Shown here piece after piece: positions 1 to 55,417 of a stretch of 55,417 nt of DNA (positions are counted from its first letter, which is position 1; every line of letters starts with the position of its first letter). Origin of the DNA: Rhodothermaceae bacterium (GTDB lineage Bacteria; Bacteroidota; Rhodothermia; Rhodothermales; JAHQVL01); assembly GCA_019634345.1 (NCBI GenBank), contig JAHQVL010000074.1, positions 1 to 55,417 of the forward strand, read 5' to 3'. The position numbers were made by a program, and so were the translations under genes. The notes beneath the pieces were generated by a model, which saw only the letters and a list, made by a program, of their open reading frames with translations, searched no databases and was not told the origin of the DNA.

Positions 1-1
1 A

Positions 2-292
2 TGTATAGAAGAGATCCCTGAGCTAGAGCTTATTGCCCCTGCTGATTTATCTATTCTGGCTTTTGCGCTGAGGCTAAATGGGAGTAGTCTCCAAGAGAGA
101 AATAGAAGAACGCGGGCATTGTTGCAAGCGATAAATAAAAAGAACCGGGTCCATCTTACCGGAACTACCGTTAAAGGTCTCTTTGTCATCCGAGTGGCGA
201 TAGGTGTGTTTCGAACGCATAAACGGCAGATTGAGGTGTTATTGGAAGACGTCAAAAGTGCCATTCATACCCTTCATGAAGAAGTGTTATGA
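2..292 (+). CDS. C-terminal fragment of a group II PLP-dependent (aromatic-L-amino-acid-type) decarboxylase, 5' truncated by the window edge
   Basis: Frame 2 is open from the window start to TGA at 290-292: ...PELELIAPADLSILAF...RTRALLQAINKKNRVHLTGTTVKGLFVIRVAIGVFRTHKRQIEVLLEDV..., the typical small C-terminal domain of group II decarboxylases. Not in the ORF track. Confidence 0.75.
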   Translation, partial: CIEEIPELELIAPADLSILAFALRLNGSSLQERNRRTRALLQAINKKNRVHLTGTTVKGLFVIRVAIGVFRTHKRQIEVLLEDVKSAIHTLHEEVL

Positions 293-298
293 GTGGGT

Positions 299-1075
299 TT
301 ACGCATTCATGAGGTAGCGGACAAGCACAAGTACCAGGAATGAAGTGGTCATTAGAATAACAGAAAGTGCAATGGCTACATCCAGGTTCATTTCAAACCC
401 CAGGTAAATAGCGAGTGGCATGGTTTGAGTCCGTCCAGGGAAGTTGCCGGCAAAGATGATGGTAGCGCCAAATTCACCCAGTGCCCGAGCCCAGGTCAGC
501 ACTGCGCCTCCAATAAAAGCGGGTCTAGCAATGGGTAGTGCGACGAATCTCAACGTTTGCCATGTCGTTGCTCCGTCTAACAAGGCAGATTCAATCAACT
601 CATCACGCACTTTTGAAATACCTACGATAGCTGAGCGAATAAACAAAGGTGCTGCTACAAACACCTGGGCCATAACGACGGCTGCTTGAGTAAATGGAAT
701 CTGGAGGCCGAAATATTCTCCGATAAAACCGTTCCTCCCAAAGGCAATCAACAAAGCAACTCCAGCAACAGCAGGAGGGAGGACCATCGGCAAGTCGATT
801 AGGGTTTCGATGGTTCTTCGAAGAGGGAAATCACGCCGTGCGAGGACCAGTGCGAGCGGCGTACCAAGAATTACAGTAAGTGTAACAGTGATTAAGCTTG
901 TTTTTAGGCTTAATGCTATTGCGCGAGATGCAGTTGGGGTAGCAAGGTTGGCTACGATTTCGCCGGGCCGGCTTTGGAGAAGAATAGCTGCCAGTGGAAG
1001 GATCAAAAAAGTGAGCAACGGCAAGCTCATGAGCCACCAGGAAGGACCGATGCGAAGAGCTGTGCGGCGGGACAT
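299..1075 (-). CDS. modB: Molybdate ABC transporter permease
   Basis: DLPMVLPPAVAG, EAA-like loop (ESALLDGA) and WARALGEFGATIIFAGN motif. Start moved to ATG at 1075, just after the modA stop. Confidence 0.92.
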   Translation of the reverse strand: MSRRTALRIGPSWWLMSLPLLTFLILPLAAILLQSRPGEIVANLATPTASRAIALSLKTSLITVTLTVILGTPLALVLARRDFPLRRTIETLIDLPMVLPPAVAGVALLIAFGRNGFIGEYFGLQIPFTQAAVVMAQVFVAAPLFIRSAIVGISKVRDELIESALLDGATTWQTLRFVALPIARPAFIGGAVLTWARALGEFGATIIFAGNFPGRTQTMPLAIYLGFEMNLDVAIALSVILMTTSFLVLVLVRYLMNA

Positions 1076-1076
1076 A

Positions 1077-1880
1077 TCAGGCAGGATCCTCGGAGATAAA
1101 GCCATGTTTTGCAAGAATGCGTTGGCCCTCGTGTGAGCGTACGTACACGGTAAATGCCTGGGCAATCTCTGGGTAGCTGCTATCGGATAGGGTCGCTATG
1201 GGGTATACCGTATTGAGGTTCAGCGGATCAGGAATGTTTACCGGAAGCACTGAAGGGTTACCTGTAAGGTCGCTGGTATAGACAATTCCTGCGTCAGCTT
1301 CTCCGAGCGATACCTTGGTAAGCACAGCTTGCACATTTTGCTCATATGAGGCGACATTCGCCAGTACATTTTCTTTATAAGAATCTTCAATCAACAGAGC
1401 AGCTCTATCAAGGAAGGAATGGGTATAGTGACCAATTGGCACTCCTATATCTGCTAGGACGATCAACAACCCTGGTTTGGCTAAATCCTCTATAGTATGT
1501 AGATTCGCGGGATTGCTGGGTGGAATTATGGCCGATAGCTTATTATGGGCAAAAGCATGAGGGGTACCCCCTTTGATTCGACCCGATTCAATTGCTGTCT
1601 GCATTTGCAGCCGATTCGCGCTTGCAAACACATCCGCGGGAGCTCCGAGCTTGATTTGTTGAGCCAACTGCTGCGAGCCCGCAAAATGAAGTATTACTTG
1701 AACACTGGGGTTGGTCGTTTCAAAGGCGTCAGCAATTTCTGTAAACGCATTCGTTAATGAAGCTGCAGCAAATACAGTCAGTTTAGCCTGATTATCAGGA
1801 GTGGGTGGAGTAGCGCTTTTGCGGAAATCACATCCTGCCAGCAGGCCACAAACGATAAGAATCCAGATGGAAGAGCGCAT
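1077..1880 (-). CDS. modA: Molybdate ABC transporter substrate-binding lipoprotein
   Basis: Lipobox LAGC; VFAAASL, FAGSQQL, GAPADVFASAN, VPIGHY and GEADAGIVY motifs. Start placed at ATG 1880. Confidence 0.92.
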   Translation of the reverse strand: MRSSIWILIVCGLLAGCDFRKSATPPTPDNQAKLTVFAAASLTNAFTEIADAFETTNPSVQVILHFAGSQQLAQQIKLGAPADVFASANRLQMQTAIESGRIKGGTPHAFAHNKLSAIIPPSNPANLHTIEDLAKPGLLIVLADIGVPIGHYTHSFLDRAALLIEDSYKENVLANVASYEQNVQAVLTKVSLGEADAGIVYTSDLTGNPSVLPVNIPDPLNLNTVYPIATLSDSSYPEIAQAFTVYVRSHEGQRILAKHGFISEDPA

Positions 1881-2027
1881 AGAAGTATATTCAGAGCCTG
1901 AGTAAGCCGAATCTACGCCCATTACCTCTAAGAATCAAACTGGTTTCGGTGGTTAGTCTTCATCTCCCATTGTATCTTTTGCGGTGTAATTTGCGATGTT
2001 TGAGTACCAATAACGTTTTCCTAAATT

Positions 2028-2174
2028 ATGGACCCCGATTCTCTTCAAGAAGTAGCGTCTAAAGTACAACAAATGGGAGCAGTCTGCGCATTGCTTGGAG
2101 GCTTACCCTTTTCAGCTGCTATTTCGCTATTGGCGAGTGGGGCAGTCAGAATCATTTTCATATTTGTCAATTAG
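2028..2174 (+). CDS. Small hydrophobic ORF (48 aa) or truncated membrane-protein remnant
   Basis: ATG 2028 to TAG 2174 reads MDPDSLQEVASKVQQMGAVCALLGGLPFSAAISLLASGAVRIIFIFVN and ends 4 nt before the add ATG. It is shorter than any ORF in the track. Confidence 0.4.
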   Translation: MDPDSLQEVASKVQQMGAVCALLGGLPFSAAISLLASGAVRIIFIFVN

Positions 2175-2178
2175 TCTG

Positions 2179-3213
2179 ATGAGAGATCGCATCTATACGA
2201 ATACTGAAGTTTCGGATTATCTTGCAGAGCGGTTGAGGGCTATGCCAAAAATCGAATTGCACGTTCACTTGGAAGGGGCTACAGATGCAGAAACAGTCTG
2301 GGCAATGGCAAAGAAAAATAACGTCTCTTTGCCAGCAACCAGCCTGGATGAGTGGAAAGCAATGTATGCATTTCGAGACTTTAATCACTTTGTTGAAATT
2401 TACATCCAGGCAGCAGAGTGTATGAAAACCCCAGAAGATTTTACCTTCATGACGGAGCGTTTTTTGAAGCACCAATCCTCTCAGAATGTGCGGTATTGCG
2501 AAGTTTTTTTAAGCGCTTCTTTGTTGATCCAAAAATTTCCTTTTGATGAAATTATCGATGCGCTTCAGGAAGGGGCTGAGAGGGGAGAGAAAGAGACCGG
2601 GGTACAAATCCGATTCATCCCTGATATCGCAAGGCATGTTCCTGAGACAAGCCAGGGCGTTCTAGACTTTGTTCTTGCAGGTCAAAAGAAAGGACTGTTT
2701 TTAGGATTGGGCTTAGGCGGGCCGGAAGTAGGTTTTCCACCCGAGTTATTCACTGAAGTGTATGAGGAAGCACGGAAGAGTGGTTTGAGAGTAGTTGCTC
2801 ATGCAGGAGAAACTGTAGGGCCAGAAAGTGTGTGGGGAGCTATACATGCCTTAAAGTCAGAGCGTATTGGACATGGCGTCAGATCAGTGGAGGATCCTGA
2901 ACTGATGGATTATTTGGCCGAGGTCCAGATTCCTTTGGAAGTGAACCCAGTGAGTAACTATCGTCTTAAAGTAGTGCCTTTGGATCAACCTCATCCAATC
3001 CGTGAACTGGTAGATCATGGAGTGTTTGTAACTGTAAATAGCGATGATCCACCCATGTTCTCTACCGATCTTAACAGAGAATATCTTTTGCTGGCACAAC
3101 AAGGGTTTACCTGGGAGGAGTTGTGGCAACTCAATAAGAACGCCATAGAAGCGAGCTTTCTAGGCGAAGAAGAAAAACAAGCCTATCGATCTGAATGGAA
3201 TCAATCGTATTAA
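2179..3213 (+). CDS. add: Adenosine/adenine deaminase family protein
   Basis: PKIELHVHLEG, HAGE, RIGHG and NSDDP metal-binding motifs. ATG 2179 preferred over TTG 2095. Confidence 0.9.
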   Translation: MRDRIYTNTEVSDYLAERLRAMPKIELHVHLEGATDAETVWAMAKKNNVSLPATSLDEWKAMYAFRDFNHFVEIYIQAAECMKTPEDFTFMTERFLKHQSSQNVRYCEVFLSASLLIQKFPFDEIIDALQEGAERGEKETGVQIRFIPDIARHVPETSQGVLDFVLAGQKKGLFLGLGLGGPEVGFPPELFTEVYEEARKSGLRVVAHAGETVGPESVWGAIHALKSERIGHGVRSVEDPELMDYLAEVQIPLEVNPVSNYRLKVVPLDQPHPIRELVDHGVFVTVNSDDPPMFSTDLNREYLLLAQQGFTWEELWQLNKNAIEASFLGEEEKQAYRSEWNQSY

Positions 3214-3216
3214 ATT

Positions 3217-3975
3217 ATGCCAGACACAGTCCCTACAGAGTTAGATAAAGCCTTGATGCTCGTTCAGGAAAATCCCGACGAGGTCCATGTATTTTACAAC
3301 ACCTTTCTAAATAGTGTGCTATATCTGCCTACTCATGATGCACCTGAATCTAATAGAGAAGGAGTAGCTTCTTCCGGGAAAGAATTACGGCCTATTTTCA
3401 CCCAGAGTGGCGATACCATTTTTCTAATGCTATTTGACTCCTTAGACCGATTAAGCGCCTGGGCGGAGAAAGATATGGGGTATGTGGGACTAGAAGGGCA
3501 TGCATTATTGGACATAATGGATCCAAAATTTCATTGGTATTTGAACTATGGGACTGAATACGGACATGAATTTGGGTCAGATGAGATTCGATGGTTAAAA
3601 TCAGCTGTACAGCGTGCTGCTACCCATAAGACCCATACGCTGGAAGAGGATACAGAAGTCTTAACGGGTAAACCTAAAGAAGTGCCTGACGGCTTGATTG
3701 AAGCGCTAGAACAAGTTGCTGAACACTATGCGGCAATCGAATTGGCTTCTCTAGGACAGATGTTTATCGTTGGGAAAATGAATCATCCTGAACTTGCCCT
3801 TGCAATCAGGTATGATGAGATTACAGATGAGATGCGTGAGAAGATATTATCTGACTTTACCACTGCTGCTCGCAGCATTATTGATGACGCTGAGGAGTTC
3901 TGGATATTAAGTTCTGGTGAGTCCAGTCATGCAGACAGTTTGTTAAACGGTGTCGCGCCTTTTTATAAACGATAG
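3217..3975 (+). CDS. SseB family protein (N- and C-terminal SseB domains)
   Basis: FYNTFLNSVLYLP...LFDSLDRL...LNYGT N-domain, then a GKPKEVP linker and C-domain. Confidence 0.7.
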   Translation: MPDTVPTELDKALMLVQENPDEVHVFYNTFLNSVLYLPTHDAPESNREGVASSGKELRPIFTQSGDTIFLMLFDSLDRLSAWAEKDMGYVGLEGHALLDIMDPKFHWYLNYGTEYGHEFGSDEIRWLKSAVQRAATHKTHTLEEDTEVLTGKPKEVPDGLIEALEQVAEHYAAIELASLGQMFIVGKMNHPELALAIRYDEITDEMREKILSDFTTAARSIIDDAEEFWILSSGESSHADSLLNGVAPFYKR

Positions 3976-4027
3976 GGTGAAATTCTCTTTCATGCATCAC
4001 GAAATCAACTTCTACATTGGTAGTAGG

Positions 4028-4165
4028 CCGTCACGCTTCCTATTGGTCCTATATCACAAGTGATCATGGACCGTCACACTTCCTATTGGTCCTATATCAC
4101 ACGTGATCATGGACCGTCACACTTCCTATTGGTCTTACTTCACAAGTGATTATAGAGCGTCACAC
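4028..4165. repeat. Non-coding tandem array of three 43-bp units plus a partial fourth, each with a 28-nt imperfect palindrome
   Basis: Units start at 4028, 4071 and 4114, with a partial at 4157. Consensus CCGTCACACTTCCTATTGGTCCTATATCACAAGTGATCATGGA. Confidence 0.95.
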
Positions 4166-4239
4166 CAAATAGTCCACAACTTCCAGTACGCATCTGAGTA
4201 CAAAGCGGGATTATTTTTTTAATACTTTCTTGAGGTTGG

Positions 4240-4938
4240 ATGTCTTCACGATTTGAGTTGATCGCGTTTGATGCGGATGATACGCTTTGGCATAATGAAA
4301 TCGTTTTTCAGTCAACGCATAAACGTTTCGTTTCCTTGCTTGAAAAATATCACGAGCCTGAATGGATATTAGAGCGGTTATTTGCGACAGAAATTCAAAA
4401 TTTGAAGCATTTCGGGTACGGGATAAAAGGGTTTACATTGTCGATGATTGAAACGGCGGTTGAGTTAACAGAGGGCCGTGTTTCTGGGAAGGAGATTCAA
4501 TATATCGTTGAAATGGGCCGTGATATGCTGGCGCATCCCGTGGAGTTACTCGAAGGAGCTAAAGAAGTAGTTGAAGAAATAGCGGGCTCCCATCCGATTA
4601 TGCTGTTAACGAAAGGTGACTTGTTAGATCAGGAGACAAAACTTGCTCGTTCTGGCCTGGGAGACTTGTTTTCTGATATAGAAATCGTGTCAGAGAAAAA
4701 TGTGGATACCTATGCTGCAGTGCTTGAGCGTCAGAAGGTCCATCCTGAAAAGTTCTTAATGGTTGGTAATTCAATTAAATCAGATATCATCCCTGTTCTG
4801 GAAGCCGGTGGGGAAGCTGTCTATATCCCTTATAAGACCACCTGGGCGCACGAGCAAGTCCCTGAAAAGGAAGTGAAACAGCATCAGTTTACCCGTTTGG
4901 GAAGCATTCAGGAATTACCGCCCTGGCTAGGAGGATGA
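4240..4938 (+). CDS. HAD family hydrolase
   Basis: Motif I FDADDTLW; TKGD; motif IV MVGNSIKSDI. Confidence 0.9.
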   Translation: MSSRFELIAFDADDTLWHNEIVFQSTHKRFVSLLEKYHEPEWILERLFATEIQNLKHFGYGIKGFTLSMIETAVELTEGRVSGKEIQYIVEMGRDMLAHPVELLEGAKEVVEEIAGSHPIMLLTKGDLLDQETKLARSGLGDLFSDIEIVSEKNVDTYAAVLERQKVHPEKFLMVGNSIKSDIIPVLEAGGEAVYIPYKTTWAHEQVPEKEVKQHQFTRLGSIQELPPWLGG

Positions 4939-4939
4939 C

Positions 4940-5557
4940 ATGCAAGAATCATTTGAACATATCGAAAAACAGACCCTCGATGTGTACAGAAGAAATGCCG
5001 CCGCATTTGATCAGCAACGTCATAAAGGGCTGCACGAACGGGGGTGGCTAGAGCGATTCGCTGCCCTTCTACCACCAGGAGGATCGGTGTTGGATGTGGG
5101 CTGCGGTGCTGGTGAGCCCATTGCGCAGTATTTCATCGACGAAGGTTTTCAGGTTACAGGTATTGATTTTTCCGAGCCAATGATTGAATTGGCCGAGGCG
5201 AGGTATCCTGAAAATGATTGGATTTGTTGCGACATGCGAGCGTTTGATTTTGAAAGCAGGTTTGATGGAATTATTGCGTGGAATAGCTTCTTTCACCTCA
5301 CGCAGAATGATCAGCGTAGCGTTCTCAAGCGTTTTGTACAGCACTTGGCTGCTGGGGGGGTATTGATGATCACGGTAGGGCCGGAAGCCGGGGAAGTCTT
5401 GGGGCACGTCAATGGCGAAAAAGTGTATCATGCAAGCCTGTCGCCTGAAGAATACACGGCTATCTTGAAGCAATCAGGTTTGGATGTGGTAGAGTTTGTC
5501 TTTGAAGATGAAACCTGTGATTTTCAGACGGTATTGTTGGCTAAACGGAGTACCTGA
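4940..5557 (+). CDS. Class I SAM-dependent methyltransferase
   Basis: VLDVGCGAG, GIDFS, DMR and FDGIIAWNSFFHL motifs. Confidence 0.9.
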   Translation: MQESFEHIEKQTLDVYRRNAAAFDQQRHKGLHERGWLERFAALLPPGGSVLDVGCGAGEPIAQYFIDEGFQVTGIDFSEPMIELAEARYPENDWICCDMRAFDFESRFDGIIAWNSFFHLTQNDQRSVLKRFVQHLAAGGVLMITVGPEAGEVLGHVNGEKVYHASLSPEEYTAILKQSGLDVVEFVFEDETCDFQTVLLAKRST

Positions 5558-5588
5558 AGCCTGGTATTTACAAAATCTGTAAGTGAAG

Positions 5589-5615
5589 TGTAACCTATTT
5601 GTAGCTAGGTACGTC
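5589..5615 (+). promoter_or_regulatory. Putative ECF sigma-factor promoter for the DUF4097 gene
   Basis: TGTAACC (5589-5595), N16, CGTC (5612-5615) fits the general ECF AAC...CGT pattern. It ends 46 nt before the ATG. Confidence 0.55.
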
Positions 5616-5661
5616 TTGATAAACAGCTACCTATATATAAATTACTGCACTTTACAAAGCC

Positions 5662-7110
5662 ATGCTTACTCACGACATTCGATCATCTGACGACATCCGC
5701 ACTTCTGAAGACATCCGCTCATTTGCCGATATCCGCTCAAACGAGGACATCCGATCCTATAGTGATATCCGTTCAAACGAGGATATTCGTTATTCAGGTG
5801 ATATCCGCTACAACGGCGACATTCGTTTTGCGAGCGACATTCGCTCAAGAGGTGATATTCGCTTCTCCGGAGATATTCGTTCAAAGAGTGACATTCGTAA
5901 CATGAGCGACATTCGCAACGTGGGTGACATTCGTTCGAAAAGCGATATCCGATCCAACATAGATATTCGATCCGTTCACGATATCCGCTCATCCCTGTAT
6001 GCAATGATGGTTGCGTGTTTGCTCGCTATTGTATTCGTTCCCAGTGCCTCTGCATTGAGTTTAACTGAGGACCCCTCTTCGGTGAAAGACGGAGAATTGA
6101 TGATGGAAGAGACCTATCAGGTAAGTGCCGGAGAAAACCTGGTCGTATCGGTTTTTGATGCTGATGTAGAAATTGAAACCAGCGAGGGATCAGAAGCCGT
6201 AGTGGAGGTTTATTTAGATGGGCGGAATATGAACAAGGCCAAGGAATTTTTCGAAGATCAAAACTTCGAAATTACTCGAGAAGGCATTAACGTCTATATT
6301 AAAACCTATCCCAGGAGGAAAAACTACAACTGGGACCAGACTGGAGGCGCTAACATCCTTGTTAAGGTGCTGATTCCAGCTGAGTTTAATGTGAACGTTA
6401 AAACCGATGATGGTGATATTTTTGTAGATGATATAGAGGGTGAAGTTCTAATCGCTACTTCTGATGGCGATATTTCTACTGGAGAAATGGTAGGCCCAGA
6501 AATCAATATTCGCACGTCGGACGGGGACATCAACTCAGAAAACCTAGATGCTACCGGTGTGACAATTATTACATCCGATGGCGACATCACCGTGGACAAT
6601 ATAGTTTCTGATGAGCTAACTGTTCGCACATCAGACGGCGATATATCTGCAAAATATCTTTCTGGTGTTACTTCTATCTCTACTTCTGATGGAGACATTG
6701 ACCTGCGATCTGTTGAGGGAGAGGACATCAAAGTACGTACGTCCGATGGCGAAATTCGAGTAGATGAAGTAAACGCTAATTCATCTATGTTCACTACGTC
6801 CGATGGAAATATTCGACTAAATGACGTATCAGGCGAGTTGACCGCAAAGACGTCTGATGGTAATCTGAATATAAGCCTTGCCAACGCTACAGATATCAAT
6901 CTGCGAGCCGGAGATGGCGACGTGTTCATAACCGCTCCTCGGGATTACTCTGCAGAGCTATATCTGAGAGGAGAGCGTGTTGAGATGTCTTCTCGCTTTC
7001 GATTTAATGGGACATTGAAGAAAAATCAGGCGAATGGCGAAATTAATGGAGGGGAATATTCACTAGAAGCAAGATCTAGTGGTGGTAGAGTTGTTTTGGA
7101 TGGAAATTAG
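5662..7110 (+). CDS. DUF4097/adhesin-like beta-strand repeat protein with an N-terminal 18x DIRxxx extension ahead of a signal-peptide-like segment
   Basis: About 10 repeats of T(S)DG(D/E/N)I at roughly 18-20 aa spacing. Hydrophobic segment LYAMMVACLLAIVFVPSASA with an AxA end at residues 112-131. Confidence 0.8.
   Translation: MLTHDIRSSDDIRTSEDIRSFADIRSNEDIRSYSDIRSNEDIRYSGDIRYNGDIRFASDIRSRGDIRFSGDIRSKSDIRNMSDIRNVGDIRSKSDIRSNIDIRSVHDIRSSLYAMMVACLLAIVFVPSASALSLTEDPSSVKDGELMMEETYQVSAGENLVVSVFDADVEIETSEGSEAVVEVYLDGRNMNKAKEFFEDQNFEITREGINVYIKTYPRRKNYNWDQTGGANILVKVLIPAEFNVNVKTDDGDIFVDDIEGEVLIATSDGDISTGEMVGPEINIRTSDGDINSENLDATGVTIITSDGDITVDNIVSDELTVRTSDGDISAKYLSGVTSISTSDGDIDLRSVEGEDIKVRTSDGEIRVDEVNANSSMFTTSDGNIRLNDVSGELTAKTSDGNLNISLANATDINLRAGDGDVFITAPRDYSAELYLRGERVEMSSRFRFNGTLKKNQANGEINGGEYSLEARSSGGRVVLDGN
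5671..5994 (+). repeat. 18 x 18-bp coding repeat (xDIRxx hexapeptide)
   Basis: GAY-ATY-CGH recurs every 18 nt from 5674 to 5988 with no indel. Confidence 0.95.
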
Positions 7111-7270
7111 TAGCCTTGGGATAAGTTATTCATCTGTAGTGGGATTTGGGTTTGAAGAATGGGTACATCTCTTGCTCTGATGTGAGTATGTATCTTGATC
7201 TTTAACCTGAAATACGAGCAAATCAGTTTGAATGCGACGCGTTCTCTGGTTGTGAAGGGCAACGAATTCG

Positions 7271-7558
7271 ATGAATACAACGGAAGCATTTTATCTATTT
7301 GCTGAAGAAATAGTCGATAGCTTGAAGACTGTGCCTTTTAAAGAGTTGAATAGCTATGAAGGCCGGGAATATACGTGGAAGAAAGGCCGTAGAGAAGGTT
7401 CTCTTTCCATTACTATCGAAATAATTTCCCCCGAATACAAACGTGTGACTATCGATGGTAGCTTGCCGGGACGCATCTTTAGATCTCAGGGGCATCCATT
7501 TAGAAAAAGATTTCGCGCTTACGAAAATGGTGTACGCGTGCCAGAGGCACAAGAATAG
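7271..7558 (+). CDS. Hypothetical protein (95 aa)
   Basis: ATG-started ORF that fills the gap and ends 3 nt from the convergent DinB gene. No recognised motif. Confidence 0.55.
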   Translation: MNTTEAFYLFAEEIVDSLKTVPFKELNSYEGREYTWKKGRREGSLSITIEIISPEYKRVTIDGSLPGRIFRSQGHPFRKRFRAYENGVRVPEAQE

Positions 7559-7561
7559 GCA

Positions 7562-8119
7562 TTATCCTGTGCTTTTCTCACGATGTTGAGTTTCTAATGT
7601 GCTAAGGATACCCTGAATTTGATGCATGTGCTTATCAAAATGGATTTGAAGCATGTAAATCGCTTCCGAAGGAGTTATCGGCCCTGAAACGGGGTGGATG
7701 AATACGGCTTTTTTTAGATCGGGTTGTGAACGGTTCAGGATGAATTCGCGTAGCCATATTTGATTTTGATTCCAGGAACCAAGCAAGTCACTGAGAGAAG
7801 TTAGGCCAGTGGGTTTCATGTTCTTGTCTGGAACGTCTACTTTAAATCGGCGGCTTTTGAGGATAAATATGACTACCCGGTAAAGGAGTCTATTACTGAG
7901 TCCTTTCTTGATAGGTATTAAAGACTCTGGATCGGGGAAGCCTTTAAATACGATCTTCTCAGCCAAAACGAGGTGTTCTACAATTTCAAGAATAGACCAG
8001 GAGCCTGGTGTAGGACGGGTTGATAGTTGTTCAGGAGTTAGTTGGTTTAACTGGTTTACAAAAGACTGTCTGTCTATTGAGAACGCATCGAGCCGGCTTA
8101 GCAGTTTTGTTTTAATCAT
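7562..8119 (-). CDS. DinB/DUF664-like family protein
   Basis: WSILEIVEHL, HPVSG and HFDKHMHQI histidine pattern. Confidence 0.85.
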   Translation of the reverse strand: MIKTKLLSRLDAFSIDRQSFVNQLNQLTPEQLSTRPTPGSWSILEIVEHLVLAEKIVFKGFPDPESLIPIKKGLSNRLLYRVVIFILKSRRFKVDVPDKNMKPTGLTSLSDLLGSWNQNQIWLREFILNRSQPDLKKAVFIHPVSGPITPSEAIYMLQIHFDKHMHQIQGILSTLETQHREKSTG

Positions 8120-8143
8120 GAATTAAGATGCGTTAGCCAATAT

Positions 8144-8674
8144 TTACCCTTCTCGCCACACAGCTTGATTTCCGGTGCTATCAAAGACACATAACTTGTC
8201 TCCACTTTCAAGAGCACCGAGCATATAATAAAAGGCGTCTTTTGATGAAATAGAGGCGCTTATATACCAGGTCGATTTACTGATAGGCGCCCAGGTGCCC
8301 AGATTGGTGATGTGCTCCAGGACTTTTTGCTGGTTTTTGTCCGGTTGATCAAGGGAGAAGGAGATAAAGATATTGTTCTGATAGGTCCATTGGGCAGCAA
8401 GAAGATCGGAAAGGGGTTGCCTGAGATGCCATTTTGCATAACGAGCGACAGGATCGAGCACTAAGAGCCCCGCCGTGCTATCTATTCGTCTATCCATCAT
8501 CGACGTATTGATCACTCTGAAGGATTCCTGAAGGTCCTGGCTAGAGCGTAAGTGCCATAAAGCGGTTCCGAGATAGACTGAGGGTCCGAGGGATTCAATT
8601 ACAGGTAGTACAGTTTTGTATCCGGGGTCCTTCTCCTGCAAACCGAGCGCCACATACAATGGGGTGTTTTCCAT
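8144..8674 (-). CDS. Hypothetical protein made of two tandem Cas2/VapD-like ferredoxin-fold domains
   Basis: The two halves align to each other (see finding). The family resemblance is from recall, not from a search. Confidence 0.55.
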   Translation of the reverse strand: MENTPLYVALGLQEKDPGYKTVLPVIESLGPSVYLGTALWHLRSSQDLQESFRVINTSMMDRRIDSTAGLLVLDPVARYAKWHLRQPLSDLLAAQWTYQNNIFISFSLDQPDKNQQKVLEHITNLGTWAPISKSTWYISASISSKDAFYYMLGALESGDKLCVFDSTGNQAVWREG

Positions 8675-8848
8675 CTATTGTGTTTCGGCTAGTGTTTCGA
8701 TGAGCGAGCGTTCGTATTAGTAAACGAAATAAAGAGATAAAAGGGTGTGGCAATCCTGTAAAAGAATTGAAACGATCCTGTTTCTCAGTGTCATCGAAGA
8801 AGAACCATTATACTGGATTGGAGGAGAAGAACCGGGATACAAAGAATT

Positions 8849-9292
8849 CTAATTTAGTACGCCTTTCTTTTTTGCATTGGATGAGAACCAGACGAGGTAG
8901 GCGCCAATGGTTACAATCAGTAGAGGAAGTATTGCCGCCGTTGGGCCCAACACTTCTAGAGCCGAAGACATGAAGAGGTTATATCCTGCTTGGATTGCAA
9001 TAGCTACAAGGGAAACGATAAATACAGGATAAGCGAGAGATTTTTGCATAAGAAGGAGCACACAGCCAAGTAATCCACCAAATACGGCAATGGCAAAAGC
9101 AGAAGTTACAAGGGTAGGGACGTTTGTATACAATGCTTGCTCTGCTTCAGGCAAAGCAGCCAATGCCGCTTCGCTCATGGTTACGTTCATAATGTAGGAT
9201 GAAACGCCTATGAGATTCCAAAGTAGTGCGACAACGCTTATGATCCAAAATGAACGTGAGACGGTTGATTGGGTTGCAGTTAGTTCGGTCAT
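8849..9292 (-). CDS. Four-TM hypothetical membrane protein
   Basis: FWIISVVALLWNLIG start; four hydrophobic segments; basic C-terminus AKKKGVL. Confidence 0.8.
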   Translation of the reverse strand: MTELTATQSTVSRSFWIISVVALLWNLIGVSSYIMNVTMSEAALAALPEAEQALYTNVPTLVTSAFAIAVFGGLLGCVLLLMQKSLAYPVFIVSLVAIAIQAGYNLFMSSALEVLGPTAAILPLLIVTIGAYLVWFSSNAKKKGVLN

Positions 9293-9376
9293 GGTACTTT
9301 AACTGTGTTGTTCATATCGATTGGTGACCATGAAGTATACGAATTCCCTGTGACATCCTACTGGCACCACCTATAG

Positions 9377-9406
9377 AAAAAAGAGACGCCCTGAATAAGG
9401 CGTCTC
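9377..9406 (-). terminator. Intrinsic terminator of lon
   Basis: GAGACGCC/GGCGTCTC stem followed by a U-run on the minus strand (A6 at 9377-9382). Confidence 0.75.
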
Positions 9407-9444
9407 CTTAATTGTGTACGTACTCTGAAGAAGTAGAGGCGATG

Positions 9445-11964
9445 TTAGTCAGTCACTACAGATTCTTCGTGTATCAATGTACCGTTGCTAGCTGCTTTAT
9501 CTTTTTCAGGCCGTTCATTTTCTGGAACAGCGAAGAACTCTTCTACATCGGCCATTGCTTCATCTAACAGGACTTGATCCAGGACCTCACTCATTCGCTT
9601 GACATACTGGACATCTAGGCCTTGGAGAACATCTGGATCAATCTCCTCAATGTCTTTCCTGTTCTTCTCTGGAAGTAGTACGAGTTCAATACCTGCGCGT
9701 TTTGCCGCAAGTACTTTCTCTTTGATTCCTCCAACGGGTAAAACAAGTCCCCTAAGGGTGATCTCACCCGTCATCGCAAGCGTGTGTTTGACGCGGCGTT
9801 GAGTATAGATTGAGACCAGGGCAGAGAGCAATGTCACACCAGCTGAAGGGCCATCTTTGGGGATTGATCCTGCAGGAATGTGAACGTGTACGTCCCAGTA
9901 TTTAAAGGCATCGTATGGAATACCAAGGGTTTTGTAATGTGACTTTACATAAGAGAATGCTGCCTGTGCAGACTCTTTCATGACGTCACCGAGTTGACCC
10001 GTTAAAATCAGCCGGCCGGTTCCCCGGAGTACAGACGCTTCGATAAATAGGATGTCTCCACCAACAGGTGTCCAGGCCAGTCCAGTGGCAACGCCAGGTA
10101 CTTCCGTGCGTTCGGCGGTATCTGAGAAGTAGCGCCTTGCATTGAGGTATTCCTTTATGTCGCCCTCAATGATGTCTGCAGATTCCAGCTCTGCAGTAGC
10201 CACTTTTTTGGCAACACCTCGTGCAACAGCACCAAGTGCTCTTTCTAATTGGCGAACACCGGATTCGCGGGTATATCCATCGATAATCAAGCTAATGGCG
10301 TCGTCTTCGATAGAAAACTGTTCTTCCTTCAACCCATTTTGCTCAACCTGGCGTGGTACAAGATATTGCTTGGCGATCGCCAGTTTTTCCTCCTGTGTAT
10401 ACCCGGTGATTTCGATCAATTCCATTCGATCCCTAAGAGGATTTGGAATCCGTTCCAGGAAATTCGCTGTGGCAATAAACAGAGTTTTGGACAGATCGTA
10501 GTCTAGTTCGAGGTAATGATCGTTAAAGGCATTGTTTTGCTCTGGGTCGAGTACTTCGAGCAATGCGGATGACGGATCACCTCGAAAGTCTGATCCCAGT
10601 TTATCCACTTCGTCCAGCATAATGACTGGATTTGAAGTACCTGCTTTTTTCAATGCCTTGATAATACGACCAGGGAGCGCGCCAACGTAGGTGCGCCGGT
10701 GCCCTCTGATTTCTGCTTCATCACGAACACCACCGAGACTCATGCGCACGAATTCCCTGCCTAGTGCACGAGCAATGCTTTTTCCGAGGCTCGTTTTACC
10801 GACTCCAGGAGGGCCATGGAAGCACAGGATAGGGGCCTTCATGTCACCTTTCAGCTTCAGTACAGCAAGGTATTCGAGGATGCGTTTTTTGACACGCTCA
10901 AGCCCATAGTGGTCCTCATCGAGGACAGATTCTGCACGCACGATATCAAGATCGTCCTCAGAATATTCTAACCACGGCAGGTCAAGAATCCAGTCGACAT
11001 AATTTCGTGTTACGGCATAATCAGGAGAAGCTGGGTTGGTTCTCCCTAATTTTTCCAGTTCTTTTTTGAGCGTTTCGCGGACATGGTCCGGCAGGCTCTT
11101 CTTGTTGGCCCTCTCTTTTAATTCACCTACTTCTGCTTCGCCTCCTTCTGCTTCACCAAGTTCTTCCTGGATTGTTTTCATTTGTTGACGAAGCAGATAC
11201 TCACGCTGCTGTTTGTCGACATCCGTTTTAACCTTGGATCGAATCTCCTCAGAAAGCTGGAGAACCTGCAATTCACGGTTTAGATGCTGCAAGACGAGTT
11301 CAGCTCGCTCAACGAGAGGGATCGTTTCGAGTAAACTTTGTTTTTCGTTTACCTCTATTTGCAGGTTTGAGGCAATAAAGTGAATAAGGAACGTAGGTGA
11401 TTCAATGTTTTGAATTGCGTACGCTGCTTCACTAGGGAGATTAGGAGACAGGTTGACGATCTGAATAGCCAGTTCCTTGATAGAGCGGATGAGTGCATCC
11501 AGTTCTATTTCATCCGTATCGTACTCTTCTTCAACGGCCTCCACCTCTGCAATAAAGTAGGGGTCATCTTGTATGTATTTCTTGGTCCGGAAGCGACGTT
11601 TGCCCTGGATGACGATGGACTTAGAGCCGTCCGGCATTTTGATCAATTTGAGTATGGAAGCAGCCGTGCCGTATTCAAATAAATCGTCGGGGGTTGGATC
11701 TTCTAATTCACTACTTTTTTGGGCGATGACACCTATCAACGAATCATCTCCAAACGCATCTTTAACCAACTTTAGTGATGCATCTCGCCCCACAGTTATA
11801 GGTAATACAACCCCAGGAAACAGGACTGTATTCCTGAGAGCAAGTATGGGTACAGCGTCCGGAATTTCGGACGTACTCATTTCCTTCTCCTCATCCGCAG
11901 TGGGTAACGGGATACTTTGCTCCGGGTCGTCGTCTATCATCAAGTATAAATTTTGATCGATCAT
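9445..11964 (-). CDS. lon: ATP-dependent protease La
   Basis: LON N-domain; Walker A GPPGVGKT; Walker B IMLDEVDK; catalytic PKDGPSAG and GGIKEK. Confidence 0.97.
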
Positions 11965-12016
11965 ATGTTGTTTGGCCTACCTCAGGTAGTTGCTCAATAA
12001 TCAGCCTGTTTAATGG

Positions 12017-12112
12017 TACCAGCTGTTCTGCCAAAATGTATCACAAATATCACATAAAATGGCAATTTTGAAAAGTCAAAAACCAGGCCAAAGGGAATGG
12101 TATGACATTATG
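12017..12112 (-). promoter_or_regulatory. Possible sigma54-like promoter and TGnCA motif cluster upstream of lon
   Basis: Minus strand reads TTGGCAgaacagCTGGT (GG-N10-GG rather than the canonical GC). TGCCA/TGGCA inverted pair at 12029/12060. TGACAttaTGAC at 12103. Confidence 0.3.
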
Positions 12113-12167
12113 ACGGTAATGCAGTAATAGGTGTAATGTACGGGACGTATGGGTAAGAAATACGCGC

Positions 12168-13652
12168 TTAATTGACACACTGCCTGGTGAGAAGAAGATC
12201 ATCGATCACGCGCTGCAGGTCTTCAAGGAAAAACGGCTTCCCAATGATGGCATCTATCTCCTCCATTTGATATTCAAATTCTGTATCACCAGTTACAAGA
12301 ACAATGGGAAGATCAGGGTTTGTTTGCCTGATGGCTTGAGCAAGTTGATGGCCGTTCATTTCAGGCATTCCGTGATCTGTAAACACGATATCAACTTGTT
12401 TAGTTTTCAACTGATCCAACGCCTCATAACCAGAGGAAGCGACAGATACCGAGTGCCCTTTAGTTTTAAGTAAATTTGCCAAAATATTTCGAACACCGGG
12501 TTCATCATCCACTGCTAAAATAGTGACAGGTTTACTCTCTACACGCTTGTCCGAACTATTTTGGGGCGCCTCTTCGATGTCGGACGCATTGAAGGTAAGG
12601 ATAAATGTGGTGCCCTGTCCGATTTCTGACTCTACCTTCATCTTAGCGTCATGGTTTTGAATGATGCTCATACAAATAGAAAGCCCCATGCCCGTGCCAT
12701 GTTCACCCTTGGTGGTAAACATAGGTTCAAAGATCCGTTGTTTTACCCTGTCAGGCATTCCATTACCGGTGTCGATAACCTGGATGATAATCTGGCTATC
12801 TTTATTTATAGATCCTTTGATGGTCAATTGACCACCCCGCGGCATGGCCTGGACAGCGTTTGTGATGAGGTTAATGAAAACTTCCTTGAGTTCAACAGCT
12901 GATCCCCAAATCGGAGGCAATTCGTCGAATTGAGTGACTAAGTCGATCTCTATACCCGTGCGGCGTGGCTCATTATACCAATAGGGCTTCGTGAAGGAAA
13001 CACAATCTTCTATCAATTCAGCTAAGTCCAGCAACGCGAACGAAGACGTTTTTTCGTTTCTGATGTAGCTCTTGATGCTTTTTGTCATCGATGCGCCATC
13101 AAGAGCCGCTTTTCGAATAGTTTTAAGGATGGTTTTTAGTTCGACGTTTCCTTCGGGGAGCAGGTTGGAGAGTTTGATGATTTCAAGATTGCCCAAAACA
13201 TTGGTCAGCATGTTATTGACCTCGTGGATGAGTCCCAACGTCATCCGACCAATATTTTCAACCCGTATTCTCTGTGTTTGATTTAGGACCCAGCTTCCTG
13301 GCTCCACAAGGGCCTCGCCTGTAACTGTAATACATCGCTGGTGCTCTGATTGAGTGTTGGGGTAGGCAGTAGGAATAAAGTGGAGTAGGATGGGTAGGGG
13401 TTGATCTCGGTTTACTAACTGTACAAAAAAGACTTGATTGGTGACGAGCGTTCCTTTTGCTGCATCATTGAGATACTGGTTGGAAAGTTGTTGGTCGGAA
13501 GCTGACATACCCGACCATATGTCAGAGGAATTTCCGAAAACTGATTTCCAGGCGTTATTTCTCTCCTGAATGGCTAAATCGGGTCCAAAGCAAGCAACAA
13601 GTAGTTCTGTTCCTACGGGGAAAGGAGATTCGTGATTACTATCTAAATTCAT
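12168..13652 (-). CDS. Hybrid sensor histidine kinase/response regulator
   Basis: H-box HEVNN, N-box NLITNA, DTGNGM, FEPMFTTK and GTGMGL; receiver VDDE...TDHGMP...KPF. The N-terminus is a degenerate PAS-like region with no TM segment. Confidence 0.92.
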   Translation of the reverse strand: MNLDSNHESPFPVGTELLVACFGPDLAIQERNNAWKSVFGNSSDIWSGMSASDQQLSNQYLNDAAKGTLVTNQVFFVQLVNRDQPLPILLHFIPTAYPNTQSEHQRCITVTGEALVEPGSWVLNQTQRIRVENIGRMTLGLIHEVNNMLTNVLGNLEIIKLSNLLPEGNVELKTILKTIRKAALDGASMTKSIKSYIRNEKTSSFALLDLAELIEDCVSFTKPYWYNEPRRTGIEIDLVTQFDELPPIWGSAVELKEVFINLITNAVQAMPRGGQLTIKGSINKDSQIIIQVIDTGNGMPDRVKQRIFEPMFTTKGEHGTGMGLSICMSIIQNHDAKMKVESEIGQGTTFILTFNASDIEEAPQNSSDKRVESKPVTILAVDDEPGVRNILANLLKTKGHSVSVASSGYEALDQLKTKQVDIVFTDHGMPEMNGHQLAQAIRQTNPDLPIVLVTGDTEFEYQMEEIDAIIGKPFFLEDLQRVIDDLLLTRQCVN

Positions 13653-13902
13653 AGTAGGCCAAGAGTAGAGTTGAGAAGTGTGTAAAGGGGTATGAGGAGA
13701 AATGCGTAAGAACCATAGAGGGGCTCTTGGGGCTGTCGCTAAAAAGAGAAGTGTTGCACAAGCGACGTCTACAGGGCTCTCACTTTCTTAACCTGACATT
13801 GTTTCGTTGACAGGGAATTGTTGAAACCCACTTTAAATCCAGGGGTATGTACGCCTTCACTATCCTGTATGCACTTCCACTTAATTTGGTATCGACACTG
13901 CA

Positions 13903-15312
13903 ATGTGGCATGAAAATATTTTAGGTACTATCGGTAATACGCCCCTCGTTCGAATAAATAAATTAACCAAAGGCTTGCCCTGTACTGTGCTTGCTAAAGT
14001 TGAATTCTTTAATCCAGGTGCGTCGATCAAGGACCGCATTGGAGTGAGCATGGTAGAGCAGGCAGAAAAGGACGGGCTTCTAAAACCAGGTGGGACCATT
14101 ATAGAAGGTACCAGTGGAAATACAGGAGCAGGTCTTGCACTTGTGGCGATATCTAAGGGGTATCGATGTATCTTCACAACAACGGACAAGCAAAGCCAGG
14201 AAAAAATTGATGTTTTGCAGGCTCTTGGTGCAGAGGTAATTGTTTGCCCTACGAATGTGGAGCCGGATGATCCAAGGTCCTACTACTCGGTGGCCAAGAG
14301 ACTATCCGAAGAAATCCCCAACTCTTTTTATCCAAACCAGTACGATAATCTTGCGAATACTGAAGCGCATTACAAAACGACTGGCGTTGAGATTTGGCAA
14401 CAGACGGAAGGTAAGGTAACGCACTTCATTGCGGGCGCAGGGACTGGAGGTACAATATCAGGGACGTCTCGCTATTTGAAAGAGCAAAACCCGGATATTA
14501 AAGTTGTTGGTGTTGATCCCTATGGATCTGTTTATTACAAGTATTTTCATGCAAAAGAGTTTGATGCCGATGAAATTTACCCTTATCTGACGGAGGGCGT
14601 TGGTGAAGATATACTTGCAGGTAATATGGATTTTAATATTGTGGATGACTATGTCCGTGTAACTGACAAGGAATCCATGATTATGACACGTCGGCTAGCG
14701 CGGCAAGAGGGGATGTTTGTTGGGCAATCGTGTGGAATGGCAATGGCAGGTGCTATTCAGTGGTTAAAAGCCAATGAGAGTAACTTGAAGGAAAGCGATG
14801 TTGTTGTGGTTATTTTGCCTGACTCAGGATTCCGATACTTATCAAAAACCTACAACGATAAGTGGATGCAAACCAACGGGTTTGTAGAGAACACCTCGCG
14901 GATTAGTGTTAAGAATGTGATCGAACTGAGGCGGCGTACAAATGACGTAGTGTATGTAGCTCCCAGCGATTCGCTTGGGGATGCAATATCTGTAATGACG
15001 GACCACGGCATCTCGCAGGTACCGGTGTTGTCTGATGGCGAAGTAGTGGGAAGTTTAAATGAGTCTCGTATTTTGAATAGACTGATTGAGTCTCCAGAGT
15101 CTCGGGATGAAAAAGTAAAAGAGATGATGGGAGATCCCTTTCCCGTTGTAGCGGACTCTCTTCAGATCGACGAACTTACAGAGCAATTGGATCAGGTTTC
15201 CGGAGCTGTTTTGGTAAGAGACATGGAGAACCACGGATTCCAGATAATTACCCGAAGTGATCTTATTAGCGCATTGGCTAGTTTAGGCAGAACGGCGACT
15301 AACGAAAATTAA
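13903..15312 (+). CDS. cbs: Cystathionine beta-synthase (PLP domain plus C-terminal CBS pair)
   Basis: NPGASIKDR, EGTSGNTG and GAGTGGT motifs; C-terminal GISQVPV...IITRSD CBS domains. Confidence 0.88.
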   Translation: MWHENILGTIGNTPLVRINKLTKGLPCTVLAKVEFFNPGASIKDRIGVSMVEQAEKDGLLKPGGTIIEGTSGNTGAGLALVAISKGYRCIFTTTDKQSQEKIDVLQALGAEVIVCPTNVEPDDPRSYYSVAKRLSEEIPNSFYPNQYDNLANTEAHYKTTGVEIWQQTEGKVTHFIAGAGTGGTISGTSRYLKEQNPDIKVVGVDPYGSVYYKYFHAKEFDADEIYPYLTEGVGEDILAGNMDFNIVDDYVRVTDKESMIMTRRLARQEGMFVGQSCGMAMAGAIQWLKANESNLKESDVVVVILPDSGFRYLSKTYNDKWMQTNGFVENTSRISVKNVIELRRRTNDVVYVAPSDSLGDAISVMTDHGISQVPVLSDGEVVGSLNESRILNRLIESPESRDEKVKEMMGDPFPVVADSLQIDELTEQLDQVSGAVLVRDMENHGFQIITRSDLISALASLGRTATNEN

Positions 15313-15321
15313 TAGACCAGC

Positions 15322-15645
15322 ATGAATGATCAAGATTCCCCCAAAGGACAACAACAGCAGTTAAACATCGAGCTGTCTGAGGAAATTGCAGAAGGAGAGT
15401 ACGCTAATTTAGTAATGATTGCTCACTCTTCGGAAGAGTTCTTTTTGGACTTCATTCGTGTCGTTCCAGGAGTACCAAAAGCGAAGGTGAAAACTCGGGT
15501 CATTATCTCTCCTTCTCACGCAAAACGCTTGCTTGGGGCCTTGGCGGATAACGTAAAACGATATGAAGCGGCAAACGGGCCCGTGTCGACGCAAAATAAT
15601 CCGGGGCCGTCTATTCAGTTTGGCGGTCCAAGCGGGGAAGCCTAG
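15322..15645 (+). CDS. DUF3467 domain protein
   Basis: QLNIEL...AEGEYANL...HSSEEFFLDF...PKAKVKTRVIISPSHAKRL. Confidence 0.88.
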   Translation: MNDQDSPKGQQQQLNIELSEEIAEGEYANLVMIAHSSEEFFLDFIRVVPGVPKAKVKTRVIISPSHAKRLLGALADNVKRYEAANGPVSTQNNPGPSIQFGGPSGEA

Positions 15646-15671
15646 AGTATTAAGCCTACATCTAAAACTGA

Positions 15672-15707
15672 AAAAGCCTGGCTATTGAAGCCAGGCTTTT
15701 CCTTTTC
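15672..15707. terminator. Bidirectional intrinsic terminator between DUF3467 and csp
   Basis: AAAAGCCTGGCT-attga-AGCCAGGCTTTT between convergent genes. Confidence 0.8.
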
Positions 15708-15739
15708 TCAAGAGCGAGAAATTCTATCTATCATCGAAG

Positions 15740-15949
15740 TTAGCTCAAACGCTGTACATTTGTCGCACTTGGTCCTTTCGGAGTACGCTCAACTTCATAT
15801 TCTACTTCTTCTCCATCTCGCAATCCATCGTCCCAGCCTAGTCCATTTACATTGTTACGATGTACGAATACATCTTTGCTACCGTCTGCTGGTTCAATAA
15901 ATCCGAATCCTTTCTCGGCGTTGAACCACTTTACTTTACCTTGTGACAT
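15740..15949 (-). CDS. Cold-shock protein (CspA family)
   Basis: GKVKWFNAEKGFGFI and DVFVH RNP motifs. Confidence 0.96.
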   Translation of the reverse strand: MSQGKVKWFNAEKGFGFIEPADGSKDVFVHRNNVNGLGWDDGLRDGEEVEYEVERTPKGPSATNVQRLS

Positions 15950-16156
15950 TGTGTCGAATGTTTACTTTACTCACTGAACGCTTACTATACAGGATGTGCC
16001 TGAAAAATCCTGAGCCCCAGGGGTGCTGAAATGTAGTGTCAGCGAAGAGATCTTGAATCAGGTTGAGGCAATGAACCCTCAAAGTCGACGAAGGTTCATG
16101 CAAAATGCAAAATAGTTACATCTGTATCGAATAAAGTGGTAAAATGCACGATTTTT

Positions 16157-17242
16157 TTACTTGCGCGCTCGTATTAGCAAGAACATTCCTAAGGCAAAGA
16201 AGAGAACATGGGGCAGCCAGGCAGCCATTGAAGGGGGGATACTGTTCTCATAGCCAAAGGGCTCAACAACTTTGATTGTAGCGAGGTAAAGGAAAGAAAC
16301 GAGCAGCCCCAGACCTATTTGTATGGCCTGGCCACCTTTCCTTCGGACTGATGCTAGTGGAACGGCGATTAGAACGACAATTAGATTTGCAAAAGGGTAG
16401 GAGAACTTGTTGTAAAAGCCCACCTTTGTTCTGCCCGTATTATTGGCTCCTGAACGCCTAAGCGATTCAATAAACGACTCCGCTTCTGGGATGGTCATGG
16501 ATTCGACCTCGCGTTCAGTTCGGGCGAAGTCCGTTGGGAATACAGTTAAAGTGGTATCTAGATAGTCCTGATGTACAATTTGCGGCCAGGAGTCAGAGGG
16601 AAACGTTCTGGCTGTGACTACTTCCAGCCGCCATGTTTCTGTTGAGTCTACCCAAACCATACGATCTGCATCAATTCTCGCTCTCAAAAATTGGCCGTTT
16701 TCAAAATCTTGAATGGACACATTGTTGGCTACCTTACTAAACCGATCGTAATACCCTACTGCGATCACACTTCCCGGGCTGTTTTGCCGATGAACATCAT
16801 GTAGATCCAATTTGATTTGCTTCCCGCGCAAATACTTCTGCTCAAAATCAATGACTACCTTATTCGTTTTTGGGACAATGTATCCATTGAAATAAAAAAC
16901 AAATGAGGAAACGATAACTCCAACGAATAGAAAGGGAAGCATTATACGGTATAATGACACCCCACTTGTTTGTAGTGCTGCTATCTGAAGCTTCTGGGAT
17001 AGGCGGGACGTGAGATATACCGCAGAAAGAAATACGGCAAGCGGTGAAGTGAGACGAATGATTTCAGGGATGTAGTTGAGGTAATAGACTAGAAATACAT
17101 CCTTCATCGTTGCCCCGCGATCAAAAAAGTCGTCAATGTACTCCACATAATGTAGGACAATGAGGAACAGGATCAGGGCCAATGTTAAATAAACAATCCC
17201 CGTGAAGAACCTAATGATGATATGACGGTCTATGGTGGTCAA
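16157..17242 (-). CDS. LPS export ABC transporter permease, LptF/LptG family
   Basis: IDRHII start, ALQTSGVSLYRI motif, 3+3 TM layout with a periplasmic jellyroll, AAWLPH near the end. TTG start. Confidence 0.88.
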   Translation of the reverse strand: MTTIDRHIIIRFFTGIVYLTLALILFLIVLHYVEYIDDFFDRGATMKDVFLVYYLNYIPEIIRLTSPLAVFLSAVYLTSRLSQKLQIAALQTSGVSLYRIMLPFLFVGVIVSSFVFYFNGYIVPKTNKVVIDFEQKYLRGKQIKLDLHDVHRQNSPGSVIAVGYYDRFSKVANNVSIQDFENGQFLRARIDADRMVWVDSTETWRLEVVTARTFPSDSWPQIVHQDYLDTTLTVFPTDFARTEREVESMTIPEAESFIESLRRSGANNTGRTKVGFYNKFSYPFANLIVVLIAVPLASVRRKGGQAIQIGLGLLVSFLYLATIKVVEPFGYENSIPPSMAAWLPHVLFFALGMFLLIRARK

Positions 17243-17387
17243 AATTACAAAGTATTCATTGAGAATCGACGAAATGAAATAAACTAAACCTTCTATCTAA
17301 GGTTCTAGTGACTAATTTTAACATTCATTCTTTACAAGAGAGTTATACGACGTATTCCTAAGATCGGATCAATTCTAGAGAATATAT

Positions 17388-18563
17388 ATGAAACTGCACG
17401 AATATCAGGCAAAAGATTTATTACAAAGCTACGGGGTTGCGGTGCAACCTGGTTTGGTAGCATATACAGTTGATGAAGCTGTGGCAGTAGCTGAAAAGAT
17501 GCATGCAGAAAATGGCGTGGATCTGTTTGTTGTTAAAGCTCAAATTCATGCTGGGGGACGTGGCAAAGGAGGCGGCGTTAAATTGGCTCGTGGTATTGAC
17601 GAAGTACGAGAAAAAGCATCTGCTATCTTGGGTATGCAACTCGTTACTCACCAAACCGGGCCCGAAGGGCAAAAAGTTCGGGCTGTACTCATTGCTGAAG
17701 CAAGCGATATTGCAAAAGAATTCTATCTCGGTATAACACTCGATAGACAGGAAAATGCAAATGTTATCATGGCTTCGACGGAAGGCGGTGTAGATATCGA
17801 GACTGTAGCGGAAGAAACGCCTGACAAGATCAATAAAGTATGGATCGATCCTGGGTTGGGACTTCAAGGCTTCCAGGCAAGAGAAGTAGCGTTTGGACTT
17901 GGATTTGAAGGCAAGGCATTAAAACAAGCTACAAAGTTTGTTTCAGCACTTTATAAGGCATATGAGCAAGCAGATGCCTCTCTAGCAGAAATCAATCCAT
18001 TGGTATTGACCGATCAAGGAGATGTCATTGCAGTGGATGCAAAAATCACCCTGGACTCTAATGCAATGTACATGCATAAAGACCTGGCTGAGCTAAGAGA
18101 CATTCATGAAGAAGATCCTCTTGAGGTAGAAGCAGGCGAATTCGGACTTAACTACATCAAGCTTGATGGGAACGTCGGGTGCATGGTGAATGGTGCTGGG
18201 CTTGCAATGGCTACGATGGACATTATCAAGATTGCTGGGGGTGAACCTGCAAACTTCTTGGATGTGGGAGGTGGCGCGAGCGCGAAGACTGTTGAAGCTG
18301 GATTCCGTATTATCCTCAAAGATCCAAATGTAAAAGCCATTCTCATCAATATCTTTGGTGGAATTGTGCGATGTGATCGTGTTGCTAATGGGGTCGTAGA
18401 AGCGGCTAAAAAGGTAGAGATTAATGTGCCGTTGATTGTCCGTTTGCAAGGGACCAATGCTGCTGAAGGGCAAAAAATACTTGATGAAAGTGGATTGCCG
18501 ATCGAGACGGCTATCCTTCTGAAAGAAGCTGCTGAGAAAGTAACTCAGGCGTTGGCCGGGTAA
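17388..18563 (+). CDS. sucC: Succinate--CoA ligase beta subunit
   Basis: [35 protein letters not shown] and [10 protein letters not shown] motifs. Confidence 0.98.
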
Positions 18564-18583
18564 CCCTCAAACCACAAGCCCCC

Positions 18584-19600
18584 ATGGATGCAGTTAATGA
18601 CGGCAATAAGGCTAGTGTACAGTTGAACGAGGTCACCAAGCGTTTTGGTGACCTCGTCGCTGTCAATAGTGTTAGTATCGAGATACAAGGCGGTGAATTC
18701 TTTTCTCTTCTCGGGCCTAGTGGCTGTGGAAAGACGACGCTTTTGCGTTCTATTGCTGGTTTTGAAACCATTGATTCAGGATCAATTTCGATAAACAAAG
18801 AAGAGATCACTCATTTATCTCCTCAGCAGCGGCCTACCGCGATGGTTTTTCAAAACTATGCGCTTTTTCCAACCATGACCGTAGAAGAGAATGTGTCCTA
18901 TGGGCTGCAAGTTAAAAAGGTCGCCAAAGATCAAATCAGACGTCGTGTCTCGGAGTCTCTCGAACGCGTTGACTTAGCAGGGATGGGACGCAAGCCTGTT
19001 ACACAACTTTCTGGCGGGCAGCAGCAGCGGGTGGCATTGGCACGGGCGATGGCTGTACGCCCCAATGTGTTATTGTTTGATGAGCCTCTTTCAAATCTGG
19101 ATGTAGCACTTCGCGAGCAAACTCGCCGCGAATTAAAATTGCTTCAAGACGAATTAAAGGTGACCAGTATCTATGTAACCCACGATCAGCAAGAAGCATT
19201 GGCTTTGTCCGATCGAATTGCTGTGATGAGGAGTGGAGCACTGCAGCAGGTAGGGACGCCTGAATCTCTTTATCGGTACCCTGAAACCGCGTTTGTCGCT
19301 CAGTTTCTTGGTGGTAGCAATATTATTAAAGATGAGAAGGTGGCACATGTGCTAACGAGAGGGGAAGAACGCCCGTCAGAAAAACATGTCCTTTCTGTTC
19401 GGCCCGAGCATCTTCGATTTTCCGGTGAAGGGGGCGTCGACATGGTTGTAAAGTCACGATTGTTTTTGGGCACATCCGTAGAGTGGTGGTTGCAAGCTGG
19501 GGGTCAGACGCTGAGGGCTTGGCTACCTTCTGAGGTTGAATATGGGGAAGGAGATACACTAATCGCAACAGAATTTCGTTGGGTTCTTGCGGATGATTAA
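18584..19600 (+). CDS. ABC transporter ATP-binding protein (PotA/FbpC-like)
   Basis: GPSGCGKT, LSGGQQQRVALARA, DEPLSNLD and VTHDQ motifs; short TOBE-like tail. Confidence 0.92.
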   Translation: MDAVNDGNKASVQLNEVTKRFGDLVAVNSVSIEIQGGEFFSLLGPSGCGKTTLLRSIAGFETIDSGSISINKEEITHLSPQQRPTAMVFQNYALFPTMTVEENVSYGLQVKKVAKDQIRRRVSESLERVDLAGMGRKPVTQLSGGQQQRVALARAMAVRPNVLLFDEPLSNLDVALREQTRRELKLLQDELKVTSIYVTHDQQEALALSDRIAVMRSGALQQVGTPESLYRYPETAFVAQFLGGSNIIKDEKVAHVLTRGEERPSEKHVLSVRPEHLRFSGEGGVDMVVKSRLFLGTSVEWWLQAGGQTLRAWLPSEVEYGEGDTLIATEFRWVLADD

Positions 19601-19653
19601 GAAAGGCCTTACCCTTATTATGCAATTCATTCATCAAAACTTGACAAAGACCC

Positions 19654-20091
19654 ATGGCAGTGATTTCAACGCCACCAACACGTATTAAAGCGATAGATAC
19701 CCTGGAAATTAGAGAAGGACTTGACGGACTTACCCCATCCAGGATTATCATGTTGTACAGGCGTGCTCCTTTACTGCGACCTGCGAGTGATCCCGCCAGT
19801 GTTTGGCAAATGTTTGAGCGTTCTTCGCTTGTATTAACGGCCTGGCACGAGCGTCAGTTGGTAGGGATTGCGCGTGTCTTAACAGATGGAGTATTGAATA
19901 GTTATTTGTGTGATCTGGCGGTAGAACCGGATGTGCAGCGCTTGGGAGTTGGGAAAAAACTGATCAATACAGTGATTGAGAGATGCAAAGGTACAGATCT
20001 GGTACTGAGAGACTCAGATATCTCTTCTGGCTTTTACGCACACTTAGGATTTAAGCGGGTAACAAACGCTTGGGTGCGTAATTGTCGTTAA
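19654..20091 (+). CDS. GNAT family N-acetyltransferase
   Basis: LVGIARVLTDG, DLAVEPDVQRLGVGKKL and FYAHLGF motifs. Confidence 0.9.
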   Translation: MAVISTPPTRIKAIDTLEIREGLDGLTPSRIIMLYRRAPLLRPASDPASVWQMFERSSLVLTAWHERQLVGIARVLTDGVLNSYLCDLAVEPDVQRLGVGKKLINTVIERCKGTDLVLRDSDISSGFYAHLGFKRVTNAWVRNCR

Positions 20092-20413
20092 GTAGAAGAT
20101 AGATTCTAGCATCCATATCCTCTGAATATACATCTTCAACGACCTGAATACGGTCTACAATTGCTTCTAAACCGATGATTCTGCTGACATGGCGTATGAT
20201 GCGCTTATGTTCTACTTCGCTGTAAAGCGTGCCGTATACTGTGACAATGCGTTTCTTGACGTAAAATCGCATTCCTTCCGCCTGAATATCAGTAAGCTCG
20301 GATTCGAATGTATCCGCTAGATAGGATGCCAGACGCTTATCTGAGAATGCTCTATCGTAAAGGGCATGCTTATATGATTGGAGGCGATTGAATAAATCTT
20401 TCACGATCCTCAT
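20051..20413 (-). CDS. BON domain-like protein
   Basis: SDKRLA...VTVYGT...IIGLEAIVDRIQV resembles the BON fold pattern. Its 3' end overlaps the GNAT gene by 41 nt. Confidence 0.6.
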   Translation of the reverse strand: MRIVKDLFNRLQSYKHALYDRAFSDKRLASYLADTFESELTDIQAEGMRFYVKKRIVTVYGTLYSEVEHKRIIRHVSRIIGLEAIVDRIQVVEDVYSEDMDARIYLLLNDNYAPKRLLPA

Positions 20414-20690
20414 TGTTTGGGGGGGTTATAAAAAAGTGTAGCAGGAAGACGGTCCCGTTAGCATAGAAGAAGTTAAAATTCGTCGGTCATTGATGTGTAC
20501 ACCATTTTGACCAAAGATTTAAGCCCTTAGATGAAGAGGGGATGATACGAAAGGACTATTCATTCAGTTGCAAATAGAATACTCGTTACGCAATTAAAAA
20601 GAAAGTCGAAAAGAAGTACTTTCTTTATGTCCTATGAGTAGGTCCCGGTGTAGGGAAAAATACGGTTTAAAATCTAAGTAATTTTATCTA

Positions 20691-23618
20691 CTAAAAAGTA
20701 TTGCCGAAACGACCACCAACATCGGACTTTGGTTGTTGAATGCGAAGAAGGTCTCTCAACTGGCCGCTCTTGACCTGGAGGTTAAATCCAAAGGATTGAT
20801 AACGGCCAAAAGGCACCCAATTCAATGACATTTGCCAGCATTCAAAATCTCGGAAGAAGCTCAGGTTTGTTGTAACAACTTCCTTTCGCTCAAAGTCATA
20901 TCCTGTTCTTCCCTGCACTTTCCAGTTCGGGGTAAGGCTGAAGTCGAACCTTCCATTGAGCGTAATAGTACGGTTTACGCTGTCCAGGGGTTTCTGGATA
21001 CTGTACGTGAAGTCGAGCGAAAGCGACCAGGGGATGTTGAAATCCACCTGATCTCCTGTAGGGTTGACCAGGCTTCCCGCTATCGCAGCATCGGGATTAA
21101 AGCCAGGAGAACCGAAATCAGAGAACCCAGGAGGAGTTGCTCTGGACGTTTCAAGCGGGCGCCCCTGCGTTCCACTAGTACTTCGAAAAGAAGTACTTGC
21201 AGACATCGACAATTGAGTTAGCCTGGCAAATCTAAATTTAGTTAGATCAAAAACGTAATCGTCGACAATTCTAGTTCGTTCCTGGTTCAACTCGTACGGG
21301 GAAAATGAGGACCGCATGTTGATGTTCATTTTATTTTTGAACAAGCTCGTTCGAGCGGTTAAACTGATATTCGCAAGATTTAGAGAGTCTGCAGCAAAGT
21401 TGTAGCTGGTAGAACCATCCAGGTTTAAGAGTTTGAGGGTATTGCTGGTTTCAGCACCTGTGGAGTCAACCTGGACTTGTTTGGCCTCAAATATATTGTT
21501 GAGGCTTAGAGAAAGAGCTTGTTGCAGTCCTCTTTGAACGCCTGTCACAATCGAGTAATCGACTTCTTCTCCGTCTTCATCTATGTAAGATCGCGAGTAT
21601 CCCCAGAACGATCCTTCAAAATCTGGGCGATAGGTAAAAGAAAGTGTGGGGCGGAGCGTGTGCCGGAATCCATCAAGTGGCCCAACCTTTAGAGGGAAAA
21701 TACCATAAATAGTCGTGTTTGCAGAAAGGCTGGATGAGAACTGACGCAGTGCAAAAAAACCAGGTTGTGATTCTGTAGCAACTGAGTTTGTTGAATCTTC
21801 GGGGTTAAACGAGAGAAATCTCCGATTCGTTTGAATGTACCAATCCTCCGTGTAGTTGATCGAAGGGGTCACATTGAGGCTAATCTTTTGTGCAGAAAAC
21901 GAGGCGTTGATAGGTATGCGGTGGCTGGCTCTAAAATCAAAGGGTTCGTCATCTCCACCTGTTGCCCGGTCAAATTTATCTCTAGAGAATAACGCATCAA
22001 ACCAGCTAATTCCATCCCCATTGTTAGCGGCCAATGTAGAGTCATCCTGTATGGGGCTGAAGTTGTACCGATTGTTCATCGTGAAATTGTAGTTGTACGT
22101 AACCCGCTCGTACCACCGTTCATTAGAGCCTGGGGGGCGTGTTTCTCTTGCAAATGGTTTTCTCGAGTTTTGGGAAAACGTCATGTTTGGTAGGGTCATT
22201 GACGTTGTATTGGTCGATAAAACCTGGTTTTGGTTCACGTTTAGAGAGAGCGAGCGGCCAGTGTTGGCCCAGCGTTTTCTGAAGCTGATACTAGACGATA
22301 TAGATTGAGAAACACGGTCGTTGTACTGTGTTGAGAAGGAAGATTGTAGATAGCTTTGCGTTGAGAGGTTTACGTTACTCGTGAGGGAGGTTGACGGGTT
22401 AAGGGTGTGGTTGTGTTGCCAACGGAAAGAACTCAATCTTCGGACAGCAAAGTCAGGATCAGTCTGCTCCCCGCGCCTCAATCTTGAGTAATCAAAGTAA
22501 ACCTGCCCGTTATAGCCGTATCTTTTATTGTATCTCCACAACGATGACCCTTTCCAGCTACCACTGGTCCAAATTCCGCCTCGCAGTTGAAGGTCGTGAT
22601 AATCGTTAATCGCAAAATACCAGCCGAGGTCACGGAGGTAAAACCCTGATTCATCCTCTCCATAAGTTGGTGCCAGTAATCCACTACGCCGTGTATTTTG
22701 TGCAGGAAGGAAGCCAAAAGGCAACCAGAGGGGAGTTGGAATATTGAAAAGAAATAACTGAATAGGCCCCGTGAATATCTTTTCCTGATCGACCACCTTC
22801 ATTTTGTTTGATCGGAGAGAGTAAGAGGGATCATCAATACATTCACAGGTCGTGTACACACCATCTTTGATATAGAGGGTGCTGTCCTCTGTAACTTTTA
22901 CAATACCTCCACGAATTTGGCCTTCATCGTATTGGGTTTCCGCAACTGTGACACGGCCTCGTTCTGTTTGGAGATTAAAAGCCATTTGATCCCCGACAAA
23001 TTCTTCAGAACCCTGATTAAATCGGGGCCGGCCAACCATCCCTGTATCCACGGGGAGGCCTTTAGCTCGAAGTTCATCGATTTCAAAGAGAATCTCAACA
23101 TTGTGAGCCTGCATCTTGGTTTCACCGTAATTTATCTGTACGTCGCCAAATAAATTTCCTTTATCGCCTGTTGATGAACCTACCGAAATGATGAGTGAAT
23201 CACGTGCAGTAAAGAGTACAGGGTTTTTTAGCCCATCTGGATTTGTTGTTTGCGAGGGAGTTGCTGGATTATTGACCTGTAGACGGGCTCCGGTTGAGTC
23301 TGTTGGTACTTGGAGGAGAGAGTCAGGTAGAGTTTGGCTGAGAGAGTCGGGGGGAGGAGGTGTTGGACGCACTTCCAGTGTGTCGCTTTCTTGAGCCCAC
23401 GAGACACTAGAACCCAGAGAGGCCAGTAAAAGGGATAGTAGCGTGGTTAAAAAAAGTCGCTTCCAATATATGTGGAGACGAGGAATCAAAAGGGAGGGCA
23501 GCGTAGATGCTTGGGGTTGTAGGGCAGTCTCCGTTCTTATCAATACAGCACCAGGCCAAAATTTATCATGCGGAGTACGAATGTTCATCGAGATATTCGA
23601 AAACAAGATGGGCTGCAC
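20691..23618 (-). CDS. lptD: Putative LPS assembly protein LptD (Bacteroidota type)
   Basis: ARDS/GDVQINY jellyroll, YTTC, PTPLWLPFG, GFYLRDLGWYF, and C-terminal RDFECWQMSLNWVPFG. The true start is probably downstream of 23618 (e.g. TTG 23489). Confidence 0.85.
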   Translation of the reverse strand: MQPILFSNISMNIRTPHDKFWPGAVLIRTETALQPQASTLPSLLIPRLHIYWKRLFLTTLLSLLLASLGSSVSWAQESDTLEVRPTPPPPDSLSQTLPDSLLQVPTDSTGARLQVNNPATPSQTTNPDGLKNPVLFTARDSLIISVGSSTGDKGNLFGDVQINYGETKMQAHNVEILFEIDELRAKGLPVDTGMVGRPRFNQGSEEFVGDQMAFNLQTERGRVTVAETQYDEGQIRGGIVKVTEDSTLYIKDGVYTTCECIDDPSYSLRSNKMKVVDQEKIFTGPIQLFLFNIPTPLWLPFGFLPAQNTRRSGLLAPTYGEDESGFYLRDLGWYFAINDYHDLQLRGGIWTSGSWKGSSLWRYNKRYGYNGQVYFDYSRLRRGEQTDPDFAVRRLSSFRWQHNHTLNPSTSLTSNVNLSTQSYLQSSFSTQYNDRVSQSISSSISFRKRWANTGRSLSLNVNQNQVLSTNTTSMTLPNMTFSQNSRKPFARETRPPGSNERWYERVTYNYNFTMNNRYNFSPIQDDSTLAANNGDGISWFDALFSRDKFDRATGGDDEPFDFRASHRIPINASFSAQKISLNVTPSINYTEDWYIQTNRRFLSFNPEDSTNSVATESQPGFFALRQFSSSLSANTTIYGIFPLKVGPLDGFRHTLRPTLSFTYRPDFEGSFWGYSRSYIDEDGEEVDYSIVTGVQRGLQQALSLSLNNIFEAKQVQVDSTGAETSNTLKLLNLDGSTSYNFAADSLNLANISLTARTSLFKNKMNINMRSSFSPYELNQERTRIVDDYVFDLTKFRFARLTQLSMSASTSFRSTSGTQGRPLETSRATPPGFSDFGSPGFNPDAAIAGSLVNPTGDQVDFNIPWSLSLDFTYSIQKPLDSVNRTITLNGRFDFSLTPNWKVQGRTGYDFERKEVVTTNLSFFRDFECWQMSLNWVPFGRYQSFGFNLQVKSGQLRDLLRIQQPKSDVGGRFGNTF

Positions 23619-24549
23619 CTAAAATACCGGCCTCATTGCCTAGAGTTTCCCGGATAATTTCTAATCCATCCCTCAAACCAGGTATTACAAAACGTACTAA
23701 CGTTTCATACGCTGGTTTAAGTATGTACGAACCTGCTGCGGATACGCCTCCGCCAATGATAAGCTTTCTAATGTCCAGTAAATTGACTGCCGATCCCAAG
23801 ACGCAGCCCAACTTGTGCCCAGCCCAGGAAAGCACTTCAATAGCTCCTTCATCACCTTTCTCTGCGGCTTCATAGAGAATCTTAGGGGTGATGGTATTGA
23901 GGTCCCCATTGGTCATTTTATGAATGAGGCTATTCGTCTTGGTGTGCAGGCGATATTTAGCGTGCTTGGACAGAAATCGCTGTCCAATATATGCTTCAAT
24001 GGAGCCTGCTACACCAGCGTGATCAATAGGTCCTTCATAATCGATAGTCATGTGTCCAATTTCCCCTGCGCCACCGGTTGCCCCTCTGAAAACTTTGTTA
24101 TTATATACGATCACACCGCCTACGCCTGTGCCCAGAGTCACAAAAATAAAAGAGTTGTGAGGGGCTCCTGCTCCATAGTGGGCTGAACCCAATCCGGCTA
24201 CATTTGCGTCGTTTTCGACAATGACTGGAAGGTTTGTACGGAGTCGATCCTGCAATTCTACTTGAAGATTAACGCGTTGCCAGCCATCAAGATTAGGTGG
24301 GTTGATTACCGTATCGCGCTCCCAGTTTACTGCCCCTGGTGCACCGATTCCAATGCCACCTATCGAGTCTCCAACCGCCTCTGCAGAGAGATCATTAATC
24401 AGCATTGAAATCCTATCAATAACTTTGTCCGGCCCCTCATGAGCAAGAGTAGGCGACGACCTAAGTTCGACAATTCCAGAGTCGCGATTAATTAGAGCAG
24501 CTTTTATAGAAGTGCCTCCAAGGTCGACCCCAATCGCTAAGTTCGTCAT
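23566..24549 (-). CDS. ROK family sugar kinase (probable glucokinase)
   Basis: GVDLGGT, ENDAN, TLGTGVGG, GEIGH and IGGGVS motifs. Confidence 0.9.
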   Translation of the reverse strand: MTNLAIGVDLGGTSIKAALINRDSGIVELRSSPTLAHEGPDKVIDRISMLINDLSAEAVGDSIGGIGIGAPGAVNWERDTVINPPNLDGWQRVNLQVELQDRLRTNLPVIVENDANVAGLGSAHYGAGAPHNSFIFVTLGTGVGGVIVYNNKVFRGATGGAGEIGHMTIDYEGPIDHAGVAGSIEAYIGQRFLSKHAKYRLHTKTNSLIHKMTNGDLNTITPKILYEAAEKGDEGAIEVLSWAGHKLGCVLGSAVNLLDIRKLIIGGGVSAAGSYILKPAYETLVRFVIPGLRDGLEIIRETLGNEAGILGAAHLVFEYLDEHSYSA

Positions 24550-24572
24550 CAGAAAAGCCAGTTTAAGGTTAA

Positions 24573-24899
24573 TTATTCGATCTCTTTGATAGGATAAACG
24601 GTTTCGCCCTCCTTCCGCATCCCGTATTCTTCTCGGGCGAGTTGTTCAATCACTTCATCAGACACATCAACCTCGAGCTGGCGATTGAGCCTCTCGATCT
24701 CTTGTTGCAGCTCGAGGTTTTCAGATGCAATAGACTGTGCCTCTGTATGCCAGGAGAGGCGTTTGTAGATACTGTGACTATCAAAAAAACCTACCCATAT
24801 AAACGCCACACCAATAGCAATCCATACCGCTCTTTTGCGGAGTGAATGCGTGGAAAACAATTGTTTAATGTAGCGATGAATAGATGGTCGTTTAGACAT
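24573..24899 (-). CDS. ftsB: Septum formation initiator (FtsB/DivIC family)
   Basis: TM segment, coiled coil and IEQLAREEYGMRKEGE; lies directly downstream of eno. Confidence 0.85.
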   Translation of the reverse strand: MSKRPSIHRYIKQLFSTHSLRKRAVWIAIGVAFIWVGFFDSHSIYKRLSWHTEAQSIASENLELQQEIERLNRQLEVDVSDEVIEQLAREEYGMRKEGETVYPIKEIE

Positions 24900-24905
24900 A
24901 AAACG

Positions 24906-26210
<1,305 letters not shown>

Positions 26211-26214
26211 TTAG

Positions 26215-26253
26215 AAAAAAACGGCCGAAGAGCTTTTATACTCATCGGCCGTT
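26215..26253 (-). terminator. Intrinsic terminator between the TPR gene and eno
   Basis: AACGGCCGA/TCGGCCGTT stem followed by a U-run on the minus strand. Confidence 0.7.
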
Positions 26254-26295
26254 ACACGCACAAAAAAAGGAAAAGAACCCTAATTGATAGATTTT

Positions 26296-27663
26296 TTACG
26301 GTTTTCTAATCTTGGTAGTCTCATTAATCCAAGAATAGCAGCCATAATCGATCGAGTAGGACTCTCCAGCAGTCCATCCTTTAAAGAACAGATCTTCTGT
26401 TGAAGGGAAATAAGGCTTATATCGGGAAACTGCACTACGCTCTCCTGCACGTTCCAGGTAATCTGCTACAAGCCAGTACACCGCACGGTCTTCACGTTCC
26501 ATAGCTGATCCACCGCATTCGCTTACGGCTTCAGCATAAACGCCTGCGATTTCTGCGTATACTCGTCTGAATTCAGGGTCAGCACGAAGCGCGCTTCGGT
26601 AGAACGAGCGTGCTCGAGAAAGATTTCCGTTTTGGCGATAGGCATTACCAAGGTTGAAGTTGGCTTCTTTGGCTACACTATCACCACCTTCCATTCCAAG
26701 CGCCTGGTTAAAGTTCTCAATAGCGCCGTTTGTATCGCCATCGTTAATTTTCATGACACCGGCTTCGACATAAAGCTTAGGACTTGGGTTGATTTCAAGC
26801 ATCTCAGCAATCATGTTAGACAGCTTGTCTCTTTCTTCAAGTTCTTTGTAGATGTCGATCAATTCGCTGATGATATCCAGGTCGCCAGGCTTTTTGTCCA
26901 ACTGTTCTTCAAGGAATGTCATACGCTCTTCGGGAGAGTCAAATAGTTTCCCTCTCCATTCGTCCAGCACAGCGATAACAGCTGAGTCATCTGAGTATTT
27001 CGATTCAACATCGTCCATGAAGTCTACTGCTTCCTGCTTCATTTCCTTTCTGGCCATGTCGACGATGATAACCCGGACGTAGTACGCAGATTGTTCACCG
27101 AAGAGGTCTGGCTTGCCTTCATAGACAGACCTGTACAGCGGACCGGCTTCTGATTGCATGTCATCCAGAACGGCTGCATTACGTTGGATGAAACGGCCTT
27201 TGTTAAATAGCCATTCGTGTTCATCAAATTGGGCACCAGCGCTCTGTAAAGTGGGCACAGCGTTATCGAACAGCATAAGGGCTTTATCTAGAAATTCGCG
27301 CTTGCTAGCGGCGTCTTCTGTTCCATCAGAAAGACCCTGAAATAAATTTACACCGCGCTCGAAGTTGCGGTCATCTCCAGGAGGCTTGCCTGTAAAGCCT
27401 GGGGCACAATCCAGCATCCAATTTAAGTAGGGAAGTGCTGTCTCGTAATCTTTGTTTTTGTACGCTTCATAGTACAAACTGTAGTTCATCAAGCGTTCAT
27501 TATTGTCAATTTCTTCAGGACATTCCTGAGCAAAAGACACGTTAGGGGCCATAAACGCTAAAAGCAGTGGGGTGAGCAGAGCGTACTTGAAGCGATTAAA
27601 AGTCGCAGTAATCATGTTCATAGTTGTATTCCGTTGCATTAACCGCATAGGGTATAAAAGCAA
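26296..27663 (-). CDS. Exported tetratricopeptide-repeat protein
   Basis: Signal peptide ending SFA-QEC; YSLYYEAYKNKDY; TPR motif ANFNLGNAY; C-terminal AVYWLV...FPSTEDLF. The start may be a later Met. Confidence 0.8.
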   Translation of the reverse strand: MLLYPMRLMQRNTTMNMITATFNRFKYALLTPLLLAFMAPNVSFAQECPEEIDNNERLMNYSLYYEAYKNKDYETALPYLNWMLDCAPGFTGKPPGDDRNFERGVNLFQGLSDGTEDAASKREFLDKALMLFDNAVPTLQSAGAQFDEHEWLFNKGRFIQRNAAVLDDMQSEAGPLYRSVYEGKPDLFGEQSAYYVRVIIVDMARKEMKQEAVDFMDDVESKYSDDSAVIAVLDEWRGKLFDSPEERMTFLEEQLDKKPGDLDIISELIDIYKELEERDKLSNMIAEMLEINPSPKLYVEAGVMKINDGDTNGAIENFNQALGMEGGDSVAKEANFNLGNAYRQNGNLSRARSFYRSALRADPEFRRVYAEIAGVYAEAVSECGGSAMEREDRAVYWLVADYLERAGERSAVSRYKPYFPSTEDLFFKGWTAGESYSIDYGCYSWINETTKIRKP

Positions 27664-27703
27664 TCTAATAATGGCAATAATTTAATTTGAAGACAAGCAG
27701 ACA

Positions 27704-29065
27704 TCAACCAAGTTTCCGTCTTTCGAACCAACGTTCCCCAATATTCACATTTATATGAATTTTGTAGAACGTTTCTCTGACTAAACCGAAATCGGTCATG
27801 CCTCGCCTACCTACTTCAAGATTTAAATCAATACGCGTACCAGGAAATAGAGTAGGGAGGCTCACTCCACCAGTAAACGCGGACGTATTTACGCTCGTAT
27901 TTTGAACAACATCAATGTATCCTGTATCGTAATAGTAGCCAAAACGTAGCGCAACTCGTCTAAAATACGAATCTAATACATTAGATGAAGGCTGAAAATC
28001 AACTCCGAGAGAGAACCGGGTTCTGTCCTTAAAAGAAGAGGCTCCTTGTGGGACAAATCCAGGCAGGTCGAGTTCTGAATCGAATGAACTCCAGGGTTCA
28101 AGCGTAAGGTCAGCCAGAATAATCCAGCTTCTGTTTGGATGGTAAGATAAACCAAGGTTGGTGCGAAGAGGAAGGTCTATATCCCCTTTTGTTTCATCTC
28201 CAATGGTCTCTAGTTGATCTGGGTCAGTACCGAATGTTCTAGATCGAGTGCCTGTAAGAGAGGTAGGGAAGGAGATTGATGCACCGATTGACAACGCATC
28301 CTTGTCTGAAAGCACTCCAGGGAGGGTTACTAGCGCACCAGCGGTGCTTGTGAACCCAGATAGCTTAGTTTCTTTATTGAATATCGTCTGTGAGAAGGAA
28401 AGCAAAGGATCTGTAGCCCCGTCATCAGAAAATACTTCCGTCCTTCGGACTTCTTCTATGATTCCAAACAAGAAGTTAGCGGATAAACCAAAACTGACTC
28501 TTGACGCTGGGCGAAATCCAAGCCCAATAGTCGCCTGTTGAATGCCGCCTTGCCCTTCAAAATTGATCACATAGGAAGTAGGATCTTGAAGTTCTCCCTG
28601 AATGGACACCGGTTCTTGAGGTACGGTATGTGCAACACGGCTATACGGTGTAAACGCGATAGAAGCACCCAATTTACCACGGCGGATTGGAAAGCTGAAT
28701 TGGAATGCCTGGAGCATACTCGAATTTAGCCTGCTTTCGTTACCTGACCCATTGGATAACTCTATTCCTTGAAATTGTACCCCTGTTGTTAGGCGGGTGA
28801 GTGATTGATCCGCCCATGTAGCAGGGTTGGACAGGTTTACGTAATTAAATGATGTAAGGGCCGTCCCGCCTCCGCCTAGAGCCTGGATTTGCGAGGTGGA
28901 GTAGCTGAAAAGCTCTCCGATACCAAAACGAGAGTATGCCGAGCCATCTGCATTTTGTTGGGCGAATGCTACGATCGGGGAGAAGATGAGCAAAAGGGCA
29001 ACAACGAACACCCGCTTGGGCTGTAACATCGATACAATCATCTGGGTTGATCTGTAGAGGTTCAT
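27704..29065 (-). CDS. Outer-membrane beta-barrel protein (FadL/OmpP1-like)
   Basis: Signal peptide; SAYSRFGIGEL...NPATW plug-like N-terminus; amphipathic strands; C-terminal GERWFERRK. Confidence 0.75.
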   Translation of the reverse strand: MNLYRSTQMIVSMLQPKRVFVVALLLIFSPIVAFAQQNADGSAYSRFGIGELFSYSTSQIQALGGGGTALTSFNYVNLSNPATWADQSLTRLTTGVQFQGIELSNGSGNESRLNSSMLQAFQFSFPIRRGKLGASIAFTPYSRVAHTVPQEPVSIQGELQDPTSYVINFEGQGGIQQATIGLGFRPASRVSFGLSANFLFGIIEEVRRTEVFSDDGATDPLLSFSQTIFNKETKLSGFTSTAGALVTLPGVLSDKDALSIGASISFPTSLTGTRSRTFGTDPDQLETIGDETKGDIDLPLRTNLGLSYHPNRSWIILADLTLEPWSSFDSELDLPGFVPQGASSFKDRTRFSLGVDFQPSSNVLDSYFRRVALRFGYYYDTGYIDVVQNTSVNTSAFTGGVSLPTLFPGTRIDLNLEVGRRGMTDFGLVRETFYKIHINVNIGERWFERRKLG

Positions 29066-29110
29066 ATTATATATGTCGATACTAGCTTGATGGATAAGGG
29101 TGTGGCCCGG

Positions 29111-30349
29111 TCAATTTAGTACGGTATATGTCAGAATAAAGGAAGGGGGATTCTCCTCCGAGTTCATATCATGAAATATGATGGCATTAGCAGCATTGGG
29201 TATAGGAAAGCGTATCTCGTAGTGCTTAAATACGTCTAGACCCATAAAACGGCGTTCGACTTCATTCCTGAATCTGCTGTCATCAAAGGTAAATGTAGAC
29301 TGGTTTGTAATTCGGCTATTGGAAAGTATACAAACGCTTACATTTGGTACACCACATGCTTCCAGGGCTTCAACGGTGTTTTCGAGGGAGTCTGCAACGA
29401 TACCAACTAGGGTTAGGCTGCCCACACTGGGGCGGATAAAGCTTTCTACTGCAGAAAATGTGGTGGTGTCAAATTGTACCTCTAGGGCGGCCCTGTTAAC
29501 GCCTGCAAAGTCTGTAATCTGGGAAAGATCCAGGTCAAATTCGATGTTGGCTCCTACATCACTATGGAGCAAAACGCGTTGATCAGGAAGCTGAGGCTCT
29601 GTAATTTGATCGTAGGCCGTGATACTATTTCCCGCTAGATAGTTAACAAAAGGATCTGTGTCTGTAGTATCAGCGGTGACTTCCACGCCTCTAAGGAAGC
29701 TAGACGTTGAATTACCTAAAATCCGAATGAATGCGTTTCCACTCGTTGGGACGAATTTAAGCCCATGGAAATCAGTGTTAAAAGCATTTTCGGAAAAGAC
29801 TTCGGGGATTGCCGGCCGGAGTAACTGGTTATTGCGCTCTATCCAGTCATCAGGGAAAGGAACCGACACTAAACGTGTTCCAGGAGTGACCGAGAATTCG
29901 AACAGTTTAATCACGTCTTGTTCAGGAAGCTCCTCCGGTTCGGTTACAACGTCATACGCCGTTGATATTTCATAGACGTCGAACGTAACCGGCTCACTGG
30001 AATTTCCGTAGGTATACAGAGTATCCAGAGTGAGGTTAAGGATGAGGGAGTCGACTTCTCCATTAAGATAATCGTCTGCCGGCCTATTGCTTAGCGTGAA
30101 GTCGAGATAACCCGTCGCGGTGATTTCGCCAAGAACAGGGTCATTGACTTGCCCCATCAATATTCTGTCAGTACCTGAGTTTACTCCACTGATTGGCGTT
30201 GAATTAAAACTGCTAATGGGTAATTCATCAACGATGGCATTCCCACCGGCATCATCCACAAGCCCTACACTAGAAGGGTCCTCACAAGCTGAAAAGGCCA
30301 GGAGGGCAGTAACAAAAAGAGAAAGAAAGAAACGATCCTTAATCCGCAT
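29111..30349 (-). CDS. DUF4270-like lipoprotein
   Basis: Lipobox FSAC-EDPSSVG; LMGQVNDPVLG; position downstream of the glycogen-synthase-like gene. Confidence 0.65.
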   Translation of the reverse strand: MRIKDRFFLSLFVTALLAFSACEDPSSVGLVDDAGGNAIVDELPISSFNSTPISGVNSGTDRILMGQVNDPVLGEITATGYLDFTLSNRPADDYLNGEVDSLILNLTLDTLYTYGNSSEPVTFDVYEISTAYDVVTEPEELPEQDVIKLFEFSVTPGTRLVSVPFPDDWIERNNQLLRPAIPEVFSENAFNTDFHGLKFVPTSGNAFIRILGNSTSSFLRGVEVTADTTDTDPFVNYLAGNSITAYDQITEPQLPDQRVLLHSDVGANIEFDLDLSQITDFAGVNRAALEVQFDTTTFSAVESFIRPSVGSLTLVGIVADSLENTVEALEACGVPNVSVCILSNSRITNQSTFTFDDSRFRNEVERRFMGLDVFKHYEIRFPIPNAANAIIFHDMNSEENPPSFILTYTVLN

Positions 30350-30477
30350 TATTTCAAAACCGAAAGATGAACTTCCGGACTACTGATTGACAAAGGTGAA
30401 TCGGACATACGAACTGTTCGATGGTGTAAGAACGAAGTCAGTGGTGGAATTCGTATGTAAGCCTCGTAATTAATGCC

Positions 30478-30511
30478 AAACCCCAAACGGTGCGTTCGAC
30501 CGATGGGGTTT
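30478..30511 (-). terminator. Hairpin or likely terminator after the glycogen-synthase-like gene
   Basis: AAACCCCA...TGGGGTTT with an inner CGGT/ACCG stem. Confidence 0.5.
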
Positions 30512-30545
30512 AGTGCCTAGTCAATGCTTTATATTTCAGGATGTT

Positions 30546-31310
30546 TCAAACAGCGACTTCAGTGAGGAGTTGTTCGTACAGGCTTTTAGCTTGATGGCAG
30601 AGGTCCTCAATATTATCTGTCAGTTGTGGTTCTGAGGTAGGATCTACATCTGCATGAGGCGAATGGGCCACCATATCTGCAAACTCATACCCGTATTGGG
30701 TAACAGAATCACATTTAATAGGTAGGGAGGGGTCACTGGGGAGTTGATCCAAGAATTCACTTCCCACATAGGAGTCCGGAGCAATTAAGCCAGGAGTATA
30801 GACGCTCTTTGCTTTCTCAAAGATAGGATTTTGACTATACTTCGTTCTGAGCATCAAGGGAGTAAGTGCGCTTAACCATCCAAAACAGTGTACGATATCT
30901 GGCGTCCAGCCCAGCTTATGGATCGTATCTAAGACAGCCTGAGAGAAGAACCATGCTCTTTGGGCATTGTCGGGAAATACGTCGCCTTCTTTTGCGGCGT
31001 GGATGCCTTTTCGCTTAAAGAAGTGGTTGTTATCCATAAAGTAAACCTGCAACCTGATACCAGGGATGGAAGCAACTTTCACTTTTAGGGTTTCTTTACG
31101 TCCATCGACTTCGATAACGTTTCCGGAGAGGCGGATGACTTCGTGGAGTCTGTTTTTGCGCTCGCTGATGATGCCATAGCGAGGCATCATAATGCGGACT
31201 TCAAATTCACCTGATTCTTGGAGTTGTTCGGGTAAGATACGGACCAGATCCGCTGTTTCACTACCACAAGTAAAAGGGGCTACTTCTTCAGATACAAAAA
31301 GAATCCTCAT
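30546..31310 (-). CDS. Glycogen/starch synthase N-terminal-domain-only protein (GT5-like)
   Basis: MRILFVSEEVAPF, VRIMMPRYG, DNAQR..FFS and WTPDIVHC motifs. Only 254 aa. Confidence 0.85.
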   Translation of the reverse strand: MRILFVSEEVAPFTCGSETADLVRILPEQLQESGEFEVRIMMPRYGIISERKNRLHEVIRLSGNVIEVDGRKETLKVKVASIPGIRLQVYFMDNNHFFKRKGIHAAKEGDVFPDNAQRAWFFSQAVLDTIHKLGWTPDIVHCFGWLSALTPLMLRTKYSQNPIFEKAKSVYTPGLIAPDSYVGSEFLDQLPSDPSLPIKCDSVTQYGYEFADMVAHSPHADVDPTSEPQLTDNIEDLCHQAKSLYEQLLTEVAV

Positions 31311-31536
31311 ATTCCTTATCGGACTTCTGCTACAAACAAGTGAGGTGGGACAGAGATCTGCTCGCGTGTCTTAGCGCTAACATGGGTGGGTTCCCGGTCA
31401 CCATCGAAATAAGTGTATGCTTTACTACGCATTTGTGGGTAAGGCTTCGAAGCTGCTCAATTTATGAAAAATGCGCTTTCAAGACAAGTTTTATTGGCGC
31501 TATTCGTGCTAAGACTCAATTAAAAAGGCGATAAAC

Positions 31537-31562
31537 TGAACCTGGAAAAGGTAATATTCGTA
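31537..31562 (+). promoter_or_regulatory. Putative ECF promoter upstream of the DCC gene
   Basis: TGAACC-N16-CGTA. Confidence 0.5.
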
Positions 31563-31623
31563 TGAAATTGCCGATAGTGAACGAAGTGAAATTTTAGTAA
31601 GGGTGCTATCTAATTGGGGTCAA

Positions 31624-32085
31624 ATGAGTCAAAACCATAAATCTGAAGCGATTGTGCTCTTTGATGGGGTGTGCAATCTGTGTAATGCGAGCATCAATTT
31701 TATTATTGATAATGACTCCAGGGGGTATTTCAAATTTGCTTCCTTGCAGTCTCCTGAGGCTGAAACCTATTTGAATAGATGTGCACAGAGCAGTGGGGAT
31801 GTTGAGGTGCGAAATGGGTATGACTATTTGAGCAGTGTCCTTTTGTACGAGAATGGGCAATGTTACCGTGAATCTACTGCGGTACTTCGCATCGCCAGGA
31901 AATTAAGAGGAGGATGGCCGCTGATGTATGGACTCATTCTAATTCCTGAACCCATTCGAAATGTCATTTATCACTGGGTTGCACGAAATAGATATCGCTG
32001 GTTCGGGAAGCAAGACGCTTGCCGGCTTCCCTCCCCAGAATTACGTGCTCGTTTTCTTGACGGCTTAACCTCTTCCTCTTCTTAA
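31624..32085 (+). CDS. DCC family thiol-disulfide oxidoreductase (YuxK-like)
   Basis: FDGVCNLCN, FASLQS and YHWVARNRYRWFG motifs. ATG 31624 preferred. Confidence 0.92.
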   Translation: MSQNHKSEAIVLFDGVCNLCNASINFIIDNDSRGYFKFASLQSPEAETYLNRCAQSSGDVEVRNGYDYLSSVLLYENGQCYRESTAVLRIARKLRGGWPLMYGLILIPEPIRNVIYHWVARNRYRWFGKQDACRLPSPELRARFLDGLTSSSS

Positions 32086-35000
32086 GGAGTATCTGAAGAT
32101 TTCTCCTGGAGCAGTTCGAAGTATTTCTTGATGAGCTCCTCGTAGTCAGGTGCATATCCGCTTTCGAGCGCCTCTATCAAGGCTCTACGCAATCGGTCGC
32201 TTTCTTCTGAAGGTGATAGTTCGTCAGGACTTTCTCTGAAAAATTCCTCGCCTAATTGCCCTTCTCGACGTTTTTCACGTCCGCGCTCTTGCATAGATTT
32301 AGTTGCTTCAAGCATACGGGTTAATATTTCTTGCTGCCTTTCAACCGTTCTGCGTCCTGGTCGGCTTCGTTGAAGTTCTCGGATAGTTTCTTCCATTTGC
32401 TCAGCAATGCGATTGAGATCCCCCATAAGTTCTCGTTTAAGCTCCCTGTTTCGGCTTAATTGCTTGATCTGTGAGCGTATCTGCTCTTGTTGGGATGCCA
32501 TTTGCCGGAGCCGCTGCTGCATGTCTTGCGAGAGCCGATTGCCCTGTGACTCATTCAGCATTTGTTGAATTTGCTGATTTAACTTTTGCTGCTGGCCAGC
32601 GGCGTTTTGTAATTGTTGAATCATCTGCTGCATCGACATGCCACCACCGCCGCTGCCTTGTTGGTTCATCATTTCGTTGAGCAGGTCAGAGAGTAACAAC
32701 GCCAATTCGTTTAGATGCATCATGGCCTCTTTCTGGTGGCCACTTGCCCGGTTTGCGACACGATCCGTCATCGACTCAACCGCAGAACTCATTTCGCGCA
32801 TGGCATCCCCAGCATGTTGTTGGACCTCTCTACTCATTTGAGGGATTTTTTGCGACAAGGATTGAAGAGAATCACTCACAACACGCAATCCTGAACTCAA
32901 TTCGACTTGATCCTGGGCCAGTTGGCGCATTGTTGGGCTATCGGTTGCTAGCCCTCGTACATTTTCACGTAGACCTTCTTGGAGTTGAGAAAGCGTCAGG
33001 ATATCGCTTAAGGCGCGGCGAAGGCCGGCGATGTTAATCTGCATCTGAGCACCCTGCATGCCTTGTTGCATTTGTTGCATTTGCTGCTGCATTTGCTGCA
33101 ACTGCTGCTGCATCTGCTGTTGTTGCTGCTGGGCCTGATCAAATTGCTCCTGCCGAAGCTGATCCGCATTTTCCTGCATTTGCTCGGGAATTTGCTGATC
33201 CTGAACTTGCTCATTGAGTTGCTCCATTTGCTCTGAAGGCGCATTCTCCAGTTCTTCCATCCTCTCCTGGATTTCTTTCATCTTCTGCTCGATTGCTTCC
33301 ATCTCTTCTTTCGAAAGCTCCTGCTGTTGGGCTAGCTGCTCTTTAGAGGATTGTTGTTCGCCATCCTGCTGATCGCCATCATGCTGATCGCCATCCTGCT
33401 GCTCGCCATCTTGCTGCTCGCCATCTTGCTGTTCACCATCCTGCTGCTCGCCATCTTGCTGTTCACCATCCTGCTGCTCGCCATCTTGCTGCTCGCCATC
33501 TTGCTGCTCGCCATCTTGCTGCTCGCCATCTTCTTGCTGGTTGTTGTCTTCATCTGCAGCTTCAGCAGTTTCCTCTTGCATTCGTTCTTGTTGCTCAGCG
33601 AGTTCTTCTGCTCGTCGGGCAACTTCATCCAGATCCTGTTGAACACGAATTTGTTTAAAGAGCTCTAGCGAGCGTTCGAGCCGGTTTTGATATTGATCTT
33701 CATTGATTTGGAAGTTGTTCAAAGACTCCTGCATTTGCTGCAGGTTGAGTTCCTGCATGGCTTCTTGCAACTGATTCAATGCATCCATGAGTTCTGGAGA
33801 ATTGATCTCTTCCAGTACCTGTTGCATTTCTTCATAGAGCTGCTGCGTTTCGTCTGAAGACAGGTTATTGTTCTCCATTTGTTGAGTCATTTCTTCAAAT
33901 GACTCATTTAGGGATTCAACCTTGCTCTCCAGTTCCGATTGCTTTTCTTTGATTTGCTCAAGTTGGCGTTGATCTTCCCAATCACTCTCAAGCTTGTTTC
34001 GGAGCTCATCTTGTAATTCCTTGAACTGCTCATCGATATCTCGTGTATCCTTGAGGAGTTCCTCCATTTCATCTTGAACGTCATCCTCACGCTGTTCGAG
34101 GTCTTTGTATTGTTCAGCCAGGGAAGGGAGTCTTAGAAGTTGAGTTTGGCTCTTCGAAGATTTGAATCCTGAATACGAATCATTGTCCCAAACCTGAATA
34201 TAATATTCTATGGCATCTCCCGGGACTGGATCAAGAAGAGGCGTTTCTCCCAGATCCCAGTCAAATAAGATATCCTGGTCCAAAGATGAGCGGTCATTTA
34301 TTTGGAGAGTAATGGACTCGAAGTTTGGCATCGGTTCGCCGAATCGTGACTCTGCCAACCTGTAGTAGAGCCGCAATCGATTGAATCCGAAGTCATCAGT
34401 AATTCGAGAGGCAAGGGTGGTTGATAATGTTTCGTTGAGTTCGGAGAGCGGTTCTGGAGATAAGAGTACTGCCGTTGGGTACCCATCTTGCAGCAACTTC
34501 ATCGAGTATCGTATTGGATTGCTATTTTCTGTATCGTTAGCATCCTTGACAACTAGATGATAAGTCCCCTCTCGGGTGAGAGCAAAGGACCCCGAAGCTC
34601 CACCTGGCCTTACTTCAAGCGTATCTCGAACTCCGTTATCAAATTCCACATAGGCTTCGGTAATATCGGGGCCTCCAATAAGTGCGTCCAGGTTCACTCT
34701 CGTTCCTGGTAGTGCCTGGATGTCACCAACATTGGGTTCGAGCCTTTGCTGTGGGATCCTTGAATAAGCGGGAGACTCCAGTGATACCTGAATAGACCGA
34801 ATAATAGGGCGCTCGACGATATCTACGTCGTACCAGGGAGTAGTTACTGGATTGGCTTGAAGGCTGTAGTTGAATGATCTACGCACGTTTACAAAGGTAC
34901 GGGCATAGGCACCTGAAGAGTCTGGATAAAGAGACTCTTCTACAATTTTGTCTTCAAGTTTATCTTTATAGAGTAGAGTCAGTGAAGTAGGTAATTCTTC

Positions 35001-35681
35001 GCCTGTAAGTGCAATACTTATTCGGAGCGAATCCCCACGTAGCAATTCAACTGAGCCAGGGGAGACTTGCATTTGAAATAAAGCCGGTCGGTCAAACTCA
35101 GCCCCAGGCGTTAATAAGCGCTGGGAAGCACCCATGAATGAATTGGGAGCCGCAACAAGAAATACGATGAGCCCCAGCAGCGGAATAGCAGCGAATTTTG
35201 ATGCATTCACGGCACGGTCAAACGATTCCATTTTCTCGAATTCAACACTCTCAATTTCTTTGCCCAGAGACATCACTGCATGGTTGACAAACTCATTAGA
35301 GGCAGAGCTCCGTTTGCCTTCTGCAAGATGGAGTAAGTTCAGAAGCCTGTCCGCTACCTGTGGGAAGTAGGATCCAATATCTTTGGCCAGTTTGGCTTCA
35401 CTTGCACCAGATAGAACACCGGAGAAACGCAACAAGGGAAGAATTACAAACCATACGAGTACGCCAAGTCCAAGAAGGAGGGTAGTGCCAGTTAGAACTA
35501 TCCGAACGGTAGAAGCGAGCCAGAAGCCTGCTTCAAGAGCGGTTGAAAAAAGCCATAGACCGGCAAGTACACCAAGCAAAATTACGGCTCCAAAAACTAT
35601 ATGCGTCAGGTATCTTCTCTGGGCAGTGCGCTTTAATCTTTTCTTGATAGATTCGATGATCTGCAGGCTCTGTTCACTCAT
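32082..35681 (-). CDS. DUF4175-like membrane-anchored Ig plus coiled-coil, Gln-rich protein
   Basis: N-terminal TMs, ADRLLN, TDDFG and VWDND motifs, a long Q/E/M-rich coiled coil, and C-terminal [12 protein letters not shown]...YEELIKKYF. Confidence 0.75.
33352..33540 (-). repeat. 15-bp coding tandem repeat, about 12 x QQDGE
   Basis: CCATC recurs every 15 nt from 33361 to 33526 (12 copies). Confidence 0.95.
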
Positions 35682-35790
35682 TCTTTTTAAGGATAACCTT
35701 ATACAAATTATATTTTTATCTGAGGCTATTAATAAGTATACTAACGCGTGTAGTCTAGAAACGCTCCTGCATCAATAGCCCCTTTATACA

Positions 35791-37059
35791 ATGAACGAAG
35801 TAATCTCTGTAATATTGGGTGGAGGCGCCGGCTCCCGCCTACATCCCTTGACCTATAGACGCTCGAAACCTGCCGTTCCCCTTGCTGGAAGATATAGGTT
35901 GATTGACATCCCTATATCAAACTGCATCAACTCCAATCTGAACAGGATCTTTGTTCTTACTCAATTTAATTCAGCAAGTTTAAACAGGCACATTCAGAAG
36001 GCGTACCAATTTGACCGATTTGGTTCCGGTTTTGTTACAATTCTGGCTGCAGAGCAGACTCCTACTTCGAAAGATTGGTTTCAGGGCACTGCAGATGCAG
36101 TTCGGCGCGTGCTTATGCACATCAATAGTCATAATCATGAGTACGTACTGATACTGTCTGGCGACCAACTCTACAGTATGAACTATCAGAAAATGATAGC
36201 TCATCATAAAGAATTGAACGCTGATATTACGATTGCAACAATTCCAGTTGTAGCAAGTGATGCACCAGGTTTTGGTATTCTAAAGACGGATGATAATCAT
36301 AAAGTCACTGAGTTTTATGAAAAACCATCTCTAGAAGAGTTGTCTGGCAAAGAAAGCCCTGTAACAGATGAATTGAAAGAGGCAGGACGAATTTATCTGG
36401 CATCGATGGGGATATACATTTTCAACAAGTCATTGTTGAATGACATGTTAATTGGTAATCGGGCTATGCACGACTTTGGGAAAGAGGTTATTCCAACAGC
36501 CATTCAGAGCCAACATGTTGTGAGCTATCCGTTTAGTGGATATTGGAGTGATATCGGTACGATCAAGTCTTTTTATGATGCGAACTTAATGCTTGCTCAG
36601 CCGCATCCTCCTTTCACCATGTACGATCCAAAGTCTCCTATTTACACAAGTATGCGTACGCTTCCGCATGCGAAAGTAAATAATGCACGCATTAGCAACT
36701 CAATTATAGCAGAAGCGAGTGTTGTTGTGGATAGCGATGTAGAGGACTCCGTAATTGGGATACGGACATTTATCGGGCGCGGATCTACAATCAAACGATC
36801 TGTGATCATGGGAGCAGATTATTACCATTGGCATGATTCTGACTTAGTACCTCGGGAAGGACCTCCAAACCCAGGTATAGATGAAGATTCCTATATCGAG
36901 GGAGCAATTATTGATCGAAATGTTAGCATCGGAAAAAGATGCCGCATTTTTAACAAGGATCATGTCCAAGAAGGGGGAGATGGGGAAAAATTCTTTATCC
37001 GTGATGGCATCATTATCATTACTAAAAACGTACGGATCGAAGACGATACAATAATTTGA
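35791..37059 (+). CDS. glgC: Glucose-1-phosphate adenylyltransferase
   Basis: [46 protein letters not shown] and YWSDIGT motifs. Confidence 0.97.
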
Positions 37060-37188
37060 TCTGCTTCCTGTTTATTTAACGTACTATTTAAAAATTAGGA
37101 CGGGTCTTTGGAAACGAAACGGCACGTGTACGCATAGGATACGGGTCGTTCGTTTATTGATGGAAATAAGACAATTCTTACTATAGAT

Positions 37189-37767
37189 ATGGCTATGAAG
37201 CAGATGAATACACGCTTTACCAGTTTTTTTACGGTCTCATCTTTACTGGTTGTGTTTCTTTTGAGCGGTTGCCGCACATACGGTGGCTATGATTCAGAAG
37301 AGGCCACTTTTGGTCAAATTGCTGAAAGCAACAAAGTGTTTGCTAATGATCTTGAGAAAGCTCGGGGAGAATTGCAGAAGTTGGAGCAAGCTGCTCAAGC
37401 TAACTCAGCACTCAGTTCATACGTGTCCGATTATGAGATGCTTCTTGAAAAACACAGTCATATGGTTGAGGAGCATGCAAAGTTGGCATCAGAGTTAGAC
37501 GTGAAAACGGGTTTTCTTGGCCAACTCACACCTTCTTACAGGAATTTAAACAGAGCGCTCGGGTACATAGTCGCTGAACAGGCTGCAATGGAAGGGCGGT
37601 ATCATCAACTAGCAGCTCATATAGAAGGGGGTGCTTACGCAGAAGGAGATATTTGGGAGTCTAATATTTCTAGAAGCCGCTACCAGGCTGTGCCTCCCTA
37701 CTATCAGGCAATCAGCCATGCCCTTGTAAGGAAATCAGTAACGGCAGTCTTATCGCAATCAATGTAA
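37189..37767 (+). CDS. Hypothetical helical lipoprotein
   Basis: Lipobox LSGC followed by RTYGGY; coiled-coil character. Confidence 0.75.
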   Translation: MAMKQMNTRFTSFFTVSSLLVVFLLSGCRTYGGYDSEEATFGQIAESNKVFANDLEKARGELQKLEQAAQANSALSSYVSDYEMLLEKHSHMVEEHAKLASELDVKTGFLGQLTPSYRNLNRALGYIVAEQAAMEGRYHQLAAHIEGGAYAEGDIWESNISRSRYQAVPPYYQAISHALVRKSVTAVLSQSM

Positions 37768-37782
37768 ATTCTTAACTAGTCT

Positions 37783-37829
37783 TTTCAGATAACCTGCTTC
37801 CCTGTTTAGTTGAAAAGGGTTATCTGAAA
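37783..37829. other. Intergenic inverted repeat with 12-bp arms
   Basis: TTTCAGATAACC...GGTTATCTGAAA; no U-tract on the + strand. Confidence 0.6.
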
Positions 37830-37848
37830 GGGGTAGATCCTTGCTGAT

Positions 37849-39879
37849 TTGAATCAATTTAAAAAAGCACTTCCCCTGTTTTTTGTTATTGCTGGGGTTC
37901 TCTGGACATCCACGCCTTCTTTTGCTCAATCCCCTGAGGCAGAACAGGATTCTTTAATGTCCTATGACCTTGAAGAGATTTTCGTAAGCAGTGGATCCGT
38001 ATTTGAAACGGAAGCAAACACAATCACTCGAGTCTCCATTGCGGATTTAGAGCGCCATAACGCCACATCAGTGAGCGACTTGGCACGAACTATTCCTGCA
38101 GCTCATATCCAGACAAACTCTCGAGGAGAATCCCTTATTTACATTCGAAATGCTGGGGAGCGGCAAGTAGCTGTATTTTTTAATGGGGCTCTTCTCAATA
38201 TTCCGTGGGACAATAGGGTTAATCTAGATTTAGTACCAGCAAGTGTTATCGGGGGAATTACGGTGTCAAAGGGAGTACCCTCCGTTTTGTATGGGACCAA
38301 TGTTTTGGGTGGAGCAATAAATATCACCTCACGCGTGACAGAAGCAGAGGGGTCGTTTACTGAAATTGGTGGCTCTTATGGGGGGCATGCAACCTCGAAC
38401 TTCTCTGCTACCCATCTGAGCTCATTGGGACATTGGAAAGTTGGCGCAGCTGTAGGATATAGTAATAGAGATGGATTGCCCTTGCCTGATGATGCAGATG
38501 TACCGTTTAGTCAAGATAGTGACCAATTGCGAACAAACACAGATCGTGAAGTCCTGAATGTGTATGGCCAGGTGAGCCATTCTTTTAGCAGCGGCACCGA
38601 GTTGGGACTTTCTTATCTCTTTCTGGATGGAGACTTTGGTATAGCTCCTGAAAGTCATCTCGATCCTGCAGAGTCTAGTATACGCTATTGGAGATACCCT
38701 CATTGGCAAAACAATACACTTGTTTTGAATGGATTAGTACCACTCGGTCCTCAGGCAATTTTAAAGGGAGCTGCATGGGGGAACTGGTATAATCAGGATA
38801 TCACTTCGTTTACAGGTGCAGATTACGCAACGGTTGAAGAGCAGCAGGAAGACACTGATCAAACTTTTGGGACCCGCATTTCAATTATCAAACCCCTCGC
38901 ATCTGGAGAGCTCATTATTGCTCTAAATGGACTCCAGTCTGAACATAGCGAAGTTTCTTATGAAGTACCGCAAAGTGGAGATCCTGAAATCGAGACTGAT
39001 CCTGCTGAAGTCTTTAGTCAGTTCGTTTATTCTGCTGGAATTGAATACGGTATTCAAGTGCAGGAAGCCTATAAAATTACGGTGGGAGGGAGCCTGGATG
39101 GAATTACTACACCAGAAACCGGGGATAAACCCTCACTGGATCCATTTCTAGATTATGGATTAAATAGTGGCGTTCAAATATTGTTGTCAGAAAACTTGCT
39201 CGTTCGTGGTGCAGCCGGACGAAAAGTTCGATTTCCTACCATGAGGGAGTTATTTGGTGTCGCTCTTAATCGATTTTTGTTAAATCCTGACCTAAGCCCA
39301 GAATCTTCTTTTATATCTGAGATTGGTTTATCTCAACGAGGCGATACTTTTAGTGGAGAATTGATTGGGTTTTATCAGCGCACATTTGATACGATCGATC
39401 AACGAAGAGTTGAAGTAGATGGAAATACATTGCGCCAGCGGGTCAATTTAGAAGGCAGTCGTGTGTGGGGGATTGAAAGCGGGTTTAATTCAAAATTGGC
39501 GCAAAAGCTCACCTTAGAAGGACATTTAACCTGGACACATCCAAGGGCCTTTGAAGACGGTGAGACTGTCTTTTTGACCGAAAAACCCGAGTGGCTGGGA
39601 AGCCTTAGCTTGCGGTATAATCAGCCTCAAGGCCTCTCTTTCTTCGGAGAACTATTGTACAGGGGAGATGCCTACGGGCTAAGCGAAGAAAATGAGTTTG
39701 TGACCCTTGGGTCTGCGCTTGTGCTTGATGCAAAAGTCTCTTATAGATTTAGTATAAACTCAGTCTTCGGGGAATGGTACGTTCGGGTGGATAATATCTT
39801 TGATGCCACAACATTACCTCAGTTAGGGCTGCCCGGTGCTGGTCGGTTAGTCAGAAGCGGCTTGAGTATCAGTCTGTAG
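37849..39879 (+). CDS. TonB-dependent receptor (compact plug plus barrel)
   Basis: Signal peptide; LEEIFVS TonB-box-like segment; plug ending SVLYGTNVLGGAINI; RFPTMRELF, NPDLSPE, VDNIFD and PGAGR motifs. TTG start. Confidence 0.9.
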   Translation: MNQFKKALPLFFVIAGVLWTSTPSFAQSPEAEQDSLMSYDLEEIFVSSGSVFETEANTITRVSIADLERHNATSVSDLARTIPAAHIQTNSRGESLIYIRNAGERQVAVFFNGALLNIPWDNRVNLDLVPASVIGGITVSKGVPSVLYGTNVLGGAINITSRVTEAEGSFTEIGGSYGGHATSNFSATHLSSLGHWKVGAAVGYSNRDGLPLPDDADVPFSQDSDQLRTNTDREVLNVYGQVSHSFSSGTELGLSYLFLDGDFGIAPESHLDPAESSIRYWRYPHWQNNTLVLNGLVPLGPQAILKGAAWGNWYNQDITSFTGADYATVEEQQEDTDQTFGTRISIIKPLASGELIIALNGLQSEHSEVSYEVPQSGDPEIETDPAEVFSQFVYSAGIEYGIQVQEAYKITVGGSLDGITTPETGDKPSLDPFLDYGLNSGVQILLSENLLVRGAAGRKVRFPTMRELFGVALNRFLLNPDLSPESSFISEIGLSQRGDTFSGELIGFYQRTFDTIDQRRVEVDGNTLRQRVNLEGSRVWGIESGFNSKLAQKLTLEGHLTWTHPRAFEDGETVFLTEKPEWLGSLSLRYNQPQGLSFFGELLYRGDAYGLSEENEFVTLGSALVLDAKVSYRFSINSVFGEWYVRVDNIFDATTLPQLGLPGAGRLVRSGLSISL

Positions 39880-39885
39880 TTTATA

Positions 39886-40830
39886 CTAAAACTTAACCAT
39901 GTGCTCTACGTATTCGAGCATGGGTTTCTGTTCAACTGAAAGCACTTCTTCTATAGTTTGTTTATTGTACCCATTCGTGTTGAGCAATGAATTTAATGAT
40001 TGTGGTAGATTCCAATCCAATGGGAAAATAGAGTTAGCTTCATCACGTTCAATTTGGTCATCGTTCTCTACATCCTCTGCATTCCAGTCCGGGTGATCCT
40101 GTATTGCCATAGCCAATTGGTGAGCAATATCTGAACTGGCTTTCATGATAATTCCAAGCTCTCGTTCGTTCGAACTGTTTAAGTGCCCTGGGGTATCGTA
40201 GGATTCAATCAGCCGGGGCAGCAGGTCCGGGAAATTCCAATGCTGAGTTGCAATTGCTCCAATCGCAGCATGATCAATACCTAGGGTGCGCCTCTCCTCA
40301 TCAACGGTAGGTAAATAGCTCTCAGAGTCTTCGATAAGCTTCGTGTAGGCTTCTTGGTGATTGTACAGTAACACAAAGCGACCGATGTTGTGAAGCAATC
40401 CTGAGGTAAATGCAATAGGTTTTTGAGCAAGGTCAAATTCTTGAGCAAGAAGATTGGTCAAGTAGCCTGCACCAATACTGGCTCGTATAATCCTTCCCAC
40501 GGCGAGCATTTCTTTTTTTGAGGACCCAATTTTCCTCAGACTGATGTAGCTCGAAGTTAGAATAATGTTGGAGACTTCGATGAAGCCAATCATGACCACT
40601 GCTTTGCGCAAGTCGCCGAATTTCCGGCGCATCCCATAATAGGCAGAGTTGATTCTTTTTAAGACAGTAGCTACTACAAGCGGATCCTGGTTTACCACAT
40701 CGATCAACCTTTCTGTATCAGGAGCTTCAGATGATGCCAAAATTGAAGACACCTCAGCCACTGTTCTAGATAAAGGAGGAAACCGTAAATCTAGATCGTA
40801 TAGCGTGTTTGTTTCTTGGTCCAGGGGCAT
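39886..40830 (-). CDS. Stand-alone HDOD domain protein
   Basis: FPPL, QDPLV...LKRINSAYYG, AFTSGLLHNIG and GIDHAAIG...WNFP motifs. Confidence 0.9.
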   Translation of the reverse strand: MPLDQETNTLYDLDLRFPPLSRTVAEVSSILASSEAPDTERLIDVVNQDPLVVATVLKRINSAYYGMRRKFGDLRKAVVMIGFIEVSNIILTSSYISLRKIGSSKKEMLAVGRIIRASIGAGYLTNLLAQEFDLAQKPIAFTSGLLHNIGRFVLLYNHQEAYTKLIEDSESYLPTVDEERRTLGIDHAAIGAIATQHWNFPDLLPRLIESYDTPGHLNSSNERELGIIMKASSDIAHQLAMAIQDHPDWNAEDVENDDQIERDEANSIFPLDWNLPQSLNSLLNTNGYNKQTIEEVLSVEQKPMLEYVEHMVKF

Positions 40831-40976
40831 ATCGATTTGGGATCTCGTATAACTACGATAGAATCAAAAAAAGCAGGTGCAAATAGAGGGCCTTGGGCTT
40901 TAATACCTGAGGTATCGGGCAAAAATAACGAATAATAAATTTGTGGGGGTAGATGAGAGGCCTTATGCCAAAGGCC

Positions 40977-41285
40977 TTAGGATAAGCGCCGGATTTGCCT
41001 GTAACTTATTGCCCGTGGTGGGGCTGCAAACATCCTCTTGGTAACTGACCAGGTAGAATTAAAGAATTCGCTATTCCTGTAATTTTGTAGATCCTCATCA
41101 GAACGCCAGTGTGAGTACGTTGCAAGAACATTGGGATAGGTTGGGTTCTGAAGTAACTCAAGGTGCTCGCAGCCTTCAAAAGACCTGATTTGGGGAGATA
41201 CACGATCAAAGAGGTTTAGGAATTCGTTGGTTTTATCTGGGCGTAGGGTTAACTGTACCAGGCGAACTAAAATGGTGTCACTCAT
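40977..41285 (-). CDS. Antibiotic biosynthesis monooxygenase (ABM) family protein
   Basis: IRSFEGC, TYSHW and YRNSEFF...W motifs. Confidence 0.85.
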   Translation of the reverse strand: MSDTILVRLVQLTLRPDKTNEFLNLFDRVSPQIRSFEGCEHLELLQNPTYPNVLATYSHWRSDEDLQNYRNSEFFNSTWSVTKRMFAAPPRAISYRQIRRLS

Positions 41286-42744
41286 TGTTGGAATTATCAG
41301 TTTGAATCAAGTGTTTGCCTATGTCACAGCTTAGGCATTGAAGAGGTTTGCAAAAGGAAGAATATAATTCGTGTATTCCTTGAGACATTATACCATCCGA
41401 TAGCTGAAAATTCTCTTTTGCAAATAATCGCGTGACATAGTCATCCTCGGGTGGAATTGACCTGAGCATCTCCATGATGCGGTTCTCTAAGTCGATATCG
41501 TCGTTTTGGTCCGCAATAAATAATAATAAGGGGATTAGTGCGTTAATAATGAGCTTGATAAGCCGCTGCTTTCCTAGAATCCGTTTGTTTAGATGTGCTT
41601 TTTTTCTGAAATGATAATGAGTGTGCCAGAAGGTTGACGGTCTACATTGTAAAAGATCAAGAAGGGCTGAAAAGGGTTTTGGTTGGTTCACTGCTTCGAA
41701 TAATTGCCCTAACGGATCGTGATAAAGCAGGCTTCCTTTTGACAGCCATGTCGTGGCCTGTGCAATTCGCAACGTGGGGAAGTTTGCCGGCCTTAATCTG
41801 AAAAAAAGCCATGAACCTGAATGCATAGTGGGGATATTGAATGTCTTTTGAAGCTGCTCGAAAATATCGATCAACTTCCTGGCATTCCTGGATTCTTCCG
41901 GTGGTAACATGGCGCATTCATTTTTATGTGGAAGCAAGCCCGCAACTCCGAAGTGTAGGGCTTCTAATTCAACGGCTGCGTGTAGTTGGCGGGAAACCGA
42001 TAGGGGAATTCGTTTCGCGAGTTCTCCCATGGCCTCGCTGTTTTTGTCATATCCAAGTGCTTTAAATAAAGATGAATGGAGGATGCTGTCGTAATCAGGT
42101 GTGTTTAGATATACCTCTGATATTTGTCTCTTCTTTCTGGATAGACGTGCTTTAGATACGCTCAAACACCAATCGTTCTTGATGGACTCAGGCACGCTTT
42201 TTAATTGTCCAGTACAGGGAAGAGGGGATGAGGGATTAACAGCCTTGTTGTAAATTAGAGATCGTAATGAGGTCTTAAGTAGAGGCAGAAGGATGAGTTC
42301 TGGGATGAGGCTTCCGTCTTGCCGCCTTAAAGTGCCCGTATAAAGATCCTTCAGAAGAGAAAGATGTAAGATGGTGTTGTTGTAACGCTGATCCTCATGA
42401 TGTTTATGGTGATACCATTCTTTAGATGAACCATGGATTTCAATAGCGCCATGCCACTTAATCCCGTCAATGATAATAGTGGCATTCAAAAAATCAGGCC
42501 CGCTGTCCAGATTGGGAATACCCTGCCGGATAATTTCAATTGATTGGTAGTTGGTAGTCTTTAGATATTCCTTCTTAATACGCTGATACTGCCAGATATC
42601 ATGCAAGAGGGATTCTGGGATTTTGTGTTTTGAAAAGTTAGGTTCATGAACTTTGACTTCATACACATCGTCCTGAGAACCATAAAAAAGGGTTCCGCCC
42701 TTTAACGGCGAGGCTGAATACAGGGGTTTTGTCTTCACTGGCAA
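41278..42744 (-). CDS. DUF2851 family protein
   Basis: ESLLHDIWQ, GPDFLNA, WHGAIEIH, LRPANFPTLRIAQ, FWHTHY and C-terminal CxxxxCxxC. Start uncertain. Confidence 0.88.
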   Translation of the reverse strand: MPVKTKPLYSASPLKGGTLFYGSQDDVYEVKVHEPNFSKHKIPESLLHDIWQYQRIKKEYLKTTNYQSIEIIRQGIPNLDSGPDFLNATIIIDGIKWHGAIEIHGSSKEWYHHKHHEDQRYNNTILHLSLLKDLYTGTLRRQDGSLIPELILLPLLKTSLRSLIYNKAVNPSSPLPCTGQLKSVPESIKNDWCLSVSKARLSRKKRQISEVYLNTPDYDSILHSSLFKALGYDKNSEAMGELAKRIPLSVSRQLHAAVELEALHFGVAGLLPHKNECAMLPPEESRNARKLIDIFEQLQKTFNIPTMHSGSWLFFRLRPANFPTLRIAQATTWLSKGSLLYHDPLGQLFEAVNQPKPFSALLDLLQCRPSTFWHTHYHFRKKAHLNKRILGKQRLIKLIINALIPLLLFIADQNDDIDLENRIMEMLRSIPPEDDYVTRLFAKENFQLSDGIMSQGIHELYSSFCKPLQCLSCDIGKHLIQTDNSNNE

Positions 42745-42820
42745 GAGGATAAAAGGGTGTACGGTTTCCTCTTAAAAGACAGGTAAAGGCTGGATTAATA
42801 ACGTGCTTATAAACAACAGG

Positions 42821-43633
42821 CTAGGGACGAAGTGAATGCATTAGCTTTTTCGCTTCTTCTGCCGCCTTTTGGGCGAAATCTGCACCTGCACTCGCATAAA
42901 GGATAGAACGACTGCTATTCACTGCAATACTTCCGTGTCCTTTGTATGTCGCCTGCATGACGGTTTTTGCATCTCCGCCTTGTGCACCGACGCCGGGAAT
43001 GAGGAAAGGCATGTCAGGTGCAAGTTTTCGAATCTCTGCCATGGCCGATCCGTTGGTTGCGCCAACAACCAATGCCGTACAGCCAGGATGAGAGTTTGCT
43101 TGTTTAGCAAGTTGGCTGACTAAGATTTTATAGAGTGAATCTTCCCCTATTTTTTGTTCTTGAAGATCAGCGCCTCCCGGGTTTGATGTTCGTGCTAGCA
43201 CAAAAGCCGCTTTCTCAGAATAAGCTAGAAAAGGGGCTATACTGTCTGCACCCATATAGGGAGAAACGGTGCAGGCATCAAAATCCAACACCTCAAATAC
43301 AGATTGAGCATAAAATTTCGCAGAATTACCTATGTCTCCTCGCTTGTTGTCTGCTATTGCTGGGATATCGGCCGGAATTAAACGACGGGTCCGTTCTAAT
43401 ACATCCCAACCTGCCGTTCCAAAGCGCTCATAAAAAGCAAAATTTAGCTTAAAGGAGCTCGCAAAGGGGAGGGTGGATTCAATTATAGCCTCATTAAATG
43501 CAAGAATTCTTTCTGTAGGTGAAAGTTCAGGATAAAAATGGATCGGTAGGCGTTCAATGTCAGGGTCAAGGCCTACGCAGAGCACGGACTGTTTTTTGCT
43601 TTGGGCTGCTACTAGTTTAGCGTGGAAATTCAT
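42821..43633 (-). CDS. pyrF: Orotidine-5'-phosphate decarboxylase
   Basis: LCVGLDP, DNKRGDIG, RTSNPG, VVGAT, PGVGAQGG and NSSRSI motifs. Confidence 0.96.
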   Translation of the reverse strand: MNFHAKLVAAQSKKQSVLCVGLDPDIERLPIHFYPELSPTERILAFNEAIIESTLPFASSFKLNFAFYERFGTAGWDVLERTRRLIPADIPAIADNKRGDIGNSAKFYAQSVFEVLDFDACTVSPYMGADSIAPFLAYSEKAAFVLARTSNPGGADLQEQKIGEDSLYKILVSQLAKQANSHPGCTALVVGATNGSAMAEIRKLAPDMPFLIPGVGAQGGDAKTVMQATYKGHGSIAVNSSRSILYASAGADFAQKAAEEAKKLMHSLRP

Positions 43634-43897
43634 TTTTATTTAGAATGGGTTATCTAGTCTTTGCTATGCAGTCGCTTTAGAAATTTTTGAGTACTGCAGC
43701 GGTTTGGTTGGCAGTGAAAGTTTCAGTTGGGCTACTGTATCTACTAGGAACACCAATCCCTAATGATTGTAGGCTTTTTTGACTGGAAGGGGTTTTTTGA
43801 CCGTGTAAGGGGATGTTTTTTAATCAAGCTTACAGGTGTGGAATCCGTCCATAATGGATTGTGATTAGGTACCACCGAAAAAATAGAACAAAATAAT

Positions 43898-45976
43898 ATG
43901 GCCATAAATAGTCTAGGCGATTTAAAAAAAGTATCTGCCGAAGATCGTAAGATGATTCGGGATATAGAAAAGATGATGGGCCCTGAGCCCAATGAAATCG
44001 GGTTTGTTAAGAATTTATTTTCCGGGCGCATGAGGAATGATTTAATCTTTCCTTACCCCCGCGAAAGTAAGGCAGAACGGGATAAATGTGATGCCCTTCT
44101 CGAAAAACTTGAAATTTATTTAAAAGAAGAGCATCCAGCCGTTCAAATAGATGAAGAGCAGTTTATTCCTGAGTGGGCGTTGAAGAAGCTGTTTGAATTG
44201 GGTGTCATGGGAATGACGGTTCCTGAAGAGTATGGTGGATTAGGACTGGGGGTTACCAGTTACAATCGCGTTCTCGAGATGATAGGGAGTTATTGCGGTT
44301 CTACCGCAGTGGTTGTTTCTGCTCACCAGTCCATTGGTTGTAAGGCCATCATGCTTTTTGGATCTGATGAGCAGAAGGGCAGATACTTACCAAAGGTTTC
44401 TAGAGATTATTTATCCGCCTTCTGTTTGTCAGAACCCGATGTAGGATCAGATGCTGCCGGGCAGCAGACGCGGTGTGAATTGAGTGAAGATGGTGAGTAC
44501 TTTATCTTGAATGGTGAAAAAAAATGGAGTACATCTGGTGCATTGGCTGGAATGTTCACCGTTATGGCCAAACAAGAAATAAAAGACCCCAGAACGGGTA
44601 AAATGCGGGACGGTGTGACTGCTCTTATTTGCACACCGGATATGGAAGGCATTGACATATTTGAAAAAAACCGCAGCAAGACAGGCATTCGAGGTACATG
44701 GCAGGCGCGTATTCGATTTACTGACGTAAAGGTCCCTAAAGAAAACCTGCTTCACATCCAAGGGAAAGGGCTCAATGTTGCATTGACTTGCTTGAATTAC
44801 GGCCGCTGTACATTATCTGCTGGCGTAACTGGTGCAGCTAAGCGTGCAATGGATCAGAGCATTAAATGGGCTCAGACACGTTATCAGTTTGATCGGCCTT
44901 TGGCGGATTTTGAACTCGTCCAGCAAAAAATAGCACGCATGGCTGCACTGACCTATGCGATGGATGCGGTGTTGTATATGATGACGGGTATGCTGGATCG
45001 GCATGATCGTGATATTATGGTTGAGACGGCGATTACAAAAGTGTTATCCTCACACATGGGATGGGATGTAATCGATACCGCCATGCAGATTATGGGCGGA
45101 GAGGGATACATAACAGAGAATGAGTTTGAGCGCTTGTGGCGCGACAATCGTATTCATCGAATTGTTGAGGGATCGAATGAGGTGATGCAGTCCTTCATTT
45201 TTGCGTATGGAGGGAAGCAGTTAGCAGAGCAGATGGTTGGGATTCAGCAGGCATTAACGTGGGATAGTGATGACACACTGGGAGCCAACGTCAAGCGAAT
45301 CCTTGGAAACGCGTTGAACACCGAGATCATGAAGAGAGCAATTCCTCTTGGCGCACAGATGTTCTTGGGTGTATTGCCAGCAAAACCACAGGTAGAAGGG
45401 TGCCATCCTATCCTTGATAAATATGCTCGGAGGCTAGCAATATTAATCCAACGGCACGGCCATGCATTCAAACAGGCCAGCAATTGGAATAGAGAGGAGA
45501 TCGTTAAGCGACAGGCTGTCCAGGCAAGATTGGCTGATAATGCAATATATATGTTCGCCCTTTCTGCTTCTTTATCCAAGATGGACTATCAAATTAGAAG
45601 CGGGGAATATGGCACTGCATTCGAACGTGATCGTGCTGCATTGGCCCATTTGTTTGACTTATTCGAGCTTGAGTTCTACAAAAACATCGGAGAAATCCGT
45701 CATAATGCAGATGAGAGCATGAGAAGTGCTGCAGAAGCTGCAAGGCGGCATAATGATACTTTGCCAAACAGTGATTTTGTCATTCATGAGTCTTCTCCGG
45801 TTGCAAAGGGGACTGGAAAGGTTCTTCCTCGCGAGCATATCAAACAATTTCCAGGCGACAATTATAATGACGCAGGTGGGGACGGAGCCGTTGTAAGTAA
45901 AGAGAAAACGACTCTGAAAACTGCATCGAAAAGGAAGCCATCATCGGGGCGTAAGAAAAGTACTTCCGAATCTTAA
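43898..45976 (+). CDS. Long (VLCAD/ACAD9-like) acyl-CoA dehydrogenase
   Basis: PEEYGGLG, AHQSIG, FCLSEPDVGSD, LNGEKKW, RYQF and RIVEGSNE motifs; C-terminal extension. Confidence 0.93.
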   Translation: MAINSLGDLKKVSAEDRKMIRDIEKMMGPEPNEIGFVKNLFSGRMRNDLIFPYPRESKAERDKCDALLEKLEIYLKEEHPAVQIDEEQFIPEWALKKLFELGVMGMTVPEEYGGLGLGVTSYNRVLEMIGSYCGSTAVVVSAHQSIGCKAIMLFGSDEQKGRYLPKVSRDYLSAFCLSEPDVGSDAAGQQTRCELSEDGEYFILNGEKKWSTSGALAGMFTVMAKQEIKDPRTGKMRDGVTALICTPDMEGIDIFEKNRSKTGIRGTWQARIRFTDVKVPKENLLHIQGKGLNVALTCLNYGRCTLSAGVTGAAKRAMDQSIKWAQTRYQFDRPLADFELVQQKIARMAALTYAMDAVLYMMTGMLDRHDRDIMVETAITKVLSSHMGWDVIDTAMQIMGGEGYITENEFERLWRDNRIHRIVEGSNEVMQSFIFAYGGKQLAEQMVGIQQALTWDSDDTLGANVKRILGNALNTEIMKRAIPLGAQMFLGVLPAKPQVEGCHPILDKYARRLAILIQRHGHAFKQASNWNREEIVKRQAVQARLADNAIYMFALSASLSKMDYQIRSGEYGTAFERDRAALAHLFDLFELEFYKNIGEIRHNADESMRSAAEAARRHNDTLPNSDFVIHESSPVAKGTGKVLPREHIKQFPGDNYNDAGGDGAVVSKEKTTLKTASKRKPSSGRKKSTSES

Positions 45977-45993
45977 TGGCTTTAGATACTAAA

Positions 45994-46029
45994 AAAAGGG
46001 ATATTCTAGGTAACTGGAATATCCCTTTT
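45994..46029 (+). terminator. Intrinsic terminator after the acyl-CoA dehydrogenase
   Basis: AAAAGGGATATTC...GAATATCCCTTTT. Confidence 0.8.
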
Positions 46030-46173
46030 GCATAAAACAAAATCGGAGCCTCACTGCGTTCTTTGAACAAGCAAGACTCCGATTTGCCACCGTATGTATG
46101 ACTACCACATTGTTAATACACAACGCATTGAGTGCATGCGTAACACAAAATGAAAAAAAATCACAAATATTTT

Positions 46174-46219
46174 GGAATGTATAATCGAGGGGCTCGTCTA
46201 TGATCACAGTGTGATCATA
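46174..46219 (+). promoter_or_regulatory. ECF-like promoter with an abutting perfect 21-bp palindrome (candidate operator)
   Basis: GGAAT-N16-CGTC (46174-46198), then TATGATCACA-G-TGTGATCATA (46199-46219). Confidence 0.55.
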
Positions 46220-46245
46220 AAATTTTCCAATACCCTTACGCGTTT

Positions 46246-46908
46246 GTGTTTTTAAGAGTGTATCAAACTTATAACAACGTGCAGAACGAACCTATTAATC
46301 GGAGAACGAATGAATCAGTGAATATTGCTTCAGGTAATATTGATGAGCGGAGAGGTAGGTTCAGCAGATGGAGCCAGAAGATTCGAGAGTCTGATCGCGC
46401 TGCTTATTCTGAACTCTTTCGGGCAATGAGCTCTAAGCTGGTTCGTTATGCATACGGTATTACTAAAGATGAGGCCAGTGCTTATGATGTGCTACAGGAT
46501 GTTTTCCTGAAGTTGTGGGAGATGAGACAGAAGCTCAACCCTGAGTCTTCACTACAATCGCTATTGTATACTATGACACGGAATGCGTCATTAAATGTTA
46601 ATAGAAGGCAAGGATACCTGGTTCATGATGACCAGGTTATGCAGTTGAGCGATGTCAAAAACTCTGTTTCTTCTCATTCTTCGGATGAAAAACTGGATGC
46701 ACAAGATCTAGCTGAGAAAATTGACAGTTGGATCCAAGAGCTTCCTGAGCGGAGAAAAGAGGCGTTTATCTTGAGCCGAAGGCATGATTTCTCACACAGG
46801 GAGATTAGTGAAATTATGGGCTTAAGTGAGCGGACTGTAAATACGCATATATTTCTAGCACTGAAGCATCTAAGAAGTAAATTGGACGCATTGCAAAACG
46901 ATCGTTAA
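46246..46908 (+). CDS. ECF RNA polymerase sigma-70 factor (FecI-like, Bacteroidota expansion type)
   Basis: DVLQDVFLKLWE region 2; LPERRKEAFILSR...SHREISEIMGLSERTV region 4. The start may be GTG 46279. Confidence 0.92.
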   Translation: MFLRVYQTYNNVQNEPINRRTNESVNIASGNIDERRGRFSRWSQKIRESDRAAYSELFRAMSSKLVRYAYGITKDEASAYDVLQDVFLKLWEMRQKLNPESSLQSLLYTMTRNASLNVNRRQGYLVHDDQVMQLSDVKNSVSSHSSDEKLDAQDLAEKIDSWIQELPERRKEAFILSRRHDFSHREISEIMGLSERTVNTHIFLALKHLRSKLDALQNDR

Positions 46909-46911
46909 GTC

Positions 46912-47895
46912 GTGAAAACACCAGAAAACAAAATCAAGAAATTACCTGCCGAACTTGATACAGAGTTACAAAACTTGTCTGATTCAGAAGTGCAAGGACT
47001 AAAAGAAGTATGGGATCTCGCTAGTTTTCCTGCTTCGTCTCCTTTTCCTGATCCCTCGAAGTTGGATCAGGTATGGAATGCTGTAGATGAGAAGATAAGC
47101 GAAGGCGTAAGGGAGCCACAGTTTCAGCGTAAGGATGACAGGCCCGCTGTTGGGAAAAGACAGAGTGGTCGTATTATTCCCATGCGCTGGGTTGCTATGG
47201 CAGCTGTCTTGATCATCGGAGCTATAGGGGCAAGGATGTGGCTTGCACCGGTCACTTTGACTGTCCCGTATGGTGAAACGGCTTCTGTTCAGTTGTCTGA
47301 TGGCTCGATGGTGGAGTTGAATAGCGGATCTACGATAAAATATGCTCGATCATTTGGTGAGGAGCGTAGAGTATCTCTTCAAGGAGAAGCTTTTTTTGAT
47401 GTTGAAGAAGAGAGTAGACCCTTTATAGTTGAAACGTTCAACGGTTCAGTACGCGTACTTGGTACAACCTTTAACGTGAAGGCTTGGGACGATGAATCAA
47501 AAACGGTTGTTGCCCTTCAGTCTGGCAGTGTGCAGGTTGCCGGCCTGGTTAATGAAGATAGCTCTAAGCGTCTTAACCCGGGGCAAACAGCAAGAATTCA
47601 GAACGAAGAAATTTTGCTCAGCCCAACAGAGGAGGGATTGGTGCCTGCCTCTTTAGCCTGGCGCTCTGGAGACTTTTCCTATTCTGAAGAAGAATTAAGT
47701 GCTGTTCTCCATGACATAGAACGTCGTTTTGACACCGTCATTGCAATGTCCTCCGATGCTATGGGTAGCAGAAAGACGAAGTATAGCCGGAAGAATCCTG
47801 GGTCTGCCAGTATTGTTCTTGAAGAGCTCTGTACTTCGTTAGGGCTCGCATTCCGTACAACCAGTGAAGGATTCGAGGTATTTGATCCTCAATAA
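46912..47895 (+). CDS. FecR family anti-sigma factor
   Basis: Single TM; LSDGSMVELNSGS, GEAFFDV, PFIV, VLGTTFNV and AWRSG motifs. Confidence 0.92.
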   Translation: MKTPENKIKKLPAELDTELQNLSDSEVQGLKEVWDLASFPASSPFPDPSKLDQVWNAVDEKISEGVREPQFQRKDDRPAVGKRQSGRIIPMRWVAMAAVLIIGAIGARMWLAPVTLTVPYGETASVQLSDGSMVELNSGSTIKYARSFGEERRVSLQGEAFFDVEEESRPFIVETFNGSVRVLGTTFNVKAWDDESKTVVALQSGSVQVAGLVNEDSSKRLNPGQTARIQNEEILLSPTEEGLVPASLAWRSGDFSYSEEELSAVLHDIERRFDTVIAMSSDAMGSRKTKYSRKNPGSASIVLEELCTSLGLAFRTTSEGFEVFDPQ

Positions 47896-47910
47896 AAACA
47901 GGAAAGCGTA

Positions 47911-50841
47911 ATGCGGACACCATTGAACTTACTGGATTTCAATGACCGGCTCACTAAAACGAGTCGGTCTTTTCTGCTTTTCTGTTTTCTCTGTATATCG
48001 CTAGTGAACGTAGGGTATTCGCAAGACACTGAAGATTCAAATAAGCGATATACTGTTGATCTGAGGGGCATACCGCTAAGCGATGCCTTCGATAAGGTTG
48101 TTGAGTTATCCTCTATAAATCTTGCATTGGATTTCCAGTTGATAGACGGAAAAGTCTCAACGTGTAGCGCGGTAGATTTGCCCTTAAGGGAGATGTTGGA
48201 GTGCTTGATTGTTGGGACTGGGCTTGAGATCAAAAGACTGCCATCAGGGACGTTCATTGTAACCCAAAAGCTTGATATCGCTGCTGCCGATAATCCAGGA
48301 GAACTAACTGGGCGAGTCGTCGATTTTGAATCTGGGGAGCCGTTAATCAGCGCTCATGTATTACTCGCCCAAGCTAATACAGGTGATATTACAAATACAT
48401 CAGGCCGGTTTTCATTTTCTCGCCTTAATCCAGGGACATATAAAATCGCAGTCACTTATATCGGGTATCAGGACTTTGTAGACACCGTGAGGGTTGAAGC
48501 TGGGGAGAATAAGCAGATTGAGCTTGGGATGAAGGTTGAACCGTTAATTAGTGCGCCAATCATTGTTAACGGACTTGTACCTCGCTTTTCATCTGAGCTA
48601 TTAGAGGCTGATACATTAAGCACAAGCGTCTCTGCCAGCTCGTACTCTGGAGATGTATTGCGCAGTGTTGAAACAGTAATAGGCGTTCATGTGGGAGATG
48701 CTTTCGCAGATGTGCATGTCCAAGGCGGTGGAGCTGGAGAGCATCAATATCGTCTGGATGGAGCTCCGGTATTTGTGCCCATGCATCAAGGAGGTTTGGT
48801 CGGTCCGTTCAGTGCATTTGCTCTCGATAAATTTACGGTCCATAAAGCAGGCTATGGTGTGACGCATGGGAGTTCACTTTCCGGCGTAATTGAAGTAAAT
48901 CATCGCCTGACGCCAATAGTAGGCAACCGATTTGATTTGCAGATTGATCCTTTAAGTGTGAATGCCCTCGCTATGGGCAGTTTAGGTAACCGGGAGCAAG
49001 TAGGAGTGAACTGGATGGTAGCTGGTCGCCAGGGCTTATGGTCTTTGTATAGGCCTCCCGCTTTGTCTGATCATTTGAGCCAATGGAGTTCTCCGGACTA
49101 TTTCTTGCTGAGAGCCTTGTCTCCTGTAAAGGAGGTGAAGCAACATGCCAGGTATCCGGCCTATAGTAGCCGAATTGGTCCAGAGCCGCTTACTTCGGAA
49201 TGGTTGAATGTGATGCCGGCGAATAGTTTTCAGGATGACTTTAACTTCTATGACATCCATTCAGCCCTGCGCATCCATTTAGGATCTACAAAGAGTATAC
49301 ATGCATCGCTTTACAAGGGGGGGAATCGACTCGGCGATGAGGAGGTGTTGCTTGGCCGTAATATAAATAACGGTGAAGGCAGTGGTGGTGTTGAAGACTT
49401 GCTTACTATGGATTCCCAACTTACCTGGAATAACACCATTGCTCAGGTAAAGTATGAGCATATTATCGGCAGGAGAATGTTTGCTGAATGGAGTACCTGG
49501 TATAGCGGTCTTGACTTCACACAGGACATGACACCTGATACGTTTGCTTACTCAATTGAAGTCCCCCCTGAGTATTCGCATATGAATGGCGGTGATTCAG
49601 TACAAGGGACAAGATCGAGATACAATACAGATCTCAAGGCAGACGATCGAAATTCCATCGCAGAGATTGGATTTAAATCAGAGCTTAATTATTCCTTAAA
49701 CAATAAGCACTTCTTTACCTGGGGCCTAGAGAGCGTGCGCTCTGAAAGCGACTTCGTTCTAAACTTGCTTTCGCCATTGCCTGAAGGACGAAGGCCGGCT
49801 TCTGCGTTTGTGTCTTTGCCTTCTTCCCATTGGAGATGGACAGGATATATCGAAGATTCGATTTCATTCAGTGACCAAACAAATGTAAACATCGGTCTTC
49901 GCCTGACAACTTTAGATAGCCAGGGACCCATCTATGCAGAGCCTCGTGTCGCTTTTCGGCACGATGCAAAGAAAAGCATTATCGGGCCTTGGGCATTTCG
50001 GGCCGCGGTTGGTTTGTATCGCCAATACGTGAATCAATTTGACGTAGCGTCGTTGAACCTGAATGCCCTATTCTCAAATGCACGATTTTGGTTGCCAGTT
50101 GATGAGACGGTGAATCCTTCCCGGTCCCTGCATGCCTCAGGAGCCTTTTTGTTCATGCCTGATCCTTCATGGCGTGTTCGCCTGGAAGGGTACTACAAGT
50201 GGCAGCCGCATCTACTTGTGATCGATTATCATCGATCCAGTATAACGGATCGCTTTCAAAGTGCTGTCAGAACCCAAAGTGATTTGTTGATTGGTGCCGA
50301 TGGGTACGGGTATGGGGCTGCGATCTCTTTTGAGAAGAATACGGCATCGGCCAGTGCCTCTGCGAGGTATGAATTTAGCTTTGCAGAGCAGCGAATTCCT
50401 AATCGATTTGATGGAAACTACCTAATGGTACCCTGGAATATCCCTCATCGGATTACTACCTCATTTGATGTTGCACTCAGCGATGACTTTACATTTGTGG
50501 GAAGAGTTGAGAATCAAATAGGTAGAGCGTGGGCCTATAGAGATGCTTATTACAACTTCTTGGAGCCCTCAGACGTGTTTGGTGCATTTGGGGCGTATGA
50601 ATTGTCGGACCCGGAATCTCATCGATTGCCACTAATTACTAAGCTGGATCTGGGTTTTTCGTATACGCGAAGAATCAACAATTCCAGGCTTCAAGTCCGC
50701 TTGGATCTGGCAAACCTGTTAAGCAATTCGAATATCGAAGAGTGGATGTTGATCTATGATGAAAGCTCAGAGGCATTCATGAGAGAAGAACGAACGTTGA
50801 CTCCTTTCTTCCCTTCGCTCACCGTGCGTTTTGGGTGGTAG
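47911..50841 (+). CDS. TonB-dependent receptor/transducer with an N-terminal signalling extension and a carboxypeptidase-regulatory-like domain
   Basis: STN-like N-terminus; GRVVDFESGEPL...TYIGY; plug VQGGG...DGAPV; EPRVA; C-terminal FFPSLTVRFGW. Confidence 0.88.
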   Translation: MRTPLNLLDFNDRLTKTSRSFLLFCFLCISLVNVGYSQDTEDSNKRYTVDLRGIPLSDAFDKVVELSSINLALDFQLIDGKVSTCSAVDLPLREMLECLIVGTGLEIKRLPSGTFIVTQKLDIAAADNPGELTGRVVDFESGEPLISAHVLLAQANTGDITNTSGRFSFSRLNPGTYKIAVTYIGYQDFVDTVRVEAGENKQIELGMKVEPLISAPIIVNGLVPRFSSELLEADTLSTSVSASSYSGDVLRSVETVIGVHVGDAFADVHVQGGGAGEHQYRLDGAPVFVPMHQGGLVGPFSAFALDKFTVHKAGYGVTHGSSLSGVIEVNHRLTPIVGNRFDLQIDPLSVNALAMGSLGNREQVGVNWMVAGRQGLWSLYRPPALSDHLSQWSSPDYFLLRALSPVKEVKQHARYPAYSSRIGPEPLTSEWLNVMPANSFQDDFNFYDIHSALRIHLGSTKSIHASLYKGGNRLGDEEVLLGRNINNGEGSGGVEDLLTMDSQLTWNNTIAQVKYEHIIGRRMFAEWSTWYSGLDFTQDMTPDTFAYSIEVPPEYSHMNGGDSVQGTRSRYNTDLKADDRNSIAEIGFKSELNYSLNNKHFFTWGLESVRSESDFVLNLLSPLPEGRRPASAFVSLPSSHWRWTGYIEDSISFSDQTNVNIGLRLTTLDSQGPIYAEPRVAFRHDAKKSIIGPWAFRAAVGLYRQYVNQFDVASLNLNALFSNARFWLPVDETVNPSRSLHASGAFLFMPDPSWRVRLEGYYKWQPHLLVIDYHRSSITDRFQSAVRTQSDLLIGADGYGYGAAISFEKNTASASASARYEFSFAEQRIPNRFDGNYLMVPWNIPHRITTSFDVALSDDFTFVGRVENQIGRAWAYRDAYYNFLEPSDVFGAFGAYELSDPESHRLPLITKLDLGFSYTRRINNSRLQVRLDLANLLSNSNIEEWMLIYDESSEAFMREERTLTPFFPSLTVRFGW

Positions 50842-50842
50842 A

Positions 50843-51040
50843 TCAGTCATCTTCCTGCCGGACATCAACAAAAATTGTCTCTTCTTGCTGTACAGATACA
50901 GTAATTATAATAGGCCGGCAGCACACTTCGCAGTCTTCTATATAAGACTGCGAAGGAACGGATGGGTCAATAAGCAACACGATTTGCTCTCCACAATAAG
51001 GACAACCAATCTCATGCTCTTGTATCTGGTGTAAGGTCAT
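50843..51040 (-). CDS. CPXCG-motif cysteine-rich small protein
   Basis: CPYCGE...IDPS...YIEDCEVCCRPI. Confidence 0.9.
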   Translation of the reverse strand: MTLHQIQEHEIGCPYCGEQIVLLIDPSVPSQSYIEDCEVCCRPIIITVSVQQEETIFVDVRQEDD

Positions 51041-51048
51041 TCAGTATC

Positions 51049-53478
51049 CTAGATATCAACATCCTGTTTCTTAACCAGGAATAACCCTTCACCGCGGCTG
51101 CTTACAGCAATAACGCCGCTTTTGAAGTACGGATAGTTACTCCATGAACCACCAAAGCCGGCTTCGTCACCAGCGTCAGGCGTGGTGTCGAAGTGGCCTA
51201 CTTCGACAGGATTTGTAGGATCAGTGATATCAAGGATTCGCAAGCCTGCCTGGTAGTTGGATTGATACAAGAAGTTATCTCGTACATACAAGTTGTGATC
51301 ACTGGCTTTTGTAGATAGCATGAACTCCTTCGCCAGAATTGGGTCCTCCAATTCCTCGAGGTCCCAAATTAACGTGCGAGTTTGATCTACAAAACCATTT
51401 AATTCATCCAACTCATCATTCATGTAGAAGTATTTCTGGTCCTCTGTAAGCCATCCTTGATGAGTGTAAGCCAGGTTAGGATACGTGGTTCTAGCAATTA
51501 GCTCTGGATTGCTCTTGTCTGTTACATCTACAATGGTAAATGCATTTCCTGAAGACTTAAAGCAGACTTCTTTTCCTGTGTATTTTGAATCCGGTCCACG
51601 GTATATAACACATTGTGCATCATGGGCAAGGCCAGAACTGGCTCCCCCGGGGGTTCTGTAGAAAAAGCATCCAGCGAAAGTTGGGTTTTTGGGATCCTGG
51701 ATATTGATCATGTGGAGCTGGCCGCCACAGGTTTCCCCACCTGCTCGATTTCCAATTGAATAGGCAAACCCTGTTTCTTCGTTAATAACAATGTTATGAG
51801 AGCTGTTCAGCTTATCGTAGACCACCGTAGGCTCAAACGTAACAGGCATGTCTCCAGGAGCAACATCTCTTAATTGAGTCAAGTCGAATACTTGCATTCC
51901 GTGAGCACCCGCTCCATCTGCTACGATAAAAGCATGATCCTTGTATACCTTCACGTCTCGCCATGCACTGCCGGGAGAGCCTTCTGTTTTTAGAATTTCG
52001 CCAACATAAACCGGATTATAAGGATCTCTTATATCAACGAAAGAAAGTCCTTCAGTACGCGCCTGAAGCACATATTCAACATTTGTCTCAGGGTCTGTCC
52101 AGCCCCATATGTCTGTCATTTTGACTCCTCGATCGGCTGATAGATCGCCAATAGACAAAAAGGACAGTAGATCTACTTTCTGGCAATCGAACAAATTGGC
52201 CATCCAATCAGAACATTCTACTTTTTCGCCTTGAACAGAGGACATGAGTGCCACTTCACTTGCTAGAACTGAGGTTGCTGTCCAGGCGCCGTCAATGCGC
52301 TCGTAAACAGTTGCAACACCCTCTTCGAAGTCTGCACGAGGAGATCCGACGACTGCAACCCTGTTTTCAAAAGAAATACCAAAGCCGAAGCCCATTGCTG
52401 TTCTGCTGTCTGACGGGGAGAGGGTGTGCTGTGATGCCCATGCATCTATATCTGAATCGAACTCGAAGAGGTGAGCATTGCCACCACGTCTACCTCCTTC
52501 GATAATTCCCTGATAAGTGGCGTCAATACTGCCACCAAATCCGCGTCGCGAAGAGGACTGGTCCGAGGAGGTGAGCTGGCCTGATAACATCCAGCGATTA
52601 AGTGCTGTATTCAGTTCATAGATGAAAATGATACCGGATCCATTATAGCCAGGAGCCCCGATAAATAACTTATCATAATGGGTGGCCAGTGCGTATCCAA
52701 AAGCACTGCGCTCAGATATCTTTAAGGGAACTGCAAGGGGAGTCTCTTCCCAAGTGGACGTATCTTCGTTTAGCTTGTATGCATATACGGTCCCTTTTTC
52801 ATTCTCAGATCTCCAGGCACCAATAAAGAGGTAATTTCCTGATGCAGCCAGGGACCAACCGTAATCCAACGTGTTGTTTTCTCCCTCTGGTTTCAGAATC
52901 GTTTCCTCGCTCCAGGCCCCATCCTGCTGGTTAAATACATGAACTACACCGCTAGATGATTTTGTAGAGTAAGAGGTAATGGCTATGCGATCTCCAGCTT
53001 TCGTTATTGCTTTGGATCGATAACCTGCATAGTTGTTGGCTCCTCCAAACACGGCATCCGCTTCTAAGGATGTGGGCTCAAGTTTTCCCGTTTCTACCCA
53101 AGATCCCTCTTGATTGCGTTCAAATACATATGCAGCATTTACTCCTGGGGCGCCAACGATTAACATGGAGTCATCTACATAAATGGATCGGCCAAAGTTA
53201 TTCCCCGTAGTTCCATCAGATGCTCTGATAACATGCTCCTCTTTCCAGTTACCCGTTACGTCTTGCTCATAGACATAAACAGCACTTGCCGGTTCTGCGC
53301 CACGGGGCCAGCCCACTGGAGCAGAACTGACGTAGATTGAACCTCCTTCAATGGCGACTGAAGCACCAAACCCCAAGCCGTTTGAGGTCGTAGATTCAGG
53401 ATGTGTTTGGCCAATAACCTGCTGGGAGAAGGCGCAGAAAAACAATAAGCAAAAAAGCTTGAGTAGCCCAGAATTCAT
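51049..53478 (-). CDS. Secreted FG-GAP repeat plus choice-of-anchor B domain protein
   Basis: Repeated FGxSxA...VGAP...G.VYVY blades, then C..VDLLS, DIWGW, WRDVKVY, SHNIVIN, HDAQCVIY, YTHQGWLT, DELDE and GSWSNYPYF. Confidence 0.88.
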   Translation of the reverse strand: MNSGLLKLFCLLFFCAFSQQVIGQTHPESTTSNGLGFGASVAIEGGSIYVSSAPVGWPRGAEPASAVYVYEQDVTGNWKEEHVIRASDGTTGNNFGRSIYVDDSMLIVGAPGVNAAYVFERNQEGSWVETGKLEPTSLEADAVFGGANNYAGYRSKAITKAGDRIAITSYSTKSSSGVVHVFNQQDGAWSEETILKPEGENNTLDYGWSLAASGNYLFIGAWRSENEKGTVYAYKLNEDTSTWEETPLAVPLKISERSAFGYALATHYDKLFIGAPGYNGSGIIFIYELNTALNRWMLSGQLTSSDQSSSRRGFGGSIDATYQGIIEGGRRGGNAHLFEFDSDIDAWASQHTLSPSDSRTAMGFGFGISFENRVAVVGSPRADFEEGVATVYERIDGAWTATSVLASEVALMSSVQGEKVECSDWMANLFDCQKVDLLSFLSIGDLSADRGVKMTDIWGWTDPETNVEYVLQARTEGLSFVDIRDPYNPVYVGEILKTEGSPGSAWRDVKVYKDHAFIVADGAGAHGMQVFDLTQLRDVAPGDMPVTFEPTVVYDKLNSSHNIVINEETGFAYSIGNRAGGETCGGQLHMINIQDPKNPTFAGCFFYRTPGGASSGLAHDAQCVIYRGPDSKYTGKEVCFKSSGNAFTIVDVTDKSNPELIARTTYPNLAYTHQGWLTEDQKYFYMNDELDELNGFVDQTRTLIWDLEELEDPILAKEFMLSTKASDHNLYVRDNFLYQSNYQAGLRILDITDPTNPVEVGHFDTTPDAGDEAGFGGSWSNYPYFKSGVIAVSSRGEGLFLVKKQDVDI

Positions 53479-53680
53479 GGCGATAATTTGTTAGTTACAG
53501 ATATACCGTATTTATGAACCCCTAATGTAAAAAAAGGATCTGTTCTTTGCCGTAGTGATTACGCGTTATTGAATGGCAGATTGTATAACAATCAAATCAG
53601 CTGATGTTCTATGTTTTACTGTCCCCAGTAAGGCTCTTTGGGGGTGGTTCATCTAACTAACCTGATATGGGTTTACAATC

Positions 53681-54676
53681 ATGATACGATATATATTCAA
53701 GCCACTGCTGGCAAGCTTTGCGTTAGTTTTTATTCTTGCAGCTTGTGATAGCAATACAACAAATGAAAACATTGATGATCCAGAGTTAGCGCAATTGAGC
53801 GTAGCTATTGGGGATGAGGTTTCCTTAACAAGTGATCAACAAAGAGACTTTGAAGAATCCCTTGCACGTCATGGCGGAAATCGCTTTAACCGAGAACCTG
53901 GCTTTTTATGGACAGTAGCTGCGGATTTGCAAGCATCTTTAACCGATGAGCAAAAGGCAGAGTTGTTTGCTGGCACTGAAGACGCAGAAGATGGATTGTC
54001 TTTCAGAGGTTTATTAGGGTTTCCTGGATCTGGTGGGCGATATGGGTTAGGTGGATTTATGGGTGGTTCTCGCCGCCATGGAATTTCCCCTATGGATTCT
54101 GAATTAAACTTAACTGAGGACCAGGAGACTGCTCTGACTGATATTCATACGCACTATCGCGAGCAGTTTAGAGCTCTTGCCGATGCACTTAATAACGGCG
54201 AGATTGGTCAAGATGAGGTCCTATCCCAATTGCTTACTCTGCGTGACGCAAAGCAAGCCGAAGTGTTGGATGTACTGACTGACGAACAAGAAGCTCTATT
54301 AGAAGAATATCGAGCAGAACGTGAAGCACAATTTGAAGAGTATCGTCAGCAGGTAAACGATGTTCGAAATGATGTTCTCGGGCTCACAGATGAAGAAGCT
54401 GAAGCGATAGATGCTCTTTATGAAGAGCAATTAGCTACTCGAGAAAGCCTTATTGAACAGTTGCAAGCTGGTACTTTAACCGTTACTGACTTCCAGGCTG
54501 AAATCGATGTTCTAGAAACGGCAAGGCAAGAACTTTTGGCTGGGCTTCTCAGCGAGCTCCAGTATGAAATTGTCCAGATTCATGATGCCCTGAGCGTTCG
54601 TTCAGGAAAATTCGGCCATCGCGGCGGCCGAGGTTTTGGACAGGGAAGGGGACAAGGTCACACATTTGGAGGATAA
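53681..54676 (+). CDS. Lipoprotein with Spy/CpxP-like LTxxQ helical repeats
   Basis: Lipobox LAAC; LTSDQ, LTDEQ, LTEDQ, LTDEQ and LTDEE motifs; Gly/Arg-rich segments. Confidence 0.65.
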   Translation: MIRYIFKPLLASFALVFILAACDSNTTNENIDDPELAQLSVAIGDEVSLTSDQQRDFEESLARHGGNRFNREPGFLWTVAADLQASLTDEQKAELFAGTEDAEDGLSFRGLLGFPGSGGRYGLGGFMGGSRRHGISPMDSELNLTEDQETALTDIHTHYREQFRALADALNNGEIGQDEVLSQLLTLRDAKQAEVLDVLTDEQEALLEEYRAEREAQFEEYRQQVNDVRNDVLGLTDEEAEAIDALYEEQLATRESLIEQLQAGTLTVTDFQAEIDVLETARQELLAGLLSELQYEIVQIHDALSVRSGKFGHRGGRGFGQGRGQGHTFGG

Positions 54677-54680
54677 TATG

Positions 54681-54757
54681 AGTTGACGTGCTGGATTCAT
54701 CGTACAGAGTAGTGCTATCCCTCATGATTACTATGCACGTTGAATCCAGCACCAACT
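54681..54757. other. Long imperfect stem-loop (77 nt)
   Basis: Outer AGTTG/CAACT, a perfect 12-bp GTGCTGGATTCA/TGAATCCAGCAC, and an imperfect inner stem. Confidence 0.7.
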
Positions 54758-54826
54758 ACTCAATGCCACCTCTCGTTATTGACTGAATCGTGGCGATATG
54801 CAACCCACGATAGAATACTATGAATA

Positions 54827-55417
54827 ATGGTGAATTGTATGGTTAAGAATCGATTTATACAGGCAATTCGTGTCGTGGCTATATATGGAGTACTCTGTAT
54901 TGTGGCTCTAGGCATGAATACGGCCACTGCACAGTATTTTGGGCGTAACAAAGTCCAGTATGATAATTTTGAGTTCAAGCAGTTTGAAACTGAACATTTT
55001 ATCTTCTATTTCTACCCAGAATCAGAAGAGGCAGTAAAGGATGCAGCCAGGATGGCAGAGCGATGGTATGAACGACACAGCATGGTTTTTCTTCGTGAGT
55101 TCAATGATAAAAAACCCATCATCCTTTATGCTAATGACGCTGACTTCCACCAGACAAATGTCATCAATGGCAGTCTAGGAGAAGGGACCGGCGGTGTTAC
55201 TGAATCGCTTAAGCAGCGTGTGGTGATGCCCCTAACGGGCGTTTATGCAGATACGGATCACGTTCTGGGCCATGAGCTTATTCACTCTTTTCAGTACGAC
55301 ATTGCATTCGCTGAAAGAGGGGATGAGGAGTATGAGGTACGATTCAATATTGGTCAGCTGCCTCTTTGGTTTATAGAAGGAACTGCCGAGTATCTGTCGG
55401 TAGGGCGCCAGGATGCA
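54827..55417 (+). CDS. Exported protein with an N-terminal gluzincin (peptidase MA-like) domain, 3' truncated by the window edge
   Basis: Open frame from ATG 54827/54839: signal peptide ending ATA-QYFGRNKVQY, then GGVTE, HELIH and PLWFIEGTAEY. Not in the ORF track. Confidence 0.8.
   Translation, partial: MVNCMVKNRFIQAIRVVAIYGVLCIVALGMNTATAQYFGRNKVQYDNFEFKQFETEHFIFYFYPESEEAVKDAARMAERWYERHSMVFLREFNDKKPIILYANDADFHQTNVINGSLGEGTGGVTESLKQRVVMPLTGVYADTDHVLGHELIHSFQYDIAFAERGDEEYEVRFNIGQLPLWFIEGTAEYLSVGRQDA

Follow-up and report, generated by a model that had tools for sequence, protein, structure and literature searches.

An array of 18 phased DIRxxx hexapeptides, probably translated, precedes the signal-type segment of a Toastrack (DUF4097) protein

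The window analyzed here, a stretch of 55,417 nt from a Rhodothermaceae bacterium, encodes on its forward strand a 482-amino-acid protein (5662..7110) in which 18 gapless hexapeptides of the form DIRxxx stand between the first four residues, MLTH, and a hydrophobic segment that leads into a DUF4097/Toastrack body. The explanation we favor, with somewhat better than even confidence, is that this tract arose by lineage-specific tandem expansion within the n-region of a signal sequence and is translated, that it belongs to an exported Toastrack protein under ECF control, and that it forms a solenoid in the cytoplasm. Signal-peptide n-regions normally comprise just a few residues and are considered disposable. 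The interest of the gene lies in a 108-residue perfect repeat in that position, apparently held by very strong selection while synonymous sites have come close to saturation. If the tract does fold as a cytoplasmic solenoid, it would provide an exported Toastrack protein with a handle across the membrane, a combination unreported for this envelope-stress family.

In the proposed mechanism, transcription would proceed from a conserved GTAACC-N16-CGTC motif and translation from the ATG at 5662. The 108-residue array would emerge first and remain cytoplasmic, folding most likely as a six-turn triangular beta-solenoid with three hexapeptides per turn, in which the Ile and the fourth residue of each unit (mostly Ser or aromatic) would point inward, the Asp and Arg residues pairing at the surface in salt-bridge ladders without net charge. 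The 14-residue hydrophobic segment would then insert N-in and drive export of the Toastrack body, with one of two outcomes: a bitopic protein whose handle in the cytoplasm is the solenoid or, if the chain is cut after A-S-A131, a membrane-held leader of 131 residues. We infer the cytoplasmic location, the solenoid fold and the cleavage, and our guess is that such a solenoid would stack on itself or provide a docking site on the inner membrane face.

All elements of the gene lie on the forward strand. The start codon and the residues MLTH (5662..5673, from the ORF call) are followed by 18 head-to-tail units of 18 bp (5674..5997, the predicted solenoid-like n-region) and by the signal-type segment (5998..6054, residues 113-131), which was read from the sequence, from a metagenome orthologue (L162/L163) and from an alignment of homologues. 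The predicted exported body, a Toastrack/DUF4097 beta-helix with TSDGDI-type strands (Pfam PF13349), occupies 6055..7107 and ends at a TAG stop codon (7108..7110). A preliminary description of this DNA had reported 18 perfectly phased DIRxxx hexapeptides at residues 4-111; the array is real and its translation agrees with the tripeptides listed there, with the residue numbers corrected to 5-112. The tripeptides after DIR are SSD, TSE, SFA, SNE, SYS, SNE, YSG, YNG and FAS in units 1-9, and SRG, FSG, SKS, NMS, NVG, SKS, SNI, SVH and SSL in units 10-18. Every unit reads GAY-ATY-CGH followed by nine variable bases, and the claim that the invariant codons differ only at wobble positions holds: unit positions 1, 2, 4, 5, 7 and 8 are identical in 18/18 units, position 3 being C in nine and T in nine, position 6 T in ten and C in eight, and position 9 A in four, C in eight and T in six. 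A two-unit pattern was matched by all 17 adjacent pairs, compared with none in 100 dinucleotide-preserving shuffles, and a three-unit pattern gave 16 matches in the 6.3-Mb genome, all of them within the array, with zero matches for the reversed-pattern control. The codons AGR, CGG and ATA, with genome usages of 23.5%, 17.9% and 16.8%, are missing from DIR altogether (0/18 each). Residues 1-114 are polar (Ser 21, Asp 19 and Arg 19 of 114), and strongly hydrophobic residues account for about one in six in the tract.

Public sequencing data cover the array in part. Logan contigs of one run (X1) match 5400-5879 and 5854-7200 at at least 99%, but are interrupted and branched at 5850-5883, within the array, and this run by itself therefore does not span the full copy number. 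Three further runs (X2-X4) contain 0.60, 0.60 and 0.26 of the sampled words but yielded no contigs over the region and add no further evidence. Thus, on the question raised in the preliminary description of whether raw reads support the repeat, the flanks and parts of the array are covered by X1, while its full copy number is not bridged. The orthologue, which carries an independent array of 17 units, supports the reality of the repeat.

The orthologue also allowed selection on the tract to be measured. It shares its gene neighbors with this locus and is identical at 332 of 370 positions over the signal segment and body (90% in the body). DIR is present in 17/17 of its units, which brings the invariance of D, I and R to 35/35 units over two species, and the copy numbers differ by exactly one 18-bp unit, with no other indel in the array. 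Over the 17 aligned unit pairs, Nei-Gojobori estimates gave a dN of 0 and a dS of 0.40 for the DIR codons (51 pairs), and a dN of 0.384 and a dS of 0.897 for the variable codons (dN/dS 0.43); for the signal segment and body (370 codons) the values are 0.056 and 0.996 (dN/dS 0.056). The differences per unit position over the 17 pairs were 0, 0, 2, 0, 0, 4, 0, 0, 5, 3, 4, 8, 7, 4, 8, 8, 3 and 9. Variable residues are identical in 7-11 of 17 pairs per position; repeat position 4 is identical in 11/17, with a dN/dS of 0.18, and positions 5 and 6 drift nearly freely (dN/dS about 0.5-0.76). The earlier argument for selection on the peptide rather than recent slippage is therefore upheld by the lack of any nonsynonymous change in DIR at a body dS of about 1 and by the codon-periodic differences. 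Frame +1 of the array has a pN/pS of 0.37 and zero stops; the other five frames contain 2-15 stop codons each, four of them with ratios of 1.04-1.69, and frame -2, whose ratio is also low (0.39), has 7 stops. Only frame +1 is both open and constrained, and the repeat codons of the two species (108 + 102) contain no stop. Taken together, these data indicate that the array is very probably translated and under strong purifying selection, and since it has been kept across near-saturated synonymous divergence, it does something.

These comparisons bear directly on the reading that the array is non-coding, a DNA or RNA element with 18 GAYATYCG binding sites in a long 5' leader, the protein starting at Met115/116. 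The missing AGR, CGG and ATA codons would fit such an element, as would the lower dS of the DIR codons relative to the body, which leaves some extra nucleotide-level constraint possible; some openness of other frames is usual for a repeat and occurs here too, the homologues P0003 and P0005 are called from a Met at the h-region, and with a start at Met115 the h- and c-regions of the signal peptide would be retained. We nevertheless consider this reading very unlikely, given that DIR varies only at frame +1 third positions, that the variable codons are periodic as well (8, 8 and 9 differences at third positions versus 3-8 at first and second positions), and that the stop-free array is in frame with the body and differs between species by a whole unit. 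In addition, a search of 5400-6200 against Rfam gave no match at E <= 1, and a start at Met115 would leave the signal peptide without a charged n-region.

The upstream sequence likewise points to the ATG at 5662. An ECF-sigma-type promoter motif, GTAACC-N16-CGTC, lies at 5590..5615 and is kept in the orthologue, where the G of GTAAC is found at the same distance of 72 nt before the ATG; coordinate 5589, with which the preliminary description began, corresponds to this motif and not to the start of the ORF. The upstream 104 nt are identical to the orthologue at 92/104 positions, compared with a pS of 0.55 in the body, and the 23 nt before the ATG and the MLTH codons are nearly unchanged. We defined an ECF promoter by a -35 GTAAC and a -10 CGT with a spacer of 16-17 nt, a fixed distance to the start, and conservation among homologues, all of which were found here, and we infer that the gene is ECF-sigma-dependent. 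Of 20 homologous loci, 17 carry GTAAC-N14-18-CGT[ACT] in the 160 nt upstream of the inferred start, usually 62-75 nt ahead of the ATG, whereas the background frequency is 0.0115 per 160 nt. Genome-wide, GTAACC-N15-18-CGTC showed no enrichment (26 matches vs 76 for the reversed control), so the support for the promoter comes from its conservation and not from the motif alone. The other match in the window (26115) falls within the coding sequence of enolase, and no regulon emerges from the pattern. A candidate sigma-70-type promoter at 5616-5643 was rejected as being at chance level (3 found vs 3.9 expected). Because the ECF-type promoter and the conserved leader stand at the canonical distance from the ATG at 5662, and not from 6004 as a non-coding array would have it, the array would sit in the n-region of the signal sequence, in keeping with the earlier placement of the tract N-terminal to a signal-type hydrophobic segment. 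The ESM Atlas contains the 482-aa form as a letter-for-letter match, an entry that reflects only a gene caller's choice of start. No sigma or anti-sigma gene adjoins this copy; a paralogous DUF4097-DUF4097-sigma cluster in the genome encodes an ECF sigma factor, and this cluster and the shared promoter motif link the body to ECF sigma at the level of sequence.

The signal-type segment consists of the h-region YAMMVACLLAIVFV (14 residues) and the c-region P-S-A-S-A|L, with signal peptidase I predicted to cut after Ala131. Its equivalent in the orthologue is YTMMVACLLAIVFVPSVSA|S (P-S-V-S-A|S), in which the small residues at -3 and -1 are kept. By inspection, the length of the h-region lies in the Sec-type range (about 10-15 hydrophobic residues), and a suitable c-region comes after it. 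The feature that departs from a Sec signal is the n-region, which is 112 residues long and neutral (net charge -1, and +1 in the orthologue) instead of short and positively charged. The h-region is preceded by an Arg at a distance of 6 residues and followed by an acidic stretch, and a second hydrophobic stretch is absent from residues 1-112. Met115 and Met116, at 6004 and 6007 as originally given, are possible alternative starts. The signal peptides of homologues align with residues 113-131, and in the nearest homologues from the databases whose n-regions are complete (P0001, P0002 and P0004) these are ordinary signal peptides, so that the body would be exported and the tract would stay on the cis side. 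We accordingly regard a cytoplasmic position of the tract as likely.

A different fate of the same segment, in line with the first option of the preliminary description, would be cleavage after Ala131 and release of the 131-residue leader by an intramembrane protease. The freed leader would then serve the ECF circuit from the cytoplasm, either as a scaffold or as a signal coupled to export. Such a leader, if cut off, would to our knowledge be by far the longest functional bacterial signal peptide. The classical signal-peptidase context after the h-region in both species, the ordinary, cleavable-looking signal peptides of homologues at the same place, the kept ECF-type promoter and the paralogous cluster with its sigma factor are all consistent with release, as is, by analogy, the existence of long signal peptides with post-targeting roles in eukaryotic viruses, for instance the 98-residue signal peptide of MMTV (available text of PMC8725593). 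Folded as a beta-solenoid, and perhaps stacking on itself as a scaffold of an ECF envelope-stress circuit, a released leader would be a bacterial counterpart of these functional viral signal peptides, but with neither a sigma nor an anti-sigma gene beside this copy we judge release improbable.

Whether or not it is released, the tract resembles ESPR, NtraC-type long signal peptides and the MMTV signal peptide in placing extra sequence N-terminal to a normal h/c core. ESPR-type signals are roughly 50-60 residues long. Functions beyond targeting have been proposed for signal-peptide extensions (PMC2805444, PMC2447879 and PMC8725593, in the portions available). ESPR is a charged and hydrophobic N1-H1 extension of type V and two-partner secretion proteins, as described in the accessible part of PMC2805444, whereas the extension here comprises 112 residues with perfect repeats; there is a single hydrophobic region in place of the N1-H1-N2-H2-C organization, and Pfam detects no autotransporter or two-partner secretion domain.

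Returning to the solenoid we favor, its fold comes from a single language-model prediction, and for an orphan repeat as perfect as this one such models can invent solenoids. In the ESM Atlas model of the whole protein (pTM 0.68, pLDDT 0.74), residues 1-114 resemble two bactofilin clusters with TM-scores of 0.94 and 0.82 and a DUF342 cluster with 0.90, again for that single prediction. On this basis, we place the chance that the tract folds as a solenoid at about even. All sub-threshold Pfam matches with a known fold are solenoids as well, namely MinC_C (E 0.008), Bactofilin (E 0.045) and FapA (E 0.12). The Bactofilin match (PF04519) reached 14.4 bits for the tract and 12.1 bits for the whole protein, against a cut-off of 27.9, and the LED repeat (PF20854) reached 24.8 and 21.4 bits, respectively, against a cut-off of 59. 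A genome search with PF04519 at E <= 0.001 retrieved only a true bactofilin, on contig C379, with which the tract shares 26% identity by BLASTP (E 0.001). Among solved structures, the only sequence matches were two chance hits to antibody Fabs (E 0.12 and 0.61).

Bactofilin is built of six right-handed triangular windings of ~17 residues around an all-hydrophobic core (available sections of bioRxiv 10.1101/617639), to be compared with 108 residues arranged as six turns of 18 here. Both would be cytoplasmic and membrane-adjoining, as predicted for the tract, with a surface rich in charged residues. Bactofilins, including the C379 copy, are degenerate, whereas the repeat of the tract is perfect and invariant, and the bactofilin core of Leu/Val/Ala would be replaced by Ile/Ser; judged by the model and against the all-hydrophobic core described in that source, a half-Ser core would be unusually polar. 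The tract also differs in what follows it in the same chain, namely a signal segment and then an exported domain, an arrangement seen neither in 38 Toastrack homologues nor in 24 repeat matches inspected. The earlier proposal of a beta-helix with three repeats per rung fits the Atlas model, 18 units giving six turns, but the nearest models are bactofilin and DUF342 and not the left-handed acyltransferase helix. The tract shares with the acyltransferase (LpxA) helix the six-residue period, one aliphatic residue per repeat and the three repeats expected per turn. The left-handed hexapeptide consensus is [LIV]-[GAED]-X2-[STAV]-X, with Gly, Ala, Glu or Asp after the aliphatic residue, whereas the tract has Arg there in 18/18 units; the nearest models belong to right-handed families, and no left-handed Hexapep-type Pfam match was obtained at E <= 1.

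The DIRxxx array may also be read as translated and cytoplasmic but unfolded, in which case it would be a neutral, evenly mixed polyampholyte whose 17-18 copies of a short D-I-R motif recruit many copies of one partner, or a ruler or spacer. Known solenoid repeats do not reach the strictness seen here, with three residues invariant in 18/18 units, which points to a recognition motif, and invariant D, I and R combined with nearly free positions 5 and 6 are typical of motif arrays; the composition is polar and no sequence family reaches its threshold. The exact six-residue phasing, the whole-unit indel and the conservation of position 4 fit a structural register better, and the Atlas model is a compact solenoid. 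We therefore treat an unfolded array as a possible though rather unlikely state of the tract. A chaperone, a protease, a kinase or a sigma/anti-sigma component are candidate partners of a D-I-R motif array. In either form, the array is a clean natural case of a repeat in which three positions are invariant and the other three almost free, and as such it is useful for design studies of solenoids and motif arrays. Its practical value will be modest before a function comes to light.

The body is a clear member of the Toastrack family, with a PF13349 match of 127.4 bits (cut-off 22.9, E 7.6e-37) over residues 159-348. It has 713 homologues at E <= 0.001, five of which (P0001-P0005) are 63-67% identical, and 55 invariant columns are common to the protein and 36 homologues. 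PF13349 membership connects the body to the envelope-stress proteins LiaG and YvlB and to the C-terminal part of LiaX; direct similarity to LiaG and LiaX is weak and under the cut-offs. The Toastrack domain was inferred to be mostly intracellular and C-terminal to membrane domains in the available text of PMC11237479, whereas in the present subfamily signal peptides or N-in anchors occur and the body is probably periplasmic. The Toastrack partners that have been described (PspC, LiaI-LiaF-TM, SHOCT-like and HAAS) are all absent here. As called, none of the 38 Toastrack homologues inspected has such a tract, P0003 and P0005 being the two called from the h-region Met, so the body does not appear to need it. 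This argues against an intramolecular chaperone, the second option of the preliminary description, in which GDIR strands would template the DGDI strands of the Toastrack body. The letters D-I and an alternating pattern are common to the two kinds of repeat; by the predicted topology, however, the membrane should separate the tract from the body, and the idea is extremely unlikely.

The third option, a RiPP-like multi-cassette precursor with DIR as recognition or cleavage flank and the variable tripeptides as cores, has scarcely any more to recommend it. Cyanobactin-type multi-core precursors have conserved flanks and hypervariable cores, which the array recalls by analogy, and a SAM methyltransferase gene lies directly upstream. 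The three-residue cores, however, drift almost neutrally, the tract continues into a signal segment and a conserved body of considerable size, and in a genome of the same genus (G001) the methyltransferase gene does not have this gene beside it. The 10 neighboring ORFs encode an ABC permease, a solute-binding protein, an adenosine deaminase, SseB, a HAD hydrolase, the methyltransferase, DinB and three proteins without a family, and none of the 10 is a protease, cyclase, radical-SAM or transporter maturation gene.

Within the databases searched, the array is by sequence a lineage-specific orphan. The preliminary description had asked whether the leader is conserved, varies in copy number or precedes other exported proteins; copy number does vary (17 vs 18 units), but none of the 284 other genomes of the order that were searched contains the array, and among 285 genomes of the order no closer orthologue exceeds 57% identity. 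Residues 1-114 gave 128 matches at E <= 0.001 in a library of 1.84 billion representatives, and the 24 of these that were inspected contain other low-complexity D[IV]R-type or unrelated repeats, none with a Toastrack body. In a 5.8-billion library, proteins of 265-844 aa and of 30-264 aa yielded nothing at E <= 0.001 with the same residues. A search of 185,579 species genomes with the DNA pattern returned at least 120 stretches, with chains of 3 to 11 units among the matches listed; the 30 longest chains of these at least 120 have near-identical units and often in-frame stops, unlike the array described here.

The gene under study is an ORF at 5662..7110 (+) encoding 482 residues, in which 18 head-to-tail 18-bp units (5674-5997, +) directly follow the opening residues MLTH. 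Each unit consists of GAY-ATY-CGH plus nine variable bases and encodes Asp-Ile-Arg (DIR) and a variable tripeptide. In 18/18 units the DIR codons were invariant at all six non-wobble bases, and their wobble positions were mixed (C9/T9, T10/C8, and A4/C8/T6). All 17 adjacent unit pairs fitted the pattern, compared with none in 100 shuffles, and the array was the sole site of the three-unit DNA pattern in the draft genome (6.3 Mb, 89.9% complete). The units are only 60–80% alike, and Tandem Repeats Finder therefore returned no more than fragments, with periods of 18 and 36; the array is old, diverged and phase-perfect. The 18 tripeptides listed in the preliminary description agreed with those translated from the units, and its residue numbering was off by one, the repeats being residues 5–112. 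The array is followed by YAMMVACLLAIVFV, then P-S-A-S-A|L, and then the Toastrack/DUF4097 body, which matched PF13349 in Pfam (E 7.6e-37) and is an ordinary DUF4097 member.

Three independent lines of evidence, namely the pattern within the array, a second species and the promoter, show that the array is coding. Variation in the conserved half of the units was confined to third positions of the frame that continues, stop-free, into the Toastrack body. The scan of metagenome contigs that revealed the second species gave the loci L162 and L163, which are identical, lie on contigs of ~0.96–0.98 Mb and may be one data set filed twice. Its orthologue in L162 was identical at 332/370 residues across the signal segment and body, and the window and L162 had in common a HAD hydrolase, a methyltransferase, the array gene, a conserved 95–98-aa ORF and DinB. 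The L162 protein begins with MLTH and 17 DIRxxx units, which are collinear with those of the window, one whole unit being absent near unit 13. In Nei-Gojobori counts between the two, with the repeat partitions taken from the 17 aligned unit pairs, the DIR codons (51 codon pairs) had a dN of 0 and a dS of 0.40 (11 synonymous changes). The corresponding values were 0.384 and 0.897 for the variable codons (51 pairs), and 0.056 and 0.996 for the signal segment and body (370 pairs). Differences by unit position were 0,0,2,0,0,4,0,0,5,3,4,8,7,4,8,8,3,9, and the codon periodicity therefore extends through the variable half of the array too. With this periodicity and no nonsynonymous change in DIR, the earlier proposal of selection on the peptide was borne out. 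Frame +1 of the array had a pN/pS of 0.37 and no stops; each of the other five frames held 2–15 stop codons, four of them having a pN/pS of 1.04–1.69 and frame -2 a similarly low value of 0.39, but with 7 stops.

Some features would also suit a non-coding element. AGR, CGG and ATA, with genome usages of 23.5%, 17.9% and 16.8%, were absent from the 18 DIR triplets, and dS was lower in the DIR codons than in the body. Units 2 (5692-5709) and 11 (5854-5871), two of the 17 orthologous units, had all 18 bases the same in L162, at a synonymous divergence of ~1 elsewhere. Codon preference, saturation at twofold sites or an additional constraint at the nucleotide level may lie behind these features. 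Given the frame-specific variation, the L162 codon counts and the promoter position, we regard a non-coding element as very improbable.

The promoter motif GTAACC-N16-CGTC (+) starts 72 nt before ATG 5662, and at the same distance in L162. Of 20 homologous loci, including L162 and the genome's own paralogue, 17 had GTAAC-N14-18-CGT[ACT] in the 160 nt preceding the inferred start, mostly 62–75 nt before the ATG, against a background in the same loci of 0.0115 per 160 nt. The 104 nt upstream of the ATG were identical at 92/104 positions between the window and L162, compared with a 55% difference at the synonymous sites of the body. Promoter distance and upstream conservation together indicate that ATG 5662 is probably the ancestral start, which would place the array in the n-region, between this ATG and the hydrophobic core.

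Read support was assessed in Logan contigs of one public sequencing run, which leave the array copy number unbridged. These contigs end or overlap and branch at 5850-5883, inside the array, where three 34-base records have a lower depth (4–5 vs 11), and one synonymous variant (CGC>CGT) was seen at 5844. The break, branch and variant suggest strain variation, not misassembly.

The classical signal peptides of the closest homologues align with residues 113–131. The h-region has only 14 residues, the -3/-1 small-residue rule holds in both the window and L162, and the tract itself is charge-neutral; an Arg lies shortly before the h-region, and an acidic stretch follows it. From these features the orientation is predicted to be N-in, C-out, pointing to a cytoplasmic tract. 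Against an exported body stands the argument that the Toastrack domain is usually intracellular (PMC11237479). An intramolecular chaperone, as the preliminary description had offered, is hardly credible, as tract and body should sit on opposite sides of the membrane and no such tract was present in the called proteins of the 38 homologues examined.

The ESM Atlas model of the whole chain (pTM 0.68, pLDDT 0.74) gave a predicted shape for the tract: its residues 1–114 aligned at TM 0.94 and 0.82 with bactofilin clusters, at 0.90 with a DUF342 cluster and at 0.83 with one containing FapA. Sub-threshold Pfam matches of the tract include the solenoid families MinC_C, Bactofilin and FapA, and bacterial hexapeptide proteins that match the tract, such as P0207 and P0160 (with 'GDIRSN') and P0135, likewise match these three weakly. 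Bactofilin is described as having six right-handed triangular windings of ~17 residues each, hydrophobic in the core, with a network of charges on the surface and glycines at the corners (bioRxiv 10.1101/617639); eighteen hexapeptides would make six 18-residue turns. By sequence the tract falls below the Bactofilin cut-off (14.4 vs 27.9 bits), and the resemblance is therefore a prediction of shape, not homology; such a bactofilin-like solenoid is about as likely to be right as wrong. The genome's true bactofilin is encoded on another contig (C379). A disordered array of DIR motifs would fit the absolute invariance of D, I and R, yet the exact phase and the conserved fourth unit position count against it, and we consider it rather unlikely.

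Taken together, we lean towards a translated, selected, lineage-specific n-region expansion that would form a cytoplasmic solenoid-like N-domain preceding the export signal in a Toastrack protein under ECF control. As a guess, this domain might stack on itself or dock on the membrane's inner face. The boldest reading still standing, in which a giant signal peptide is cleaved off and has its own role, seems improbable. Among autotransporters and eukaryotic and viral proteins there are described cases of long signal peptides with additional functions (PMC2805444, PMC2447879, PMC8725593), and a limited literature search on long signal peptides found no bacterial n-region repeat domain of >100 residues. 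The tract fitted none of the families tested (Bactofilin, Hexapep, LED_rpt and ESPR), and we place it among known kinds, as a variant either of solenoid repeats or of long N-terminal extensions to signal/anchor sequences.

Within reach of the searches, the array is limited to this lineage. Among the Toastrack homologues returned by the protein search, 38 were examined (the 34 listed highest, together with P0036, P0038, P0044 and P0063), and no called protein carried the array. The five closest were 63–67% identical; P0001, P0002 and P0004 had short, ordinary n-regions, and P0003 and P0005 were called from a Met at the h-region, so that the called protein alone was compared. The N-terminus of P0002, 'MHTMPDSRSVKASLF', faintly resembles 'MLTHDIRS...SLY' and hints at a possible seed of the expansion. 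Among 285 genomes of the order, the array DNA pattern matched only the window's own, and no other genome had a homologue of >57% identity. In a same-genus genome the upstream methyltransferase was present (62% identity) with a different gene behind it, and the sole close homologue was the orthologue of a paralogue on contig C324. Residues 1–114 gave 128 matches (E <= 0.001) among 1.84 billion representatives, of which the 24 examined were unrelated low-complexity D[IV]R-type repeats, and no match in a 5.8-billion collection (proteins of 30–844 residues). The three-unit DNA pattern occurred in at least 120 places in 185,579 species genomes; the 30 longest of the 120 chains listed had near-identical units, often outside an open frame, unlike the DIR array. 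The preliminary description had asked whether the leader is conserved or precedes other exported proteins; among the matches examined, it was seen only in the window and L162/L163.

The neighbours of the array gene are unrelated housekeeping genes. A RiPP-like precursor is scarcely plausible, as no maturation genes were found among the 10 neighbouring ORFs and the tripeptide 'cores' change between orthologues under almost no constraint. The Toastrack body had seven matches in the genome; the closest paralogue is a 439-aa DUF4097 protein on C324 (50% identity). Its gene heads a cluster (C324:4711-7841) whose other members encode a DUF4097-like protein of 328 aa, which narrowly misses the Pfam cut-off, and an ECF sigma factor; a GTAAC...CGTA motif lies 75 nt before the first gene's start. 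Judged by this cluster and the shared motif, the array gene appears to belong to an ECF regulon and to have been relocated, with this sigma factor as its candidate regulator.

Downstream, a 95-aa ORF (7271-7558, +) had no Pfam or NCBIfam match; its 85% identity to the corresponding ORF of L162 marks it as a real, conserved small gene, possibly co-transcribed with the array gene. Between the SseB-like and HAD hydrolase genes, an intergenic 43-bp unit is repeated 3.2 times (4028-4165, 90% matches), with TCACA[AC]GTGATCATGG in each copy, and may be a set of regulator binding sites.

Repeats also occur elsewhere in the family. In P0004, TDAATV-type hexapeptides directly follow the signal peptide, and in more distant homologues (P0006-P0036) a short basic tail leads into an anchor of 18 residues and then into His/Asp/Glu-rich repeats; the 5' end of the gene seems prone to in-frame repeat growth. 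Within the window, a 15-bp unit repeated 11.7 times (33358-33532, in ORF 32082..35681, -) encodes ~12 EQQDG pentapeptides. They fall in a region rich in Gln and Glu, in a protein of 1199 aa that has membrane segments at its N-terminus. Whereas the DIR array is old and diverged, this tract looks like ordinary young low-complexity growth.
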